From positions 166,780,001 to 166,844,000 of the forward strand of contig OZ038378.1 of assembly GCA_964036045.1 (NCBI GenBank): a DNA stretch of 64,000 nucleotides, written 5' to 3'. The notes under the pieces were generated by a model, which saw nothing but the letters and a program-made list of their open reading frames with translations, did no database searches and was not told where the DNA came from. The stretch comes from Eutreptiella sp. 'Long Island Sound 2002'. Lineage: Eukaryota; Protista; Euglenida. This document shows, one piece after another, positions 1 through 64,000 of the stretch. The number at the start of each line of letters is the position of its first letter. The stretch's first letter is position 1. Made by a program: the position numbers and the translations under genes.

Positions 1-428
1 CACAACGCATTGGGCGATACACACAAACATGGCACTGCACCGTTCATCCATTTTTATTCAGAATCACTGTCATCGTCAGCATTCCTTTTTTCAGGCGGGG
101 CTGGGACCCCATTAGGGCAGACATCCCCCTGTTTGTGGACAGGGACATATGTGAGGCTGGACATGTCAAAAATTCATGTTGTGAAGCCTTGGTGGGGTGC
201 ATCTTTCGATCCCAAAACTGGGCAGCAAAGGCGGTGGCCTCAGCGGTCGTCAGAATGGCATGCTCCTTGTGGGAGCATGCGAGTGGCTGTGAGCGGGACG
301 TACGGGGTTTTTTTGCCCGGCTACCAGGCTCATGCCGAGTCACCTGCACCCACTCTGCACCCCCAGAGCGAGCCCTTTTGCGCGTCGACGGCTTTTGTGG
401 TGCATCCGGGGAAGCAACAGCCCATGGC

Positions 429-700
429 GTGAATTTGTATGAAGACATGGCAACTGCCTGTTGAAAAAAAGAGGCAGCACACAACACATGCACCGTCCGA
501 AACGGACAAAAATCTCAAACATGTCGTCAGTACAGCATGCAGACCCAGGGTGTTCCAAATAGCCCTTTTCACGGGCTTTCCGAATATACCCCACATACCC
601 CTACCTCCGGAACACTCAGTGGGCACAAATGAGGCAACAATGGCACCGACCCCCGAAAACCCAGAAAGTTCGCATAATCGGCAACATCCCTGAGAGATAT
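429..700 (+). repeat. Dispersed repeat, copy A (copy B at 46411-46689)
   Basis: Collinear ~270-bp match in the same orientation, e.g. gtgaatttgtatg...ggacaaaaatctcaaacat...cagtacagcatgcagacccagggtgttccaaata...cgaatataccccacatacccc...gagatat, present at both loci. Confidence 0.85.
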
Positions 701-1869
701 GCAACAACAGTAAAACAATGGATGACAACAAACAAGAACAACGAACGAGGTGAGGGTTAGGAGAGCCCCATGCTTGGGCTCGCAGCAACGTGCAAGGGCA
801 TTCTTCCGGCTGGTACGCTAGTAAGCCACATCACAAAAAGTGCAAACGATGGGAGATGACAAACAAAGCATACACGTCCTACACACCGCGACTGTAGTCT
901 GAGCAAAAAAGTACATCGCAACCTCCCCTCCTTCCCTAGTACAAAGAGGGCCGGCAACCCCCACCACATTCAACCGCACTAGGCTCGGAGGTGGGTGCTT
1001 ACTAGCCGCCTTGGTCCTTGCACCAGCTCAGCTCGGGCCCAACCTTGCTCTAGCTTGGCTTGGGACTGGCTGCTATCTAGCAGGGGGCCAGCTATGCGCC
1101 GGCTCGGCTCGCGGCCAGCTGAGGGTCACTCCGCTTTGGGTGGACCGCATGCCCTGCCATGCGTTGTAATCTTGGCCTCCAAGAGGCGCGTGATTGTGTT
1201 GTGCCGAAGATGCACCAATGCGGCAAGACATCAAAGTGGGAGGCTATGCAAAAAACACGCAGTGCCGTGGGGTTGGGTGCTTGGGGGGGAGTGGAGGTGC
1301 TCGGATGAGGCTTTTTCACCTGCTCCCCCATGTGCCACCCCCCCCCCCGGAAGAGAGGAGTTGCCCCCCCCCCCCCCCCCCCCCCATGCCTCCACTCGAG
1401 CACTTGTCTGTCCCTATGACCCATCGTGCCCCACACCGCCAGCGGGCGCATAGCATGTGCGCGCGCCTTTGCTTGTGCCTCCACCTACAAGTCGGCAGCA
1501 AACGTTGCCTTTTGCTATCTGCTGAGACAGTTTGCCGGGCTGAGGGCACTTTCCACATACCAAAATGCCATAGTGAGGTGCTGCAAGCACAGGCAATGCA
1601 CCACCCCGCGGACAATCTTGTTTTGCACGGGCAGCGTGCTCGATGCTTGGCCCCAAAGTAGGTGGCATGTGGCCGCAATGTTAGTTTAGCCTAGGCCAAG
1701 GTGTGTGTGCAACGGTACCCCGCCTCACCCCCGGAGCCACACACGGCCCATGAGGGCTTAGGCGACGCCAATTCCCACCATGGCAAAGCACCCCCAAGTT
1801 GACCCAACACAACAAAATTTTTTTGAAAAAAGTGTCCCAAATTCAAAAACCTCTTTTTTTCTAACGACG

Positions 1870-4400
1870 GTATAATTGTGGGAGGTTTTCGGGGTAGGAT
1901 GCGGCAAGTGTGCTGCAGTCGTTAATGAGCATCTGGCTGCGGCGGCATGCTGTGTTGTCCATAAGTTCCTGGGTGATGAAACACCGCACTCACACTCCTA
2001 CGGATGTGGTGGGCGGAGAGTATGCGTTGGACCTTGGATAGGCCGGGAGACCATGAGGGTGTGGCGGCAGAGTTGATCACCTGCTCCTTGCACAACCCCT
2101 AGGCACTAATGAACCTCCTAGCAACTCATCCGCGCCAAATTTGCCCAATGGAGAGGCTATCACTTTGGAGCTTGCAGCCCGTTCCTCATCAACGCTAAGA
2201 GTGCCATGGTGCCAAAGACACTGTGGGCTGAGTGGGTTGACCCCCACTTCGTTCCGGTTGGCACAACGGCGCTAGTACAAGCGCCCTCGACCTGTCCCAA
2301 GGCCGTGGCTCTAATGCGCACATTAAAGAGACAACAATTGGTCAAGCGCAGGGACAAGCCAGCCGACACCCGGGCGTTCGTGAAGTACAGGTCCACAAAC
2401 AAGTGCGCCATGAGCATCGACATGCGGAAGGTCCAAGGGAGATTGCACCAAGCCCAACCTTTTAAACTGCCCAACCTAGAAAAGCTAGGTCCGTCTTGAG
2501 GGGCATGCTGGCTGGGGCATGGGCAGCCACCATTGGCTTGGCCAAGTGCCAGGCGTTGTCAAAAGACATCAAAGTGGCAATAACAAACGGATCCCTTGTG
2601 CTCATCCGTGTCCCATTTGGCTTGCATTAGGCCCCTGCCGTAGTCTAGCACCACACTGTCCCGTTCCTCCGTGACAATTCGGACGGGCCGCAGGTGGTGA
2701 TCGTGCACTGCCTGCAATGGAGTGCCAATGTACTCATAGTGGGCACGGACTAGGACACCGTGCAACACACCAGTGCGCATGGAGCCCAGCAACTACACTT
2801 GCCAACTCTTTCCGAAATCCCTGCACCAAGCACTGCACAAAACAAACGCAAACTCAAAGATGTTGTGTGCCACCAGCCGTTCCAGCCGATTGTCAGCTAG
2901 GAGTCCCATCATTAGGCGGTTGACACCCAAAGGGGCCATCCAAAACGCGCTGCTACATTGAGTTGAGGAGTGCCCTGCACAACACCATTGACTGGTCCTG
3001 CCCCCTTGTCTTCCTTGTGCGAGGCAATGCATACCCTTGCGCAAAAGGTAGTTGCTAACCCGCATACCATTGGGTGATCGGGTGATTGGGATGGCGGTGT
3101 GCTTCAACAAGGACTTGGTGCGGCTGGGTGCTATTTGGCATTTGCCATTTGACACCCTGTAGGCACGTTGCCGGTGACTTGTTGTTTCCCCGCGGCGTGG
3201 TGCGGTCGTCAAATAAATAAGTTCAAAAAACTTCAAATCTATGGCAGTTATGTTTTTTGAATGCCTAAAACTGTTTTTTGAACTTCCAAATTTTGAATGC
3301 TTACCTGAAAATCTTATTTGGGGGGTGCAAGTTGCATTGGTTGCCACTCGCGTGCACAAATTGACGGCGGGAACGGCCGCCCGGTCAGCCTTGCCGGGTG
3401 AAGAACTCATGCGGAACCCCCACTTGGGGGCCTTTGGGCCCACCGTAAGTTCTACGGCCTCAAGCGGGGCGATCAAGAACTCCGCATACTAGTGTACCAC
3501 AACATCCTCCGCCACTTTGTGGCCACCTTGGAGTGTGGCCTCCCCCCGTCTGGCCTTGCACTATGGTGATGACACTGACCATTGGGCCGATCAGTGCCCA
3601 ATACAGGGCTCGGAGCTCATTTTGCCGGACACAAATGGGAAAACTAAAGGTGGGAGGTTGCACAAGGAAGGGCATGTAGGGGGCGACAACGCTGTGTGGG
3701 CCACCAACAATCCCTTCCTAGGGTAGAGCTAACCTAGCACAAAGTGCCACATGTGATGCACGACAAGGGCCGTGCTGCCAAAATGTGCCAAAAAAAATTG
3801 TTCAACTTATCACGCACAGGGCACTTTCTTTCGCATCCGCTGGGGCAGGCGCACTTGGACTGCACATGAACATGTGCGCAACTAACCCCAGCTGTGCACA
3901 GTGGGCCGTACGAGCACCTGCACATCTGTCTGCTCGGGCATCACTAGCTGGTCCACAAGCGGCGAGCGGACCCTTGAGGCTCGCCATCGGAATCGCTATT
4001 GGCGTCCTCATGGCCAGAGATCTCCATGAGGACAAAGGCCGAATCACGAGGTTTTTCCGGCTACTCTAGCCCCTCAAGCTGGGTCCATGAGGACAATGGG
4101 GCAGATTCAATCCGGGGTGTGTCCCCAAGGCTCCCGCTGGCTAGAGCCGAGACACACTGCCATGGGTCTCGTGGCGCCGTTTCGGTGCCTTGGCTTTGGC
4201 CATAGTGCCGGGGCGGGCAATGCATCCCACTTGGGCTAGGGGTGGCATTGTCCCATGTGTAGGCGGGTGAAAACCACCAGCCCCAAACACATTTGGCAGG
4301 CCTCCTAGTTTTCAAACCTAGGGGCTGGGGCTGGTAGTGGCGAGCCTGGGCTTTGCTCAAAGGCGTACACCAGGCTCTCAATTGCATTAGGCATGAGTAT
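1870..4400 (+). pseudogene. Decayed DIRS/VIPER/TATE-type (YR-retrotransposon) pol relic; RT best preserved at ~2200-2760
   Basis: ORF 2206-2499 has RAFVKYRSTNKCAMSIDMRKV...PFKLPNLEKL (RT N-terminal F-x-K...R-x-I-x-D-x-R pattern). Another frame gives WAATIGL (TIDL-like), RVPFGLH*AP (PFG motif of LTR/DIRS RTs) and NVLIVG, with several stops. Faint HS-x-R-x-GG-like YR remnant near 1990 and faint RNase H-like remnant near 3900-4270. Confidence 0.55.
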
Positions 4401-5399
4401 AGCCCCATGGATAATTAAATTAAATAAATTGAATTAAACTAAGTTAAATGAGTACCTCAAGGCGGCCTCAAAAAAACAAACTCTAGCTAAGGAACACACG
4501 CGGTGGGTTAGGTGCAATCACCATAGCAGTACGTATACCCCCCCACCCCACCCTTGTCCTTCTTGTGGCAAAACTAAGGCTATTGCGAACCTTAGGTTAG
4601 AGAGGCCTGTTTATTGTAGATTGTGGAGGAAACAAGCAAGATACAATGCACATTGATCTTTTGACGTGGACACAGAGGACGTCAGACAAACCATGAAGTA
4701 GGTCATGGTGGCGGAGATCCTAGAATCCATTTGCCCAACTATGCTTGCAACAATAATGGGAAGGCAAAACATTGAGGCGACAATTCAAACGGTAAATGGC
4801 AACTCCATGTTGTTTGCTCAAGCATTAATTTTTCGCCCAATTCGTTAACGAACACACCACTTGGCTTTGGGAACAGAGGGTGTAGGATGGGCTGGCAACA
4901 TAACACTGTGTGGAAAGAGCCGGCAAAGACAAACCGGGGCACAAAGCGTAGCCCAAGCTGCTAAAAAGCCAACAAAAAAATGCACGTACGGCACGAAGTC
5001 GCCCGTCCGTACAAGTATGGGCCGGAGGTGGGTGGGGGGGGGGGGGGGGCTACCCCAGCATTTCTTTGCCAAGAAATGATATCACATAGTGTTTCCTGTA
5101 TAGTGTTCCATCTAGTGGTACTTGGTACATGCCATGGGGAAGGGGGGATTGCGGTATGCCCAATAAGAAGAAAAGGCTTTCTTGTGCTCTTGTTGTAGTA
5201 GGAGGTGCAAAACAAGAACGTGTGGCAATCAAGGTCTGGGCACCACTCTCAAAATGGGGAGAACCAACTACCATAACAAGGCATCGGTTTGTGTAGCATA
5301 GGATGGTTAGTCATTGATGCGTTGCAAGGAGAAGATGTGTGCCACTATGGGGAGGTGGGGAGGCTAAAAAAAATTGTCCACACATAATATTCCACGTGC

Positions 5400-6300
5400 G
5401 GAATACCACACCCCCTTGCGCAAAAAAGTGCATGACTGGAGACGTAGCTTGAACCAATTGGATTTAGCTCCCGGCAGCAACAAGCAAGAATGCTCTCCAA
5501 CATGACAAACGCCCGGATGCATGGAAGCAAGTGCTTGCAAAGTTTGAAGTGGGACCTCATGCTGTCAACGAGGGCACCCACAGTACCGTGTCCCACACGC
5601 AACCACCTGCAGCGTTGATGGGGTTATCCAGCAGATTCAAAGATGTGATTGAACTGATTGACCCATATCCAGTAGACCCAGCCCCCAATGCCTTTGCCAG
5701 CTCACAAGCGCCTGCAAACCACAAAGGGCCGAATTCAAGCACCGCAGTGAGTGGGTTGGTTCTCTCCCCTCCCCTTTGCACACAACAGCGATCAATACAT
5801 CGATGGGGCACGAGCTCTTTCATCTTGTTGTTTCTCCTCTCTTCTCACTGCACCATTCCTAACTCATGATTCTTCTCCGCCAGTTTGTCTTAGTGCAAAC
5901 CAGTGGCTAGCCACTTAATGTGGCACCAGAGGCACTGGACGTACTCAGGGGTGCCATGCGGGACCATCTAAGTGAGCGCAAATAAAAGGCGTTTGCAATT
6001 GGGACCACACAGCACATACCTAAATCTCCGCAATGATTGTTTGCTAGAGATAATGTCTGCAGTGTTTGGTTTTTTTGGAGAGCCTACAGACATGATGATG
6101 CAATATGGGGAAGCCGAAGCTTGACTTGAGGGCAATGGACGGAAATGAACAAATGAGGACTTCCGAGCTGGCTCCCCCCAGCCCGTCCTTGTTTCCTCTT
6201 ACCACTACTACCACATCTTGGGCAATTCCCAATCGGCATTGTTAGCTGGCCGTACTATACTTGTTGAAATTAACAGGTAGGTGTACAGGTTGCGAGTTGG
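5400..6300 (+). pseudogene. Heavily decayed non-LTR retrotransposon RT relic (CRE/R2-like motifs)
   Basis: Motif remnants in the expected order across frames: EPIG (RPI-like, ~5450), FEVG..NEG..VSH (QxGVG..GxE..H-like), VDPAPNAFASS (DxxNAFNS-like, ~5670), QGC (~5946), AYRHDDAI (AYxDD, ~6083), YHILG (~6210). Confidence 0.4.
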
Positions 6301-6796
6301 GGTTCGCGTGCTGCTTTGCACCTCCAAGGTGCACATCGGAACTGGTCACGTGTGGTGGTTGACATTTGTACCAATGATGTCTTTGGCTGCAGTCAAACAT
6401 GTGCATTCACGAAGACCCGCATTGTTGGCCGTTGCTCCGGGTGAACTCCATCCGCTTTCACTTTGGCGGTTGGCACTTTACTTGGGACACACTCGCTGCA
6501 AAGAAAAAGTGCAATAAAACCCAAAATGGAATCTCTCATCAACAACAATTTGTTCCAACTAGTACATAGCAAGCGATAAGCTCATTGGAATGAGACCCAC
6601 AAATTGGGGAATGCAACTCAATTTGCAATAGAGAGGGTCCCAACCCTTCATGCCCTACTAGAACTTGGAGGGAGGGTCATCCAAGTGCCACTCATCCTAG
6701 TACACGAACCATTGCGCGGCGGCCCCATGACACCACACAGCCCAAGCCCCCCCCATCCCCCCTCCCATGGCTCGGTGAGCTCCGTGGTATCTCAAG

Positions 6797-6905
6797 GGCA
6801 AAAAGCGTGTTAACACGGCCGCTTAACATACGGGTGAAAAGCACTCCCCCTCCCCCCTTTGTTGTGTTAACACAGCCTCAAAACGGAGGCAAAAAGTACC
6901 ACCCC
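6797..6905 (+). repeat. GTGTTAACAC-unit repeat module (inverse of 23065-23188 and 19785-19880)
   Basis: gggcaaaaagcgtgttaacacggccg...gttgtgttaacacagcc is the reverse complement of ggctgtgttaacacaac...cggccgtgttaacacgctttttgccc at 23101-23187. Confidence 0.8.
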
Positions 6906-6942
6906 CGTTTGTCCCCCTTGTGGCAAAACAAGAAGATGGGTG

Positions 6943-7290
6943 GTGTTGTGTTGTGTTGTGTTGTGTTGTGTTGTGTTGTGTTGTGTTGTGTTGTGTTGTG
7001 TCGTGTTGTGTTGTGTTGTGTTGTGTTGTGTTGTGTTGTGTTGTGTTGTGTTGTGTCGTTTTGTGTTGTGTTGTGTTGTGTTGTGCAGTGTAGCGTTGTG
7101 CTGTCAACACAAGACAACTTAACTTAACACCACAAAACGCAATACGACACAAAAGTAAACACAACACAAAACACAACACAACATAGCTCAACACAACACA
7201 AACAAGTAAACACAACACAAACACAACAAAATGCAACACAACAAAATGCTACACAACGCAACGCAACACGACACGACACAACACAACACA
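6943..7290. repeat. (TTGTG)n pentanucleotide microsatellite followed by a degenerate inverted (CAACA)n tract
   Basis: Near-perfect (ttgtg)n at 6943-7085, then degenerate (caaca)n at ~7100-7290. Confidence 0.95.
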
Positions 7291-7565
7291 TTCATTCATT
7301 CATTCATTTTGTGGCAGCTTAGGCCTTGCTTTGCACAATGCTCACATGCGTCGAAAGCATCGACCAAGCCTTGATAGCGAAGCAAAGACACAAAGCAAGC
7401 GTTCTCAAATGGCCACACCGAGTTAACGAGGAGACCAAAGGCACAAACAAACAATTATCTTCGTGGATTCCATCTTGTAATTTCAAGATTTGCATTGACA
7501 TCTAATGCCATCGCCGATGTCTAGCACTCCACGACGCAAACAGATCACCGAGAAAGGGCACATAC

Positions 7566-7684
7566 ATGTGCAAGAACTATAATGGAATCATTGTGAATAT
7601 TGTTGTCGCTCAAATTCAAATTGACTAGAGTGGTGTTTTGTGTCAAACATCTGTTGATCGCTTGTATTCCTGCTTCTCCCAAAC
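7566..7684 (-). CDS. Exon of an RNI-like leucine-rich-repeat gene (possibly a pseudogene)
   Basis: tttgcag|GT TTG GGA...GCA CAT|gtatgt; encodes LGEAGIQAINRCLTQNTTLVNLNLSDNNIHNDSIIVLAH (LxxLxLxxNxI). Joins in phase with the exon ending at 8674. Confidence 0.65.
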
Positions 7685-8673
7685 CTGCAAATGAAGCACA
7701 CAAACCCACGACGTGGCTCAACAAACTATGACACATGTGCGAGCACGATGACGACCAATTTGCTCCACTACCTCGCATGGTGCATGCAAAAATCGCTTTT
7801 TAGGGATTGTGATTGGTTGGGAAGCAAATTCTCACGGTACGAGTTTGGGGACGAGGCGCTCCGCAGATCGCGGATTGCGGACCCACCCCCCACCGGCCGT
7901 GTGGCATTGGATCGTGGAACAACCCTTGACCCCCTACCCCCCCTCCCCCAAAGCCCCCTTGGTACCTAAGGCGAAAATTTGAAGCCCACCAAAACCACCC
8001 AAAAGTAGCACAAGCTCCCATAACATGGTCCGATGTGATGTACCATGTTAGATATTATTAGTATGCACGATGCATTCTTGTTAAAAAACAAGTCCTTCCA
8101 TACTCGTGCACGGGAAAGAAGCCCGTTTTAGATAAGTACACTGTATAGCAGGCGGTCTGCCGATCCAAAGCCCGCCTGAAGTGATATGTAAATGGTCCAA
8201 TGGTCCGCGGATCACCGCCACCGAACCCCCCGCTCCTCCCCCCGACCGCCTAACCTTTCGGATCAATCCGATCCAAATCATCAAGGGCAAAACAATACTT
8301 CACACTCCTTGCCTAACTCATGGTGGTTTCGAAGATGTCACCTCTTTTGCAACAAACAACATTGGGGTACGTTGAAACGCCGAGAAAAGACATCGGTAGC
8401 AACAATTGAACAATGGATTGAATATTTGCATAGCGCAACAGCGTGTCCACGAAGGGTCGACGCAATGCATCTAGTTCGCAATGCATCAACGCACGGCACA
8501 AAACCAAATCAAGAAGAAGCCGAAAAACACAAGGAAAAGAAAAAAAAGCTTCAAAAACCAATGCACATAAAATGGTTTTTTGGTCGTTGGCAACACAAGA
8601 AGACGCAAGAAGATCAACAAAGTTAGTATGATGACCCTCCTCGGGGTTCGCGTAAGCATGAGATGGGGCACAC

Positions 8674-8932
8674 CATTGTGCGATAAGTCACACATGGTGA
8701 CCGTTTCGTTGGATTGTAATTCATTCACGATGTCGAGCAATTGTTGCAAACCAAGTTGAGATCGGGACAAGTCCAAACTCGCTTTGCTAAGCGCCGCGCA
8801 GTGCCTTGATGAGGTGTTCGAGAGACGAGGAAGTTGAGCTTGCCATAAGTTTGCCTTGTGGGAGTCTTGTGAGGGAGACCTTTTCGGGTTGACGGAACCG
8901 TCACCAATATCCATTGATAAGCCGCGTTGCAT
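8674..8932 (-). CDS. Upstream exon of the same RNI-like LRR gene (5' limit uncertain)
   Basis: ALSKASLDLSRSQLGLQQLLDIVNELQSNETVTMCDLSHNG|gtgtgc; the phase-1 donor matches the acceptor at 7684 (989-nt GT-AG intron). Confidence 0.55.
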
Positions 8933-9499
8933 GGTATGGTGTTGTTGTCGTTGCTAGAATTTCGACATTTGCTGCCTCAAAACAAACCATCAGATTTGAG
9001 CGAAAGGTGGACAAATCGAAGGTCCCACGCCTCTTTTAAAACGATACACTACTTCAAGCAACTTCGAAGCACAAGGAGCAGATCCAAATCTTCCAATCGG
9101 CAAAAGCGCTGGTCCACAGTCAAATGGGTTGGGAGCAGGACTATGATTGCCCTGCACTGAATGAAGCTGTGTCAACATGTACTGCAAGTGCAACAGGCCC
9201 GTGGCGTGAGAACATTTACAGGCTGCGCGCGCTTGAAACTCTCGCGAAAACTGGTGTGCCGCCCGGTGACGGTATGCAGACTGCGGCCCTAGCAGACTGC
9301 GAAAGACTGCGCGCGAACATGCGACACGCGCATTTACGACAACCGAAAAAACGACTGCAACTGATCTACTGCAACTGATCTTCTGCTAAAAGGCGACAAG
9401 GATGTTTTGAACCGTTCTGCAGCCCAAATTTATAAAATTATTTTACTCTACTGCAACAGATTATTTTATCGCCAGATAAGGGAACGATACCTTACTGGT

Positions 9500-10421
9500 A
9501 AATCCACTCCCTCCTACTCATTTTCAACTCCCTCCTACTCATTTTCAACTCCCTCCAAGTCAAAATCCACTCCCTCCTACTCATTTTCAACTCCCCCCTG
9601 CTCATTTTCAACTCCCTCCAAGTGAAAATCCACTCCCTCCTACTCATTTTCAACTCCCCCCTGCTCATTTTCAACTCCCTCCAAGTGAAAATCCACTCCC
9701 TCCTACTCATTTTCAACTCCCTCCTACTCAGTTTCAACTCCCTCCAAGTGAAAATCCACTCCCTCCTACTCATTTTCAACTCCCTCCTACTCATTTTCAA
9801 CTCCCCCCTGCTCATTTTCAACTCCCTCCAAGTGAAAATCCACTCCCTCCTACTCATTTTCAACTCCCTCCTACTCATTTTCAACTCCCTCCAAGTGAAA
9901 ATCCACTCCCTCCTACTCATTTTCAACTCCCTCCTACTCATTTTCAACTCCCCCCTGCTCATTTTCAACTCCCTCCAAGTGAAAATCCACTCCCTCCTAC
10001 TCATTTTCAACTCCCTCCTACTCATTTTCAACTCCCCCCTGCTCATTTCCAACCCCCTCCAAGTGAAAATCCACTCCCTCCTACTCATTTTCAACTCCCT
10101 CCTACTCATTTTCAACTCCCCCCTGCTCATTTCCAACCCCCTCCAAGTGAAAATCCACTCCCTCCTACTCATTTTCAACTCCCTCCTACTCATTTTCAAC
10201 TCCCCCCTGCTCATTTTCAACCCCCTCCAAGTGAAAATCCACTCCCTCCTACTCATTTTCAACTCCCTCCTACTCATTTTCAACTCCCTCCAAGTGAAAA
10301 TCCACTCCCTCCTACTCATTTTCATCTCCCTGCTGCTCATTTTCAACTCCCCCCTGCTCATTTTCAACTCCCTCCAAGTGAAAATCCACTCCCTCCTACT
10401 CATTTTCAACTCCCTCCTACT
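9500..10421 (+). repeat. 21-bp-unit subterminal minisatellite, left arm of the MULE (~44 units, 3 main variants)
   Basis: Units ctcctactcattttcaactcc, ctccaagtgaaaatccactcc and cccctgctcattttcaactcc. Reverse-complement units occur at ~13217-13270, 13375-13545 and 13895-13970. Confidence 0.95.
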
Positions 10422-10725
10422 CACACACAAGTGTCCCCCCACCGATCCAACCATCGACTTGCACACTATTGTTGTCACTGGAAATTCCGTCCCTCACCTG
10501 CCCTTGCACACTTGGCACGAAGAAAGCATTGTTCCATCTTTTTTTGTGCAATGTGCAAAAGAATGTGTAAAACAATGTGCAAGAGATGTGCTTCCCGATG
10601 ATGAAAGTAGTATACATTGTGGAGCCGTAGCTCAAAACTGGGGGCCATGGAGGCATAACCCAACCTTACACAGGCGAACCGTGAAGGCATGGAACATAAA
10701 CTCAGACTTGAAATTTGAAATGTCC

Positions 10726-12789
10726 TTAGTTCTTCGACACTTGAGCCCGCCACTCCCAAAGCTGCTTACACTGATGCAACTCAGCTGGCGAAAGTTGTTC
10801 CCCACATGCAGCCCGAGCATACAACTGAGCCAAGCGAGTATCAACCGAGTCAGCCGAGTCAACCATATTGTGAATGTGTGCATGCAATTGATCATTATAC
10901 GCGGCCTGCTGCGCACTCAGGCCCCCAGGAGCCTGATTCACGGTGGTTAGCGCATCTGAAAGCTCAAGGGCAGCATTCAGCTCTTCCTTCAGCGGCGGAC
11001 CGCTACCCCTACCCTGACCCCTACCTCTTCCCTTTGTAGCACCCTTTGGACCATCCCCTCGCTTAGCGGCCTTCCTGACAGTTGGCTGCACGGTTCGCTT
11101 GGCGGCCACCGGCGGGGGAACAGGTCGTGGTGCTTGTGCACCTGCCACATGGACCTGTGTGGAGGAGGCTCGCATGTCCACAAATTGGTTCAGTAGCCTC
11201 TCCTCTTCTTCGAGAAAGGCCCCTGCATCCTGTCCCTGGTCGGAAAGATGAGTTGCCACTCGATCCACATTATTTATATATTGACGCATCCGGGACTGCA
11301 GGTTCCCAAGGGAGCGGACAATCTGCTCGCGTTTCGTTCTGGCTGGCAAATCAGCCCACGAGGAGATGTCGGTCAATATAATGTCATCGTCTGTAGCATG
11401 GATTGCCACGGGTACCTGCACTGTGGGTAGGGGGAGGCGTTGGCTGCTGCATTTGGCACTGACAAGGACCTGAGTTGCAGTCTGAAATTGTTTTAAAATA
11501 AAAATTGGATTGAACAACCCAAGATGGAAGCCGACTGAAGATGACCGATGATGCAAAACAGCAAAATAGTGACGACATGGATGCCCGACTCGGACAGCAA
11601 GTCCACAACTACACCAAAACTTCGTATAGGCACCATCCTCAGCCAATGGCTCGAACAGACAAATGTGTTCACGCGGCCAAAGAGCAGGGTCATCCCCTAA
11701 ATCTTCCCCCCGTGGTGCAACGAGGCCGTTCAAATGAGCCTCGTACAGCCGTCGGCTATCCCCACAAAGGACGTCTTTCGCCCCATTGATTCTCTGAATG
11801 ACACTGATGTCAAACCTCTGAGCCCACAGCACCAGTTTCCGATACCGTTTTTTAACGACGGCCTCATCGGCCCCACGCGGCAGACCTAGCAGTTCATGAG
11901 CCCACGGACGGCTCATGTCAAGCTGCTCCAAAACGGGTTGGCGGGCATCGTGGGTATCCTCCCACCCTACTTGTGCCTGCACTCGGGCCCAAAGATCGTC
12001 CTTGTTTCGCAAGGAGAGGAAAGAGATTGCTGTCTGGGTGAGCTCGCCCCGCTCTTCGGCCTCCTGGAGGAAAAAATCCTGCACCTTTTTTCGAAAAGGA
12101 GAGTCCCCTAAGGATGCGACCCACGTTTCCAATTTTTGGATACAGGCACGGAGTTCTATTTTCTCCGTGCACTTGTGGATCTGTCTCTTTACCTCATCCC
12201 AATCTTGGGACAGATCTATATCACCGATACTAGACGGCCCCGATGAAGCCGTCGAAGATTGAGAAGGTTGTGAGGTTTGTTGGCTTGACGTAGGCGTCAA
12301 AGTAAGAGGGGTAGAAGGGGTGGGGAGCTCTGGTGAAGAGGACGTTTGGGAGGTGAACTCGCCTAGATCCGGCATGTCCAGATTTGGGGGTGTTTGCGAA
12401 ATTCCTTCGTCTTCCGCATCGTCCACCATCACCTCTGCTTCTGGGTCAGGTATGGCCTCGGCTGCAACCGGTTGGTCTGACGGCTGGGATGGGTTAGGCT
12501 TCGGGTCAGGCTTCGGGTCAGGCTTCGCGCTTTGGGACTCAGGTTTGGGTGTGGAGATGGGCGCAGAGGTTAGTACTTGGTGCCCACCCTCGGGCGTGAG
12601 TGTTTGTACCTCGGCTTGCGAGGCAAAGGAGACGCGCCGCTTCCTGTGCTTTTGTGGGCCAGGCACGCTCCCCATTAAATCCATCAGAGATGGCCCTTCC
12701 GCTGCCCTGGCTGCAGCAAATGCCGTTGCCTTGGCCTTCTTTTCATCGGAGATTGGTGTCTTCGGTGGCATTCTGGAAGTGCACGTCAT
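10726..12789 (-). CDS. 687-aa MULE-borne protein: disordered N-terminus, J-domain-like fold lacking HPD, SWIM zinc finger, basic C-terminal region
   Basis: WAHELLGLPRGADEAVVKKRYRKLVLWAQRFDISVIQRINGAKDVLCGDSRRLYE (DnaJ helix pattern); FWCSCGLAVRVGHPCRHYFAVL (CxC...CxH SWIM). Long stop-free ORF inside the TIRs. Confidence 0.75.
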   Translation of the reverse strand: MTCTSRMPPKTPISDEKKAKATAFAAARAAEGPSLMDLMGSVPGPQKHRKRRVSFASQAEVQTLTPEGGHQVLTSAPISTPKPESQSAKPDPKPDPKPNPSQPSDQPVAAEAIPDPEAEVMVDDAEDEGISQTPPNLDMPDLGEFTSQTSSSPELPTPSTPLTLTPTSSQQTSQPSQSSTASSGPSSIGDIDLSQDWDEVKRQIHKCTEKIELRACIQKLETWVASLGDSPFRKKVQDFFLQEAEERGELTQTAISFLSLRNKDDLWARVQAQVGWEDTHDARQPVLEQLDMSRPWAHELLGLPRGADEAVVKKRYRKLVLWAQRFDISVIQRINGAKDVLCGDSRRLYEAHLNGLVAPRGEDLGDDPALWPREHICLFEPLAEDGAYTKFWCSCGLAVRVGHPCRHYFAVLHHRSSSVGFHLGLFNPIFILKQFQTATQVLVSAKCSSQRLPLPTVQVPVAIHATDDDIILTDISSWADLPARTKREQIVRSLGNLQSRMRQYINNVDRVATHLSDQGQDAGAFLEEEERLLNQFVDMRASSTQVHVAGAQAPRPVPPPVAAKRTVQPTVRKAAKRGDGPKGATKGRGRGQGRGSGPPLKEELNAALELSDALTTVNQAPGGLSAQQAAYNDQLHAHIHNMVDSADSVDTRLAQLYARAACGEQLSPAELHQCKQLWEWRAQVSKN

Positions 12790-12921
12790 GATCCAGGCGA
12801 TTGGGGTTGAAAGCCGGTGCGTGCATCACAACTGAGGGCTTGGGTTGTCACACACGGAACGCAAAACGTGTCAACCTGTACCAACTCCCTTCAAGCGGAA
12901 GTCCACACCCTCCTTCTCAAT

Positions 12922-13890
<969 letters not shown>

Positions 13891-16233
13891 ATATTTCACT
13901 TGGAGGGAGTAGAAATTGAGTAGAAGGGAGTGGATATTCACTTGGAGGGAGTTGAAATTGAGGGGGAGGGAGTCGATTTGCGCACAGCGCTAAACGCGTT
14001 CAAAACAGCGAAGTAAAGGGCAACGCTGGCCAATCACACATCTGTCAGTAATTAATAATAAGTGACAGAGTGATCAGAAGGTGAAATTCGAACTAATTAG
14101 AACAGGAACATAAAATTCATACCTTTCTGTCAGTTGCGGTGGTTTTTTCAGTTACGCGTGTCGCATGTTCGTGCGCAGTCTTTCGCAGTCTGCTAGGGCC
14201 GCAGTCTGCATACCGTCACCGTGTGCCGCCCACCACCCATCAAAACATATCACTTGACTTCCCCAGTCGCGAATTGCGCGGCATGAGTACTGGAACAGTT
14301 GCGGTATTATGAATTGCACATCACTGGCCCTTGGGGCCCCTGCATTCGCATCTGCAGGCGGGCCCATTACATCTTCATCCATCATCATCTGATCATCATC
14401 ATGAGATATCTGCGCCTGCCACGGACCGCATATCCTGTGGCGGCGCGAGTCGGGCCCGCAGACACATCCCAACTGTTCCGCTTTTTCGCGCGCTTTGTCT
14501 TGCCGAAATCTGCCGCTTATATGTTTCTGTGCCGTTTTTATTGTATACGCGGTAGTGTTGGCGGTCTTCATATTTGCCATCCCACAAAGGATTGAACCTT
14601 CAACATTTTTTTGACCCCAAAGCACCCAAAATGTATCAAGGGGAGAATGTGGCATATTCATATTGGAAATCCCATCAACCTGTGATTTTTTTCAGATCAT
14701 ACATGCAAAAGTTGTTTTGACCGGGGAATAATTGCTTGAATGTGGCATGTGCTCCAAGTGTAATCTGCTAAGGGGAAAGCGTGAAATTTGGTCGTAACAA
14801 TGGTTTGTTGGCTTGGTTAGTGCTATGCGTGTCGTGGTTGGGATCGGGTTTTCTTGGTGCTTCGTGATGCTGCACTTCCAGTCTTGCCTTCGTCGTACCC
14901 GTAATCTTGTAGTTGGTTGCATGGTAGATGTGCCCCACCTATCCTTCTTTACTCCTTGCCTGCAAGTTTCTTTTGTTCCTTCTTTCTTTGCGTACCTTCA
15001 TTCGTGCTCATTCTTTATTCCCCATTTGTTTAGGCAAAGACTTTCCATTATTCCACGAGCCCAAAGCTCCGTTCCTTTTGTAGACGGAACCATGGACAAG
15101 AAAAATGAGCACCATCACGCTCCATGCACCATGCCCGTTACGTGTCTCTTTGTTTCACTCAAAGTCTCCTTGATCGTCTCAGCCCGTCTCAGCCTATGGT
15201 CCAGTGAGCAGTGTTTGCCTTTGTCTCGCTTTTTGCTTGCTCGTTTTGACAATTTGTAGTGCAAATTGTCCACCCACTTCCAAACTGGTTGGAATACTGC
15301 AATTGCACGTTGGCAAATTGTCATACATATCGGTTGTCATGCTTTTGCAAACACAAAACACACGTTGATGAGTCGTGACCTATTATCTTCTCACAAAAGG
15401 GTTGCACTCAAGTTGTCAAATGAATACGTTGGGGGGTAAGCAAAGCAAAGAAGGCGTCCAACAACTAAAACAGAGCACAAAGCAAGCACAGAGAGACAGT
15501 GCAAACAAAGCAACTGCTCATTTCAAGCACATGCATATAAGCCGCAAATTGATCAAATGCACCACTGGCACTGAAGCATGATCACTCGAGTATTCCCACT
15601 CTTTGCCCTTCACCTTTCGCTGCTTCTTTTCTCTCTAAAAACATGAACAATGTATGCACTTGAACCTAAAAAAGATAAGTTTGTGGGTTGGAACTGGTGC
15701 ACCATGGAGGTCAGGGGGTGGGCCGCCTCAGGGATGAAGCACAAGTGGGGGGGCGGGGCGGTGAGGAACAGTGCTTGTCTTGGGGATGTAGGACCCTGAG
15801 GGTAGGGGATATATGCAGCATGGGCATCGGCGAGTGGAGAGGTGTATGGTGTGCCGGGTTGGCACTGCCCATGAACACTTGCGGTATGGATATGTGCAAA
15901 TGCCCACCACATGCCACACTTTGTGTATTGTGTGTAGCCAACCTTGATGCATCCTTGTAGCATGAAGACCATGGCCATCACAGGAGTTTGCTTGCTTTTT
16001 GTCCGCGACTTCTATGGCCAAAACACCACATGAGTAGATGCAAACAACGTGGTTGATTGGGTTTCTCATTTTCCGCGCTTTGTGTACGCATGACCCTTGG
16101 ACAAGTGGCGCCTTGACAAAGTACAACACATGTATAACACCATGTGCAATCCCTTGTAAGTCCTCTTTCTAGTGATTTGGGCGTGTGGGATGCCGAGGCC
16201 ATCTGAAAATTGCGTCATCGGACAAAATTGGTG

Positions 16234-17069
16234 TTTAAAAGTGTTAGATGGAGGCGAGTTTTCAGGACGATAATCGTTAGATGAATCTCGCGGTCCATCT
16301 AACATTTATCGGCCTGAAAATTGCTAAAACTGTTAGATGGGGGAAATTATCTCTCAAATTCAAAAAAGCACACAACACCACCCACAATGTTGTTGAACCA
16401 TGTGGGCCACCTTTGTAGTTTCATTTTTAGCCACCATGTCAAAAAGAATGGAGAACATGCTTGATGCGACTTTGCCCCCCCCACCACCTGTCAATGATTT
16501 CATGGAGTGCTTGAGAGAGGTTGCGGATGGCAAAGCCAAACCCGTTGAGGGTGATCTATTTGATGGTGTTTTTGAGAATGAGGTGGACACCGTTGGGAAA
16601 CCGGCCGGGACAATGGGGGTTCACAAAACCCCCACTGAATGCGTGGTGGTGCCCGCATTCAGTGCAAAGTGTGCAATGCACCTTACCATGAGTCTTGCTT
16701 TTATGCCACCTCGTCTACTTCTACCATGAACGTGGACGATGGTGTGGGTCCTTGTTGTCGCGAGTAATTTGACTATTGACCATCCATTTTGCTTGGCAAC
16801 CGTGTCATTATGCGAATGCCACACATTCGATTCCGGCTGAAAGAGACCGGTACCCATCACCACAAGTAGAGTGATAACTCAGTTTATACTCAAAGTCAGT
16901 ACCGCATTCCCCCATGTCTTGTTGCCCGTGCTTGCTCCCTGCCGTTTCCTCCCCTTGGTTGCAACCTTACACTCGGGGCTTGCCACAATGAGCTAGGGGC
17001 TAGATGCCGCTGATATTCATCTAACGATTATCGTCCTGAAAACTCGCCTCTCTATCTAACACTTTTAAA
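16234..17069. mobile_element. Non-autonomous TIR element (~836 bp)
   Basis: tttaaaagtgttagatggaggcgagttttcaggacgataatcgttagatgaat (16234-) is the near-perfect reverse complement of attcatctaacgattatcgtcctgaaaactcgcctctctatctaacacttttaaa (-17069). No clear TSD. Confidence 0.7.
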
Positions 17070-17174
17070 TAATCGTACCCATCTAACATTTATCGGCCTG
17101 AAAACTCGGCCCGTTCGCTTCGCTCCTGGGGGGCCGAGTTTTCAGGCCGATAAATGTTAGATGGGAACGATTAT
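17069..17174. repeat. Long hairpin (about 44-bp arms, 1 mismatch) built from the same motif family as 16234-17069
   Basis: ataatcgtacccatctaacatttatcggcctgaaaactcggccc / gggccgagttttcaggccgataaatgttagatgggaacgattat. Confidence 0.9.
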
Positions 17175-17379
17175 GTAATAATACCCGACGCATAGGCCCG
17201 AGGATATCCGCACATATCCGTGGTATATGACCCATCGGAACAGCGATATCCCGGGTCATATACCACGAATATCTATGGACAATCCAGGCCAACTCCCCAA
17301 AAATTCAATAGTGTGCTTGTTCAATGTGTGTTAGCCTTAGTCCTGTCAAAGTAGAGAAGAAACGGAAGGATGTGACACC

Positions 17380-17870
17380 CTCTCCATCCTCTGCAAAGAT
17401 GATGATCTATCTCATTGTAGAGGAGGGGTATGCCACCTGGTTAGAATTCCCGTTGACAAAATTGAGTGAGAAGCAACTGTCGACATATGAGCTCAATGAG
17501 AAGGAGAGCATTGTGTATGAATGTGAGATGCACCGTTCTCGTGCATGGGCTGTCCTAGCAACACCTACCAAGGCCCAATCAGCCAAGATTTGTCAGCCAT
17601 TCCATCACTCTTTGCCCAGGCTGTGTTTGAAGAGCAACCCAAAAAAAAGGTGAAAAAGTGAAAAAGGAAATGCGTAGAAGTAGTGTTACCTTGTTGAATA
17701 TCCCATCAAGAAGAATGCGTGTGGTGCCCAATGAGCTGTCACATGTGATGTTTGCCATGCTGTGCAAGCTTAGGGTTGCTAATTCTTGGGCCCGTGAATC
17801 TTGCGTCACAGAAATGATTGGCTCCCAAACCATCTATATGTGCCTATATGTTCCATGTTTGTAGAAAGCT
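17380..17870 (+). pseudogene. Possible Ty1/copia RT relic, between inverted aggcccgaggat motifs (17194-17205 / 18018-18029)
   Basis: CEMHRSRAW resembles CxLxxSLYGLKQSxRAW with a deletion. ARESCV...IYMCLYVPCL resembles DxCV...IYLxLYVDDL, but the catalytic DD is absent. Confidence 0.35.
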
Positions 17871-19784
17871 TACTTGAAGCTTCATCAGAGAAAGCTTGTT
17901 TCGGATTTGTTCTACTCCAAGTTAGGCTCCAAGTGGTGTTCACAAATGTGTTCTGCTTGTGTCTCCTATGCGAGGGTGTTGTGCAAGGCTGTGCACTAAT
18001 ATCCCTATACCATGGAAATCCTCGGGCCTTTAATGCCACGGATATAATATTTGTGCCTAAGGCCACAGTTATCTGTGGTGTATTCTGCAGCATACCCCAG
18101 GGATATCTCCCTCCGGTTGATATCTGTGGTATATCCCACGGGATACACAGCAGATATCCGTGGCATAGGCACAAATATCGTATAAGATCTATTCATATTC
18201 CTTTGTCTACCACGGTTACATATCCTCTTTGCGATTCTCAAAGCCGCGAGCCACCTGGAGGTGGTAACAAAGTGCATGATGGAGGGCTCTGCCACAATGT
18301 AATCGTGTTGTGACTCATGCATTCATGCACGTCTCCCCCGCTTCCCCATGGACACGTCTGTCGCGAGCCGGGTGACACTGTAAGAGGACTCGAGTAGGCA
18401 TTATGAGTATAGGCGAAAACCGAAGACCCGATTGCACTGTGTGCCAGGTTTTTGTGTGGCAACCCCTTAGTGGGCTCTGCCATTTTGTGCAGCAGTAGTG
18501 CCTGTGCTTGCCCTACTTGCCTTGATTGAATTTGCATCATTCGGTTACACGTCAAAATGTTTTAGTTGAGTTGTTTAGAGGTTTCTGCAAAGTACCCCGA
18601 CAGTGACACGGTATCTTTGTGAGAGTGCTTGCCCGCTTGCTCCGTCCTACTACCCCGTGAGACTCACTGAGTGTAGGTCAAGAAGGGATTTTTGTTTTCG
18701 ATTTTTGTTGGGTCGCCGACACACATTGGGGTGCACCTATGGTCTTTGCGTGCCCTCATTTTTGCTTGCCTTAGGGCGGTTGCACATGGGTGTCACCAGT
18801 TAAGCAAGTGGTTACACGTTGCTCATGTGCATTTTGCCTCTTCTTGGCGCACTAGCTTCTTCGCACCATGCTGTTCCCTCCGGTGCCGAAGTTCCACCGG
18901 CTGCTGTCGGCGGCCGTCAGTTTTTTCTTCTATTGTGTGATCACGTTCTGCAGCCTTGGATGCATCAGTGAGCAGTTTTCTTTGTGTTTTGCACGCCTGC
19001 TGTCTTTACCGGCCTGACCATGGTTTTTGTGGTCAGAATTGTAATGTGACGCAGTTGTGTTGTGATCACAGAGGAAAAGGGGGTTGAATCATGCTTGTGG
19101 TACATCCTCCTGCTCATACCAACATTTTGCTTGCAAATGTTTTGATGTGATTTTGAGCCGGCCAAAAAGGGGAAACCAATGAACATGACTTTCATCATGG
19201 ACAAGACATTGGAACAGTTTTTTTTTTGACAAAAAGTGTATGCATTGTGTTGATGGAGCTCCATCACCACGGTGTTTATATGCCGTGGTGCAACAATTGT
19301 GCTTAGGTGAGGTATGGGCATGTTTTTGGCGACATACATTCCTTTTGGTACTTCGTGTCGCGTGCAAGCTAGGCTAAGCTGTGAAAGCGCAGATCTGCAT
19401 TGGCAACACATCAGCTCTGCAAAGGTGTGGCCAGGCACCAGATGGCAGGTGATTTTTTCTGGAGGTGGCACGGCATTGATTACAATGATGATTTGCCTAA
19501 TGGTGTGCGAGTTCTAAAGCGTCACAAGGTGCCTTTGGCACCAAGTTGGGACCTCCTGAGGAGGGGGGGGGGGGCGGTCAGTGTCTGAGCCTAAATACCC
19601 CCCATGGGAGGGCATCTTCCACGCGCGCACGGGGAGGTCGCTTAAAGGGCAAGGGGGGGGGGTCAACTCGGGAGCTTGCCTCGCATAAGAAGGCTCGAAG
19701 TCCCCAAGACACCAGAAAACTAACTAGGGTGAGTTGCTGTACACATGTATGAGGTTCGGATCATTTGTGGGTAAAAGGCAAGGG

Positions 19785-19880
19785 GGGAGAGATTTTTCAC
19801 CTCCGTGTTGGGGCTGTGTTAACACAACACGGTAGGGGGTGGGTGCTATTTTTCACCTCCCGTGTTGGGCCCGTGTTAAC
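19785..19880 (-). repeat. GTGTTAACAC-unit repeat module, third copy
   Basis: Two tandem ~55-bp units atttttcacctccgtgttggg(g/c)c(t/c)gtgttaaca, same orientation as 23065-23188. Confidence 0.8.
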
Positions 19881-20644
19881 ATTGCCTATAGAATTTGTGT
19901 TGTGTTGTGTTGTGTTGTGTTGTGTTCTTTTTGTGTTGCCTTGTGATGTTTTGTGTTGTTTCGTATTAAGTCCGGGTTATAGACCCGGGAACTCAGACCC
20001 GAGTCCGGGTTATATAACCCGGAACTCGGGTGTCCCAAGTTGCGGGTTATATAACCCGGACTCGGGTCTGAGTTACGGGTTATAGGGGTACAGGATACTA
20101 ATGGCAAAGCATTGTATAATTGGAACTATACTATACAAGAAACGCTACATGATAGCGTTTCTTCGGGATGAAATGCTGGGGCCCCTACCCCAGCATTTCT
20201 TCCCCAAGAAATCTATCATGTAGCGTTTCTTCATATCCGCTATCTGAGTCTCACAATTTCTCAATGAAGAAACGCTATCACCGACCCTGGATGGCAAAAC
20301 CCACATTCATAATAGGGTGGCATCAAGAGGGGTCAACAATTCAAATGAGCTGCAAAACGTCACTTTGTTGACTATGGTACCCCGCATCATTGGAGGCGGA
20401 ATGGCTACCATTGTGATTCCCCTGAATTAACATCATGCACCAAAAGGAACATTTACAGCGTCATGGCGCAGCTTTCACAAATCCATGAACCATGCCGAGG
20501 AACTCGGGCCAACTTGGCACACCGAAGGTGGTGCTCTGCGGGCATCACATGACACCGATGTAAGAGCAATAGTGTCACATTTTCGGGGAATTGCCTCATC
20601 ACACATATAGCATACACCAGGTTCAGCCTTTGGCTTACATGGGG

Positions 20645-21409
20645 CTACCTTTGGTTCTTGGCACCTATGAAGGGCATGTCTGTGAAGTTGGCCGCACCCT
20701 CCTCGCGAGGTGGGGCTGCAAAAGCCGCTTCACGGTATGCATTGTGGCCTTCTGCAAGTGAAGTAAACACATCCCCCCTTTCACACAATTGGGTGGGAGG
20801 AAACTCTGCATAATCATCCTCCGCATCATGCAAAGATGAAACCACTGAAATATTCAACACATCAGCCGAGTGTGAGCTTAGTAAATCTTCATCAAAGATG
20901 GTAACTACACTTGCTTCTTGAGGGAGCTTACCCATGTCACGGCACGTGCCGCGGCACACTTTCCAATGGTCCCCCCCCCCCCCCTCCGTGTCATGGTGGC
21001 ACAGCCGGCACAGCCGGCACAGGTGACACAAGTGCCGATCACCCTCACACAACACGACATAGCGGCGGCCCCGTGTGACACGACACACCCTATGTGGCGG
21101 CACCGTGGCACGGCACGGCCGGAGCCCCCCCCCCCCCCCCCCGCCGTGGCTGGGTAAGCTCCGAGGTGCAAAATTTGGAGGTGAATCAGCTTCCACTTTC
21201 ATTGGTGAAGCTTCCTTTGCAAGTGGTTGACAAGGTTCTGCTTGCACTGGTGGTTTGGGGCAAGGCTCGGCTTTGGTTTCGCTCTCGTCTTTAGGATTCT
21301 CCACATTGTACCTACTTTGCAACATGGCTGCTTGTGTTTTCACCTTTTTACCCTTTTGATGATACACCGCAAGGGTTTGGGGTACAACACCTACATGTTT
21401 CTTCGACAT
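20645..21409 (-). CDS. Hypothetical ORF (254 aa, 173 aa once the in-frame MITE is removed) inside the composite element
   Basis: ORF stays open across a 240-bp MITE plus 3-bp TSD (81 codons). Removal gives ...NFAPQEASVVTIFDEDLL... No homolog recognised. Confidence 0.35.
   Translation of the reverse strand: MSKKHVGVVPQTLAVYHQKGKKVKTQAAMLQSRYNVENPKDESETKAEPCPKPPVQAEPCQPLAKEASPMKVEADSPPNFAPRSLPSHGGGGGGGLRPCRATVPPHRVCRVTRGRRYVVLCEGDRHLCHLCRLCRLCHHDTEGGGGDHWKVCRGTCRDMGKLPQEASVVTIFDEDLLSSHSADVLNISVVSSLHDAEDDYAEFPPTQLCERGDVFTSLAEGHNAYREAAFAAPPREEGAANFTDMPFIGAKNQR
20923..21162 (+). mobile_element. MITE copy 1 (240 bp), TIR GGAGCTTACCCA, 3-bp TSD GAG
   Basis: gag|ggagcttacccatg...gctgggtaagctcc|gag. 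Confidence 0.9.
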
Positions 21410-21847
21410 TTTGTCAGTATACTAAAAGTGGATGAGATAGCGTTTCTTTGGGGAGAAATCACCAATCAAGAAATGCTATCATGAAATGCTATCTGCATAG
21501 CATTTCTTTGGGAAGAAATGCTATCTGCCACTAGGGTTAGGGTAAAAGAGAGTGGCACCAAAGCATGGAATGTATTTTACTACCGGTGGCACATGATTTG
21601 CTATTGTTGCATTGCGATAGCACATGGGCGCGATCCAAAGGCCCAACCCGAGCAGAGGTTGTCAGGCTGGAGACAACAAGGGACGGGCAAGGGGGCAAGA
21701 ATCGGAAACAATAGCAAGCTCTCCGTGGATACATAACCCGGACTCTTGGGTCTGAGTTCCCGTGTCTCCATAACCCGGACTTAGAAACCGAGTGTTATAA
21801 CCCGGAACTCGGACCGAGTTCGGGTTATACACCCGGTTTATATATAG

Positions 21848-22185
21848 TATTGTGTTGTGTTTTGTTGTTTTGTCTTGCTTTCCTTTTGTGTTGTGTGATG
21901 TTATGTTGTGTTGTTTTCCTTTTGTGTTGTGTCCTTTTGCCTGCGCTTGTTGTGCTCTACTTGATTGTTTGTATTTTTTGTCGTGTTGTGTTATTCCTTG
22001 TTTGGTTTGATTGTTGTGTTATGTTGTTTAGTTTTGTGTTGTGTTGTACTGTGTTGTGTTATTCCTTGTTTTGTTTTCTTGGTGTGTTATGTTGTTTTGT
22101 ATTGTGTTGTTTTTGTTTTGTGTTTGTGTTTTGTTGTTTTGTGTTGTGTTGTGTTGTGTTGTTTTGTGTTGTGTTGGGTTTTGGC
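21848..22185. repeat. Degenerate (TTGTG)n microsatellite
   Basis: T/G-rich degenerate pentamer tract. Confidence 0.85.
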
Positions 22186-22319
22186 TTGTATGCTTCAATC
22201 CATCACGAATAATGGTGTGAAGAGATGTTGTCACATGCATGTGTCGCATAGTGCATATAGCTCCCAGTTTGCGATATGCCGCTCGGTTCATGCCTCCGCT
22301 TTGAGAATCGGTCTGCTTC

Positions 22320-22836
22320 GGAGCTTACCCAGCCACGGAGGGGGGGGGGGGGGGGCTTGGGCCGTGCCGTGCCACGGTGCCGCCACATAGGGTGTGTCGT
22401 GTCACACGGGGCCGCCGCTGTGTCGTGTTGTGTTGTGCTGTGCTATGCTGTGTTGTGTTGTGTTGGAATCTGCCTCTTTGACTTTTGCTCTCTAGATCAC
22501 ATGATGATCTGCCTCTTTGACTTTTGCTCTCTAGATCACATGATGATCATGATTATGATGATTTCCATGTTCGTTTTGTGTTTTGTGGAGGCGTGCTTGT
22601 GCTTTATTGTGCTTGTGCACCTCTCTTGTGTCACCTATGTCCCTTGTGCCACCATGACATGGAGGGGGGGGGGGGGGGGGCGATGGCACGGTACGCCATG
22701 CAATGGTTCGTGTAGGAGGGGGTTCGGCACTTGTGTCACCTGTGTCGCCTGTGCCGGCCGTGCCACCATGACACGGAGGGGGGGGGGGGGCATCGGAAAG
22801 TGTGCCGCGACACGTGTCGTGACATGGGTAAGCTCC
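22320..22836 (-). mobile_element. MITE copy 2 (517 bp, inverted relative to copy 1), 3-bp TSD TTC
   Basis: ttc|ggagcttacccagcc...catgggtaagctcc|ttc. Enlarged by internal (ttgtg)n, a 39-bp tandem duplication (tctgcctctttgacttttgctctctagatcacatgatga) and further internal sequence. Confidence 0.9.
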
Positions 22837-22892
22837 TTCAATCCATCACCAATAATGGTGTGAAGAGATGTTGTCACACGCATGTGGTGCAT

Positions 22893-23188
22893 ACAACACA
22901 ACACAACACAACACAACACAAGACAACACAACACAAGACAACACAACACAACACAACACAACACAACACAACACAACACAACACAACACAACACAACACA
23001 ACACAACTCAACTCCACGCAACTCAACTCAATGTCCCCGTCTTCTGGTGTTGGCGGGTAGGTGTAGGCAGAGGGGGGGGGGTATTTTTCACCTCTGTCTT
23101 GGGGCTGTGTTAACACAACACAGTATGGGATGGAGGGGTATTTTTCACCACCGTGTTGGCCGGCCGTGTTAACACGCTTTTTGCCCCG
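22893..23188. repeat. (CAACA)n microsatellite plus GTGTTAACAC module; mirror image of 6797-7085
   Basis: (caaca)n at 22893-23020, then the two-unit gtgttaacac module ending gctttttgcccc at 23188. Confidence 0.9.
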
Positions 23189-24660
23189 TGTGATCCTAAT
23201 CGCAATGAAACCGAATCATGCATGCAAATGCACTCCCATTGGTTCTGTTTTTCCAAGTATTGTTGCACAATGGACGCAGGTAATGTGCAACTGGAGTTCC
23301 GTAGAGATTTTCAACGCATCGAGATTGTGGGTACAGGTGTCTGCGTTGCGTGTTTCACGGCTTCTGAAGGTGCAAGAAGTGCAATGCTTGCAAACATCTC
23401 GGACCGGAATATCTCGAAAATTGTGCCATATTGGCGGCTTTCTAGTGCGTCCTGCCTCAGCGTGGAACTGTGTCGGCCAAACCATTGGTCACCCCAACGG
23501 GGCTGCCCCCAGGCTCACCAACAAGACACAGGGGAGCAAGAGGAGGCGGTTAGTGATCATTGCACCGCTAGGCAGCAACGGCCTCTCGAGGTTGGTTGTG
23601 TTGGCGTTTACAAGATCGTTACTCTCACAGCGGACGACGTTAGGCTCTCAGCTTGAACAGCACAAAACAGTATTCATGCAACACCATGGCACCCAATATG
23701 CGCTCCCGGTGGTGGTAAGTGTGGAATCTGTGCTGAGGTATTTGCTTCTACCTCTACCTCACACTTGGCTGGCGGCACTTGAAACGGTGTTGGATAAAAA
23801 TGCAACTGCATGACAATTCAGTGCCTCTGCAAGAATCCTCATAAGAATTCTCATAAACGCCCAGTGATGCATGTAATCGCGGTGTGGGTGTCTTAGAGGA
23901 AGCACAGTTACCCAGATAACGTTGCCGTGCAGCGGGCGAAGTTTTTGCTGCTTTTCCCGGTCTGAGTTGCCCATGCCTAAGTTGGGGGTTTGGACCGCTT
24001 TGGAACCGCTTTGAGCTTTTGGATGCACGTTTGCAGCCCATATTGACGAGGTGACCCCTGTTGCTAGTTCTAGGGTCGAGTTGGGTCGCCAAGGCACCAG
24101 GTCTCTGCCTGGTTGGGGTTTCTTTTGGATGTCAGATTTGGGGGCTGAAGGGTGGTGCATTGACAAGGGGCAATGAGCTGTCCGCTTTGACCCATAAACC
24201 TGCCCTGAGGACGCAAGCCCTACCCTCTGGTGCCACTCTTTTACCCTCGTCGTTGTACCCCGTGGGGCAAAGACGTGTGGATGAAGTGAAGATCAAATAT
24301 CAAAATCACTGTATCGGACTGTATCCCAAGCCTCAAAAGTGTGTATCAGGAGTGCATCCCAAGAGTGTGTACAACATGGTACACGCTTTTGAAGCTTGGG
24401 TCACACATGTGATGCATGAACAAGAACAGAGGGAAGAGATCTTGGCCATCGCCACAAGACACGTGCTATATCAAACACAGATTCTTCAAAAAGCTCATTT
24501 CGTCGGGGTGGGGAAAGAGCCGCAAGGGAGTGCGGAAGTGTGTAGGACCACAAAAGCGGAGCATCCAAAAAAAGCGTGCATCCCATGCTGGCGGTGATGC
24601 TCTTTGTCTGCACGTCTGGTGGGAGTTGTGGGTTGCGAGAGATGCACGTACGGTTTGCAG

Positions 24661-24843
24661 GGTCGTTTGGGGAGGCGATACTATGCGTCGACAAGCGATA
24701 CAATATGAAAGTGATCGTGAAGCGGATGTCCAAAGCCGGGGCGAGCCCAAAGGAAATGAAGCAGGCCGTCAACGAAGTGCAGATCCTGTCTCGCTTGAAC
24801 CACGTCAACATTGTGAAGTACATCGATTCGTGGCTGGAAAAAG
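24661..24843 (+). CDS. NEK: NEK exon: Gly loop to subdomain IV
   Basis: tttgcag|GG TCG TTT GGG...GAA AAA G|gtgtcg; [23 protein letters not shown]...[24 protein letters not shown]. Confidence 0.95.
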
Positions 24844-27800
24844 GTGTCGCTGCCTCCCGCCCTCTATAGTTCGGCCCCTGCGTCTTCGGCCCTGGCGTCA
24901 ACGGTCCCCCAGCGATCAAATTGGGGTTTACTTTATGAAATCTCCGTAAAGTAAATCCCAACGGCTTGTTTCTTTGCTGAGATTTCACAAAGTAAATTCG
25001 GCCTAGACGACTGTTATAGGGGCGCAACTGTGACGTAAATCCCAAAGGCGTTTCACTTTACTGAGATCACTTTACTTCAAATATGGGATTCACTGTATTT
25101 TGCTGGGCATTTACGAACTACCGGCAGGAGGTTGGTGAAGTAAATCCCAACGGCGTTTCATTTTACTGAGACTTCATCAAGTAAATGTGGCCTCAACGTC
25201 TGTTCTGCGGGCGCAACTGTGAAGTAAATCCCAATGGCGTTTCACTTTACTGAGATTTCTTTTACTTTACTTGTAAAATTTGCTTCATGAAATCTCAGTG
25301 AAGTCAAAGGCCATTGGGATTTACTTTACAGAGGCGCCCCATAACAAACGTCCAGGACAGAACGGATGTGTTGCTGGCCCATGCCCCCCTGCAATGGAAA
25401 GATCAAGCCCTCTCCATTCCCCATGGGCTTGCACGGCGCCTGGCCGCCGTTTTCCTGGCGACGGTTTTCATGGTATAAGATTTCGGGAGCCGATGGGGGG
25501 GAACGAAGGGCTGGCTCATGCCTGTGCACAGAGACTGCAACCCACCTCTATTTGTTCTGATGCAATTTTCAGTGAATCCGGCCCCCGCCTCGATTCGTCT
25601 AATCTGAGGTAAATCCTGTTGTATGAAGTAGACCCGAAATGTGCGAGAACGAGTGCCCTGGGCCCACTGCCCCTCCCTCTCCCCCTTTTGCAACACTTTC
25701 TTTTTTGTGGGGAGAGCAACTGGTGACTCAATACCACTGCCAGTGCACGCTGCAACAAGTAGTGGAGGGTTGGGTACCCCCAAGCCTTTGAGGCTCGTCG
25801 TTTTCTGCCCTTTCAATGAATCGCAGGGCTGCTGCACATTGAAATGGAATATGCCGAAGGCGGAGATCTGCATCAAAAGCTGCGCCGCATGCGGTCCCAA
25901 CACCAACACGTTCCCGAACCGGTGTGCACCCGTCGCCTCGTGCTGTGCCTTGCTTCGCAATGAAAATCTCTTCCAGTTGACAGGAACCGCACTGCCGAGG
26001 TCGGAGCCACAACCGTAGCACGTGTGGTCTCCTTTGAAGGCGGGCGACCTTGTTCGGAACCCCCGCCCCCCCCCCCCCCACTCCCAGGCAGGTGGCTGCC
26101 CGCAGCAGTGCGGATGCCCGCAGTAGTACGGATGCCTGCTTGTCATAGCAGAAGGTTCAAGGGCGAGAGGCCAATAGGCGTCGCCACAGGCTAACCCCCC
26201 CGCCTCCCCCGCCCTTCCAGACCCCCCAAAGTTCTCGGACGCGGCTGTGGACAAGGTCAGGTTTTGGCTGGGAAGCTGGGCGCCAAAGACGCCGGTTTTT
26301 TTTTTCACGTACGGCGTGGGGTGAAAATTTTTCTGCCCCATGTGTGTGCTTACAATGCTCAGAATTTTTCGGAGGGTTCAAATATGCATGGAAAACATGA
26401 ACAATTTTTTGACCCCCACCCCCATCCCACCCACCCCAACCCATTTTGGCTGCTTGGCCAGCCCCCCCGGGAAAATTTTTTTGCAAAACAATTGTTTGGC
26501 CCCAACATATGTACCTCAAAATGATCAGTGCAACGTGCTGATCATTTTGAGGTACGTACGTTGGAGTGCCATTTTTTTGGCCACCCCCCCCTCCGGACCC
26601 CCAAAAGTTCTTCAACAAGGTCGGGTGTCTATATTCGAACTGGTTGCCCCCTTGTCTCCTTTGCTTTTTTTTTTTGGCGCTCAGGAGCGCCCTGGGGCCT
26701 TATGGGGTGCCCAAAAACTGCTCAACCGCTGTCAGTTCCCCTCCAACCGCTTTCAGTTACAACCGTCGTCGGTTGCCGCCCGAATATGACTGAGTGTATG
26801 TATTTTTTTCTGTAAATGAGGAAGCGCCTGGGCTGAGGGGCTGCATTTGTTGCAGCCCCTGCGTGTACCACCCACGTAATCTCCCTGCTTTTGGAAGAGG
26901 CACAGCGTGCTTTTCTTGTCTCCACAGAGGGCCCTCGACTGGCTCATGCAGATGTCTGCCGCCTTGAAGCACCTGCACGACCAAAAGATTTTGCACCGAG
27001 ACCTGAAGACGCAGAACATATTCCTCTCATGCAAAGACTCCGTCATCAAATTGGGTGATTTTGGGATCTCTCGTCTGCTCAACAGCTCGCGGGTACTGTT
27101 TGCCGATGGTCTGGCGGGTGAGGGAGCGTGTGGCGCTGGGAGACGCCGCAGGGGATGTGGATGGCCCTGGGGAAGAGGAACAAGAGGCGAACTTCCGGAT
27201 GTCGAACGTGATGTGGACCGACACCTCAGCGCCAAGGGGACTGCGCAGTCAGAGGCCATTGCAGAACACACTGCCGGTAGATGGAGCAGTGGGTGCAGAG
27301 CAAGGCGACGTGGAGACAGATGATGGGGAATAGGCAGAACATCATTTGCCGGGGCTTCGGGTCATTCCAGCAGAGGCGAGCAGACGGTGGATCGCGTGGG
27401 ACGGCTTTGGCCTTTGGGCTTGTCCGCCCTGTCCGACAAAGGCCTTGGGGGCCCACGGATTGCCTCATCCGGGGAGAGCCAGGCAGAGGCGCACCACTCT
27501 CGCCCGCCGGCCATGCGGCCGGGCGGGCTGGGGTGCACGCCTTCCGAAGTGCGGACTGTGCATGGGCCTGCCGCGCGGCGTGCAGTGCATGTTGTGCGTG
27601 CGGTGGGTCGTGTTGTCCCCCGTGGCGCCCGGCCGCCCGAGGGATGGCCCGTACATCCGGCGGTGGCCCATGGGGCTCCAATCCACAGCACGTGGCTCCC
27701 CATTGCTCTGTGAGCGCACAGGCCCTTGTCTGACATGAGCAATCCACGTGGACAACGAAGTGCAGAGGATTGCCCGCTCAAGGGGATGCAAACCCCTCGG

Positions 27801-30800
27801 CTGACACGAATGGAAGACACGACAGGTCCGGTCGGACTTGGTGATCGTGTGGGAGGTGGTGGGTGGGCTGGGGGCATCGCTTGAGCCCCCTCTTCCGCCA
27901 GTGGGGCTCCGGAACAGACGCTCTGGAACCCCGTAGAACCCGGCGACGCCCTGGTAGGTCTGCTTGCAAGGGCAACTCCAGGCCACGTCGATCCTGGTGC
28001 TGGGCACACACCCAACCCAATCCCGCTCTCGCAACCGAGTGTTTCCCCGCACCAGAAGCAGGGAATGGGGATGACGGAGACAGCAGTGGGCAGTTCACCG
28101 ACAGCGACTGGCGGTTGTGAGCTGACTGCTGGATTGCCCGCAGACGATGTGCTGATTACCACCGCGGGCGGCGAGTTTGCCCGTTTCCGGAGATCAAAAC
28201 ACCGTGCAACCCCAACCTCACCCACAGTCTGCATGGAGATGCCGTCTCGTTTTGTAATTTCGCAGGACCAAGCGGCAACATTTGTGGGGACGCCATATTA
28301 CATGTCTCCCGAGTTGATGGCCGAAAAACCGTATGTTGCAGGGCTTTGTTTTGGATAGCTGGGGACACTTCGTGCACACTTTCCATTGAAGTTCTACAAC
28401 AAAAAGACGTGGTCTGCATGTAAGCAGAACTCACACCGCTGCAGATCAAAATATGTAGTTTTCAAATCTTTACCAACCTCTGACAAATGCTTTACGGACC
28501 CTGTGCAAACCTGTACAAGTCTACAAATGTACACACCAACTACACAAATGCGACATGACACACGTCCTACACATGAGGTGCGCAAATCATGTCTTGGCCA
28601 TGTGCAGTTTGGATCAAAGCCGTGAAAACTGTGCACCCATTCTTTTGGCGCAGTGCTTTGGCGCAGGGTTCTTGGGGCACAGGGTTGTTGGGGACCTGGT
28701 CGTTGAGGACTTTGTTTCTTGAGGCACGTTTCTTGAGACACAGTGTTCTGAGTGCACATTATACATTTTCGCCATCCTGCCTGAAACTGCTACATTTCTT
28801 TTCTTGGGCTTTCTTAGGCTTTTCTTGGGCACCCTCTCCCCCTTTCAATGTCCAGGGTGTCCCCACACCTATCCCTGCCTACTGACCCCTTTTGAGGGGC
28901 GGCAGGATCCCAGGAATGTCCGAAAGACGACTCTATGGACCTCTTGACATGCAGCTTGGCTCATGGTTGGTCCCATGGGTGGGGCTCTCTTGGCTTATGT
29001 GCTGTTGCTTTCACTCTGTGGCTTGGGCCTCTTGGTGTGGCTGTGCATGAGCTCAAGTTGGGACGCTACTGCTCTGCTTTTTTCAAAGGGCATAGGGTGT
29101 GTATAGCCTGCCTTTTCCACAGATACAACAGCAAGTCTGATATCTGGGCACTTGGTGTGGTCATGTATGAAGTGATGACGTTCAAACACGTATGCCAACG
29201 CTTGCAGGGCAGACCGGTGTTTTGAAAGGTCAGGGATCCCGGACCGAGACCTCAAGAACATTGACCAGCCATTGATCGATTGCCAACTCACAGAATGGCT
29301 ACATAAAGAGGGGGGGAACTGGGGGGAAATAGGGGCAACCTTTGCCCGGCGCGCTAACGTTCCCTCAAAGTGGCTACATAGCCCCTGCCGTCTCAGGGGC
29401 CCGGAAATGGGCAATCGATATGGCTACATCACCCTTGCCTTCTCAGGGTCCCCATGGTGGAGAGATCAATATGGCCACATCACCCCTGCCTTCTTGGGGC
29501 CCCCGTGGTGGGGAGAAATCAACCTAGAAAGGAGTGGATATGGTGAAAATTGGCAAAAAATGGGTGAAAAGGGGTGGAAAAAAAATATGCCATATCCCCA
29601 ATGCAACAGAAGCATCAAAACACCATCATCAAACAACAATGACGCCCCTGCCATCACAAAGTATGGATTCCTAGAACGCCTTCTCGGGGGTCCCCAACAC
29701 AGGGATGAAAAAATGGGAAAGGAGTGGGTGAAGTGGGGGGAAACAGGACAAAATTTTGGCCGGCGCACCTGGCGTGCTAACGTCCTCCCACATGTGGGCC
29801 CCCGAGACGTCAGGACTTAGGTAGCCATTTCTGATTTTGCCCCCTTGTTGATGTAGCCATTCCGACCAATTTAGGGCCCCTGAGACGGCAGGGGTTAAGG
29901 CATGAAAGCTTTTCTGTTCGCCCGCAGTTCTCCTTTGTTGTTCATTTGTGCTTAGGGTTTCTGGGCTGGAGGAGGGAGTGATGTTTGGGTGTGAGGCATT
30001 GGGATCGATGGCCAGAACATTGATTTGGTGCTGGGTGCGTGCCGGGCAAACGTACTCTCCATGTCGAGACCCCACCCATGTCTATCAGTGAGCCGTCAAT
30101 CGTCATCAATCCGCCACCCACGGCTGTCGGTGACCCACCGACTGCAGTATGACGACCGGTGCTTGTGAGGGTGGTCTTTGAGAACAAACAGAAACAGTAG
30201 CCCCTTCCCATATTTAGTGGGTGGCCGCCTCTTGGGAGAGGCTTTGAGTTGGCCGTGCGTGCTCCTTCTGTTGATTTAAGTAATTGTTTTTGAGAATAGT
30301 CCGCCTTTCTTTGTTGGAAAGCGCTTCGACCCGAATTAATCCGGTCAGGCAGCGGAAGTCCAACCCCTGCGGCCTCAGACTGGGGGATGCATACGGAACA
30401 GGGGGCTTTTCCTTCAGCAACAAGAGATTTTTTCCAGTGACGAGGTCTGCATAGCGTCCCTTCCTCCACCCACGATGTGACTGGGCGCCAGTTCAATGGC
30501 ACAGAAGCGGGATTCTGCTCCACCATCTGGGAGTTGTGGGGGGAGGGAGTCCCTTCATGTGTTCACTGACCACAAACTCATCACCACGCTCCCATGGGTC
30601 GTTGATGGTGGCAGGTACGCGCTCCCCATATGTACGCGTGTAAAACACCTGTCGACCAGGAACAAGCAAAGAACGGTGAGCGAGCAAGCCTCGAAAGTCT
30701 ATGCAAGTCGAGCAATTTTCTTTACATGTGCAAATTGCAACCAGATTAATTTCCATCCCAAATTAGTGCACTATGTACACCTTGCGCACAGGGCTTTTTT

Positions 30801-33800
30801 AACAACTCGACACCACTGGTGGGGGGATGAATGGGGTAAATTTCAGGGCGAAATCCCCGTCAGTGCGACCCCCCGAATTCATGTGCCCCATCTAGGATCC
30901 CATGGAAAATCAGTAGTTAAACTACCCCCCCCCCCCCCCTTGGTGAACACCCTGCAAACAAAGCATGACAACCGTGGAACAAGGAAGTTGACGCACTGGA
31001 AGGTTTGCCTCCGTGTTGTAGAGCATCAAGTAACTCATCGTCCTCCATGTTGTTCACATCAAGTCCCTGTTCTGCAGCCTCGGGTTTCTTCATAGCTTCA
31101 ATGTCGCCATCAGATGAACTGCCCAAGTCAGAACCATCTGATCCCTCAAACAACAGAAACACTACACACAGAAATCCTCAGACTCCGCCTCATTTAATGT
31201 ACCCCCCCCCCCCACACTTAAAGTACTCCCCGTTGGGAAGCCAGAAGCTTGCAGCTGTGGAAGGTACCCAGGGGTATATTAAGTCGAGGGCGGGGGGGTT
31301 TACGTCGAAATGCCACACCTTGGCCCCCCACTCGCCATGGCCTCAGGTCATGCAGTCTGTTTTGTCGGCGCTGAAAGACCATCCCTTTGGGGGCGGTACA
31401 GAATGCTTCATGTGGTCTCACCTGCTGGGCCTGATGCTGTCACAAATGTGGTCATGCCTGATGTGGTCACACGTGATACAGTGATGCGTGATGTCAGCTT
31501 CGAGAAGCAGTCGGCTCCAGCCGCATGGGGCAGGCAGGGGAGAGTTTGGGGGTTCGAATTGCTGCCCTGCATGATCAAGTGTGCGTCCAACACCGTGTTG
31601 ATGTGCAGCCCTTCGAAGCGCAAACCCTCGCAGAGCTGGCGGTGAAGGTCCAGGCCGGGCGTTATACCCTCATTGAGCACACAGGTACCTGCTGGTGACC
31701 CTTTAGTGCTCCCGGATCCCCTTTTCTCCCGCATCCATCTGCAGAGCGTGTGGACCCGGCGACTACCCACGGTTTGGTCCATGTTCATGCGTGCTTGTAA
31801 GAAGCTGTGGGGGGGGGGGACGGGACGTGGGTTTGGAGGTGTGCGGGGGAGGTGCATGTCCGCTTTACCTTTCATTTTTTTGGATTGGGAGGCTTGGAAA
31901 CACCATCCTGAAGTGCAGCACACCAACCAGGGGCGGATATGATATTGACGTCGATACTTTGGTAGGGCTGGGGTGGGGGTGGGGGGGGGCTGTCGGGGGC
32001 CGTGGTGGCGAATTACAACCACGAAAAGCCCGCAGGAATTTTAGGAAAAGGGCAGTCTGAGGACCGGTGATGATTATGCATCGGGCCGCGCGGAAAAAAA
32101 AAGCGCCCCGTGATACAGACTTCAAATGATCAGCGCGTTGTAGGGGGTTATTTTAGGGGTCTTATGTTGGGATATCAGGGACCCCCTCCCCCGCCCCCCT
32201 GGGGGCCCAGGGTAGAGTAGAGGAGGGCGTAGCATTAGACGGGTCCCAATCTGAGGGGGATCACGACTCCGGGGGTGGAGGTTCCATTTTTCATGCCCCC
32301 CCCCCCCGCGCACCGCACTGACTGTGGAGTGCATTACCTCTGGTTTGCATTTGTCTGTTTTTTTAATTAGGTCACCCCCCCCCCCCCCGCACTGCAAGCC
32401 CCCGTCGGCAGTGTTCACCTGCACGTCCCGTGTGGTCCTCCACATCTCTTTGGGCCTGTGTTCACTACACGCATTCCTATTCCCGTGTGCCGGCTCCTTC
32501 GCTTTTGAGTCCCCCTTGTGGCCACTCACAGTCTTTCCATCTCCCGTGTCTTAGCCATGTGCTCGTGGACTCATCATAAAGCGGAGATCTTCCTCCGTGA
32601 GCAGGTGCCACAAATGAAGCAATCCCGGTCTTCGTGCGGTTGGGGGGAGAAATGGAGCGTCCAAAAGCGCGCATTCGGGTGGTACGTACGGACGGAGGCT
32701 CAATTGACCGGGACCATTTGTCAGTACCCGTGAATTCGGGCGCCGAAGGTGCCGCAGTAAAACCGGGGTCAACAATGGTCGCAATTTTTCACTGCGTCCC
32801 CGACGAAGGATGCGTCCTTTTCTGCCGGACTCCCGCGTTCATTTTTTTGAAATGAAACGGGTCTGGGTCACCTCCGGGCCATCCCGCGCGGCTTTTAGGA
32901 AGGAGTCTGGTCTATTGAGCTCCCCTTTTGGGGGGGGGGAGGGTCCGGCCAAGGGGGCTCTATGCGCCCCCGCACCCCCCGCAATTCAAAACGCGGGAGC
33001 CCCAGATACGTGTGCGCACACAGTCAAAGAGATTCTAGTGCAGGTGTATGCGGTGCAATCCAGGGGTCCCGGTGCTTGGACAATCGATGAGGAGGCCCTG
33101 GCACTCATCCCAAGCAAGCTTCGGCTGTACCTGACACTCATATGGCATCGCCGTGCGCACCGAAATCTGTTTGTGTTGTGTCGAGTGTGCAGGTCGTGTT
33201 GGTTTTTGTGCTTTTATTGCCCCACACCACCGATTGTATTTCATGGGACCCAACCAGCCTTCTGGACCCCCCGACCCGCCCCCTACTCCCAATAGAGTGT
33301 GGGATCGGGGTACTGTCCATTGGATAGCCCCACAACGAGCAGCTTTCCTGCGTAAGAGGGACTTTATTCCACCCACAACGGCGAGAGTTGCTGGTCGAAT
33401 GGGCACTTCCGAATCCTACTCAGCACACGCGGCATCTGTTGATCTGACCCCGACCTCGCACAGGGGCCGCCAAGCATTACAGTGGTGACCTGAGCCAGGT
33501 CGTGAACACGATGCTGCAAATCGATCCAATCATGCGCCCATCGGTCAACCAACTGCTGAGGTGTGCACCCTCCCGGAAGGCGCCTGATCAGGTCAAGTCC
33601 GAGGAGCCGCACACCCACACCACCGCACACCCACCGGCCCTGCCGGGCTTACCGCGCGCACCCACGAGGTCCCGGTCGCACAATTCTGCAGGAACTCACG
33701 CGGAAGTCCGGGGCGAGTGCCATGGGACTCCGTGCAGGGGTGTGCGCTTGCCGAAACCTTGGCAGCCTTAAGCGATGAAGTTCGTGTGGCTTTGGCAGGT

Positions 33801-36800
33801 CAGACTGGGCCATAGCTCCACGTAGCGACTGAGGGAAAGTGCAGGAATCCTGGACAGGGGGAATTACGGGATAGAATTGTGGGGAAGCAGGGGGATGTAT
33901 GGGGAACTAACATTGCATCGCACGTTGTGTGCCCATATGTCCCCCGGATTCCCCATGATTCCCCATAGTTCCCCATGATTCCGCTTTTTGGTGTTGTTTC
34001 CGCACGCATTGACACCCGCACGGGCCTGTCAATGCCACACCCACCAAAGCCCAATCCCAATCCCACACCACCACCGTACAGACACCCAAATCCATTTGAA
34101 ACGCGTTCCTCTCAGGGTGCCGCTCTTCCGGACTCGGCTGCAGCAACTGTCCGAGGGCCTGAACCCCACGCCCTCCCATGCGCTGCAGCCCAATCACGGG
34201 AAGTCGCCCCCGAAGAAAGCGGATCGCCAGTGGGGGAGTCCGGTGCCTGCGAAGGTCTGTCTGAATGGAGCGTGTCCGTGTGCTCGCCGCATACACTCGA
34301 ACCGTTGCAAAGCTGTCCTCCACGGAGCGCCCTGACTGGACTTGTCGCCCGAGTCATGTGATTTGTGGCCGCCCTTCAACTGCGAACCGCTGACTTTTTG
34401 ACGTGCCATCGTGACGTCCAACCGGCATCGGTAGAGTGCACCTGCGACCCTTTGCGATCAATGGGTAGTTCCTGGCAGACCTCCATCTGCCAGCGGCCCT
34501 GACATTTGTAGCAGTGAGCATCCGATCCCTGTCGATGAGTCACTTGTTTGGGGATTGTGAGCATGTCCGGGGCCTTTGTATCGTGCCTCCCCCCGCACCC
34601 TCATTTTGCCGCCAGGCGAGGAACGCTGACGCTGCGGTCTGTTACCCCCACGCCCTGCCGCCCCGGATCCTCGGGGACGCCGACCGCGCCTCGCCCCAGG
34701 ACCCCCACCGGGTCCCGGTGCCCTTCCTGCCCTTCAACTTCCAACGGGCCGCGCGCGCGCGCTCTCCCAGCCCCACCACGCCCCCCGCGCGCTCCCCGCC
34801 ACGCTCCCCGCAGGACCCGCCGGGGCAAAGGGGCAGTCATCCTGCCGCCTCCCCTCAAAGGGCCAGCCCCTACCGCGACTACCCGGGAGTCCCGGCGGAC
34901 GGCGGCTCCCCCGGGGGGTCCCCGGCGGCCCCCAGAGCCAGCAGCCCCCCTCGCGCCGCGTACCGGTCCCATAGCCCGGGGGCGGCACCCGCGCCGAGCG
35001 TGCGGTCGATCAGCCCCCCGGTGACGCCCCCGGGCCCTGTCCAGCCCCTCACCCCCCCGCCGTGCATCGTGCACTACTGCGCGCCGGAGCCCCCGGCGGT
35101 GCCCCGGCGGAGCAGTGGGCTCGCAGGCGCGGCCCCAGGGGGACACCAGGTGTGGCACGTGCAGCCCCTCCGCACGGCATCGTGACGCAGGGCACACACG
35201 GGCACGACGAGGGATGTCCGACGCCACAAGTCCAGTGTTTTGCTGTTCTCGACGTGGAGACCGCACGAACGGGGGAAGTGCAGCCCTTCGCGTCCCCAGG
35301 CCTCCCCCGCCCGGGGCCAGTCTCCGCCCCCGCTCCAGCGCCAGATTCAGCCCCAGATCCGTCATTCCTTTGAAAAGTGTGTGAGACCAGAGCAGGCGTG
35401 GGCGGATCATACTCCCCATCCGCGGGGGCTGGTGTCCGTGCGACAAGCCTGACCCGGGGATTGAATTGGCCATTCAGCCCCTTCATCACCTCAGGACACA
35501 ATTATTTCTTGAGGGTTGTTTGGGCCCGGACCCGGTGGACCGCCGCAGCCGGACTGCCCAAGAACGAGCACCCCAGTTTGGGGGTGAAGGGGGTGGGGGG
35601 TCAGAAAAAGTGCCCCCTGCCTTTTTTCATGACCTCGAAATAACGCGGTTTGGTTTTTGGATTTTTCAATTTTGAGCCGAGCATCGCGGAGGCTGTCGGA
35701 TCAAAGCCAGGCAGGCCTGCACATCATGGGAATGCCATGCCACCCCCGTTGGAGCCCATTTGCGTACCGTATCCGCGGGGGGTCAAAGGGGACGTTTCGC
35801 TCCTTGTGAGACCCGTGTTTTATGGAACACAAGTGTGCCCGATGGTGGCGGTCCCGCGTCCCATCCCCAAGTGCCTCAGACGACCTGGCCTACCCAGCGG
35901 TCCGCGAAGAGCACCCGCCAGCGGATTGTGGTGCAGTGCTGTTTGCGTGGGGCCCTCCAGGCGGCCCCCCACTTCAAAGGGGAGAGGCTGCTGGTGCTCC
36001 GCGCCCGGAACACGGGGGGCGCGTTGCGTGCAGTCCGTGCGCAGTGCGACCCTCCGGCCGTTTGGGCCGACCAAGCACCCGATGTACGATGTAGCCCGAG
36101 TGGCGTTGGGGGGCAGCCTGGCCCAGACCCCCCCTCCCCCCTTTAACAGTGGCGAAAACCTTTAGGAGGTCTGGGCCGCTTTTGGCTGGAATTTGGCGCT
36201 GAAGGCGCCGGAAAAAAATGTCGGGGGGTAACACTTCGTTTTCACCGCCGGCGTGTGCACTCGAAATGCTCAGAATTGAAAGGGGAATCCAAATATGCGT
36301 GCAAACCGTGAAACAATGTTTTTGACTCCTGACCTCCCCCATCCAGCCCCCCAAACGTGGCTGCAGGGACCGGACCCCCAGGGGGCTGAGTTTTCCCCCT
36401 CAAAACCCCCACACATCTGTGTTCAAAAGGATCAGCGCGACGAGGGGCTGGTTTTGAGGGTTTACATGTGGGGTACCCGGGACCCCAACCCAGCGCCCCC
36501 CCCCCCCCAACAGGGCCCGAGTCGTTGAGGTGTATGGGAGTCAGGGTCTGAGCCTCAGTCCCCCCCATGACAGTTGGTGTGCACAATATGTCTTTTTCAG
36601 TCGGTTGATTTGGCATGAGGAAAGATGGGGAACCACATTGCCGGTCTGGACCTCTTAGAGTCTTTTCTGCCGAGCCTTGTCTGCGGGGCCATTTTGAGTG
36701 TTGGACAATTTGGGGGCGTTTTTGGGGCAGTATGTCCCACAAGTAGCGCACGGAGCAAAGATTCCCCCCCCGGACGGGCTGCCGGCCGCCATGCAGCGGA

Positions 36801-39800
36801 AGGGGGTGGTGCTGGGGGAAGGTCATCTTGCGCGCATCCTCCCCGCCCTTGCCCCTGCCTTGTCCACCGCGTCCCGGCCCCTCGCAGGTCCTGAACCGGG
36901 CATCCCCCGCCGCCAACCCCTCCTCAGACCCGTCCCCTCACGCGGCCCCGGAGGCCCCCGTGCTCAGCCCCCCCATGGCCCCGCCAACCGCCCCTCGCCC
37001 TGCCCCGGTGACGTCCGAGCCCAGCGACATCGATCCCACCATCCTCAACGCCGACGCCAGGCCGGGCGCCAACCCCGACGCCGGCGCCGGCGCCAATGGC
37101 AGGGCGACGCCTGCGAGCGGCGCTTTGGGGGAGCTGAAGAACGAGCTGAACAAGATCCGGGAGATGATGCAGCTGCTGCACGACCAGTACGCCCACATGG
37201 AAGGCAATGCCGCACCGGCCGCCCCGGAGAGTCCGCAGCCACTGGGCCCGCCCCCCCCGCCCGCCGCCCGCCCTCCCGCGGAGTGTGACCGCCTCGCCGC
37301 GCACCGGAACCAGGAGCTCCGGCAGCGCCTGCTGCAGGATGAGCGGCAGCGCGCGCGCGGGGGCGCGGCGCCTCTGCGGGCGTCTCCGCGAGACGCGGCG
37401 GTCGCCAGCGCCAAAGGGAACCTTCAAGAAATCCTGACGCGGTATGGCAGGTCCTCGCAAGACACGGAATGCATTGCTGCATCATCCGACATCCGCGCAG
37501 CACCGCATGTCATGCATGACACAGTGCAGGCGGCACGCCCCACAGAGCCCAGTACTGCGTGTCTGCAGAGAAGCTCAGGGTTTCTTTAGAACGGGGTGTG
37601 TACGAAAGGAGGAGGGCCGCCGCCTGCCCCCGGACCACCACCCTCCTCCAGTACGAGGGGGACGATTGCGTTGGGACGAGTCACCCAGTCTAAGAGGCAG
37701 CATTTGGCTGTGTTGTGGATGTTGCTGTCTTTGGTGTAATGTTTGTTCGGGTCATTGCGATGGTTGCGAGGTGTGTGCGCGGTGCACACCATCACGGAGG
37801 AGCCCCACGTCTTTGGCTCTTGGGAGCGAATTTGGCGCGTCCTGCCACTGGACGCTTCAACGTCGCTTTTTTGAGATTTTGGATCCAGCAGTAAATTTGT
37901 GGCGATCACTGTTGGCCCCTGCTCCGTGGGCGCACCGTGCGCGCACTGCACGGTGGCGGCCCATCCCATCCTGGGAATGCACAACAAACGCTGATGTACC
38001 AGATTAGCGCCTCCAAAGAGGGCCATTCCTTTTGTGCAATGATTCTGACATAAAGAGAATGCAAATGGGCAATTACGCAGCCATGTTTCAAGCCATGCTT
38101 TGCGAGGTGGCCGTAACAGAGTTGAAAAACAGCCATTTTTCAGCCGGCAAATTGCCAAGTGTTCTCCACAATTTTTGGGACACAGAAGCAATGGAAATGG
38201 GACACAGAGGGAGGCCAGGAGGAGGAGAAGGGAGGAGGAATGGGAGGACCTTACAGACGTGCTCTGCGTCCGCTCTGGGAATTAAAGCCCTCCTGTCATG
38301 ATAACAATTTCGTGGACCTACTGAGCGGAGTACTAAAATCATTTCTCCAACATCCGATTTCAAAATAGAACCTTTTCCGCCATCTTGATTGCCGTACCAA
38401 AAGCTAACTTTAGTCGACTTGATTTCCCAAACGGAGCCAATGGCGGGACTCGGTGTATAAAAAAAGGTTAAAAACTGGTCATTATCAGCCTGATTTTGGC
38501 CTGATCATCTTGAAAGCTCACGATGCACACTGCTGCGCCAAGCTGGTGCTTCTCAATGGAAGAATTTCTTTTGAATGGTGGGAACAAAAAAACAATGTAA
38601 ATGGGTTAAGAAGGGGCGTGAGGAGGAAAAGGAGGAGGACCAGAACGATTTCATACCCTCGCTTTGCGTCCGCTCTAGTAGTAGTACTGATAATGGTCAC
38701 GCCTCTCATCACACCCCACACACCGCACACCAGCCACACATCGCATACCAGCACAGAACACGCACCGCATGCCGACACCCCTGGCAAAGGCGTGCATCTG
38801 CCGGCACCTGCAAGTCGCATGCATTAGTCTCCGGACATGACTCAACTGTGCAGACACGCCCACAGACAAACCCTGTGTTATGCAGCGGTGCCCCCGTTCC
38901 ATTCCATACGTTCTCTTTCTTTCAGCGTCAAATCCCCCGCAGCCAACGGCAAAGCCGGGGGCAGCAGCCCAAACAGCGGCTGCAAGCCCCCCCGCGCCGG
39001 GGCCAGGGCAGCGCCAAGTGCGACTGGGAAGTCGAAGATGGTTGTCGCCAGGTCCAAGTCCCCGTACAAAGACGCGCCCAAGGCCGCAGTCCGTCCTGCC
39101 AAAGGCAGCAAAAGCCCAGAGGCAGCGCTGGAAGTGTGGCCGTTGCTGTGTGCCTTTGGCCTTTGCTGCCCCCATTGCCAGTGCTCACTGCCCCAATCCC
39201 CGAACACCCAAATCCGCCAAACAGGGCGCGCCTTTTCTGTTGGCCGTAGGCGCTGAGGGGGAGGGAGGCGGGGTGGGGGTGGGGCTAGCACGACCCGATG
39301 GAGTGCAGAAGCCCACAGAGGGGGCCCACAGAGGAAGTGCAGGGCACCACTGCAGGGGAAGGAAGGAAGGTACCATGGACCTCTCACCCAATCGCCCGTA
39401 GGCGCAGGTCTAAGACGTGGGACCCCGGGACACCTCTCGCCTTCCTTGAAGAGCGTCCGTGGTCTGGGTACACCGGATGCCTGCCATCGGATACCCCGCG
39501 CGGATCTTGGCGGTCCTCGCAGTGTTCCTAGACAGGCACCCGTGCACTATCCCAGACCTTGTGGGGGGTGTACTGTATGGGAAATGGACGCCCCACCTCC
39601 CGAGTATCGCACAGGTCGGCACTGCTCTGATCCCTCGGGCACCGGGCGGTGAACTAAAGGCAGCTTCGATCCCACGACTGATGGCATGATAGCATAGGTG
39701 CTTCACCACTCGGACATCCAGCTCTCTTCTGCAGGGGGGCAGCTCTGGGGGTGGTCTGAGGGATTCAGGTGACGGGCCATACCTGTTCGAATGCCCGTCC

Positions 39801-42800
39801 GAAGAGGTGGCTTTGGTGTCCAGGACAGCCCTGCCCATGCCGGCGCCAGGGGTGTCCTTAAGAACCCCCATTTTGTTGGTGCTAAGGACAGCCCTTAAGG
39901 ACGGCCCCCAAGTACCACCAACCGTCAACCGCCACCAACTGCCAACCGTCAACCGCCGTCAACCGCCGTCAACCGCCAACCATTGCTCAGTCCTGTTTCT
40001 GTGGTCTTGTGTCTTGCCCATGTCTTGACCATGAATTTTCTGAGCCATGAGCCAAAACGTGGGTCAAGAATGTCTTTTCGGGTGCCTCTACCTTCAGCGC
40101 TCTCGTCCTTGAAGCATGCCCTCCGACGTGCTCTCAGGAGGTGCCCGACGCCGTGAGCACACCCCGCGATCCCGGCTCCCTCACCCCCCGCATGCAGCCC
40201 GACAACCTCTCCAGCGTCAGCAACGTGCCCTCCGAAGGCGGCAAAGGCGGCCCTGCGGCCTCTGCCCCCGACGCCGATCCCGCACCCAACGCCGCCGCCC
40301 CTGAGCCCATCCCCAACACAACGCCCCGCGGCCGCACGCCGGGCCCGGCCGCCACCAGCCCGGCCAAGAGCCCGGACCCGGCCCTGCCGGCCCCGCCGGG
40401 CGGCGCGGGGCTGCCGCCCCCGTCCCCGGAGCGCCCGGCGCCGCGCGCGTTCCGCATCTCCGTCGCCCCCTCGGACCACGCGCCGCCCCCGCTGGCGGAC
40501 GAGGCTGCCTTGGGGCCAAAAGAAAAACGGCCGCTGGCCGTTCCTTTGGGCTTGAGCCCTCCCAAGTCCACGGGCCTACCGCCCAGAGACAGCCTCCGAA
40601 AGAGCGTCGCGCTGGTAGTGCCGTCGGAGGACAAGCTGGTGGTGGTCTTGGGTGCCAAGGCAGAGGGCGGCTCGAAGGAGCAGCCGACGGGCGGCAAAAG
40701 TCCCTCGACCTCGTCGTCCGAAGAGATCATGGGCAGTGCTAAGTCCACGGATTGGTGTGCCTCGTGTGTCTGTTTTTTGTCACCGTCATTCTCGACGGCC
40801 GCACATGTGTACGCGGGGCCGTGCAACAGATGTGAGCGCTTGGCAATGTGAAGGAGAGTAGGCAAGGCAAAGGAAGCGAGGTGAGCGCTGGGCACCACAT
40901 GTGTGTCTGTGTGTGGGGGCGGGGGGGTTTAAGTGTCGCCGAACAGCGAAATAAGACTCATTTCGCTCTGGGAACCTCCCGCCGCATTCATGTTGACACG
41001 AAGTTGGGGCAGCGTGACAAGGGGACTGGCTAGCAGATCTCTCGAAAATTTATGAGTTGAGCCTACATCACTGCTCAGAATTGTCGAGCTTACTGGAAAT
41101 GAGACACATGTAGGCAGTGGTGCGGTGTGCGTCTCCCCTCTGGTCTCTGCACACGCGACGTCTGCCGCTTCAGTGTGTCAATGTGCGCAGATAGGTACCG
41201 AATGAATCGGTGTGCACAAGATTGTTGAGTGATTTGCCCTCCCGCCCCCTTTTTTTTGGTTAGAGAGCCTCCTTGAGGAATTGGACCCTTCAGGATTTCC
41301 TGAGGCAGCCCATTGTCTGAAAAGTGGACCCCATTGCACCCAAAACAAAAGCGAAAAGCCACCAACTCTCGTGCCAAGAGCTCAGATCTGTTCGAAGGGG
41401 TCACAGAAGAAAGCTGGAATGGGTTCTCTCCATTTCTTTGCCATCGGGTGGACAGATAACCAAGGGGTGAATTCTGTATGTCTTTGGGTGGGGGTCCTCC
41501 TCCTCCTCTGGCACAGAATCAGAGGTGACATGCCACTTGGAAAGACCGACTGAAAACGAGGCAGCTGAAGACCCCCAAGAGGCACCTCACCACCATGTGC
41601 AAAGGGGAACCAAGCGGCACGCAGTGCGCGGCATCTATATTTGGAGATCCCGGGGGCAAACTATCAGGAAACTGGCATGGGCCATCCCCTGGGCCTCCCT
41701 CTCTTCAATGCATTGAATTGATGCCTATTTCCTACCATTTTCCACTATCCTCCAAGTTTTGTCTTTCGCCCCCAGGCCTTGGGACAACATCAAGTCATGC
41801 TGTAAGTTGTGTAATTTTTTTTTGCTGTCACCGTCACTGTGTGTACGAAAAAAAATCGCCGCGTTGTGCAATTTCGCCGTGGCCCCTTGAGTTGGGGTGA
41901 TGGACTCCCACGCTTCGGTGTGGCCCCTGGAGTTGGGGTAATGGACTCCCACACTTTGGTGTGGCTCCCGAGTTCGGGTGATGCACTCCCATGCTTTAGC
42001 GTGGCCCCTCTAGTTGGGTTGATGGACACCCCATGCTTCGGTGTGGCCCCTCGGGTTGGGGTGATGGACTCCCACGCTTCGGTGTGGCCCCTTGAGTTGG
42101 CGTGCTGGAGTCCCACGCTTCGGTGTGCCCCTTGAGTTGGGGTGATAGAGTCCCACGCTGCGGTGTAGCCCCTTGAGTCACTGGTATGGATTCCCACGCT
42201 TCATCCACCGCCACATTTTCTGGTCATTGGTGATCATGAAAAGGGCCTGTGTTGGTTTCTTTGTGCCCTCAATTGTTGTCAACCATTGAGCTGTTTCACA
42301 ATTTTGGTTTGGACCCCCTATGCTCAATTTCATTCCTGCGCCCTTTTTTGAAGGGCCTCAAAGCCCTCAAATTGGCCACCAAGCACAAAGCCTTCGGTTT
42401 GCAAGGTGATGCTTGCTCTTGTAGTTTTCATAGCTTATACCTTATTATGGAGGTGGTTGACCATCGTGCTCCTCTTGCTGATCTTTCTTTCACCCCAATG
42501 CCAAAAGGCTTTGTGCTGCACGTGTTGAGCGTCATGAATGCCGATTGTGCTGTGCGGGTTGTACAACCCCTTGGTGACGTGAATGTGGGCCATAGCCTAA
42601 TCGGGACTCTTTTCTTGAGCTTAATTTTTTTTTCTAGTGCCAAGTCCCCATTACACTATGTGACATTATTACACTATGTTAAATTGGCCGAGTCCCATGT
42701 AATTGGTTGCCACCCAGGGTACTTGGTGCTTTGTGGACTCGGCGTCCCACCGTTAAGGTCGCTTTGGGGTGCCGTACAGATCTAGCAAGTGTGCACATTG

Positions 42801-45800
42801 CAAAATGGAACAATTTTTTTGAAAAAATGACACGCACTCACAAGGGGAAAAAATTGCACACTCCGACAATATTTACAAAATAATTAGATAGATGCATAGA
42901 TGTGACAGTCTACACCCAAGTGTTGCCCCCTGTGGTATCCTTCTTGATGACACACCTCACTCGTGTGAAGCCACAAGTCTCAAGATGGAGGCTAACATAG
43001 TTCTGGACCCCATGTCCATGTGCGCTGGTAGCTGTGGGGGGCTGCTGCACATGCCTAGCGCGGGAACACAAAAAAAATTTTGTTTCTACTTTTTCCAAAG
43101 AATTACACACGTTGACAGCAAAAAAAAATACACAAGCTGACTGTAAAAAAAATTACACAACTCGGCAATTTTTTTGTACACAACTTACATTTTCCACGCC
43201 AAGCCTACATCTTTCATTGCAGCCCCCCTACCCCCGCAGGAGTGACCCCACCAGCCTTTGTGGACCCCGATTGAGGTCTCCAATACGTCTTCAACTTGTT
43301 TGGGAAAATGGTTGCTCCAAGTGAGAAACTTTCACCTCTTTTTCCTGTTTTGGGGGCCTGAAGAAGCCTGCAACCTGCCTACAGCCTACTTTCCACTACC
43401 AGTGTAGCTTACTCCTGCATCACACAAACAGCAACAAGTGGCCCCCCAGACAGCTCAAAGTTGTCTGTATAACAAAAAATGGGGTGCAAAAATTTTGCTC
43501 ACTACACGGAGGGGGAGTGTTTTTTTCGTGCCATACCACCCCTAGAGGGGGGTGAGGTGCCATAATGCCTTGGTAAGTATGCCAGTTGGTACTTCCGCAT
43601 GTGCGCGCTGGTATGCTTTTTTAGAAATAAATTGTTTAATTGCTTGCTTTAAGCCACTGGGGATTGCTATTTTTCCTCAATGAGAGTTGGACAGTTGTCA
43701 CTCTGCTTACAAGTGCTGTTTCTGCCCTGTGGTGTCCCTCCCATACCGGCACCGGCAAGCTTCACACAAAGTCTTTCCCAAGTCTTCTTTCTGGGGAGGT
43801 TGGGGGCGGGGCGTTGCCACGAATTAATCCTGCGCCCCCCGCCCCCCACCCTGGGGACAAGCCTGCTGAGGTGTCAAAAAAAATCAGCAAACCCCGGGTG
43901 CCTTTAACAACCCGTGACCGTGAACACGTGGCCACGCTAGCCTTGGGATGTGTGCACAGGGGCAGGGCCATGCCAAACCCCCCCAGGCATGGAGCTGCTT
44001 TTGCCCACCCCCTTGCCCTTCACCGCTGCCGGGCCTTGCGTTGGGGCCTTGCGTTGCTGCAGGCTGACATGGAACAATGGGGAGTTCCAGATCCACAAGG
44101 CGCTCAAGCGGCCCCACGCCGATGAAGTCCGCGTGCTGCCCAAGCGGAACAGCCCTGTCAACGGGCAAGCACCGCCACCTTCTGAGGGAAATTGCGACAA
44201 ACCCGCCGCCTCGCCTGAGCTGGAGCCGCTGAAGGCCCCCGCCGCTTTCTTGCAGGAGCCTGCCCCTGAGGCCCGTGGCAAAGATGAGGCGTACACAGAC
44301 ATGATGCGCAGCCTCAACGCAGCACTGGACACGGCCGATAAAGGTGTGGGTGCTGAGCAGTGTCGAATGGCTTCGATTCGCAGTCGGCAGCGTGCGTGCT
44401 CCGTCGAAGTGGTACTGATGCGTGGACACGGAGTGCGCGGTGTCCACGTGAGTGTCCGGTGAGCATGCCAGGACCCATTTTCCATTTCTCGAGGGGGCAT
44501 ACAGCGTCCAATGGTGGGCCTTTGCACGTCCAGCCCAGCACGAGGCACGGGGAGTCTGCGCACGCATGGCGTTCGAAATCACGTTCTCGATTGAAACACA
44601 TTGCAATATTAACGGCTGGCAGATACACATTCGAAGAGAAAGTTTGTAAGCAGCACCCCACACCCAACTCCCTACCCCCCTTCCGACAAGGTCGCGTCGT
44701 TGAGCTGTCATGCACGTGACGCCTGAACTAGAGGTGCTTGGTTCGAATCCCACTGGAGCAGGAACGCAGTGTCCTAGGCGCTAGGGTGTCTGTGGCCCCA
44801 CGAGCCGGAAGGGATGCTGCGAGGGATCAGGAGGGTAACTTTACGCTGAAGCTTGGAGCACGCCCAAGTACCTGACCTGACCTACCCCCGTTTCAAAGCA
44901 GCCAAAGTTGGACAACTTTGAGCTGAAGGAGAGTCTGAGATTGCTAGTTCCTGGGCCGAGGGGACTTTAGAAAGGGGGCGAGGTCGTGTATGCGGCGGGT
45001 GCCAGCATCTGTAGAAGCGGAAGAGTGGGTAAGTGTAGGTGGATCGAAGCCCATGCCAACACCCTTACCGACGGCTCGAAACAGCTGAGCTGAAGATTTG
45101 TCGGTTCAGCCAACAGCAGGAGTTCAACATTCCGATGCATTTACATTTTACAATTCCACAGTCACGCACGCGTCCCATGCCCAATCCTGCACTACACGTA
45201 CAAACGTCCACTGCCGAACGCTTTGTGTCCAATTCAAGAATAGAACTTGAAACCTTTCAACAGCAGCAAATGTCGCAAATGCGAGGTACACATCAAACAA
45301 AAACCCACCGGTACCCATCCCCAGGGCTCTACCACGCCCATCGACTCGACCCAACCTAACCCGACCCATCGACCCGAAGCATCATGTCTGGAAGCACGCT
45401 GGGGGCATTGTCTTCCAGTGATTGCATCCGTGCCACACCCGCTCTGCGAGTGGAACAAGGTTCTTCTGTTGTATCAGCGAGCAATGAAATGTTGCATCCC
45501 GATTCCTTTAGTGTATTGACAAGTGGAGCTCGCAAATACGCCAACTTGCGTCTCAGGACCAGGGGGTTCCGGACTCCCAAGTGTTACGCATCAAAGGTGC
45601 ACCGCATTTCCAGGCATTTTGCCTGTGGTATCACTAGTGGGGGGGGGGGGGGTCATTGGGCAAGGGGTGGGGGTTACCAAAAGTGGACCAGTGCAGTGGG
45701 GCAGATGTTCCACTCTCACTCACAGAGCCCCACCCCCCGCCCCACACACACACTGTCCCCCCAGAACTGACCTCGACCAACAAGCAGGTCATACCAAAAG

Positions 45801-47299
45801 GCATGGCAATTGACCTGCCAGCCTTTGTGGAACAACGCAGCGGATTTCCGCACACCCTCCGTTCCCCTTTTGGGGGGAATTTAAGCGCAGTGCGCAGTGC
45901 GACTACTTGGGGCGTCTGGCCGTACTAGAGCCCCAGGGGTCCTGACGGTCGCGTGTACTCCCTCTCTCCACTGTTTTGGCTCCTGTTTCGTGTTTCTCTC
46001 CTGATCCTGACCAGGGCATGGTTTGGCGCTCCTTAAGGGGCATGTTTACATGCTTACTGACATTCGGTATGCGCCAACACGGTGGGTTTGGCACTTTTCC
46101 TGGGTTTTGTGAACTTTTGGTCCAATGCGCCAAAATTTCGTCCCTTTTTTTTGGGGGGGGGGTATGTGTATACTTTTTGAAATCTGTGAGAAGAGGCCTT
46201 TTCAGAAATGTATGGGTTGGGGGGAGGGGGGGTAGATGGTCACATTTTTGAGTAAACGAAGCTGCAAACTGGACGACGCACAAGACGGAGCAACGCTCGA
46301 GTGATTATTCTGAATCCGAATCGTCCTCATTGTTGCCGATATCCAGCCACTTTATTTTGTCATCTCTGATCAAAGCAGGCTTCTGCAGGTGGTCCAGATG
46401 GCCGCGTGGGGTGAATTTGTATGCGGACATGGTGTCTGCCTGTTGACAAAAAGAGGCAGCAGGCAGCACACACACCGTCCAAAAAGGACAAAAATCTCAA
46501 ACATATCTTCAGTACAGCATGCAGACCCAGGGTGTTCCAAATACCCCTTTTCAAGGGTTTTTCGAATATACCCCACATACCCCCCCCCCCCCCCGACGGG
46601 GCACACATTGGGCACAAATAAGCCAACAATGATGACAAGCAGCGAAAACCCACCGAGTTGGCGCAAAATGCAACGTCCCCAAGAGATATAATCGCTTTGT
46701 CACTTGCCATGTCAGTTTCTGCCAAGATCTTAGGCAACGCTGTGGGGACCCTAGTCTAAAAGTAGCGCGCCGTGCGCATGCAGTGCAAGGATTCCCCCTT
46801 TGGGTCGCGAGAAAAAACCAGTTTGGGCACCGTCTGCGCTTCAGCTGCACGCCTTTTTCGGGCCCAGTGGACCCCCCCCCCCAACGCTCCCCCTTCACTC
46901 CCCTTCAAAATGCAAGGCTGCCCCTTGGCCACTGCATTCGCCCCCGTCCCCACAGACGACGATGCGGACATCGACTGCGGTCTCACGGATCTGCAGTGCA
47001 CTCTGTCCAAGTTCGTGGACAACGGGCACACCCTCGATTTCTACGGCATGAACCGCGCCGACTCGCAGTTCTGCCGCACGGAGTTCCTGCGGCAGCATTT
47101 GGAGGAGCAGCTCGGGCTGGACGCCTTCCTTGGGGCCTACCGCCTGCTGAGCCAGTCCATCGACGGCGTGCAGGTGTTGCAAGGGGTGCGCAAGGTCCTG
47201 GGGGACGCCAACATGCGCTACATCCACTTGATCCGGCAGCTGCTGTACTACGAAGAGTGCGGCATGCAGCACCAGGGCCCCGGCATCGGGTGTGCGTAG
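24661..47299 (+). CDS. NEK: NIMA-related Ser/Thr kinase (NEK1-like with conserved C-terminal domain); 14 exons, ~1140 aa, first exon not located
   Basis: Exons 24661-24843, 25827-25921, 26928-27092, 28266-28330, 29123-29189, 31609-31684, 33464-33560, 34116-34254, 34616-35149, 36888-37441, 38926-39133, 40138-40754, 44063-44343, 46956-47299. All 13 introns are GT-AG and all phases join. Motifs: GSFG, Vx[75 protein letters not shown]-terminal [20 protein letters not shown]...[10 protein letters not shown]. Confidence 0.92.
24922..25340. repeat. Intronic MITE-like module of tandem and inverted gtaaatcccaa/tttact units
   Basis: gtaaatcccaa(c/a/t)ggc(g)tt occurs four times in direct orientation. 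The terminal gaaatctcagtgaagtcaaaggccattgggatttac is an inverted copy. Confidence 0.75.
25827..25921 (+). CDS. NEK: NEK exon: hinge (not in the ORF track)
   Basis: tcgcag|...[31 protein letters not shown]|gtgtgc. Confidence 0.93.
26502..26564. other. Intronic hairpin: 27-bp stem (1 mismatch, 1 G-U), 9-nt loop
   Basis: ccaacatatgtacctcaaaatgatcag tgcaacgtg ctgatcattttgaggtacgtacgttgg. Confidence 0.85.
26928..27092 (+). CDS. NEK: NEK exon: catalytic loop and DFG
   Basis: ccacag|[55 protein letters not shown]|gtactg. Confidence 0.95.
28266..28330 (+). CDS. NEK: NEK exon: activation/P+1 loop
   Basis: ttcgcag|[21 protein letters not shown](P)|gtatgt. Confidence 0.95.
29123..29189 (+). CDS. NEK: NEK exon: subdomain IX
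   Basis: tccacag|[22 protein letters not shown]|gtatgc. Confidence 0.95.
29293..29894. mobile_element. Intronic MITE-like element with tggctacat subterminal repeats
   Basis: gaatggctacat / atgtagccattc and cccctgccgtctcaggggccc / gggcccctgagacggcagggg are inverted pairs, with tandem tggc(t/c)acat units in the left arm. Confidence 0.7.
31609..31684 (+). CDS. NEK: NEK exon: subdomain X (not in the ORF track)
   Basis: gtgcag|[25 protein letters not shown](G)|gtacct. Confidence 0.92.
33464..33560 (+). CDS. NEK: NEK exon: subdomain XI
   Basis: gcacag|[31 protein letters not shown](R)|gtgtgc. Confidence 0.92.
34116..34254 (+). CDS. NEK: NEK exon: post-kinase linker
   Basis: ctctcag|[14 protein letters not shown]...SPVPAK|gtctgt; phase fits both neighbours. 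Confidence 0.8.
34616..35149 (+). CDS. NEK: NEK exon: Pro/Ser-rich region
   Basis: cgccag|ARNADAAV...AAPGGHQ|gtgtgg; GC-rich, phase 0/0. Confidence 0.8.
36888..37441 (+). CDS. NEK: NEK exon: Pro-rich region plus short coiled coils
   Basis: tcgcag|VLNRASP...[22 protein letters not shown]...LQEILT(R)|gtatgg. Confidence 0.85.
38926..39133 (+). CDS. NEK: NEK exon: basic low-complexity region
   Basis: ctttcag|VKSPAANGK...SPEAALE|gtgtgg; phase 2/0 fits. Confidence 0.8.
40138..40754 (+). CDS. NEK: NEK exon: Pro/Ala-rich region
   Basis: ctctcag|[10 protein letters not shown]...GSAKSTD(W)|gtgtgc. Confidence 0.82.
41801..43189. mobile_element. Intronic element with 13-bp terminal inverted repeats (TGTAAGTTGTGTA / TACACAACTTACA)
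   Basis: Perfect 13-bp inverted termini plus subterminal tgacagcaaaaaaaaa/ttttttgctgtca motifs. No TSD found. Confidence 0.55.
41879..42200. repeat. 41-bp minisatellite, ~8 copies
   Basis: Unit gtggccccttgagttggggtgatggactcccacgcttcggt with scattered substitutions. Confidence 0.92.
44063..44343 (+). CDS. NEK: NEK exon
   Basis: ctgcag|[17 protein letters not shown]...[17 protein letters not shown]|gtgtgg; phase 2/1 fits. Confidence 0.85.
44689..44760 (+). other. Degenerate tRNA-like sequence (candidate SINE head or tRNA pseudogene)
   Basis: B-box GGTTCGAATCCC at 44740-44751; A-box-like tcgttgagctg about 40 nt upstream, at tRNA-like spacing. The cloverleaf stems do not close. Confidence 0.45.
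46411..46689 (+). repeat. Dispersed repeat, copy B (copy A at 429-700)
   Basis: Collinear match to 429-700. Confidence 0.85.
46956..47299 (+). CDS. NEK: NEK terminal exon: conserved NEK1-type C-terminal helical domain
   Basis: ccacag|DDDADIDCG...[25 protein letters not shown]...[14 protein letters not shown]...GCA*. Confidence 0.92.
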
Positions 47300-47646
47300 G
47301 GCCCCCGGCAGCAGAGCCGTCCCAAGCCCCGGGAGGAGGAGTGCCCCATCCGCCTCCGAGCCACCCGCCCCGAAGTTGGCTGCCAAGCACGGGGCCAAAG
47401 GAGCCCCGGCAGCACGGCCCCCGCGCGGCAGCGGTCGGTCGCGCAGCGGGCACGCGCGGCAACGTGCTGCCCGCAGTGCGCGGTGGCTTTCCCAAGATGC
47501 GGATGTGGCGCGGCGTCGCCGGATTCGTGTTCGAGGCGCTGTGCACCGGAATGCGGGAGCGATTCCGGAGGGTGACGACGATCGCCAATATTACGTCCGA
47601 GACGCGGCCCCATCGGATCGCGCTTTTGGAGTTCGACGCAACAAGA

Positions 47647-47699
47647 GGGCCTGTGCACAAGGGGGGCCTGTGCACAAGGGGGGCCTGTGCACAAGGGGG
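47647..47699. repeat. 17-bp tandem repeat x3
   Basis: cctgtgcacaa starts at 47650, 47667 and 47684. Confidence 0.9.
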
Positions 47700-47723
47700 T
47701 TGGGGTAGTCTTTCTCCGTCCTC

Positions 47724-48006
47724 TCCCTCACCATCCCTCACCATCCCTCACCATCCCTCACCATCCCTCACCATCCCTCACCATCCCTCACCATCCCTCA
47801 CCATCCCTCACCATCCCTCACCATCCCTCACCATCCCTCACCATCCCTCACCATCCCTCACCATCCCTCACCATCCCTCACCATCCCTCACCATCCCTCA
47901 CCATCCCTCACCATCCCTCACCATCCCTCACCATCCCTCACCATCCCTCACCATCCCTCACCATCCCTCACCATCCCTCACCATCCCTCACCATCCCTCA
48001 CCATCC
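47724..48006. repeat. Perfect 10-bp minisatellite (TCCCTCACCA)n, ~28 copies
   Basis: Uninterrupted ccatccctca run. Confidence 0.97.
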
Positions 48007-48833
48007 TCCCTGGGTTCCTTTGGCTCGCGGTGCAATGCAAGTACACCGCAGCCCGAGGGGACGCCGACCACGCGCACACCTGCGACGAAGCGGCGTCCCA
48101 GTCCAACGGCGACGCCGCCGTGTCTCCGAGCCACCGTCTGTCACCCCCACAATGCCCTCGGTAGACATGCCTTCATTCGTCCACTGCACACCGCATGTGT
48201 CAGGATGTGTTGGTTGGACTGTGGAGCCCCTGTTGCCTCTGTGCCAACCGCGACGCGGCAGCAAACGCTCCGCGGCGGTGGGCTCCACACGCATCCCAAG
48301 TCTCTGTACCCCGTGTGCGCCCCAATTTTCACACGCTTCTCCGTGAGTCACGCACTCTCTTTCGTTTCCCTCGCGTTGTGCCGTTCCTCCCCCAGACACG
48401 AGCGTTCTTGATGTGCTCCGTCTGTACCGCGTGTTTTGTCGCGGGCTTCACAAGTGCGTATCTCGTGTGCATCCCCAAAGGGCGTTCGCATCCCGCGCCG
48501 CTATGGACACGCCGTCTGCCCATCTCTCGGCAGGTCTGGCCCAGAGATCCGTCTGATTGTGCCCGAGCCCCATTTGTGTTGATTTTTCGGTGCATTTTGT
48601 GGGGCCCTGCCTTTGCGGACACATCACTATTACGGGCGGTTGATAGCCCCGCACCCACTGCGAGTGGCATCCTCCCACTCTGCCCATTGTTCCACCACCG
48701 GAGTCCCCCAATTCTGTACTGCAGCCCCACGAAGCACGGGGTCTCCGTCAGCACAGCTCTGCCCGAGGGGGGGGCGGGCGGATGCTTCGAAGACTGCGCA
48801 GGGCCTGGGCTGGGCCCAGGTTTAGGTGTTCAG

Positions 48834-51419
48834 GCGCTGACGAGGACGGCCTGAATCTTCTTGCAAGACGGCAGCCGATAGTCCCGGGTGCAGCAGACAG
48901 CCCCAGAGGACAACCGCCGGGCGCCGTTCAGCAACGAAATGGAGGCAAGCAAGAGCGGCACGAGCGACCAGATCGACCCGAGGCCAACAGAAATGATGGG
49001 GGGCTGGTCAGGGGTCCCCAAGGCAATGAAATGGCCAGGCACCAACGGTGGCACCACACCATTTGTGCTGGCAACGCGGCCTTCCTCACCGCCAAGGCGA
49101 GCATTGATGCCCTGCCTTTGCTCGCTCGTATCATGACAAAAGGCGTGGTTTGTGATAAGTAATGCACCATCGATGTCAAAAAGGTGCTCAAGTACGTATT
49201 GACATGCGCGTGTTACGTGAGTGTTGTCGTTGGCAAATGATGCGAACAACTCGTTTTTGAACCTCCAAAGTTGAGAAGAAAAGCAACAACTACAACACAC
49301 GTCTCCAACAAAATACTCGACACAAAGCGTTCTGCACAACATGTTGGCAGCCGCCTGAGCATGCCAACCATTCAAGCATTTCATCGTTTCTCACGAGCAA
49401 AAATTTGGCAACCCCCACATAATTTGTTCCCCCATTTTTCAGGGTTGGCACACAATTTGCCACACCAGGACATGCTGCGACAATTCCCCATCACGGAATA
49501 CCCCCCCCCCTCCGCCCCAGTAATGGCATACTGAACGAGTGTGATCAGGTTCTGGGCCTCGATGACCTGCGCACCCCATGCCACACTGCGCTCGGTATTC
49601 TGCCTTGGGCCGCATACCTCCCAACCCTCTGCCGTTCCGTGATCCTCCAGTGCGGATGTCTCTTTGCACCAGCAATGTCTGGCGGCGGGCTCGGCGCGGA
49701 GTCATTCCCGGAGCCGCGCGGGGCAGTCGACGCAATTCAAATGGTCTGTGCGCTCATCGCCCATGTGTTTGTGGTTCCTTGTTTTCTGTGTTACTGCGCC
49801 CCGCGTCCTCAGTACCGTTTGTGGATGTAGTTGTCGATTTTGGGGAGAAAGTGCGTGGGCAGTCGGGAGTATGCAACAGGGACCGAGCTGGCCGTGCATT
49901 TGGCCATTGTCGTTTTTCCTTCTGGGTATTCAGTCCGTTTCTGCAAGTTGCGGTGTGGTCTTGCACATGAGTCGTTTGGATGGGCAGTTGGGCGATTGGA
50001 AACCTATGCTCACCACGCACTACGACCCACAAACAATAACCAGCTCCCAGACCCACCACCTGCAGCATTACTGTCCTGGTGAGGCTGTGTGCCCTTTACT
50101 CCTCGCACTCTCCACAGCAGATGCAGGGATGCGGAGGATGCTCCATTCTGGAGTCCTTACCGCCGCGCAGCCAAAGGGCTTGCTGCGCGCGCGTCGTATG
50201 ACGTGAAGCCCTCATGAACTGCAAGCCCTTCCAAGGTACGTGGTCAGGTAATGCAAGAACGCTGGTGCATCGTCCATAGCGATGTGCGGCCCTTCTGCCG
50301 GGTTTCGCTGCTTTTGCGCCCCCTTCTCTCCACAGTCTCTGTCTTTGTGAATAGTGTCAATACTACTTGTTCAGCCCAGAAATTGGGCTCTTGGCCTGCG
50401 GTATATTCTTCTGCAGCCGCTTCGTTTCCAGCAGACATTCCCCCCACTTTGCTTCCTACGCTCCACCTCTCCTGCCTAACCTCCCAGCTCCTTGGTTACG
50501 CTGTGGGGTCACCACTGTCTCGAGGGCTCACCTCGACACATGCTCCGGAACATTCACACTCACTCCATGCAGACCCTCCTCTTGCATGCCATGCTCTCTG
50601 CCTGTCTCAGGCTTCCACAGCGTCATTCTGGGCACTGGGGCACAGGACAGGCATTGCCCCCTTTGTTCCCCTTGTGTGAGAAGGCCAGTGCCACACACTC
50701 GCCCATCTCCTCCTCCTTTTGACCGACCGCGCACCGTACTGCAGCAGACTTGCCACTAGCGTCCGCCAGGTTGGGCGTATTAAGGAGGAGCTGTGTCCTA
50801 CTGCGTTGGGCACGGGACGCAGCTGGTTCTTACTGAGTTCCGACTGCGACGGCAGCAGACTGAGTGGCACGCTACGGGGCCAATTACTAAAAAAAACCTG
50901 CCTCCCCTGCCGGACACTAGTGGCATCTCTGTACTGGAGGTATGCACAGATCTGCAAACATGCGGCTGCGTCCCTGCATTTGTCTGTCTGCACTTGCCCG
51001 GCAGCCTCATCCCTTGCTGCTGTGTGTGCTCCTGTCAGCCTAGGCCTCCGTGTTTGGGGGAAAGTCTGTTTGTCACCCCAAAGGCTGTCGATGTCGGGTC
51101 CTAGGAGACGAATGTGCACCCAACAACAATGCAAATTGCTACTTCTGATGTATGGCGTTATGCGTGCGTGTACGGATGGTGTTTCTGGCTCCTGGGCACC
51201 GCCAGCTGCCTGGTGAGCTAGTTTTGGCTCACAAGTTTTGTACTACCATTGAGTGCCGGTACACAAGTGTTTCGTTATGCTTCACAGCCCGTCGCAGAAG
51301 GCACTGGAGGGGGAATCTTTGGCTCAGATGGAACAAAGGCGCAACACGCAGCGTATTTAATGTACAACTACAGGCGAGGATTTATTGAACATATGGAACC
51401 CCTTTTGGATTGCATGCCC
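48834..51419 (+). CDS. Candidate exons of one or two unknown genes (low confidence)
   Basis: Phase-consistent AG/GT-bounded open segments: 48834-49144, 49549-49743, 50044-50078, 50118-50217 (stop); separately ~50786-50939 and 51288-51419. No recognisable domain. Confidence 0.3.
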
Positions 51420-52429
51420 GTGTATGTCCATACGAACCAGCTCGTCTGTTGGTATATGTCGCTGTGTATCTGCGTCCCTACAAACACACCCCAAGCCTGC
51501 TTCCATCTGCGACCAGCGTTGCAGGAGACACCACACGAGAAGCATTGCTACTGTTATTCCATAGTGCTAAGCAGATGAATGCCTTCGTTGCCTTCTCTTT
51601 CCCCTACACTTTCCTCTCAAAAAGAAATGTTGCCATCAATTGTCTACTTGGCGATTTTCTGACGATTTTGCTCGTTTGTATTTCAATGTTAATTAAGGCC
51701 AACTGTGGGGTCCGAGACGCTTGAGTGCCACTCCGCAGGGACCCTGAGAGGGACAACAAATGTAGTCCCATCTATCCCAGTATTTAAGACAGCTGCTTGA
51801 CATAGTGCAATTGGCAGGGTGCAGCCCGGTGTGTGCAGTGCTCAGCATTACTCTGCTCTGTCCGCAGTATATACTTTCATCCCATTCAAGGATCAACTTG
51901 GTGTTCCATGCATGTCTGGGAAGCGAGTGGGCAGGGGTGAGAGTGCATGCTGGCGGCGAGGCAGGCGGCAAAAAGGATGTGGCATGAGTGAGGAGGGAGG
52001 GGACAGGAAGCACGGTGCGTGTCAGGGAGGAGGGACGGCATGGCAGACAGCAGAGGAGAGTGGGGAAGAGGCTTTAGGGAAAGGTGACTGTGAGGCAAGG
52101 GGCAGAGAGGGCTATTCCACGCCAGGTGTGCAAGGGACAAATCTTAGATATACAGTTTGGTGGGTGGTGGGGAGGGCGGCAGCCGATGACGGAATGACAA
52201 AAGCAGTTCAGATTCAGTGTTCAGGTGACAGTGTGCTGGTTGTTGCTGGCTACAGTGTTGCCGAAGGCCGGTGTTAAAATCTGCTCATGGGGGGATTTGT
52301 CACCCATACAGAAAGACGCCCCGAAATCCCTTTGATCCATAGATGAATGCCCCACCCCCCAAGTGACCCCCAAAGCACCAGCATCAACACCACAGGGATG
52401 GACATCATGGGGGGACGTGGGCATGCCCC

Positions 52430-52870
52430 TTGATAATGATGATGGAGGGGGGGGAGTACCCCTTCAGAGCACTTTTCATTCAAGTAGGTATTGTGGAGTG
52501 GAGATTGAACGTTTGCCCCAATGATCTTGATGCGGTTGAAAAAGCTCCCCAAGTTTTTTGGGGTAGTCAGCCCCCCCCTCCCCCGACTGCTAGCCACAGA
52601 TTCCAATGTCAATCTGACTATACAAGAAAACATATTGTCTGTAATGCTCACGGAACTGCAGGAAGGCAGGCTGATAGACACAGACTGCACTCGAGAGCGA
52701 AAGGGGTCCCATGCCTTGGGCACTACCACAACGGCTCTGAGCACCAAAAGCCTTCTCACATTGATTCGGCTTTTGCAGATCACAAAATTGCAACCACCAT
52801 TCTGCTATGTCCTTGGACACCGCTCTCTGATGTTCTCGTTCAATTTGGACAATGTGGGGACACCCTGACT
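52430..52870 (+). pseudogene. Possible decayed LINE APE endonuclease fragment
   Basis: LNVCPND (NVYAPN-like), LLATDSNVNL (LLxGDFN-like) and LQEGRLID, in APE order across frames. Confidence 0.3.
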
Positions 52871-54411
52871 ATGCAGTGCCTTTAGTGCCACCAGAAGACA
52901 TTCCTCAACAACTGGATCCCTCCCAAGAGCAATTTTCCAAACCACAGCCACATCACAGATACGTCAGGCAATCCCAGGCAGTGCCACCACTGGCACAAGT
53001 GGACGAAATGCATTTCCCGTCCCCCTGCAGCAGCATTCTCCTTTGCAACACCACACGATGGTGTACAGTATGCGACCCACCCACTGGGCGATACACAGGC
53101 TGACTGGCCAAGTTACCTCTGAACAAACCTAATAGGGTGCAGCACTGGAGCCTCTGGCTCTGTCGGCACAGGAGGGGCCACACGACCCATCGGGGGAGCA
53201 CAGGTGGGAAGTGAGTGCCCCCAAGCCCAAGGCCTATGCTCCTTAATATGCTTCCCCTTCCCTCCCCCCCCCCCTTGTCATCATCCCCAACCCATGCTGT
53301 CCCCTGTTGGGGGGGAGGGGTTCACCAAAATCGGTAGGGGGGCAAACCTTCCAGGTAGATGTAGAAGGGAATTCCTTTTAGGTCTCCACAATCCAGGAGG
53401 AGTTGAACGAACACATTGGGAAGTGTGAACCCTCCAAGACTAGCAATACCATCCCAGGAGCAGGGGTGGTTGAGGCCCCTGGAACACTCCTCCCCAGGGG
53501 GCAGCGTGTAGCCACATTTTTGCTTGGGTACCACCTAGTCCAGCAGCTTGTACGAGCGCTCCTCAAATTCCTTGAGCCTCATGCAGAATTCCGTGATCCA
53601 AGAATCTACGAATTTACCGTAGGCATCCGGAAGGCTCCAGAGATTTGCTCCAGGAATTAACAGGAGGCATCCAGATGTAGGGTGCAGGTACTAGGGCATA
53701 GTCATTTGGTGACAGTTTCCTTTGGAGATTAGGGACACCATCCGGCATTGCAAAGGGATTGTTCAAATGGGCGGTGGGCGTCCTTCTGATTCTTCTTTTT
53801 TATTTTCCCATTTCGACCCCCATACTTTGAGAAGGACATTTCTGACACCTTCCCTTCCGATGATGATGATAATACAAATGGCTGCCTTGGAACACAACGT
53901 AATGCTCAGGTCTGCCATCAACCGCATGAAAGTTGTATGAAAGGTGCGCTCATTTTGTGCGACCGTTGTCTTCCGTGTGCCCACCAGTCTATATGCTCCG
54001 GGTGGACTCTGGGCCCCTGGGGCTTTTGGGCCAGACGAGCGACCGTGCAGGTAAGGAAGGCATCGGGTCTTTCGAGTCCGGACCACGAAAACTTCGATCG
54101 CCCAGACGTTGGGTGAACTGAAGGCAACATTCGGCACGGAGCCAGGCTCTGCCATACGGCGACCGGATTGCCTCTGCAAGGGGGCCTTCGGTAGCCAAGT
54201 ATCCATCGCTTTACGGCCTCAGGGGGGGTTGGGTTGGTGGGTGGGTGGACGGGTCTGGGTCTGGGTCACCCCCCACCCCCCACCCCCCGAGTCGTTAAGC
54301 AATCCCCTGCGCCCCTCGTCTTGGGTGGTCTCAGTGACACACTGCGTGTACCACAGCACATGTGACGCGGCGCGCGCGCGCAGCCCCCGCTGCACGTGAC
54401 GTCGCGCACGG

Positions 54412-56511
54412 ATGCAGCTGCCGGCGTACGTTCACCAGTGCACCTCCGCCGCGGCGCTGGGCGCCGAGCCTGCCCCTCTGGGCCGCAGCCTGAAGGCCAC
54501 GCAGACCCTCAGCGCTTGGACGACGGTCCTCACGGAGCCCCCTGTGCTGTTCGCGCCTTTTGCCGAGGGGTACTGTGCGGCGTGCGGGAGTCTGCACCCG
54601 GGGCCATGTGCCGCGTACCGACTGCTGGAGGCGTGTCTGGAGGCGCTGCCGCGGGCCGTGCACAGTGACCACCACGTGTTTGCCATGGCGCTGCAGTACG
54701 TGGCCCTGGCGTATCTTGCGGGGGCCGGGGGTGCGCGCGGGGGCGTGGGGCCCGGGAACAAGGGCGACGAGGGCGTCGATCAAGGCGTTGGGCCTGGGGA
54801 CGACTGTGCGCAAGCGACCGCCGCCGGCAGCGGAGGTGGTACAAGGACTTCGTCCGGCACCTGCACCGACATGGGCACCGGCGCGGGCACCGGCGCGGGC
54901 ACCGGGGGAGCTGCTGCCACTGACACTGCCGTCGGTCCGGGCTCCTCGACATCCCTCTGCACCGCGCCTCCTCTGGCCCTCGTGGACCGCCTCGTGGGCC
55001 ACCCTCTGCCGCAGGCGGACGCAGACGCCTGCCAGGGGCTCTGGGCCCTGCTTCCCCCGGCGCTGCAGCGTGCCGCCCCGCCGCCGACCCTCTCGCGGAC
55101 CGCCGCACGAATCCGGGCCAACTGTGTCTACTGCGACGCCGAGGGGCACGAGGGCTTTGCGGTGTTTGCCGCGACCGCGATGCTGAATCACGACTGCGAC
55201 CCGAACTGCTACCTCACCTTTGCCCCGATGCCGGGGTCGGGCCCGCGCGTCGCCGTGCGCACGCGCACCCCCGTCGTCCCCGGCGCCGCGCTGACGATCT
55301 CGTACCTGCCCCAGGGCGGCGTCCTGTGGCCCCGGGCGCAGCGGTTGCGGAGGCTGCGGGGCGCGTGGGCGTTCACGTGCACGTGCTCGTGCTGCTGCAC
55401 GCCCGCGGACCGCGTGCGCGCGTTCGCGTGCGACGCGTGCGGGGGGGTCGTTCTCCCCGAGCCGGACTCAGCAGGGCCCGAACGCGCGGTGGAGTGTGGC
55501 ACCGACGCCGTGGGTGTGACCACGTTTGTGGACAATTCTCAAAGCCGTGGCGCTGCGCATGAGGTCGATGACGAGGGCCCGGCGGAAACGCGCCGGGGCG
55601 GTGGTGCGGGGAGCACCCAGAAAGACGGCCCGGGTGGCTGGTGCCCCACATACCCGGCGTCCTCCGTGAACCGCCCCCCTGACCTCCCCCACGCCTCAGA
55701 TCCCCCCTCTCATCCACCACCTCCCCCCAGCCCGAGCCCCAGCCCACACCCGACCCCCGACTCGAACCCGCAGCTCCTTCCCCCCACCCCGACCCCTGCC
55801 TCCGACCGCGCCCAGGCGCCGGACCACCGCCCCACGGCACCGCCCTTGGCCCCGTGGCGGTGCCAGCGGTGCCAGCGTCCCGCGTCCCCGACCGCCCGGA
55901 CCACCTGCCTCGACGCCGAGGCCGCCCTCGGCGCCGCTGTCGAGGCCTGGCGGGCCCAGCCCGCGAGCACCTCCGTCGACGGGGAGCAGGCCCCGCCCCC
56001 CACGCGCCTGCCCGTCAGTGCCGCCCCGCTGCACTCGGCCCATCACCTGCACTTGGCGCTGGCGGAGGAGGTGCTGGCGGCTGCCATGGGGCGCCGGGAC
56101 GTTGAGGAGGCGGAGCGGGCGCTGAGGGTGCTGCAGGAGGGCGAGGCCCAGGTGCTGGGGGGAGTGCACCCGAACACGGGCTACCACATGTACGGCGTGG
56201 GGGTGGCGCTGCTGCAGCTGAGCGCGGGCAACGCGGAGGCGGCGGCGGCGCATCTTCGGACCGCTCGGGACGCGCTCCTGCGGCTGCATCCGGAGGACGA
56301 AGCCACCCTCGAGGGCATTGAGGGGCAGCTGCGGCGCCTGGAGGAGGGGGATGAGGAGTCAGAGAGAGAAAGCGATCAAGAGGGGGGGCAGGAGGAGGAG
56401 GAGGAGGAGGAGGAGGAGGAGGAGGAGGAGGAGGAGGCGGAGAAAGAAGGGGGGGGCGAGGAGGAGGAGGAGGAGGAGGAGGAAGGGTTGGCGGTGGAAG
56501 AGGAGGGTTGA
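54412..56511 (+). CDS. SMYD-like SET-domain lysine methyltransferase (699 aa), uninterrupted ORF, poly-Glu tail
   Basis: GRSLKATQTL...VLTEPPVL (SET-N), partial MYND-like CAACG, LNHDCDPNC, ALTISY, WAFTCTCSCC (post-SET), CDAC...CQRC, helical TPR-like C-terminus (LGGVHPNTGY). Confidence 0.9.
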   Translation: MQLPAYVHQCTSAAALGAEPAPLGRSLKATQTLSAWTTVLTEPPVLFAPFAEGYCAACGSLHPGPCAAYRLLEACLEALPRAVHSDHHVFAMALQYVALAYLAGAGGARGGVGPGNKGDEGVDQGVGPGDDCAQATAAGSGGGTRTSSGTCTDMGTGAGTGAGTGGAAATDTAVGPGSSTSLCTAPPLALVDRLVGHPLPQADADACQGLWALLPPALQRAAPPPTLSRTAARIRANCVYCDAEGHEGFAVFAATAMLNHDCDPNCYLTFAPMPGSGPRVAVRTRTPVVPGAALTISYLPQGGVLWPRAQRLRRLRGAWAFTCTCSCCCTPADRVRAFACDACGGVVLPEPDSAGPERAVECGTDAVGVTTFVDNSQSRGAAHEVDDEGPAETRRGGGAGSTQKDGPGGWCPTYPASSVNRPPDLPHASDPPSHPPPPPSPSPSPHPTPDSNPQLLPPTPTPASDRAQAPDHRPTAPPLAPWRCQRCQRPASPTARTTCLDAEAALGAAVEAWRAQPASTSVDGEQAPPPTRLPVSAAPLHSAHHLHLALAEEVLAAAMGRRDVEEAERALRVLQEGEAQVLGGVHPNTGYHMYGVGVALLQLSAGNAEAAAAHLRTARDALLRLHPEDEATLEGIEGQLRRLEEGDEESERESDQEGGQEEEEEEEEEEEEEEEAEKEGGGEEEEEEEEEGLAVEEEG
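56390..56500 (+). repeat. (GAG)n trinucleotide tract encoding the poly-Glu tail of the SET protein
   Basis: gaggaggag runs in frame with the ORF. Confidence 0.95.
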
Positions 56512-58201
56512 TGAGGGGAGGAACGAGGGGAAAGAGGTAAAGGGGGGCGGATGGGCAGTTCAAGGGCAGCAGGAGTAGCATCCATGGACCTGGTCCGCTG
56601 TGCGGTGGTGCCCACGTCTATGATTTCGATTCGCCCATTGCGTCAGCACAAATCGTGCGCGTTACAAGACAGGGCACGAGATCGAAGGTCATGCAGCGAT
56701 GCATCCCAGTGGGGGCGTGGAGCCAGTGCTTGTGATAAAAGGGCACCTTGCGCCCAAAGAAATGCATTCTGTACGTTTTCAGCGATTCAGCCATTAGCCG
56801 GGCTCTTTTGTCATTTGTGGCCGAGCGGCGGGGGGGGGGGGGATCAAGCCCCGAAAATTGCGAGGGCGCATTGGGAAAGGGGCGGACTCATGTCATGTTT
56901 TGACCCAGAAAACTGATTTCCCCCGCGCGGTTCTTGATGCAGGCGTACGCCCGGTAGAATATGGGGCCTACTGGACCTTTGAGATACCACGTACCCCAGT
57001 TCCAATATGTTCATTGGTAGTGTCGCCACAGCACGAAGAGCCACAGCGCAGATGCAGCACAACAACACACAGCCACAGAGGCCGGAGTCGGACAGCTCCG
57101 CGCGGGACCCAGCGTGGCACATCACCGAGATTTGTCTGTCTGCCCCAGCGATTTAGGGATTGGTACGCTCCAATAAAAGGGCATGTGCCGTCGTGGACAC
57201 CTCAGAGGTGCACTCCGGATTAGGAAAGGCGTGCAACCCTACCGGAGTGGCAGTGTTGAAGGACCCTCGTGGAATGTAACCATTGTTGGCTCTTGTTGCT
57301 ACCTCGCAGCACTTGTTGACCCCTGTTGACACAGGAACCCAAGGCATGGTGCCCACACAGGGGTTGGGGTGCATGCTTGGGAATGGCACAGGGGAGGCTT
57401 GGCACACCAAGAACTACTATTTGGGTGCTGGATTGTCATATGTCAAGCTAACTACAAAAACTGATGTACCGATGTCTTGTCAAGCCTGGCTACTGGGACC
57501 ATGCAGGTTTGACAACTGTTGGCATTTTCAGTATTGCACGTTGCACTGCACTGCAAACTGCACGCTCTGCAATTGTGGGGTGCACACTACACAAATAGAC
57601 CTGATTCAACAACACATTTTTTTTCAATGTTGTGGGTACACTAGGATGTCCTCAAAGGGCAACTTGCATATGAAACCCCATGGCAGGAACGTGCGGCACA
57701 AACAAAGACATGCACAACACAGGCATAACATGCACAAAATGACCATGAAAGACTATATTATGGTGTGCGCTTTAGGGTATCGTAGAATGGACTCCATGTG
57801 TCGCTTTTTGGCTGGAGTCTTTGACCTTGAAGAATCGAACGTGCAACCAGCATGGGCTCACTTGCACACCCCAAATAGCTCAAAGAAAAAGGCATTTTGG
57901 CCATTTATAGCATATTTTGAGACCAGAGTCCGCCACCTGCAGCATCCGTGCCCGCCTGCCATCATTCACTTTCTTACCCAATTTTTGTAGGAATCAACTT
58001 CATATATCAAGGTATCATCCGTCAAAATTTGGGAGGGAACGGTACAATTTGCGCGTGTTGCTTGCTGCTGCTGCTCGCTGCTTACTAAAAGGGGTAGCTC
58101 CACCCCACGCCTTTAAAAAGGGTTAATGAAAGCCTCATTGGTTAACCTAACCCACCCTCATCGCCTACCACGAAGTCAGGTTCAAATCAGGCTACAGCCA
58201 C

Positions 58202-58591
58202 ATGTGCCAGGTTGCCCGCATGGCGCCTCAGTACCAACCTATCACGCACACCGCCAACAACCCTGACGTGATCTTCCTGGTCCACCGCAGCATTGCCCAA
58301 TACACGCACCTGCTACAACCGGCCCACCCATGCGGCGTAGCCGTCGAGGTATCTCTCCCCGACCGCCCATCTTTCAGTGCGGCAAACATACATGGTCCCT
58401 TTGATCAACGGTCCCGCACGTCACTGGACCATTGGATCGGCCAGCTCCCGCGCCTGGGGCTGCTGATGGGTGATTTCAATCATGGCAAAGAGTCGGTGTG
58501 GCCCCGCGATAGACCACTGCGCTGGTGGCACCACAAGCTGCTGGACGGCACCCTGCTTGACCCGGCCAGCTGCGTCACGACGGACATGAAC
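58202..58591 (+). pseudogene. N-terminal half of the LINE APE endonuclease
   Basis: NIHGP, GDFN and LLD motifs; homology and GC-rich composition end near 58580-58592. Confidence 0.8.
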
Positions 58592-58626
58592 CCATGTTTA
58601 TGCAATAAACATAAGTTTAATTCACT

Positions 58627-59961
58627 GTGCACCTCGTCTGTATCTTAGACTCACTGAGTTTTTGGTTTTTTAACCCCACGTGGGTCACTGCATGCCTGAG
58701 CCAAGTCGCACGATTGGAATTAGACAATAACGGAAAGGCAGACAGTGAATTGCAACAGGCGCATCCTTCTGGGCCAAATTCGAGGGCAGCACAGATCACG
58801 GACGACGCACAGCGTGAACAAGCAGTCATCGCGCTCCGAAAATGGCGCCAGTGGACTGAAGGCCCGTACGCAACCCTCGTGGGGAAAGGACTGCACAAGG
58901 AGGAAATAGCGGAGTGGGCAGTGCAGCTGGAGGAAGACATGGTAGAGCAGGAGGTCCCAGATGGAGCTGTCGGCGCGCTGTGCACCAGAGCGGGACTCCA
59001 GCACCTCGAAAAGGACGAAGCCATCGCAGCTCTTGCGGTGTACCGTGTGCGAAAGAACCTCCAGCCCGACTTCCTCAACGGCACCTTTATCGAGTGGAAG
59101 GACGCCACGAACGCAGGCGGCGAACCGGGAGAACAAGAAGGAGCGGCACGCGAGGCGATTACCACACCGAGCCCGGGGCAAGGGGAATCTGGAGTCGCAG
59201 CATTCCATGAACTCGTAGCCCGACTGGCTGCAGCGCGTGTGGAGAACGACGCACTACGCAAAATATTGGTGCCCCAGCTCAATGAAGAGGCACTGAACAA
59301 ACTGCTTGGTGAGCACCTCCCATACGCCTGGATGGGAAGTTTACTGACAGGCCTGAAGTCCTATAAAGAAAAAAACGAGCAGTGGTTCACTGAGGAGCTG
59401 GCAATTCTAATCTGGAACACTGTCAACGAGGAGCTGAGAGCGAAGCGGCAAGGCATGAAGTCAACGAACCCCCAAAACCAACCCCAGGGGATGCAGATGG
59501 TCCCTCACCAACAGGGAGGCGCCATGGCGGGAGGGGGTACAACTCTTCACACCCCCCCAGGCAATTGCTTTAAATGCGGGGGGCCTGGCCACTGGGCTAC
59601 TAACTGCCCCCTCGCCACTCAAAGGCGGGGGGGGAGGGTTCAAATGATGGGACAGCAGCAGGTCCTAGTCTCGTCGAAGGGGGTCGCATTCGATATGGCT
59701 GGCCCCCCCCCTGGCCAGTGTCGTGTCTGCGGGGGGAACCACTGGGAACAGTACTGCCCGCATGCGAACCCCCAGGGAGTGCCACAGATGTTCCAAAGCG
59801 CCACAGGAAATGCAGCACAACCCCACCCCCAGCAATCCTTTCAGGGTGCCAGTCCACCCCCCGCCGCGGAGGGAGTCCCCCAATTCCCCAACGCGCAGGC
59901 CCAACAACACATGCAGTCCATTTACAGAGAAATGGGGTTCCAAGTTGGAAACCAGGCATAG
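58627..59961 (+). CDS. gag: Gag-like protein with two zinc knuckles (true start uncertain)
   Basis: CFKCGGPGHWATNC (CX2CX4HX4C) and CRVCGGNHWEQYC (CX2CX3HX4C); predicted coiled-coil central region; Gln/Pro-rich end; TAG at 59959-61. Confidence 0.85.
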   Translation: MHLVCILDSLSFWFFNPTWVTACLSQVARLELDNNGKADSELQQAHPSGPNSRAAQITDDAQREQAVIALRKWRQWTEGPYATLVGKGLHKEEIAEWAVQLEEDMVEQEVPDGAVGALCTRAGLQHLEKDEAIAALAVYRVRKNLQPDFLNGTFIEWKDATNAGGEPGEQEGAAREAITTPSPGQGESGVAAFHELVARLAAARVENDALRKILVPQLNEEALNKLLGEHLPYAWMGSLLTGLKSYKEKNEQWFTEELAILIWNTVNEELRAKRQGMKSTNPQNQPQGMQMVPHQQGGAMAGGGTTLHTPPGNCFKCGGPGHWATNCPLATQRRGGRVQMMGQQQVLVSSKGVAFDMAGPPPGQCRVCGGNHWEQYCPHANPQGVPQMFQSATGNAAQPHPQQSFQGASPPPAAEGVPQFPNAQAQQHMQSIYREMGFQVGNQA

Positions 59962-61972
59962 GGGCACGCGGGGGGAGGGTCAGGCAGTGGCACCGTGTAC
60001 ATGGCAGATGTGTCCGTCGCCATACGAACATACTTCTCCATTTCGTCCGATGAATGGTCTGACGGCCCACTGCAACTGGCAGCAAGGGCGATTACATCAG
60101 GATCCAGGGAAGCATACATGTCTGCCCTCCGTCAGTTCGCCAAAAACAGCGAATCATCCGATACTCTTGAGGTCGCACTCAACAAGAGAATCTGCGCAAT
60201 CGCCAGGCGAAAGCGGGGTAGATCTGCAGCAACCGGACTGGTGTCCGCGCTCCGAGTGCTGGAGAAACTCAGGCTCTTACCCCCTTCAGTCCTCCAACTC
60301 CACTGGCTGCAAGTGGAGGCCATTGCACGCATCACAGCACCCCATGCCCCCCCGAGACCCTACGGTACGGCACAACACCTCGAGTTCCTCGGCAGGGCCC
60401 GTATCCACTGGGCGTGGCCCCGCCTGTTCTTCCTCGCGACTTGCGCAGTTGTCTTCAGAATGCGTAGCGGGGATTCGGAAAGCGTCTCGTGGGAAGGGAT
60501 CACCACCCCTGGGTGGATCGAGTTTTTCGATGAGAAACGTGGAAAAGAATGGGTGCAGTACCCACTCTCGCCCTTCCTTGAACAATGGAGGAAGTACGTA
60601 CTATCCCTTAAGCACCCCAACACCCCCCCCCAAAGCCCAGTCCTGCCAGGTGGCAGGAATGCACTGCGCAGCATCCAGAAAGAGTGCATGCAACACTGCC
60701 CCCTTGGGCACATCACATGGCATCCATGGGCACGCATGGCTGCAGCTGCATTCAGGATCCTGGGAGGAAAACTGGCCAGCCTGGCAGACTGGGGAAGGTG
60801 GAAGGACCTCAAACAGGCCAGGCACTATGCCAAGGCACCTGCAGACTGGTCCCTGCCTGAGTTCCTCTCCCTACCCTACCCTGAGAGCTTCACAGGCTTC
60901 CCTTCACGCGACATGGGAGGGGTATCCATCAGAACAAAAGATGTCTGGCCAAGGGAGGCCTGGGAAAAGCGAACAGGGCCCAGGAAACCCCCGCCGAAGC
61001 CAGCTCCCGAATCCGTCAAGCGCCAAAAGCCTCGGGGCACGGCCGGTGAAAACCGGGGCGCGAAGCCAAACCAGTCTGACTCATCTGAAGACTCCTCCTC
61101 TTCCGGAGACTCCTCAGATGAGGGCATGGAAGTGGACGAGGATACCACAAACCCCCCCCCACCCCCTGATGTGGCCGACGCCGGGGCAGGCACCACTGAA
61201 CCCGCTGCTGCGACAGCCCCCACTGAGGGAAGCAAAAACTGCCCCATCGTCCTGGATGACCCCAGAGATGGCATCGCCCCCCCCAAAGTGGGCCCCACAA
61301 GTCCTGATGCGGGGCGACCAGACGAGGGGCTCGACGGGGTGGCGGGGGAAGGAGCAGTTGAGGCAGAACCCACCCCAATGGTCGGCCCCAGAGAAGCGGA
61401 TCCCCAACCATCGGAGGGAACCACCACTGCAGACACCGGTTCCTCACTGGCCCCAGGGGATGGATGTCTCACGCCACAGGCGCAGATACGGTCAGGACCC
61501 CCCCCTGCAGAAAGAGCAATGGACAGGCCCCCCTCCCCCACCCCCCAGACCCCACCCCCAGCCCCCCCGAGAGGGCCTCAGGGCATGCCCCCCCCCCCCC
61601 CCCCAGACTGCCCCGAGGGCAGTCCCAGCCCAGGCAGAAAACGCCCACACAAGCGACTTTTTGCCCTCGACAAGCGCCCCCACGTGCCCAGTGGTGAAAC
61701 ACCGTACCCAGCAGACAAGGTACCGATGGTACAGAATCCGCTGCCCCCACCTGAGCCACGAGACACGGCACCACACAGTGGCTATGACGTCTGTGCGCCT
61801 ATGCGGCACGGACGTTTCCTCCACTGGGTACCAGGACAAATGCTACTGCCAGCTCCTGGAGAGGCACCATGGCCCGATGATAAAGAGGATCGTGACCAGC
61901 CGACCCCGAATGATCACGACAACGGATTGTGCATGCAGGGGTGCCAGGGGTGCAGGAGAGAGACAACATTAA
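59723..61972 (+). CDS. Overlapping +1-frame ORF (749 aa from GTG; stop-free from 59669), S/P/R-rich, no recognised domain
   Basis: Open for 768 codons across the gag 3' end, the gag stop and the whole YR region. It terminates at TAA 61970-72, at the inferred right junction. Confidence 0.45.
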   Translation: MSAGGTTGNSTARMRTPRECHRCSKAPQEMQHNPTPSNPFRVPVHPPPRRESPNSPTRRPNNTCSPFTEKWGSKLETRHRGTRGEGQAVAPCTWQMCPSPYEHTSPFRPMNGLTAHCNWQQGRLHQDPGKHTCLPSVSSPKTANHPILLRSHSTRESAQSPGESGVDLQQPDWCPRSECWRNSGSYPLQSSNSTGCKWRPLHASQHPMPPRDPTVRHNTSSSSAGPVSTGRGPACSSSRLAQLSSECVAGIRKASRGKGSPPLGGSSFSMRNVEKNGCSTHSRPSLNNGGSTYYPLSTPTPPPKAQSCQVAGMHCAASRKSACNTAPLGTSHGIHGHAWLQLHSGSWEENWPAWQTGEGGRTSNRPGTMPRHLQTGPCLSSSPYPTLRASQASLHATWEGYPSEQKMSGQGRPGKSEQGPGNPRRSQLPNPSSAKSLGARPVKTGARSQTSLTHLKTPPLPETPQMRAWKWTRIPQTPPHPLMWPTPGQAPLNPLLRQPPLREAKTAPSSWMTPEMASPPPKWAPQVLMRGDQTRGSTGWRGKEQLRQNPPQWSAPEKRIPNHRREPPLQTPVPHWPQGMDVSRHRRRYGQDPPLQKEQWTGPPPPPPRPHPQPPREGLRACPPPPPQTAPRAVPAQAENAHTSDFLPSTSAPTCPVVKHRTQQTRYRWYRIRCPHLSHETRHHTVAMTSVRLCGTDVSSTGYQDKCYCQLLERHHGPMIKRIVTSRPRMITTTDCACRGARGAGERQH

Positions 61973-62268
61973 ACTCCCCACTGCTCACCACTCGGAAAGG
62001 AGTGCGCCTAGATGCGATCCTCGTCTCCGACACAATCTGGCACGCATTGACTCCCACAGGGTGCTCCACTCGCACCTACCCATCCGCCGGTGACCACAAA
62101 GCAGTGGCGGCAATCTTTGGCTCTGCCATCCAAGATGGATCCGACCACCGGGAGTACACTGGTTTCCGTGCAACACTGGCACACGAGCACCTTCAATACA
62201 TTTCAGAAGCACATGACCAAGTGGTCTCGGCAGACGACCCTGTCCGGGTCCCCACAGGAGCGGTATGA
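59995..62268 (+). CDS. DIRS-class tyrosine recombinase (core ~60080-60830) with a long acidic/Pro-rich tail, running in frame into the LINE APE C-half
   Basis: SGSREAYMSALRQF (SAM-like N-domain), FRMRSGD (R), FFDEK (K), WHPWARMAAA (HxxR box variant), WGRW, ARHY (Y nucleophile position). Confidence 0.85.
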   Translation: MYMADVSVAIRTYFSISSDEWSDGPLQLAARAITSGSREAYMSALRQFAKNSESSDTLEVALNKRICAIARRKRGRSAATGLVSALRVLEKLRLLPPSVLQLHWLQVEAIARITAPHAPPRPYGTAQHLEFLGRARIHWAWPRLFFLATCAVVFRMRSGDSESVSWEGITTPGWIEFFDEKRGKEWVQYPLSPFLEQWRKYVLSLKHPNTPPQSPVLPGGRNALRSIQKECMQHCPLGHITWHPWARMAAAAFRILGGKLASLADWGRWKDLKQARHYAKAPADWSLPEFLSLPYPESFTGFPSRDMGGVSIRTKDVWPREAWEKRTGPRKPPPKPAPESVKRQKPRGTAGENRGAKPNQSDSSEDSSSSGDSSDEGMEVDEDTTNPPPPPDVADAGAGTTEPAAATAPTEGSKNCPIVLDDPRDGIAPPKVGPTSPDAGRPDEGLDGVAGEGAVEAEPTPMVGPREADPQPSEGTTTADTGSSLAPGDGCLTPQAQIRSGPPPAERAMDRPPSPTPQTPPPAPPRGPQGMPPPPPPDCPEGSPSPGRKRPHKRLFALDKRPHVPSGETPYPADKVPMVQNPLPPPEPRDTAPHSGYDVCAPMRHGRFLHWVPGQMLLPAPGEAPWPDDKEDRDQPTPNDHDNGLCMQGCQGCRRETTLNSPLLTTRKGVRLDAILVSDTIWHALTPTGCSTRTYPSAGDHKAVAAIFGSAIQDGSDHREYTGFRATLAHEHLQYISEAHDQVVSADDPVRVPTGAV

Positions 62269-64000
62269 AGCCATTTTCCATGAAATTCACCAATTTGTCC
62301 AGAACCACCGGCCTAAGCCGCCCGAGGTAGACGTCAAGGAGGAGCAGTTTAGGACGGCCTGCAAGTACGCCCCCCACATCTCAGCGTGCACTGAAGGACT
62401 GGGGCGACTACATGGGCAGAAAGCAGGCCATTGCGTCGCACAAGGCATTACGCCGGTTCCACAAGTCTGCAATCAAGTCCGCCCGAACATTCTACCAGGA
62501 CATGAAGGTCTGGATGCACACCCCGTTCCAAATGACGCAGCCTCAACCCACAAAAGAGTCCATGGCAAAGCATTTGCCTCACTTCGCGGGAGATCCACCC
62601 TGGGATCCCGAAGTCATGTGCTCACTCCTACGCCAGTCGCTGACGCCCCAACCCGGCTTCCGAACCACCGCCCCGACATGGGACCAATTCTTAAAAGCCC
62701 TGGGGCGACCCAAACGGAAAGCGGCAGGCCCGGACGGGATCGCACCCCACCTCTTGGGATGGCTGCCACCTGCCCTCCAATGGGAGTTGTGCCTGTGCAT
62801 AGTAAGCGCCTGGAACACCGGGATCATGCCGAAACAGTGGAGCACGTCGCGAGTCACCCTCCTATACAAAAAGGGCTCCCCCACCTCAGCACTGAATTAT
62901 CGGCCCATATCCGTCTCCGGCTGCATGTACACCCTCTTTGCCTCACTGCTGCTACAAGCCATGGAACGGCCCCTCAATCAAGCGTTATCGCCAGAGCAGG
63001 CGGGAGCACGCAAAGGCCACACCACCAGCGCACAGGCACTGAACCTCTGGTCCACACTGCTCCAAAAATGACAATCCCAGCTACGTATGTTTGCTTGACG
63101 TCGCCAAAGCTTTCCCCAGCACACCGCACGCCGCCATCCTGCAAGCCCTCCACTGTATCGGTGCCCCGGCGCATCTCCTCCAGCTGGTCGAACAGATCTA
63201 CCAACGGCCTATCAATCAGTGCGGCGGACTCACCTACAGGGTCCACAGAGGCATCAAAGAAGGGTGCCCCCTATCTCCGGCCCTTTTCACCTTGGTCTAT
63301 CAGTCTTTCCATGGGACCTTGCAGAGAGAGTTCCCTGACGTTGATTTCTTCATCTATGTTGACGGACATAGCTTTCATCGCCAGGTCCGAGGCCGAACTA
63401 CAGGCTGTCCTCCGCCGAGTGCAGGAGCTCTCCCAGCTCCTCGGCTTCAAGATCAACCACTCCAAAACAGAGGTCATCCACTGGGCCTCCCGCTATCGGA
63501 AGCACCAAGTGCACTGGGCTGGCCACACCATCACTGCCTCCCCGCCATTGTTCAAATACCTGGGCCACCTCATTGCGCATCCCACCATGCTGCAGGCAGC
63601 CAGGGCGGACATCCAGCACACCGTCCAATGTGACTTGGCCAGATACCGCACACTGCCACTCGATGCCTTCGAGCGCACCCAGTTACTGTCCTCGGTGCTC
63701 ATGCCCCGATGGGTATACCGCTCACTCTTCGTGGCCAGCGACCACGTGCTCCACGACATTGACATGATGGCCCGGGAGTTCGTCACGACTACCAAAGGGG
63801 TGGAGCGGCGCCACCATGTCCTCCATCTCACCGACCCGGTCTGCCAGGGTGGCACAGGGCTCCACCAAATGTATTGGGCATTCCGCTGCCGCTACATCAC
63901 TTTGCTCCAAACTGCGCTCCGTGACCGCCACGGCAAGGTTCGGGCAATTGCCCCCGCCACCGCCCCCTTCAGCATCCCGCTCCACCACCGGTACCGCCGG
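62231..64000 (+). pseudogene. LINE reverse transcriptase region with four +1 frameshifts
   Basis: Frame moves +1 at ~62230, ~62370 (C run), ~63066 (A run) and 63364 (GAC g GAC inside YVDD). No internal nonsense codons seen in the reconstructed path. Confidence 0.85.

Follow-up and report, generated by a model that had tools for sequence, protein, structure and literature searches.

A chimeric open reading frame in a young Mutator-like element of Eutreptiella, probably the product of an in-frame internal deletion

The element and its 687-codon reading frame

The analyzed window is a stretch of 64,000 nt from Eutreptiella sp. 'Long Island Sound 2002' (contig OZ038378.1, positions 166,780,001 to 166,844,000 of the forward strand), and positions refer to this window unless another contig is named. 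It contains a transposable element of 4,958 bp (9264-14221), bordered on both sides by the perfect 9-bp target site duplication (TSD) TGTGCCGCC, at 9255-9263 and 14222-14230. The terminal inverted repeats (TIRs) are 67 nt each, the left at 9264-9330 (+) and the right at 14155-14221 (-), with 66 of 67 positions identical. Similarity is lost beyond position 67, and the first base of the left TIR (9264) is the start of more than 40 genomic matches. These repeats were located by dust-filtered BLAST, the stock inverted-repeat search being swamped by microsatellites. Mutator-like elements (MULEs) have TSDs of approximately 8-11 bp, typically 9, and their TIRs are often long; the ends of the present element are of this kind.

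The subterminal regions are repetitive on both sides. The left one (9503-10423, +) is an array of a 21-bp unit with 32 exact copies of the core ACTCCCTCC (TRF periods 63/84/147), which has no forward copy elsewhere in the window outside the element; these units are putative transposase-binding sites. On the right (13246-13975, -), the 21-bp motif is inverted, with 10 exact cores (TRF and core count) interleaved with microsatellites, of which (AT)n and (ATAT)n tracts occupy 12946-13217 and 13557-13894. An Rfam scan of the window gave no matches. In the ORFs neighboring the element, Pfam identified a SET domain and a zinc knuckle and nothing else.

Within the element, an ORF of 687 aa at 10726-12789 (-) is open throughout. 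It is composed of two parts of different origin. The first (aa 1-376; 11662-12789, -) is identical in 375 of 376 residues to ORF1 of the copy L061 on contig C10; in detail, aa 1-375 are the N-terminus of an 807-aa accessory protein, and codon 376 (ATT) overlaps the junction. The ORF1 start and its upstream region are retained. The second part (aa 377-687 with the stop codon; 10726-11661, -) corresponds to the last 311 aa (787-1097) of the 1097-aa family transposase P0005, at 100% identity. It carries a SWIM-type zinc-finger signature, CxC-x9-CxH, read from the translation at 11569-11613 (-) (C393, C395, C405, and H407); the Pfam SWIM score is below threshold (E=1, 9.5 bits vs. a cutoff of 19.6 bits). 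No DDE domain was detected by Pfam in the chimeric ORF.

The initial annotation, which was made on this copy alone, had described an intact 687-codon ORF with a SWIM signature and no DDE core, within 66/67-identical TIRs and a perfect 9-bp TSD. All of these features were recovered, with the restriction that the missing core is a property of the window copy only. It had also proposed a recent insertion, which is supported by the perfect TSD and the near-100% identity to other copies: the left arm of the element (9263-11663) is 100% identical by BLAST over 2,401 nt to positions 674-3074 of the copy L065 on contig C16, and the right arm (11660-14221) is 99.3% identical to L061.

The parental family and the deletion junction

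A full copy of 18,233 bp is found on contig C10 (26562985-26581217), with an intact ORF1 and an intact transposase gene (100% identical), and is apparently autonomous. In full copies, the two genes share a strand, with ORF1 approximately 9.6 kb upstream of the transposase gene (the two-gene count of full copies rests on half of this spacer). The transposase is encoded by a single exon and contains a MULE DDE domain followed by a C-terminal SWIM-type signature. In L065, the MULE domain PF10551, which marks the Mutator superfamily, was identified by Pfam with E=5e-17 (62.6 bits vs. a cutoff of 27.6 bits), and the SWIM signature lies just downstream of it, in its canonical place. A SWIM finger C-terminal to the DDE domain is common in MULEs, if not universal. 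Judged by eye, the N-terminal region of the transposase resembles a WRKY/FAR1 DNA-binding domain.

The initial annotation had suggested that longer copies be searched for a DDE domain between the J-like segment and the SWIM finger. Such a domain is indeed present upstream of the SWIM signature, but the J-like segment belongs to the separate ORF1. For the same reason, its suggestion of a deletion product from a J-domain-bearing transposase family holds for the deletion and not for the position of the J-like domain. The window copy has no MULE DDE domain because the deletion removed it.

The family comprises more than 100 near-identical copies of ORF1, with long internal minisatellite arrays, and at least 27 transposase copies without a stop codon. 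ORF1 is intact at 16 loci, within 0.45% of the consensus; these represent 14 distinct copies, as L040 and L061 are the same locus, and so are L058 and L062. More than 60 copies match the chimera in aa 1-377 only and then run into a region similar to the protease Ulp1. The intact loci showed 25 nonsynonymous and 10 synonymous variants, not far from the neutral site ratio of 3.2:1, a comparison without power in either direction because the copies are only 0-0.45% from the consensus. The stop-free transposase genes and the almost identical copies indicate that the family is probably active now. With the transposase as query, a word-index protein search gave three matches only (93-96% identity); it is uninformative on distant relatives, because P0005, from the cluster of the best match, is encoded exactly in the Eutreptiella genome.

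Compared with the C10 full copy, the window copy lacks 13,275 bp. The two arms overlap at 11660-11663 in the tetramer TTTG, which a three-way nucleotide comparison showed to be common to both parental sequences. Among the best 40 candidates scored per junction search, the only genomic match spanning the junction is the window's own position, and no second copy was found. Both halves of the ORF have intact parents in the genome, and within the scope of these searches their joining is particular to this copy.

Other short copies have their own breakpoints. L065 on C16 and L066 on C15 are independent deletions, and further derivatives break elsewhere, some of them out of frame. An 81% "full-length" protein match on C15 was considered as an old copy of the chimera and was rejected, as DNA comparison showed an independent deletion: ORF1 is cut approximately 108 codons earlier and the transposase approximately 102 codons earlier, with a junction microhomology of 8 bp.

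The accessory gene and its J-like domain

The 807-aa ORF1 product of full copies consists of a disordered N-terminus, a J-like domain without the HPD tripeptide, and a domain similar to Ulp1/C48 cysteine proteases. The J-like domain, which the chimera retains (aa 297-355; 11725-11901, -), shows the motifs HELLGLP...YRKL...RINGAKDVL. Its AF2 model (pLDDT 75-84, from a shallow alignment of six rows) has four helices with an antiparallel helix II/III hairpin and a short loop between them, and the structure searches agree with a J fold. In Foldseek, essentially all of the top ~45 matches are J domains, with probabilities up to 1.0 and an rmsd of 1.5-2.5 Å over 62-66 residues, at E-values of 0.13-1. 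VIA-align against 48,161 chains returned J or J-like domains, including Tim16, in almost all of the top 22 rows (Z 5.6-9.0, a range which the tool flags as common for helical models). A profile search of the PDB gave J domains in 12 of 15 matches (best E-value 0.0065), and the nearest cluster in the language-model search is DnaJ. The Pfam DnaJ family (PF00226) matched below its gathering score (E=0.012, 16.2 bits vs. a cutoff of 27.8 bits) and only over profile positions 3-26 of 63.

HPD is absent from ORF1, P0024, and P0032. In an HMM alignment, the helix II-III loop is approximately 7 residues shorter than in DNAJC5. The HPD tripeptide, in this loop, is needed for the stimulation of the Hsp70 ATPase. 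Relatives of 38-46% identity also lack HPD and keep LGLP...(V/I)K..YRKL of helices I-II and IN.A.DVL of helix III.

Chance resemblance of an unrelated small helical bundle to a J domain is an unlikely reading, and one with several points in its favor. Every sequence score is sub-threshold, the Foldseek E-values and VIA Z-scores are of the modest size given above, the AF2 alignment is shallow, and HPD is missing together with ~7-9 loop residues. On the contrary, five analyses, not all of them independent, agree on the J family; the matches at the top of the Foldseek, VIA-align, and PDB profile searches are predominantly J domains, the language-model cluster is DnaJ, and the helix motifs are conserved in the distant relatives. 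The modeled domain is regarded as a real J fold without HPD, and the pseudo-J-domain named in the initial annotation stands as a prediction from the AF2 fold, Foldseek, VIA-align, and the profile searches.

For the protease region, a phmmer alignment of ORF1 with yeast Ulp1 (1euv) places HW..., ...DSL, and Q-x5-C on the Ulp1 motifs, and the profile search gave the same match with 6dg4. In ORF1 of full copies, the catalytic His, Asp, and Cys and the oxyanion Gln thus follow one another as is canonical for C48; P0023 retains these residues, and P0028 has lost them. The language-model search placed 28 of 30 neighbors in C48 clusters at 0.95-0.96. Matches to the PDB are sub-significant (E-values 0.04-0.19), Pfam gave no C48 (PF02902) match to ORF1 at E<=1, and the AF2 model of the region is unusable (mean pLDDT 37.6).

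HMMER with ORF1 aa 190-700 against 1.84 billion representatives retrieved 17 matches, mostly fragments of the same family. The homologues of 38-46% identity occur within the Eutreptiella genome in a second family of low copy number, and at least one further sequence that is absent from this genome contains one. Divergent ORF1 paralogues lie at C2:133160945, C4:75570575, C11:49977683, and C1:15873332. Their retention of the J-like motifs suggests a selected role for ORF1. The protein may, for instance, strip SUMO-like modifiers off host silencing factors or off the transposase, and the J-like domain may serve for docking and not for the activation of Hsp70. Tentatively, and with somewhat less than even confidence, the family may represent an undescribed protist MULE lineage with a conserved accessory gene, which would join an HPD-less J-like domain to a catalytically intact Ulp1-like protease. 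That accessory gene is a modest novelty: limited literature searches found no MULE combining Ulp1 and DnaJ, and yielded only the plant KI-MULE literature.

Origin of the chimera and known systems

The element at 9264-14221 is very probably nonautonomous and derived by deletion from a MULE of ~18.2 kb that is very young and present in high copy number. An internal deletion of 13,275 bp between two TTTG tetramers would have brought codon 375/376 of ORF1 into frame with codon 787 of the transposase. The same event would have removed the protease together with the 9.6-kb spacer and, from the transposase, its DNA-binding and DDE parts. Deletions at such short microhomologies are expected from gap repair that is interrupted after excision or from replication slippage, and either may have caused this one. 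The many intact copies could still mobilize the window copy in trans, because both TIRs and both subterminal 21-bp arrays are kept.

The combination of a J-like domain and a SWIM finger without a catalytic core is very probably an accident and not a natural protein architecture, because the fusion was seen, among the best 40 candidates scored per junction search, in this copy alone and came about by internal deletion. The captured chaperone domain fused to a transposase tail, as the initial annotation had put it, is for this reason unsupported as an architecture.

Truncated repressors are known in other DNA transposons, such as the KP protein of the P element, and the chimera may be viewed as a functional regulator of its family, for example a dominant-negative or titrating protein. 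This is very unlikely. The in-frame fusion is open throughout, the start of ORF1 and the sequence upstream of it are still there, and the transposase contributes its complete SWIM signature with the last 311 aa; however, approximately one-third of random deletions between same-strand ORFs are in frame by chance. Moreover, the junction is unique among the best 40 candidates scored, the other derivatives break at different points and some out of frame, and the chimera does not differ from its parents, which left selection no time to act on it. We infer that the 687-aa chimera serves no selected function, though it could be transcribed from the ORF1 promoter with some effect.

A collapsed or misjoined full-length 18-kb copy, that is, an assembly artifact, is more improbable still. 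More than 100 near-identical copies with long minisatellite arrays are hard to assemble, but the junction is a 4-bp microhomology at which two unrelated coding regions meet, and not part of a collapsible repeat. Many other copies have independent internal deletions of varied extent, which argues that the family genuinely includes deletion derivatives.

For annotation, this case is a caution, as a long, intact, TIR-flanked ORF with an unprecedented mix of domains can be a one-off in-frame deletion; a comparison of copies settles such chimeric ORFs at once. The parent family itself is worth recording, with its 18-kb length, over 100 copies of ORF1, at least 27 stop-free transposase genes, and an accessory gene of J-like and Ulp1-like domains. 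If the host is the euglenid, the family would add a candidate for an active DNA transposon to a lineage from which few have been described.

In plants, including Arabidopsis, the Kaonashi (KI) MULEs contain peptidase C48/ULP-like domains (Hoen et al. 2006, as summarized in PMC6117577). By that account, they resemble the present family as Mutator-superfamily elements with a Ulp1-like C48 protease domain, which is a predicted one in the present family, besides or instead of the transposase. In contrast to the KI elements as summarized there, the protease here belongs to an accessory gene of its own (807 aa), in which it follows a J-like domain; the elements keep an intact transposase, their copies diverge by 0-0.45% and look currently active, and the host is not a plant. 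The C48 assignment is here below the Pfam threshold.

Zisupton (described by Bohne and colleagues in 2012) reportedly combines SWIM and a Ulp1-type SUMO protease in one transposase protein, with a TSD of 8 bp and no PF10551. Both systems would thus be large, recently active DNA transposons with a SWIM zinc finger and a Ulp1-type protease, which in the present family are a SWIM-type signature and a predicted protease domain. The present transposase, on the other hand, matches PF10551 clearly, its TSD has 9 bp, and a gene apart from the transposase encodes the protease.

The four-helix J fold without HPD is shared with Tim16/Pam16 (PDB 2guz_B) and with a "pseudo DnaJ" (PDB 2cug), both of which were among the structural matches; a specific sequence relationship to Tim16 was not detectable. 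Unlike in these proteins, the helix II-III loop is shortened and not merely mutated, and the context is a transposon accessory protein.

Internally deleted nonautonomous derivatives are well known in the dMuDR/Mu elements from MuDR and in Ds from Ac. Similarly, internal coding sequence is gone from the window copy, with its TIRs and subterminal repeats preserved; its deletion falls at a short microhomology, it has many differently deleted siblings, and its movement would depend on intact copies. In contrast to dMuDR and Ds, the deletion of the window copy joins two genes in frame and leaves an intact-looking chimeric ORF of 687 aa.

The short element and the parentage of its reading frame

The uninterrupted frame of 687 codons at 10726-12789 (minus strand) is placed in a MULE copy of 4,958 bp (9264-14221). 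Its TIRs of 67 nt each (9264-9330 and 14221-14155), read at the ends and then checked by script, are identical at 66 of the 67 positions, and beyond position 67 the similarity collapses at once (10 of the next 23 positions). The arms were found with dust-filtered BLAST as a single clean pair near 9252-9330 / 14155-14235; an unfiltered inverted-repeat search was dominated by microsatellites. A perfect direct repeat of 9 bp, TGTGCCGCC, is located on both sides (9255-9263 and 14222-14230). Inside each end there is an array of a 21-bp unit with the core ACTCCCTCC, consisting of 32 cores at 9506-10409 and 10 inverted ones at 13246-13965. Within the window, no forward-oriented core was found outside these arrays. 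The TIRs and the inverted subterminal arrays are likely, as putative sites, to be bound by the transposase.

In the surroundings, two inverted segments of some 290 nt each with 82% identity (6796-7084 / 22893-23186), 16 kb apart, flank the MULE insertion; they may derive from a different repeat present twice, or mark the termini of an older and larger element. Farther downstream, a stretch of 72% G+C contains an ORF of 699 aa (54412-56511, plus strand) that matches a SET domain (E=1.6e-7). Beyond it lie an ORF of 444 aa encoding a CCHC zinc knuckle (58627-59961, plus strand) and, after this, overlapping frames that are open for roughly 750 aa and without a Pfam match (59723-62268, plus strand); together they may be a retroelement gag-like region.

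For the 687-codon frame, Pfam gave only sub-threshold matches, to DnaJ (E=0.012, aa 298-321) and to SWIM (E=1), and no transposase domain. All features described in the initial annotation, that is, the frame, the TIRs, the TSD and the J-like and SWIM segments in a protein lacking a transposase domain, are present. When the protein was searched against the 2.28-Gb eukaryotic assembly that contains the window, more than 60 places matched residues 1-377 only (96-99% identity), usually within an 819-codon open frame, and all 687 residues were recovered at 100% at the window locus only.

The first half corresponds to ORF1, the 807-aa accessory gene of full-length copies, which in the copy of contig C10 (L061) is the same for 375 residues and then diverges. 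The second half is identical to the C-terminal 311 residues of a long frame in a copy of contig C16 (L065), and residues 377-687 exactly equal residues 787-1097 of the public protein P0005 (1097 aa), the full transposase. The DDE core sought in longer copies is represented in L065 by the MULE domain PF10551 upstream of the shared tail (E=5e-17, 62.6 bits). At the DNA level, window positions 9263-11663 are 100% identical to L065 over 2,401 nt, and L061 matches positions 11660-14221 at 99.3%. Both arms include the four bases TTTG (11660-11663), present there in both parents. Codon 376 (Ile) reads ATT rather than GTT, as it does in one or more other ORF1 copies, and is therefore a copy polymorphism and not a junction mutation.

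The full-length element and its accessory gene

The C10 copy spans 18,233 bp, from the ORF1-side end at 26562985 to the other TIR end at 26581217. It carries an intact ORF1 (26564413-26566836) and, on the same strand and about 9.6 kb apart, the transposase (26576465-26579752), which is encoded in one frame without interruption and matches P0005 at 100% identity. The portion of the spacer that was read (L061 4803-7914) is dense in alternating 53-bp and 42-bp minisatellite arrays; the 42-bp unit gives a AAKLEAEKKAAADE-type repeat in one frame, and some of the 53-bp arrays are oppositely oriented. The window copy equals the C10 element minus 13,275 bp; missing from it are 432 codons at the 3' end of ORF1, the spacer and, in the transposase gene, codons 1-786. 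Within P0005 aa 1-170, which are not in the window, the first 100 aa or so (MALPDRTLVLCVP...) precede a putative DNA-binding domain and resemble, by eye, a putative small beta-grasp or ubiquitin-like module.

The J-like domain lacking HPD seen in the initial annotation holds up; it belongs to ORF1 and not to the transposase. A profile of ORF1 and its relatives retrieved 15 PDB sequences at E<=10, 12 of which are J domains (best E=0.0065-0.025), and its alignment to DNAJC5 covered helices II and III with a gap of seven residues at the expected HPD loop. When ORF1 aa 190-379 were modelled with AF2, quality was low as a whole (mean pLDDT 56.8), with aa 297-355 modelled confidently (75-84) as four helices. 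Foldseek against the PDB listed almost nothing but J domains in its top ~45 rows (probability up to 1.0; rmsd 1.5-2.5 A over 62-66 residues), with E-values of just 0.13-1. An independent VIA-align comparison with all 48,161 chains gave top 22 rows that are almost all J or J-like, Tim16 included (Z 5.6-9.0). A language-model neighbour search pointed to a DnaJ cluster (score 0.88), as a lead only.

HPD is absent from ORF1 and its relatives P0024 and P0032, and the motifs LGLP...YR.L and (I/L)N.A(K/R)(D/E)V are kept in all three. P0024 is 39% identical to ORF1 in the N-terminal and J-like part and is encoded in the same genome at C2:133160945; P0032 is 46% identical over the matched stretch and had no match in this genome at E<=1e-20. 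Divergent low-copy paralogues of ORF1 include the P0024 family (C2:133160945-133161967, C4:75570575-75571597 and C11:49977683-49978273) and the one encoding P0023 (C1:15873332-15873901; 43% identical in the protease part). The segment is very likely a diverged J-like domain; since canonical activation of Hsp70 by J domains requires HPD, it is predicted to be incapable of this.

Residues ~440-640 of ORF1 likely form a protease of the Ulp1/C48 type. A phmmer search of the PDB reached yeast Ulp1 (E=0.04), and in that alignment the His, Asp, Gln and Cys motifs coincide; the two best matches of the family profile were a Ulp1-like SUMO protease and SENP7 (E=0.09 and 0.19), and 28 of the 30 language-model neighbours were Peptidase_C48 clusters (0.95-0.96). 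Pfam gave no C48 match in ORF1, and the AF2 model of this part failed, which counts against the assignment. The family is most likely a two-gene MULE, with the transposase providing DNA binding, DDE catalysis and a SWIM finger, and ORF1 encoding an accessory protein that is conserved. The protease of ORF1 could strip SUMO-like modifiers off host or element proteins, and the J-like domain is probably an interaction module.

One junction among many deletion derivatives

The junction was searched for at DNA level with two queries centred on it, 301 nt and 80 nt long, and the best 40 of ~450 candidates were scored. Among these, the only full-length match was the window's own position, and the rest matched one half only. 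An 81% match to residues 1-687 on C15 was rejected as a second chimera. This older copy (L066:4615-6819 = C15:56970615-56972819; ~95-96% identical) is an independent internal deletion with both breakpoints different and an 8-bp microhomology. Its ORF1 part ends near codon 268, its transposase part starts 306 nt upstream of the breakpoint in the window copy, and one TAA lies in frame. L065 (2137-6718 = C16:13511936-13516517) is a third independent derivative, in which ORF1 is cut after about codon 598, within the protease domain, and the transposase resumes from about codon 173 with the whole MULE domain kept.

In other copies, ORF lengths of 321-737 codons indicate further lesions, and the distance from the TIR to the ORF1 start varies from ~2 to 18 kb. 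Such a spread is normal for the deletion derivatives that surround an active DNA transposon. Of the two origins initially proposed, a captured J domain on a transposase tail or a deletion product, the former is not supported as a natural architecture and, judged from the scored hits, the chimera is not a family of its own. The in-frame state of the window deletion is unremarkable, because about one in three deletions would be in frame. A repressor-like role for the chimera is highly improbable and unsupported; the chimeric ORF most probably arose as a by-product, and the copy would be a passenger dependent on transposition in trans.

Age of the family and comparison with known elements

Genome-wide, at least 27 transposase copies are without a stop codon, and ORF1 has matches at 115 places or more. 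Sixteen loci with an intact ORF1 were extracted; they comprise 14 distinct copies (two loci were fetched twice), which deviate 0-0.45% from their consensus. With this many uninterrupted copies and so little divergence, the family is very young and probably still active. The proposed dN/dS comparison among copies is, owing to this near-identity, without power.

SWIM and Ulp1 domains are combined in Zisupton elements. Kaonashi elements are plant MULEs with C48 domains (PMC6117577), and a broad MULE survey reports extra ORFs in some clades, with no protease or DnaJ mentioned (PMC6446971). A full-text literature search of limited extent retrieved nothing relevant on J or DnaJ domains in MULEs, so the accessory-gene architecture of ORF1 may be undescribed. 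The window copy itself is an ordinary internal-deletion derivative, as dMuDR and Ds are.

Follow-up and report, generated by a model that had tools for sequence, protein, structure and literature searches.

The 64-kb stretch of DNA analysed here (the window) contains a 5'-truncated LINE whose APE endonuclease domain is split by a discrete insert at positions 58592-61974, and the features of this locus are collected in Table 1. The insert was confirmed by reference to LINE paralogues, at least 14 of which are uninterrupted at the site and read …GACATGAAC/TCCCCACTG… (the slash marks a junction here and below); in paralogues L035-L050, with 77-98% identity, ...GGACATGAAC/TCCCCACTGCTC... corresponds to window position 58591 joined directly to 61975. 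Removal of the insert regains the APE frame, the translated uninterrupted paralogue reading TTDMN/SPLLTTRKGVRLD, and a full APE ORF is present in the uninterrupted copies, where a paralogue matches the Exo_endo_phos profile weakly (E 0.0021, below the Pfam cut-off) over its entire length. The LINE is colinear with its paralogues, and the RT at 62412-63633 is its own. By comparison with the empty LINE sites there is no target-site duplication (TSD) at the insert, and the trinucleotide AAC is common to the target (58589-58591) and to the end of the element (61972-61974).

Table 1. Features of the LINE and its insert, in window coordinates
Feature	Positions	Strand	Remarks
Host LINE, 5'-truncated, N-terminal APE part (…MGDFNH…LLDPASCVTTDMN)	58146-58591	+	Colinear with paralogues L035-L039 from 58146
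Target trinucleotide AAC, crossover homology with element end …TTAAAC	58589-58591	+	From empty sites and left flanks
A repeat A1, 76 bp, left terminus	58592-58667	+	Identical to A2 of full-length copies
8-3-8 hairpin, ATGTTTAT-GCA-ATAAACAT	58594-58612	+	Inner part of a larger B-A palindrome
gag ORF, 444 aa as listed, GTG start, TAG at 59959-59961	58627-59961	+	Frame open
ORF2 in the frame of gag: tyrosine recombinase, then Pro/acidic-rich linker	59962-61891	+	
Internal deletion junction	61891-61892	+	RT-RH, B1, A2 and mid gone
B repeat, last 84 of 89 bp, right terminus, ending …CATTAAAC	61892-61974	+	
Host LINE resumed: APE C-terminus (RLD…GDH) to 62268, then RT 62412-63633	61975-64000	+	Exits window

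Within the insert gag encodes two zinc knuckles (nt ~59563-59610 and ~59716-59763; zf-CCHC, E 3.4e-6), and the tyrosine recombinase (YR) frame stays open downstream of 59962/59995, its domain spanning residues 1 to ~325 as counted from the GTG at 59995, with catalytic residues R157, K181, H243, R247, W269 and Y278. A Pfam scan of the insert detected neither RT nor RNase H, no repeat of either insert end occurs elsewhere in the 64-kb window, and an Rfam scan of the window gave no match. The hairpin at the left end (z of -2.9 for the DNA fold) lies inside a palindrome with arms ATTAAACCCATGTTTAT and ATAAACATAAGTTTAAT, 17 nt each and 88% complementary about a 3-nt spacer, formed in full only by the juxtaposition of B and A. 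Much of the original prediction, made from the window alone, is borne out by these data: a nested insertion in the APE domain whose excision at the shared AAC regains the frame, intact gag (with both knuckles) and YR frames lacking RT/RNase H, YR-type integration that leaves no TSD, and a hairpin at the left end, together with the restored junction anticipated for empty LINE copies.

Neither Pfam nor a single-sequence PDB search matched the YR ORF. Across the family, PF00589 was matched in 6 of 29 relatives, and a family profile compared with Cre (E 8e-4) aligned both the R box and the R…W…Y box. An AF2 model built with a 29-sequence alignment reached a pLDDT of 85, up from 45 for an earlier 7-sequence model, and Foldseek returned Cre with an E of 1.6e-7 across 314 columns. 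Judged by the predicted fold, the tyrosine recombinase of the insert is genuine. It has in common with the Cre and lambda-Int type a two-domain fold and the R-K-H-R-W-Y catalytic set and differs in its identity of merely 12-15%, in being encoded by a eukaryotic retroelement and in an apparent crossover homology of just 2-3 nt.

The nature of the insert emerges from its relatives in the genome, for which all counts are lower bounds (40 of the 225 candidates were scored, and 52 matches listed). Approximately 20 copies of 94-99% identity begin at the equivalent of 58592 and are colinear with the window up to 61891, beyond which they carry ~1.8 kb of RT-RNase H and B1-A2-mid, followed by the 84-bp tail seen in the window; ∼29 copies hold the complete RT-RH segment. 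At full length the element measures 5,434 bp and is organized as A1 (76 bp), gag, TAG, in-frame YR and linker, an overlapping RT-RNase H ORF, B1 (89 bp), A2, a 110-bp C-rich mid segment and B2. In copy L031 the split direct repeats are A1 998-1073 = A2 6158-6234 and B1 6073-6161 = B2 6345-6433, with the YR ORF (2404-3579) upstream of RT (from ~4800), and the B1/A2 junction, …CATTAAAC/CCATGTTTATG…, is an image of a circle junction. The RT matches PF00078 (RVT_1, E 1.2e-10) and, in the PDB, retroviral RTs; it is followed by an RNase H-like tail with a DEDD motif read from the translation, and Pfam found no integrase or protease in the family. Dozens of family copies are 99% identical. Many are distinguished by frameshifts at homopolymer runs, which may be assembly errors or genuine decay, and because so many copies are frameshifted the term 'autonomous' rests on the subset with long open frames. 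The left flank is RAC in all 26 independent insertions (AAC in 20, GAC in 6; AC throughout), right flanks vary among insertions, none of the insertions has a TSD, and the insertion sites are mutually unrelated.

Taken together, 58592-61974 is very probably a copy, made defective by an internal deletion, of a multi-copy YR retrotransposon that is young and autonomous and has the gene order and split direct repeats of VIPER/TATE. The window copy retains A1, gag and YR as well as the terminal B but has lost RT-RH and the internal B1A2 junction, and it is owing to the internal loss of RT-RH, B1, A2 and mid that no RT or terminal repeats were noticed at first. The absence of a split direct repeat, as noted originally, holds for the window copy and fails for the family, where A1 = A2 and B1 = B2; the suggestion of a 3'-deleted copy was right as to the deletion, which is however internal (61891/61892) and leaves the 84-bp tail in place; and the continuation of other copies into RT-RH, named at the outset as the sign of a truncation, is found in substance, starting after 61891 rather than 61974. 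The window copy is most likely immobile and, to judge from its open frames, still has the capacity to encode Gag and a recombinase that looks intact. For DIRS-order elements the proposed route is integration of a circle by crossover. In the present case a circular cDNA would be integrated by the element's own Cre-like recombinase, with the crossover falling within the 2-3-nt homology (AAC) of the B/A junction and the target.

The deletion joins position 3304 of the full element to 5351 in B2 (or to the identical 5079 in B1) with a 1-nt microhomology (C). The right breakpoint lies at the 5' edge of B in seven or more independent deletion derivatives and in four minimal A/B elements; at least six of these derivatives other than the window copy, like the four A/B elements, stop at this edge and lack A2-mid-B2. 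Derivatives L018, L023, L024 and L025, with left breakpoints at 3360, 2758, 2920 and 2800, respectively, all resume at most 6 nt from the start of B and have a single B at the end, and C19, C602 and C1842 have a common 1-2080/B structure; these last three, the derivative on C21 and the four A/B elements are known from coordinates alone. Over the whole series left breakpoints range from the 3' edge of A to 3360, each joined no more than 6 nt from the 5' edge of B, and A2-mid-B2 is missing throughout. Conventional splicing was ruled out as the source of the window deletion, GT…AG being absent at the junction, as was YR-mediated deletion, the breakpoints lying at the B 5' edge rather than at the B/A crossover.

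A right breakpoint common to so many derivatives hints at a discrete replication intermediate, and because independent derivatives have this breakpoint in common the window deletion most probably arose in replication, prior to integration. A more specific version, which we put forward tentatively, is that there is a DNA intermediate with an end at the 5' edge of B and that the window copy carried its deletion before it integrated. One possibility is that a plus-strand 'B·A' molecule serves as splint or primer and is elongated from A into gag; the product of an aborted extension could be circularized and then integrated by the recombinase. If true, split-direct-repeat YR retrotransposons would gain an LTR-like strong-stop step, and the B·A intermediate would account for the sharp edges of the repeats.

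Alternatively, a full-length copy may have entered the LINE and later lost RT-RH through mid in situ, in a random event of slippage or end-joining. The junction occurs at the window locus alone among the 52 matches listed, its microhomology is merely 1 nt, and defective copies with breakpoints elsewhere do exist (L028, 2425 to 2754; C25, an internal RT deletion; L021, truncated at 4137), all as such a history would have it; a random event must nevertheless have stopped 5 nt or less from the 5' edge of B2, the same edge at which the other independent derivatives and the four minimal elements stop, and we consider it rather unlikely. Far less can be said for a non-autonomous gag-YR subfamily mobilized through the RT that full-length copies supply in trans, a reading that we regard as very improbable even though the DIRS-1 RT is capable of acting in trans (PMC7192593) and the copies with the 1-2080/B structure might be one such subfamily. 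Two of these lie on C602 and C1842, unplaced contigs of small size that may duplicate the C19 locus; the window copy is without a B1A2 junction, which corresponds to the ICR indispensable for DIRS-1 retrotransposition (PMC7192593); and, as the window deletion recurs nowhere else among the 52 matches listed, nothing points to trans-mobilization. The discrete RT-less family that had been envisaged is unsupported; copies that share the 58592 end carry RT-RH past 61891. A distinct RT-less gag-YR class, or a constant gag-YR-APE-RT composite, has the look of the single window copy in its favor and nothing else, and is as good as eliminated: over 3.3 kb the insert shares 99.4% identity with autonomous, RT-bearing copies, LINE paralogues lack the insert and the family's insertion sites are unrelated.

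The window cassette is, then, an ordinary defective copy and not a new class of mobile element, and the idea of a gag-YR class can therefore be dropped. To our knowledge the replication of split-direct-repeat YR retrotransposons is known only from models and from experiments on DIRS-1, and the near-identical copies, precise empty sites, RAC rule and graded deletions of the present family form a natural data set on this process. The main value of the locus lies in a young, abundant element of VIPER-like organization in a free-living euglenid. In the publications consulted VIPER-like elements are described from kinetoplastids only (PMC6681497, PMC3783388), a full-text literature search for Euglena and tyrosine recombinase found no such element described, word-based homologue searches gave ENA/JGI proteins without names, and the nearest RT clusters record Euglenozoa alone among few taxa (Atlas). 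The Euglena spliced-leader 24-mer occurs 5,458 times in the genome (control, 0), on which count the host was taken to be a Euglena.

The family has the features of the order DIRS, namely a tyrosine recombinase in place of a DDE integrase, RT and RNase H (in a region deleted from the window copy), and TSD-free integration with a short sequence common to element end and target; DIRS targets are defined by the trinucleotide at the circle junction (PMC7192593). A Crypton, a DNA transposon with YR only, is rejected since the family encodes gag and RT-RH. DIRS-1 of Dictyostelium is likewise a YR retrotransposon with overlapping ORFs, no TSD, an internal image of the circle junction (ICR there, B1A2 here) and a trinucleotide common to end and target (PMC7192593), but it has inverted terminal repeats and the ICR, and DIRS-like elements a methyltransferase domain, whereas the termini here are direct split repeats and Pfam scans gave no such domain. 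Ngaro-like and PAT-like elements have A1…B1A2B2 split direct repeats, YR-mediated integration, gag and RT-RH in common with the family, yet their YR lies downstream of RT-RH and here it lies between gag and RT. The closest likeness in build is to VIPER and TATE (VIPER-like superfamily, order DIRS), with the order gag - YR - RT/RH, split repeats A1…B1A2B2 (of which the window copy keeps A1 and one B), no TSD, short A/B-only derivatives comparable to SIRE, and a host phylum, Euglenozoa, in common (PMC6681497). This match is one of gene order and repeats, and there are differences as well: the hosts of VIPER and TATE are kinetoplastids and the present host a euglenid, and, unlike VIPER and TATE, the element has gag and YR in one frame with a TAG between them and a 110-bp C-rich segment separating A2 and B2.

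A search of the 2.28 Gb genome with the insert, window 58592-61974, gave at least 52 matches, among them ~20 copies at 94-99% identity that start at the identical first base and are colinear with it up to window 61891, where the next 83 bases of the window are absent and one common sequence is found instead in all. At full length the element measures 5,434 bp (L031, a genomic copy, positions 1000-6433; three copies were fetched with longer flanks), and the segment absent from the window copy encodes a reverse transcriptase (RT; PF00078, E 1.2e-10; its PDB matches are the RTs of FIV, MLV and foamy virus). Behind it lies an RNase H-like tail whose DEDD motifs were read from the translation. This RT-RNase H (RT-RH) segment is complete in ~29 copies. 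Split direct repeats (A1/A2, B1/B2) complete the element, and the B1-A2 junction, …CATTAAAC followed immediately by CCATGTTTATG…, has the appearance expected of joined right and left ends. In the window copy element position 3304 is fused to B, of which the last 84 bp remain, across a microhomology of 1 nt, and RT-RH, B1, A2 and the mid segment (between A2 and B2) have therefore been lost. It is because of this deletion that no RT and no terminal repeats were seen originally; their absence holds for the window copy but not for the family, since the full element has both.

Features of the insert, its LINE host, the full element and its deletion derivatives (Cn, contigs of the genome, G000; L0xx, individual copies)
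Feature	Position	Strand	Basis or remark
Endonuclease-motif frame (…MGDFNH…LLDPASCVTTDMN), 148 aa	ends 58648	+	frame listing of window
gag frame, 444 aa, two zinc knuckles	58627-59961	+	zf-CCHC E 3.4e-6
757-aa frame, end …RLDAILVSD…SAGDHKAV	59995-62268	+	frame listing of window
RT signals	62412-63633		domain scan; downstream of insert
A1, 76 bp = A2	L031 998-1073 = 6158-6234		split direct repeat
B1, 89 bp = B2	L031 6073-6161 = 6345-6433		split direct repeat
mid, 110 bp, C-rich	between A2 and B2		full element
Left breakpoints (element positions)	3304 (window), 3360 (L018), 2758 (L023), 2920 (L024), 2800 (L025)		read from sequence
Left breakpoint ~2359	G000:C21:34112130-34114548		by coordinates only
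Left breakpoint ~2080	C19:2361240-2363410, C602:4020-6179, C1842:88625-90784		by coordinates only
Four minimal elements, ~155 bp	C23:32875365-32875518, C11:68349931-68350087, C16:24704876-24705053, C972:27418-27575		by coordinates only

The original description of a gag-recombinase cassette nested in a LINE endonuclease, with boundaries at 58592 and 61974 and no long target-site duplication, is correct, the window frames and LINE paralogues being in agreement. Using the left LINE flank as a genome query, 21 more copies of the LINE were obtained, at least 14 of which read …GGACATGAAC without interruption into TCCCCACTGCTC…, that is, window 58591 joined to 61975, bearing out the restored junction anticipated for empty copies. 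Translation of an uninterrupted paralogue gives one APE ORF, …TTDMN SPLLTTRKGVRLD…, and a second paralogue spans the whole Exo_endo_phos profile, weakly (E 0.0021, below Pfam's cut-off). The window LINE is 5'-truncated at 58146 and, both before and after the insert, aligns colinearly with its paralogues. The insert 58592-61974 has no target-site duplication; AAC occurs at the target (58589-58591) and also at the element end (61972-61974).

The cassette had been proposed as a non-autonomous copy mobilised in trans; its deletion junction was found at no other locus among the at least 52 matches listed, and B1A2, the counterpart of the DIRS-1 internal complementary region (ICR), without which DIRS-1 retrotransposition is impossible (PMC7192593), is missing, so that we take the window copy to be immobile. 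A discrete RT-less family with common termini is contradicted by the ~20 copies that share the left end at 58592 yet run past 61891 into RT-bearing sequence.

The window copy is one of several independent deletion derivatives, and in all those tabulated the right breakpoint lies no more than 6 nt from the 5' edge of B, leaving a single B at the end, while left breakpoints vary; in the four minimal elements the A 3' edge is joined directly to the B 5' edge. Exceptions are L028 (internal, 2425 to 2754), one C25 copy with a deletion inside RT, and L021, truncated at 4137. The regularity carries an ascertainment caveat, the derivatives having come from a first query from which the RT region was absent; when that region was itself searched for, no copy emerged in which a left-cut RT segment is joined to gag or the tyrosine recombinase (YR). 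The regularity may be the mark of a replication intermediate ending at the B 5' edge, possibly a plus-strand B·A splint or primer whose extension enters gag; a minus-strand template switch at this edge is the alternative. L010 (C18:36494545-36499700) and L017 (C7:98358233-98363383) have a full-length interior and, by coordinates, appear to end after a single B without A2-mid-B2, a form to be expected if a circle's two B·A junctions recombine with each other. L027, L029, L030 and C25:4079038-4082292 constitute an older subfamily, ~91% identical, with an additional ~100 bp at element position 3011-3015. Four copies with the same left flank, spaced by 62-72 kb (L006, L007, L012 and L016; G000:C16:17.405-17.612 Mb), place the element inside a large tandem segmental duplication, and copy counts therefore overstate the number of transposition events.

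All 26 independent left flanks end in RAC (20 AAC, 6 GAC; AC in 26/26), and the eight readable right flanks are mutually unrelated. Joining B to A creates a palindrome; its arms of 17 nt are 88% complementary and enclose a 3-nt spacer, and the hairpin noticed originally is its inner 8 bp. Circular DNA with such a junction could recombine with a target AAC via the element's own Cre-like enzyme.

The YR ORF alone has no Pfam and no PDB match. Searching 1.8 billion representative proteins with a profile gave 214 relatives. In comparisons built on a 29-sequence alignment six of the 29 relatives match PF00589, the profile matches Cre (E 8e-4), aligned at two boxes, that of the catalytic Arg and that of R…W…Y, and a language-model search returned integrase clusters. 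Among Foldseek matches to the AlphaFold model (pLDDT 85, pTM 0.79) Cre ranks first, with 314 columns aligned at E 1.6e-7; next come lambda Int, XerA, IntI and Tn1549 Int. The window-copy YR has the full set R157, K181, H243, R247, W269 and Y278. A single TAG at 59959-59961, followed by a G-rich run, closes gag, with the recombinase next in the same frame; where a copy keeps its frames open over long distances, ORF2 has ~700 codons and the RT-RH frame starts ~700 nt before its end in a different frame. Frameshift differences in many copies may reflect either decay or assembly error at homopolymer runs. A third frame is open through the whole YR gene, over 767 codons in the window and up to 1,326 in L031, reaching into RT.

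With the RT-RH protein as genome query 9,855 first-look candidates were obtained; the 93 scored include several more families (38-63% identity) and many open frames of 1,000-1,780 aa, which suggests that the retroelements of the genome are numerous, diverse and apparently young. The Euglena spliced leader, as a 24-nt query, has 5,458 occurrences over both strands of the genome, scattered along C1 (reversed control, 0), far exceeding the need of a simple SL-RNA gene array.

Full-text searches of the literature turned up no account of an element of this kind from Euglena, and the sole related item was a preprint on DAM-bearing DIRS/LTR elements. Ngaro/PAT elements, with YR last, have an order that the euglenid family does not fit, and DIRS-1 has inverted repeats, an ICR and a methyltransferase, features absent here; the published idea that targets in the DIRS order are defined by the trinucleotide at the circle junction (PMC7192593) does match the AAC integration that we infer. 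In kinetoplastid VIPER and TATE the genes run gag-YR-RT/RH and the split repeats A1…B1A2B2; SIRE derives from them as an A2-B2 form (PMC6681497). The four minimal A-B elements resemble SIRE but are missing the mid segment, and the euglenid family shares gene order, repeats and host phylum with VIPER/TATE, a likeness of organisation.

Follow-up and report, generated by a model that had tools for sequence, protein, structure and literature searches.

The tyrosine-recombinase retrotransposons VIPER and TATE of kinetoplastids carry a gag-like gene, a tyrosine recombinase (YR) and a reverse transcriptase with RNase H (RT/RH) in that order, are bounded by split direct repeats (A1 ... B1-A2-B2) without a methyltransferase domain, and have given rise to truncated non-autonomous derivatives, SIRE being that of VIPER (PMC6681497). 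In the DIRS order the YR and RT/RH open reading frames (ORFs) are often extensively overlapped (PMC6681497, PMC3266345), with long overlaps of pol and YR in half of 28 annotated DIRS1-like elements (Piednoel et al. 2011, PMC3266345); VIPER and Ngaro are usually without ORF overlaps (PMC3266345). Chlorophytes are known to carry PAT-like DIRS elements (PMC8226300, PMC3266345). The element described here comes not from a kinetoplastid but from a GC-rich photosynthetic protist or alga; it is a DIRS-order retrotransposon that is VIPER/TATE-like in layout (A1 - gag - in-frame stop - YR - RT-RH - B1A2 - B2). With VIPER and TATE it shares the gene order, the split direct repeats, the lack of a methyltransferase domain and the occurrence of truncated non-autonomous derivatives. 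In contrast to what is usual in VIPER, pol overlaps the entire YR gene in our element.

Classification of the element

The features of the DIRS order found here are a YR in place of a DDE integrase or endonuclease, an RT with RNase H (in the family) and insertion without target-site duplication. Split direct repeats were found in the relatives L001, L006, L007 and L008, and in every lineage examined YR lies ahead of RT/RH. Members of the DIRS1-like superfamily are defined by a methyltransferase domain and by inverted terminal repeats together with an internal complementary region. Gag, YR and RT-RH are common to DIRS1-like elements and ours, as is insertion at a 3-bp junction without target-site duplication. 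Our element differs in that the overlap takes in the whole YR catalytic domain, that its repeats are split and direct, and that pol closes immediately after RNase H and leaves no coding space beyond it, B1 lying within 20 bp in L001. No Pfam match to a methyltransferase domain was obtained, and placement in the DIRS1-like superfamily was rejected on account of the repeats and of the lack of a methyltransferase. Split direct repeat termini are also shared with Ngaro and with the PAT-like/kangaroo/TOC3 elements. Ngaro was rejected because its order is gag, RT/RH, YR, whereas YR comes before RT/RH here, and PAT-like elements differ in carrying a methyltransferase as well as in the placement of YR. 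The neighbours of the RT-RH in a protein atlas fall in clusters labelled Euglenozoa, a feature-based match that serves as a lead only.

An internally deleted copy inserted in a host ORF

The window, that is, the whole stretch of 64,000 nucleotides analysed, contains the following features.

58151-58588, + strand: upstream half of an interrupted host ORF that belongs to a degraded non-LTR (LINE-type) element (translation)
58589-61974, + strand: internally deleted, non-autonomous tyrosine-recombinase (DIRS-order) retrotransposon copy (alignment with L001, termini, host ORF)
58589-58665, + strand: terminal repeat A, the A1 copy of the split direct repeats (match to L001)
58627-59961, + strand: gag-like ORF (Pfam zf-CCHC, 3.4e-06; translations)
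58714, + strand: copy-specific extra T (alignment with L001 and L004)
59669-59961, + strand: overlap of gag and the pol frame, 98 codons (reading frames)
59669-61972, + strand: +1 frame, 767 sense codons and TAA (ORF reading, shuffles, relatives)
59962-61890, + strand: YR ORF, in the same frame as gag (AF2/Foldseek, family profile, conserved residues)
61762-61857, + strand: 32-codon island in which all three codon positions are conserved (five lineages)
61891, + strand: deletion junction, where the window and L001 part after ...GAGGATC
61891-61974, + strand: terminal repeat B (matches L001 B1 at 9679-9762 and B2 at 9973-10058)
61975-63633, + strand: downstream half of the interrupted host ORF, then a frameshifted LINE-type RT (RVT_1, translations)

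The element is 99.3% identical to 4603-7903 of the full-length copy L001 plus the L001 B repeat. It has AAC at each side, without target-site duplication, and its removal restores the frame of the host ORF; AAC is also the 3-bp overlap at the internal B1/A2 junction. The two A repeats of L001 (A1, 4602-4678; A2, 9759-9835) are 100% identical and both match window 58589-58664. Absent from the window is L001 7904-9679, a stretch of 1,776 bp that holds RT-RNase H and behind which L001 has B1, A2 and a spacer. The extra T at 58714 destroys the in-frame ATG of gag, which opens M-E-L-D-N-N-G-K in L001 and L004; base 58714 is likewise missing from one RNA-library contig. Self-BLAST revealed no further element copies within the window. 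As to the host sequence, its LINE-type RT was recognized by Pfam (RVT_1, 7.4e-09, at 63091-63630), whereas the two halves of the host ORF gave no Pfam match, the upstream one being a putative LINE endonuclease from motifs judged by eye.

The gag-like ORF encodes a CCHC zinc knuckle at 59566-59607 and a second knuckle at 59719-59757, and it closes with TAG at 59959-59961. The ORF that follows in the same frame encodes a two-domain fold (59995-60990) and then a tail rich in P, G, A and D. Pfam and PDB sequence searches with this ORF gave no significant match, and its identity as a YR came from a family profile and a fold search instead. The AF2 model (pLDDT 92) was aligned by Foldseek with Cre and lambda Int over both domains (E=6e-07, TM 0.57-0.63, 314 columns), the family profile matched Cre at 7e-4, and PF00589 was matched by 7 of 27 relatives. 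The R-K-H-R-W(-Y) pattern is kept, with R157, K181, H243 and W269 among the conserved residues.

The +1 frame is kept free of stops

Relative to gag and YR, the +1 frame (codon starts mod3=2) runs from after a TAG at 59666-59668 to the TAA at 61970-61972, spanning the last 98 codons of gag, the gag stop and about 670 codons of the YR frame (about 660 in the original prediction, which had described the same extent). It consists of two segments, 59669-61890, which corresponds to the pol leader discussed below, and 61891-61972, a read-on into the B repeat that makes up the last 26 codons and the stop. The terminal TAA sits in TTAAAC, the last six bases of the B repeat, so the earlier observation that the frame ends at the element boundary was accurate. 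The original prediction also drew on hand counts of about 35 NTG and 9 NTA codons in the YR frame, none followed by a base that would create a +1 stop. The exact numbers over 59962-61974 are 42 and 12; the claim is right for NTG, with A following in 0 of 42 cases, but not entirely for NTA, since in one of 12 cases the A that follows forms the terminal TAA itself.

That this openness exceeds what GC content would give, as had been suggested, was borne out by synonymous-codon permutation. In 20,000 shuffles of the window YR frame, 11.1 +1 stops were expected (sd 2.3, minimum 2) and 1 was observed; when shuffling was restricted to 100-codon blocks, the expectation was 7.0 and none was observed. 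Rich in P, G and A and poor in T (AT skew 0.3-0.39), the YR tail might be thought to stay open by the chance or composition of GC-rich, T-poor, low-complexity sequence. Yet the depletion is equally found when the globular YR domain is taken alone (0 stops against 6.4 expected in the window, and the same in L008), it survives shuffling by blocks, and six lineages show it, with YR identity falling as low as 29%. The numbers of +1 stops over YR, observed against expected, were 0/8.2 in L008, 0/8.7 in L009, 0/10.5 in L010, 1/9.4 in L003, 0/3.5 in L002 and 3/13.3 in L005, so conservation of the open frame in related copies, one of the checks proposed at the outset, gave stops below the shuffle expectation. 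The other frame and the other genes serve as controls. The +2 frame of the window YR carries 25-27 stops, equal to expectation, and is at expectation in all lineages except in the L008 tail (0 against 6.1); the +1 frame of gag before position 59669 contains 14 stops, where 12.4 were expected; and across the control regions gag stops are at expectation, those of RT (10-16) being at or moderately below it. Because the depletion goes beyond shuffles and beyond the +2 and gag controls, the openness is not compositional, and the shuffles refute the compositional explanation, whose remaining probability is negligible. Selection holds the +1 frame free of stops, as the original prediction had maintained.

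The open frame continues into RT-RNase H in relatives

What the frame is kept open for is indicated by its relatives. In L001, an RT-RH ORF (8004-9659) with RVT_1, a YLDD motif and RNase H motifs judged by eye is followed by B1, A2 and B2, and RT-RH is likewise present in L005-L010. The +1 frame runs unbroken into RT in P0010/L005 (a 94% copy), P0011/L006 (75%), L007 (53%) and L003 (about 45%), and in the metagenome contig L009 leader and RT share one uninterrupted ORF, at least 890 codons long, in which RVT_1 occupies amino acids 754-883. In intact relatives, the pol leader comprises 550-860 codons across the whole YR gene, and RT and RNase H come after it. In L001 and L008 the frame is broken between the leader and RT; since it is continuous at this place in five other copies, the breaks are read as indels particular to those two copies, with long-read assembly errors possible either way. 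From these comparisons, the 767-codon frame of the window is very probably a remnant of the 5' leader of pol (RT-RNase H) of a tyrosine-recombinase retrotransposon, which stops at the TAA of the B repeat because the 1.8-kb internal deletion at 61891 removed RT-RH. Having lost both RT-RH and the start codon of gag, the window copy carries the +1 frame as an inherited, non-functional relic.

The original prediction had instead proposed an overprinted accessory protein, lacking RT motifs and maintained for its own function, as the best candidate in the window for an undescribed system. The S/P/R-rich character of the product, which that proposal emphasized, is real (P15 S11 R9 T8 G8 %), and the frame is clearly kept open. 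However, neither Pfam nor PDB had a match for the product, and Pfam and PDB searches with its last 110 amino acids and with the pre-RT part of pol found nothing significant. A homology search with the product returned only frame-mosaic ORFs of the same assembly. The last 26 codons and the stop, moreover, are a read-on into the terminal repeat made by the deletion, and an RT-less protein is not supported by the five relatives (L005, L006, L007, L003 and L009), in which the frame goes on into RT-RH. The case is one of overlap with the RT-RH frame, the very arrangement that the prediction had called normal, and it is hidden in the window because this copy lost 1,776 bp.

To judge sequence constraint on the leader, divergence was taken per codon position and identity in all three frames, measures that depend less on a model than codon resampling does. 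Over the YR domain, divergence at YR codon positions 1/2/3 is 0.26/0.19/0.51 between L008 and L002 and 0.20/0.12/0.50 between L008 and L003; the third-position values of 0.50-0.51 are close to the 0.54-0.58 of RT, which is not overlapped. Amino-acid identity between L008 and L002/L003 reaches 0.68-0.76 in the YR frame, whereas the pol frame (0.40-0.42) is about as divergent as the unused one (0.38-0.41). The reduced synonymous variation expected of an overprinted protein is therefore absent over the YR domain, where the +1 frame diverges like a non-coding one, and is found only in the island at 61762-61857. There, identity at positions 1/2/3 is 0.64/0.65/0.57, compared with 0.2-0.4 in the flanks, and both frames carry conserved motifs: GYD..PGP.PLP at the YR C terminus and RLG...D.C[HY]C[QH] in the pol frame. 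Conservation of the island in both frames, including the Cys/His-containing D.C[HY]C[QH], speaks for an S/P/R-rich accessory protein with a Cys/His-rich end selected in its own right, but set against the continuity with RT-RH and the divergence over the YR domain it leaves that explanation highly improbable. Judged from the divergence pattern, it is only the openness of the pol leader that is selected across the YR domain, its amino-acid sequence drifting as in a non-coding frame.

The supposed RT-less cassette with a mystery protein is hence a false lead that can be removed, for it is an ordinary YR retrotransposon that has suffered an internal deletion. Of interest in its place is a complete recombinase gene, catalytic domain included, inside the leader of a pol ORF, in which openness and protein-sequence constraint, usually confounded in overlapping genes, are separated.

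How pol may be reached

The position at which the pol frame opens is tied to gag. In seven lineages, it lies 2-19 codons upstream of a conserved gag motif, PPP..C..CG, at the GPPP and second zinc knuckle, and no nucleotide motif is shared at this place. The original prediction had raised frameshifting from gag as a possible entry, a reasonable idea, although neither a slippery site nor a stimulatory structure was found. Nine consecutive C (59703-59711) in the overlap at 59669-59961 encode the conserved GPPP; as a nucleotide motif the run is not kept in other lineages and is family-specific, and the polyproline/C-run was rejected as a general slippery site because the Pro codons differ among lineages.

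Ribosome entry into pol near the gag end by recoding is likely to be the reason for the open leader. Ribosomes on gag would switch to the +1 frame near its end and would then have to cross the leader to reach RT-RH, giving a Gag-linker-RT-RH product beside Gag and a Gag-YR made by readthrough of the in-frame gag stop. The leader could then act as a disordered spacer, by analogy with the hepadnavirus polymerase, whose spacer overlaps preS as a sequence-tolerant disordered linker while the other gene bears the amino-acid constraint. The hepadnavirus polymerase is unrelated, its overlap is much shorter and it has its own start codon. We tentatively propose that this clade may make Gag and, from the same RNA, both Gag-YR (through readthrough of the stop) and Gag-linker-RT-RH (through an early +1 change), with a dual-open region of 550-860 codons, the leader being selected only against stops. 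If true, few dual-frame regions described in eukaryotic elements would be longer, and the case would be a clean natural one of translatability selected without sequence selection. The arrangement points to recoding near the gag end in an element group whose expression is almost unstudied.

Pol might also be made without frameshifting, from a non-AUG or internal start, from a subgenomic or spliced RNA, or by reinitiation, with the leader translated in part or never. The failure to find a shift signal would agree with this, and in some lineages an AUG lies 19-48 codons past the PPP motif (the window, at 59762; L009; L003). No AUG in the open frame is conserved, however; L002 lacks one over some 480 codons, and L008 has its first at codon 269. 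A start near RT would, in addition, leave 550-860 stop-free upstream codons in six lineages unexplained, and the opening point is tied to a single gag motif, so that this route is unlikely. The metatranscriptome contigs over the element showed no joints and were not counted as support, their cover being short, patchy, of low depth and possibly of DNA, with strand, RNA ends and splicing not readable.

Alternatively, the whole overlap could be a capture zone in which an RT-RH product would still arise from a rare spontaneous +1 slip at any point of YR, or from slippage in transcription or an indel there. Both frames are indeed open throughout, a single conserved site was not found, and copies with indels give long two-frame mosaic ORFs (P0004, P0005, P0008). 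Spontaneous frameshift rates are low, however, and diffuse entry leaves the fixed opening place in gag unexplained, which makes it quite improbable. A point against the main reading is that gag and YR lie in different frames in L010, a degraded copy, so that phasing against gag differs between lineages. The two-frame overlap explains the frame-hopping mosaic proteins that gene callers produce in this genome.

The open +1 frame

The +1 frame (mod3=2) across the gag end and the tyrosine-recombinase (YR) ORF of the DIRS-order copy is stop-free from 59669 to 61969, bounded by TAG at 59666 upstream and TAA at 61970-61972 downstream, as the original prediction had claimed. The two ORFs that it overlaps share a frame, separated in the window solely by the TAG at 59959.

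Reading frames overlapped by the +1 frame
58627-59961, +: gag, mod3=1 frame; CCHC knuckle, Pfam 3.4e-06
starting at 59962, +: recombinase (YR) ORF, mod3=1 frame, common with gag

None of the 42 NTG codons in the YR frame is followed by A, and among its 12 NTA codons only the last is, giving the terminal TAA. When synonymous codons were permuted with protein and codon usage held fixed (n=20,000), 11.1 (sd 2.3) +1-frame stops were expected over YR, and no shuffle gave fewer than two; shuffling in 100-codon blocks left 7.0 expected versus 0 observed, and the values were 0 versus 6.4 expected for the globular domain alone and 1 versus 5.0 for the low-complexity tail alone. Depletion was absent both from the other alternative frame over YR (25-27 stops) and from the +1 frame of gag 5' of 59669 (14 stops versus 12.4 expected). 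The shuffles and the other-frame and gag controls rule out a compositional effect, so the claim that stops are avoided for reasons other than composition is upheld.

Identity of the recombinase

Sequence searches alone gave no match for the YR ORF. An exhaustive search returned 180 relatives, of which 27 were aligned. R157, K181, W242-H243, and W269 are conserved in the alignment; seven of the 27 match PF00589, and the family profile matches Cre (7e-4) across the HxxR...W...Y region. Both domains of an AlphaFold model (pLDDT 92) match Cre and lambda integrase, with E=6e-07 and TM 0.57-0.63. Structural modelling, together with the profile and residue conservation, thus identifies the ORF from 59962 as a genuine tyrosine recombinase.

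The +1 frame as the pol leader

Among the fetched relatives, a 94% copy (L005, protein P0010) encodes the last part of the +1 product of the window (...VAMTSVRLCGTDVSSTGYQDKCYCQLLERHHGPMIK...) and the reverse transcriptase (RT) in one ORF, and the same continuity is found in L006 (P0011, 75% RT identity), L007 (53%), and L003 (about 45%). In L009, a JGI metagenome contig whose recombinase is 36% identical, gag and YR lie in one frame with one TGA between them. The +1 frame of this contig forms one ORF, at least 890 codons long, that begins 19 codons 5' of the gag PPP motif, spans the whole of YR, and extends to RVT_1 (residues 754-883) ahead of the contig's end. Because the same frame runs into RT in these five loci, the window's +1 frame is the 5' leader of pol, the RT-RNase H (RT-RH) ORF. 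The frame is broken between leader and RT in L001 and L008; we read these breaks as copy-specific indels because the homologous sequence is unbroken in other copies. Beyond the deletion point at 61891, the window's +1 frame continues for 26 codons of repeat B and ends at the TAA in the terminal TTAAAC. The original prediction was therefore right that the frame is real and selected; what it took for a new accessory gene is instead a pol leader cut by deletion.

The gene calls P0004, P0005, and P0008 (from L004, L001, and one further locus) are mosaics of the YR and pol frames that switch at indels. The openness of both frames keeps them long, and such mosaics put chimeric "proteins" into databases.

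Selection on the overlap

Examination of the open frame across family copies, as had been proposed, found pol-frame stops over YR depleted in every lineage tested.

Pol-frame stops over YR, observed/expected
L008: 0/8.2
L009: 0/8.7
L010: 0/10.5
L003: 1/9.4
L002: 0/3.5
L005 (older copy): 3/13.3

In the gag controls, +1-frame stops were at expectation; the RT controls gave 10 versus 16.9 expected in L002 (P 0.003) and 10 versus 15.5 in L008 (P 0.023). The +2 frame was at expectation throughout, bar the L008 tail (0 versus 6.1). With the pol frame as reference, YR-frame stops were equally depleted (1 versus 20.6 and 4 versus 14.6), and both frames are therefore kept open.

Constraint was compared between L008 and L002 and between L008 and L003, at about 30-35% nucleotide divergence. 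Within the YR domain, codon positions 1/2/3 of the YR frame diverged by 0.26/0.19/0.51 and 0.20/0.12/0.50, respectively, close to the values for the non-overlapped RT (0.28/0.22/0.58 and 0.24/0.16/0.54), so that the predicted reduction in synonymous variation did not appear at third positions. Over the domain, YR-frame translations had an amino-acid identity of 0.68-0.76, compared with 0.40-0.42 for the pol frame and 0.38-0.41 for the unused one; the pol frame had no stops and the unused frame 3-5. A frame that resembles the unused one in identity, yet is stop-free, shows that over most of its length the leader is selected for being translatable, not for its content. The YR tail diverges by 0.4-0.5 at all three positions. 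A 32-codon island at window 61762-61857 departs from this pattern: all three positions are conserved there in five lineages (0.64/0.65/0.57 versus 0.2-0.4 in the flanks), with conserved motifs in both the YR and pol frames.

Expression of pol and YR

The pol frame opens 2-19 codons 5' of the gag PPP..C..CG motif in seven lineages. No AUG is conserved in it: about 480 codons pass without one in L002, and the first in L008 is codon 269. On the simplest reading, ribosomes would enter the +1 frame at some point from this motif to the gag end (window 59669-59961) and then read through the leader, giving a Gag-linker-RT-RH product. Internal initiation is possible, but with a start near RT the hundreds of open codons 5' of it would not be needed. 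A subgenomic or spliced RNA is also possible; the RNA-library contigs were too sparse to inform the route. A search for a shift site in 59669-59961 among lineages found none, and the nine-C run at 59703-59711 was rejected as a general site, being confined to the window element's own family; entry by diffuse spontaneous slippage is likewise possible.

Gag-YR would arise by readthrough of the in-frame gag stop. This stop is TAG (TAG-G) in the window (59959-59961), L001, and L004, and TGA in L008 (4535-4537), L003 (6494-6496), and L009 (2376-2378); a sense codon replaces it in L002 and L006. One frame with a single stop between gag and YR in four lineages suggests such readthrough.

Repeats, ends, and deletion

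The search with the recombinase-frame protein returned relatives from one ENA assembly only. L001 is 99.3% identical to window 58589-61891 and then carries 1,776 bases absent from the window, with an ORF containing RVT_1, a YLDD motif, and RNase H motifs, followed in order by window 61891-61974, 58589-58664 again, a spacer, and 61891-61976 again. The window copy, which lacks these bases, is thus an internally deleted derivative. The repeat layout, A1 ... B1-A2 ... B2, is seen in L001, L006, L007, and L008.

Terminal repeats in L001
A: A1 4602-4678 = A2 9759-9835
B: B1 9674-9762 = B2 9968-10056

The B1/A2 junction of L001 has a 3-bp AAC overlap. The element has no methyltransferase, since at most 20 bp separate the end of pol from B1. 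The window element terminates in AAC at 58589-58591 and 61972-61974 without target duplication, and its removal brings the interrupted host ORF back in frame. Besides missing RT-RH, the window copy is defective at its 5' end, where an extra T at 58714, found in this copy only, loses the in-frame gag ATG of L001 and L004; it is a dead copy.

AAC is common to the insertion sites of the window (58584-58591/61972-61979), L004 (4597-4604/7497-7504), and L001 (4598-4605/10054-10061), and in the first two it is preceded by CATG and followed by T(C/G)CCC; these shared bases suggest a preferred target like the element's own B/A junction. The A2-B2 spacer varies among copies, being a C/A-rich low-complexity stretch in L001 (9835-9973). 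RNA-library contigs join A to B (window 58657 and 61891) through a (GTGACC)n microsatellite, and this short A-spacer-B piece has the greatest depth of any element part.

The host ORF is part of a degraded LINE-type element whose RT is backed by Pfam and whose endonuclease, labeled from motifs by eye, is putative. Over this RT (window 62051-64000), about 650 codons of the mod3=2 frame likewise contain no stop, and RT motifs are scattered across all three frames.

Comparison with known elements

In DIRS-order elements, extensive overlap between the YR and RT/RH ORFs is reported to be frequent (PMC6681497), with long overlaps in half of 28 annotated DIRS1-like elements (PMC3266345), and chlorophytes have PAT-like DIRS elements (PMC8226300, PMC3266345). 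DIRS1-like elements have inverted terminal repeats plus an internal complementary region, and their catalytic YR domain lies outside the overlap, whereas in the window's family YR is completely overlapped and the repeats are split direct repeats. The family shares with VIPER/TATE the gag-YR-RT/RH order, split direct repeats, and no methyltransferase, although VIPER/TATE are reported usually to lack ORF overlaps (PMC3266345). The family is therefore a member of a known order in a variant arrangement, YR being completely overlapped by an unconstrained pol leader, and this architecture is of moderate interest to the study of overlapping genes and of recoding in translation.

Domains upstream of gag in relatives

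In one lineage (L008 2199-4126, L002 5751-7058), a ubiquitin domain (PF00240, 4.7e-10, LRGG end) is fused 5' of gag inside the element, preceded by a weak chlorophyll a/b-binding fragment; the fusion may be captured host sequence cleavable by host deubiquitinases. The gag-frame ORF of L009 (3-1300) carries two 2A-like motifs, DGDVEANPGP and DGDVESNPGP, 5' of gag, a hint that an N-terminal product is split off during translation.
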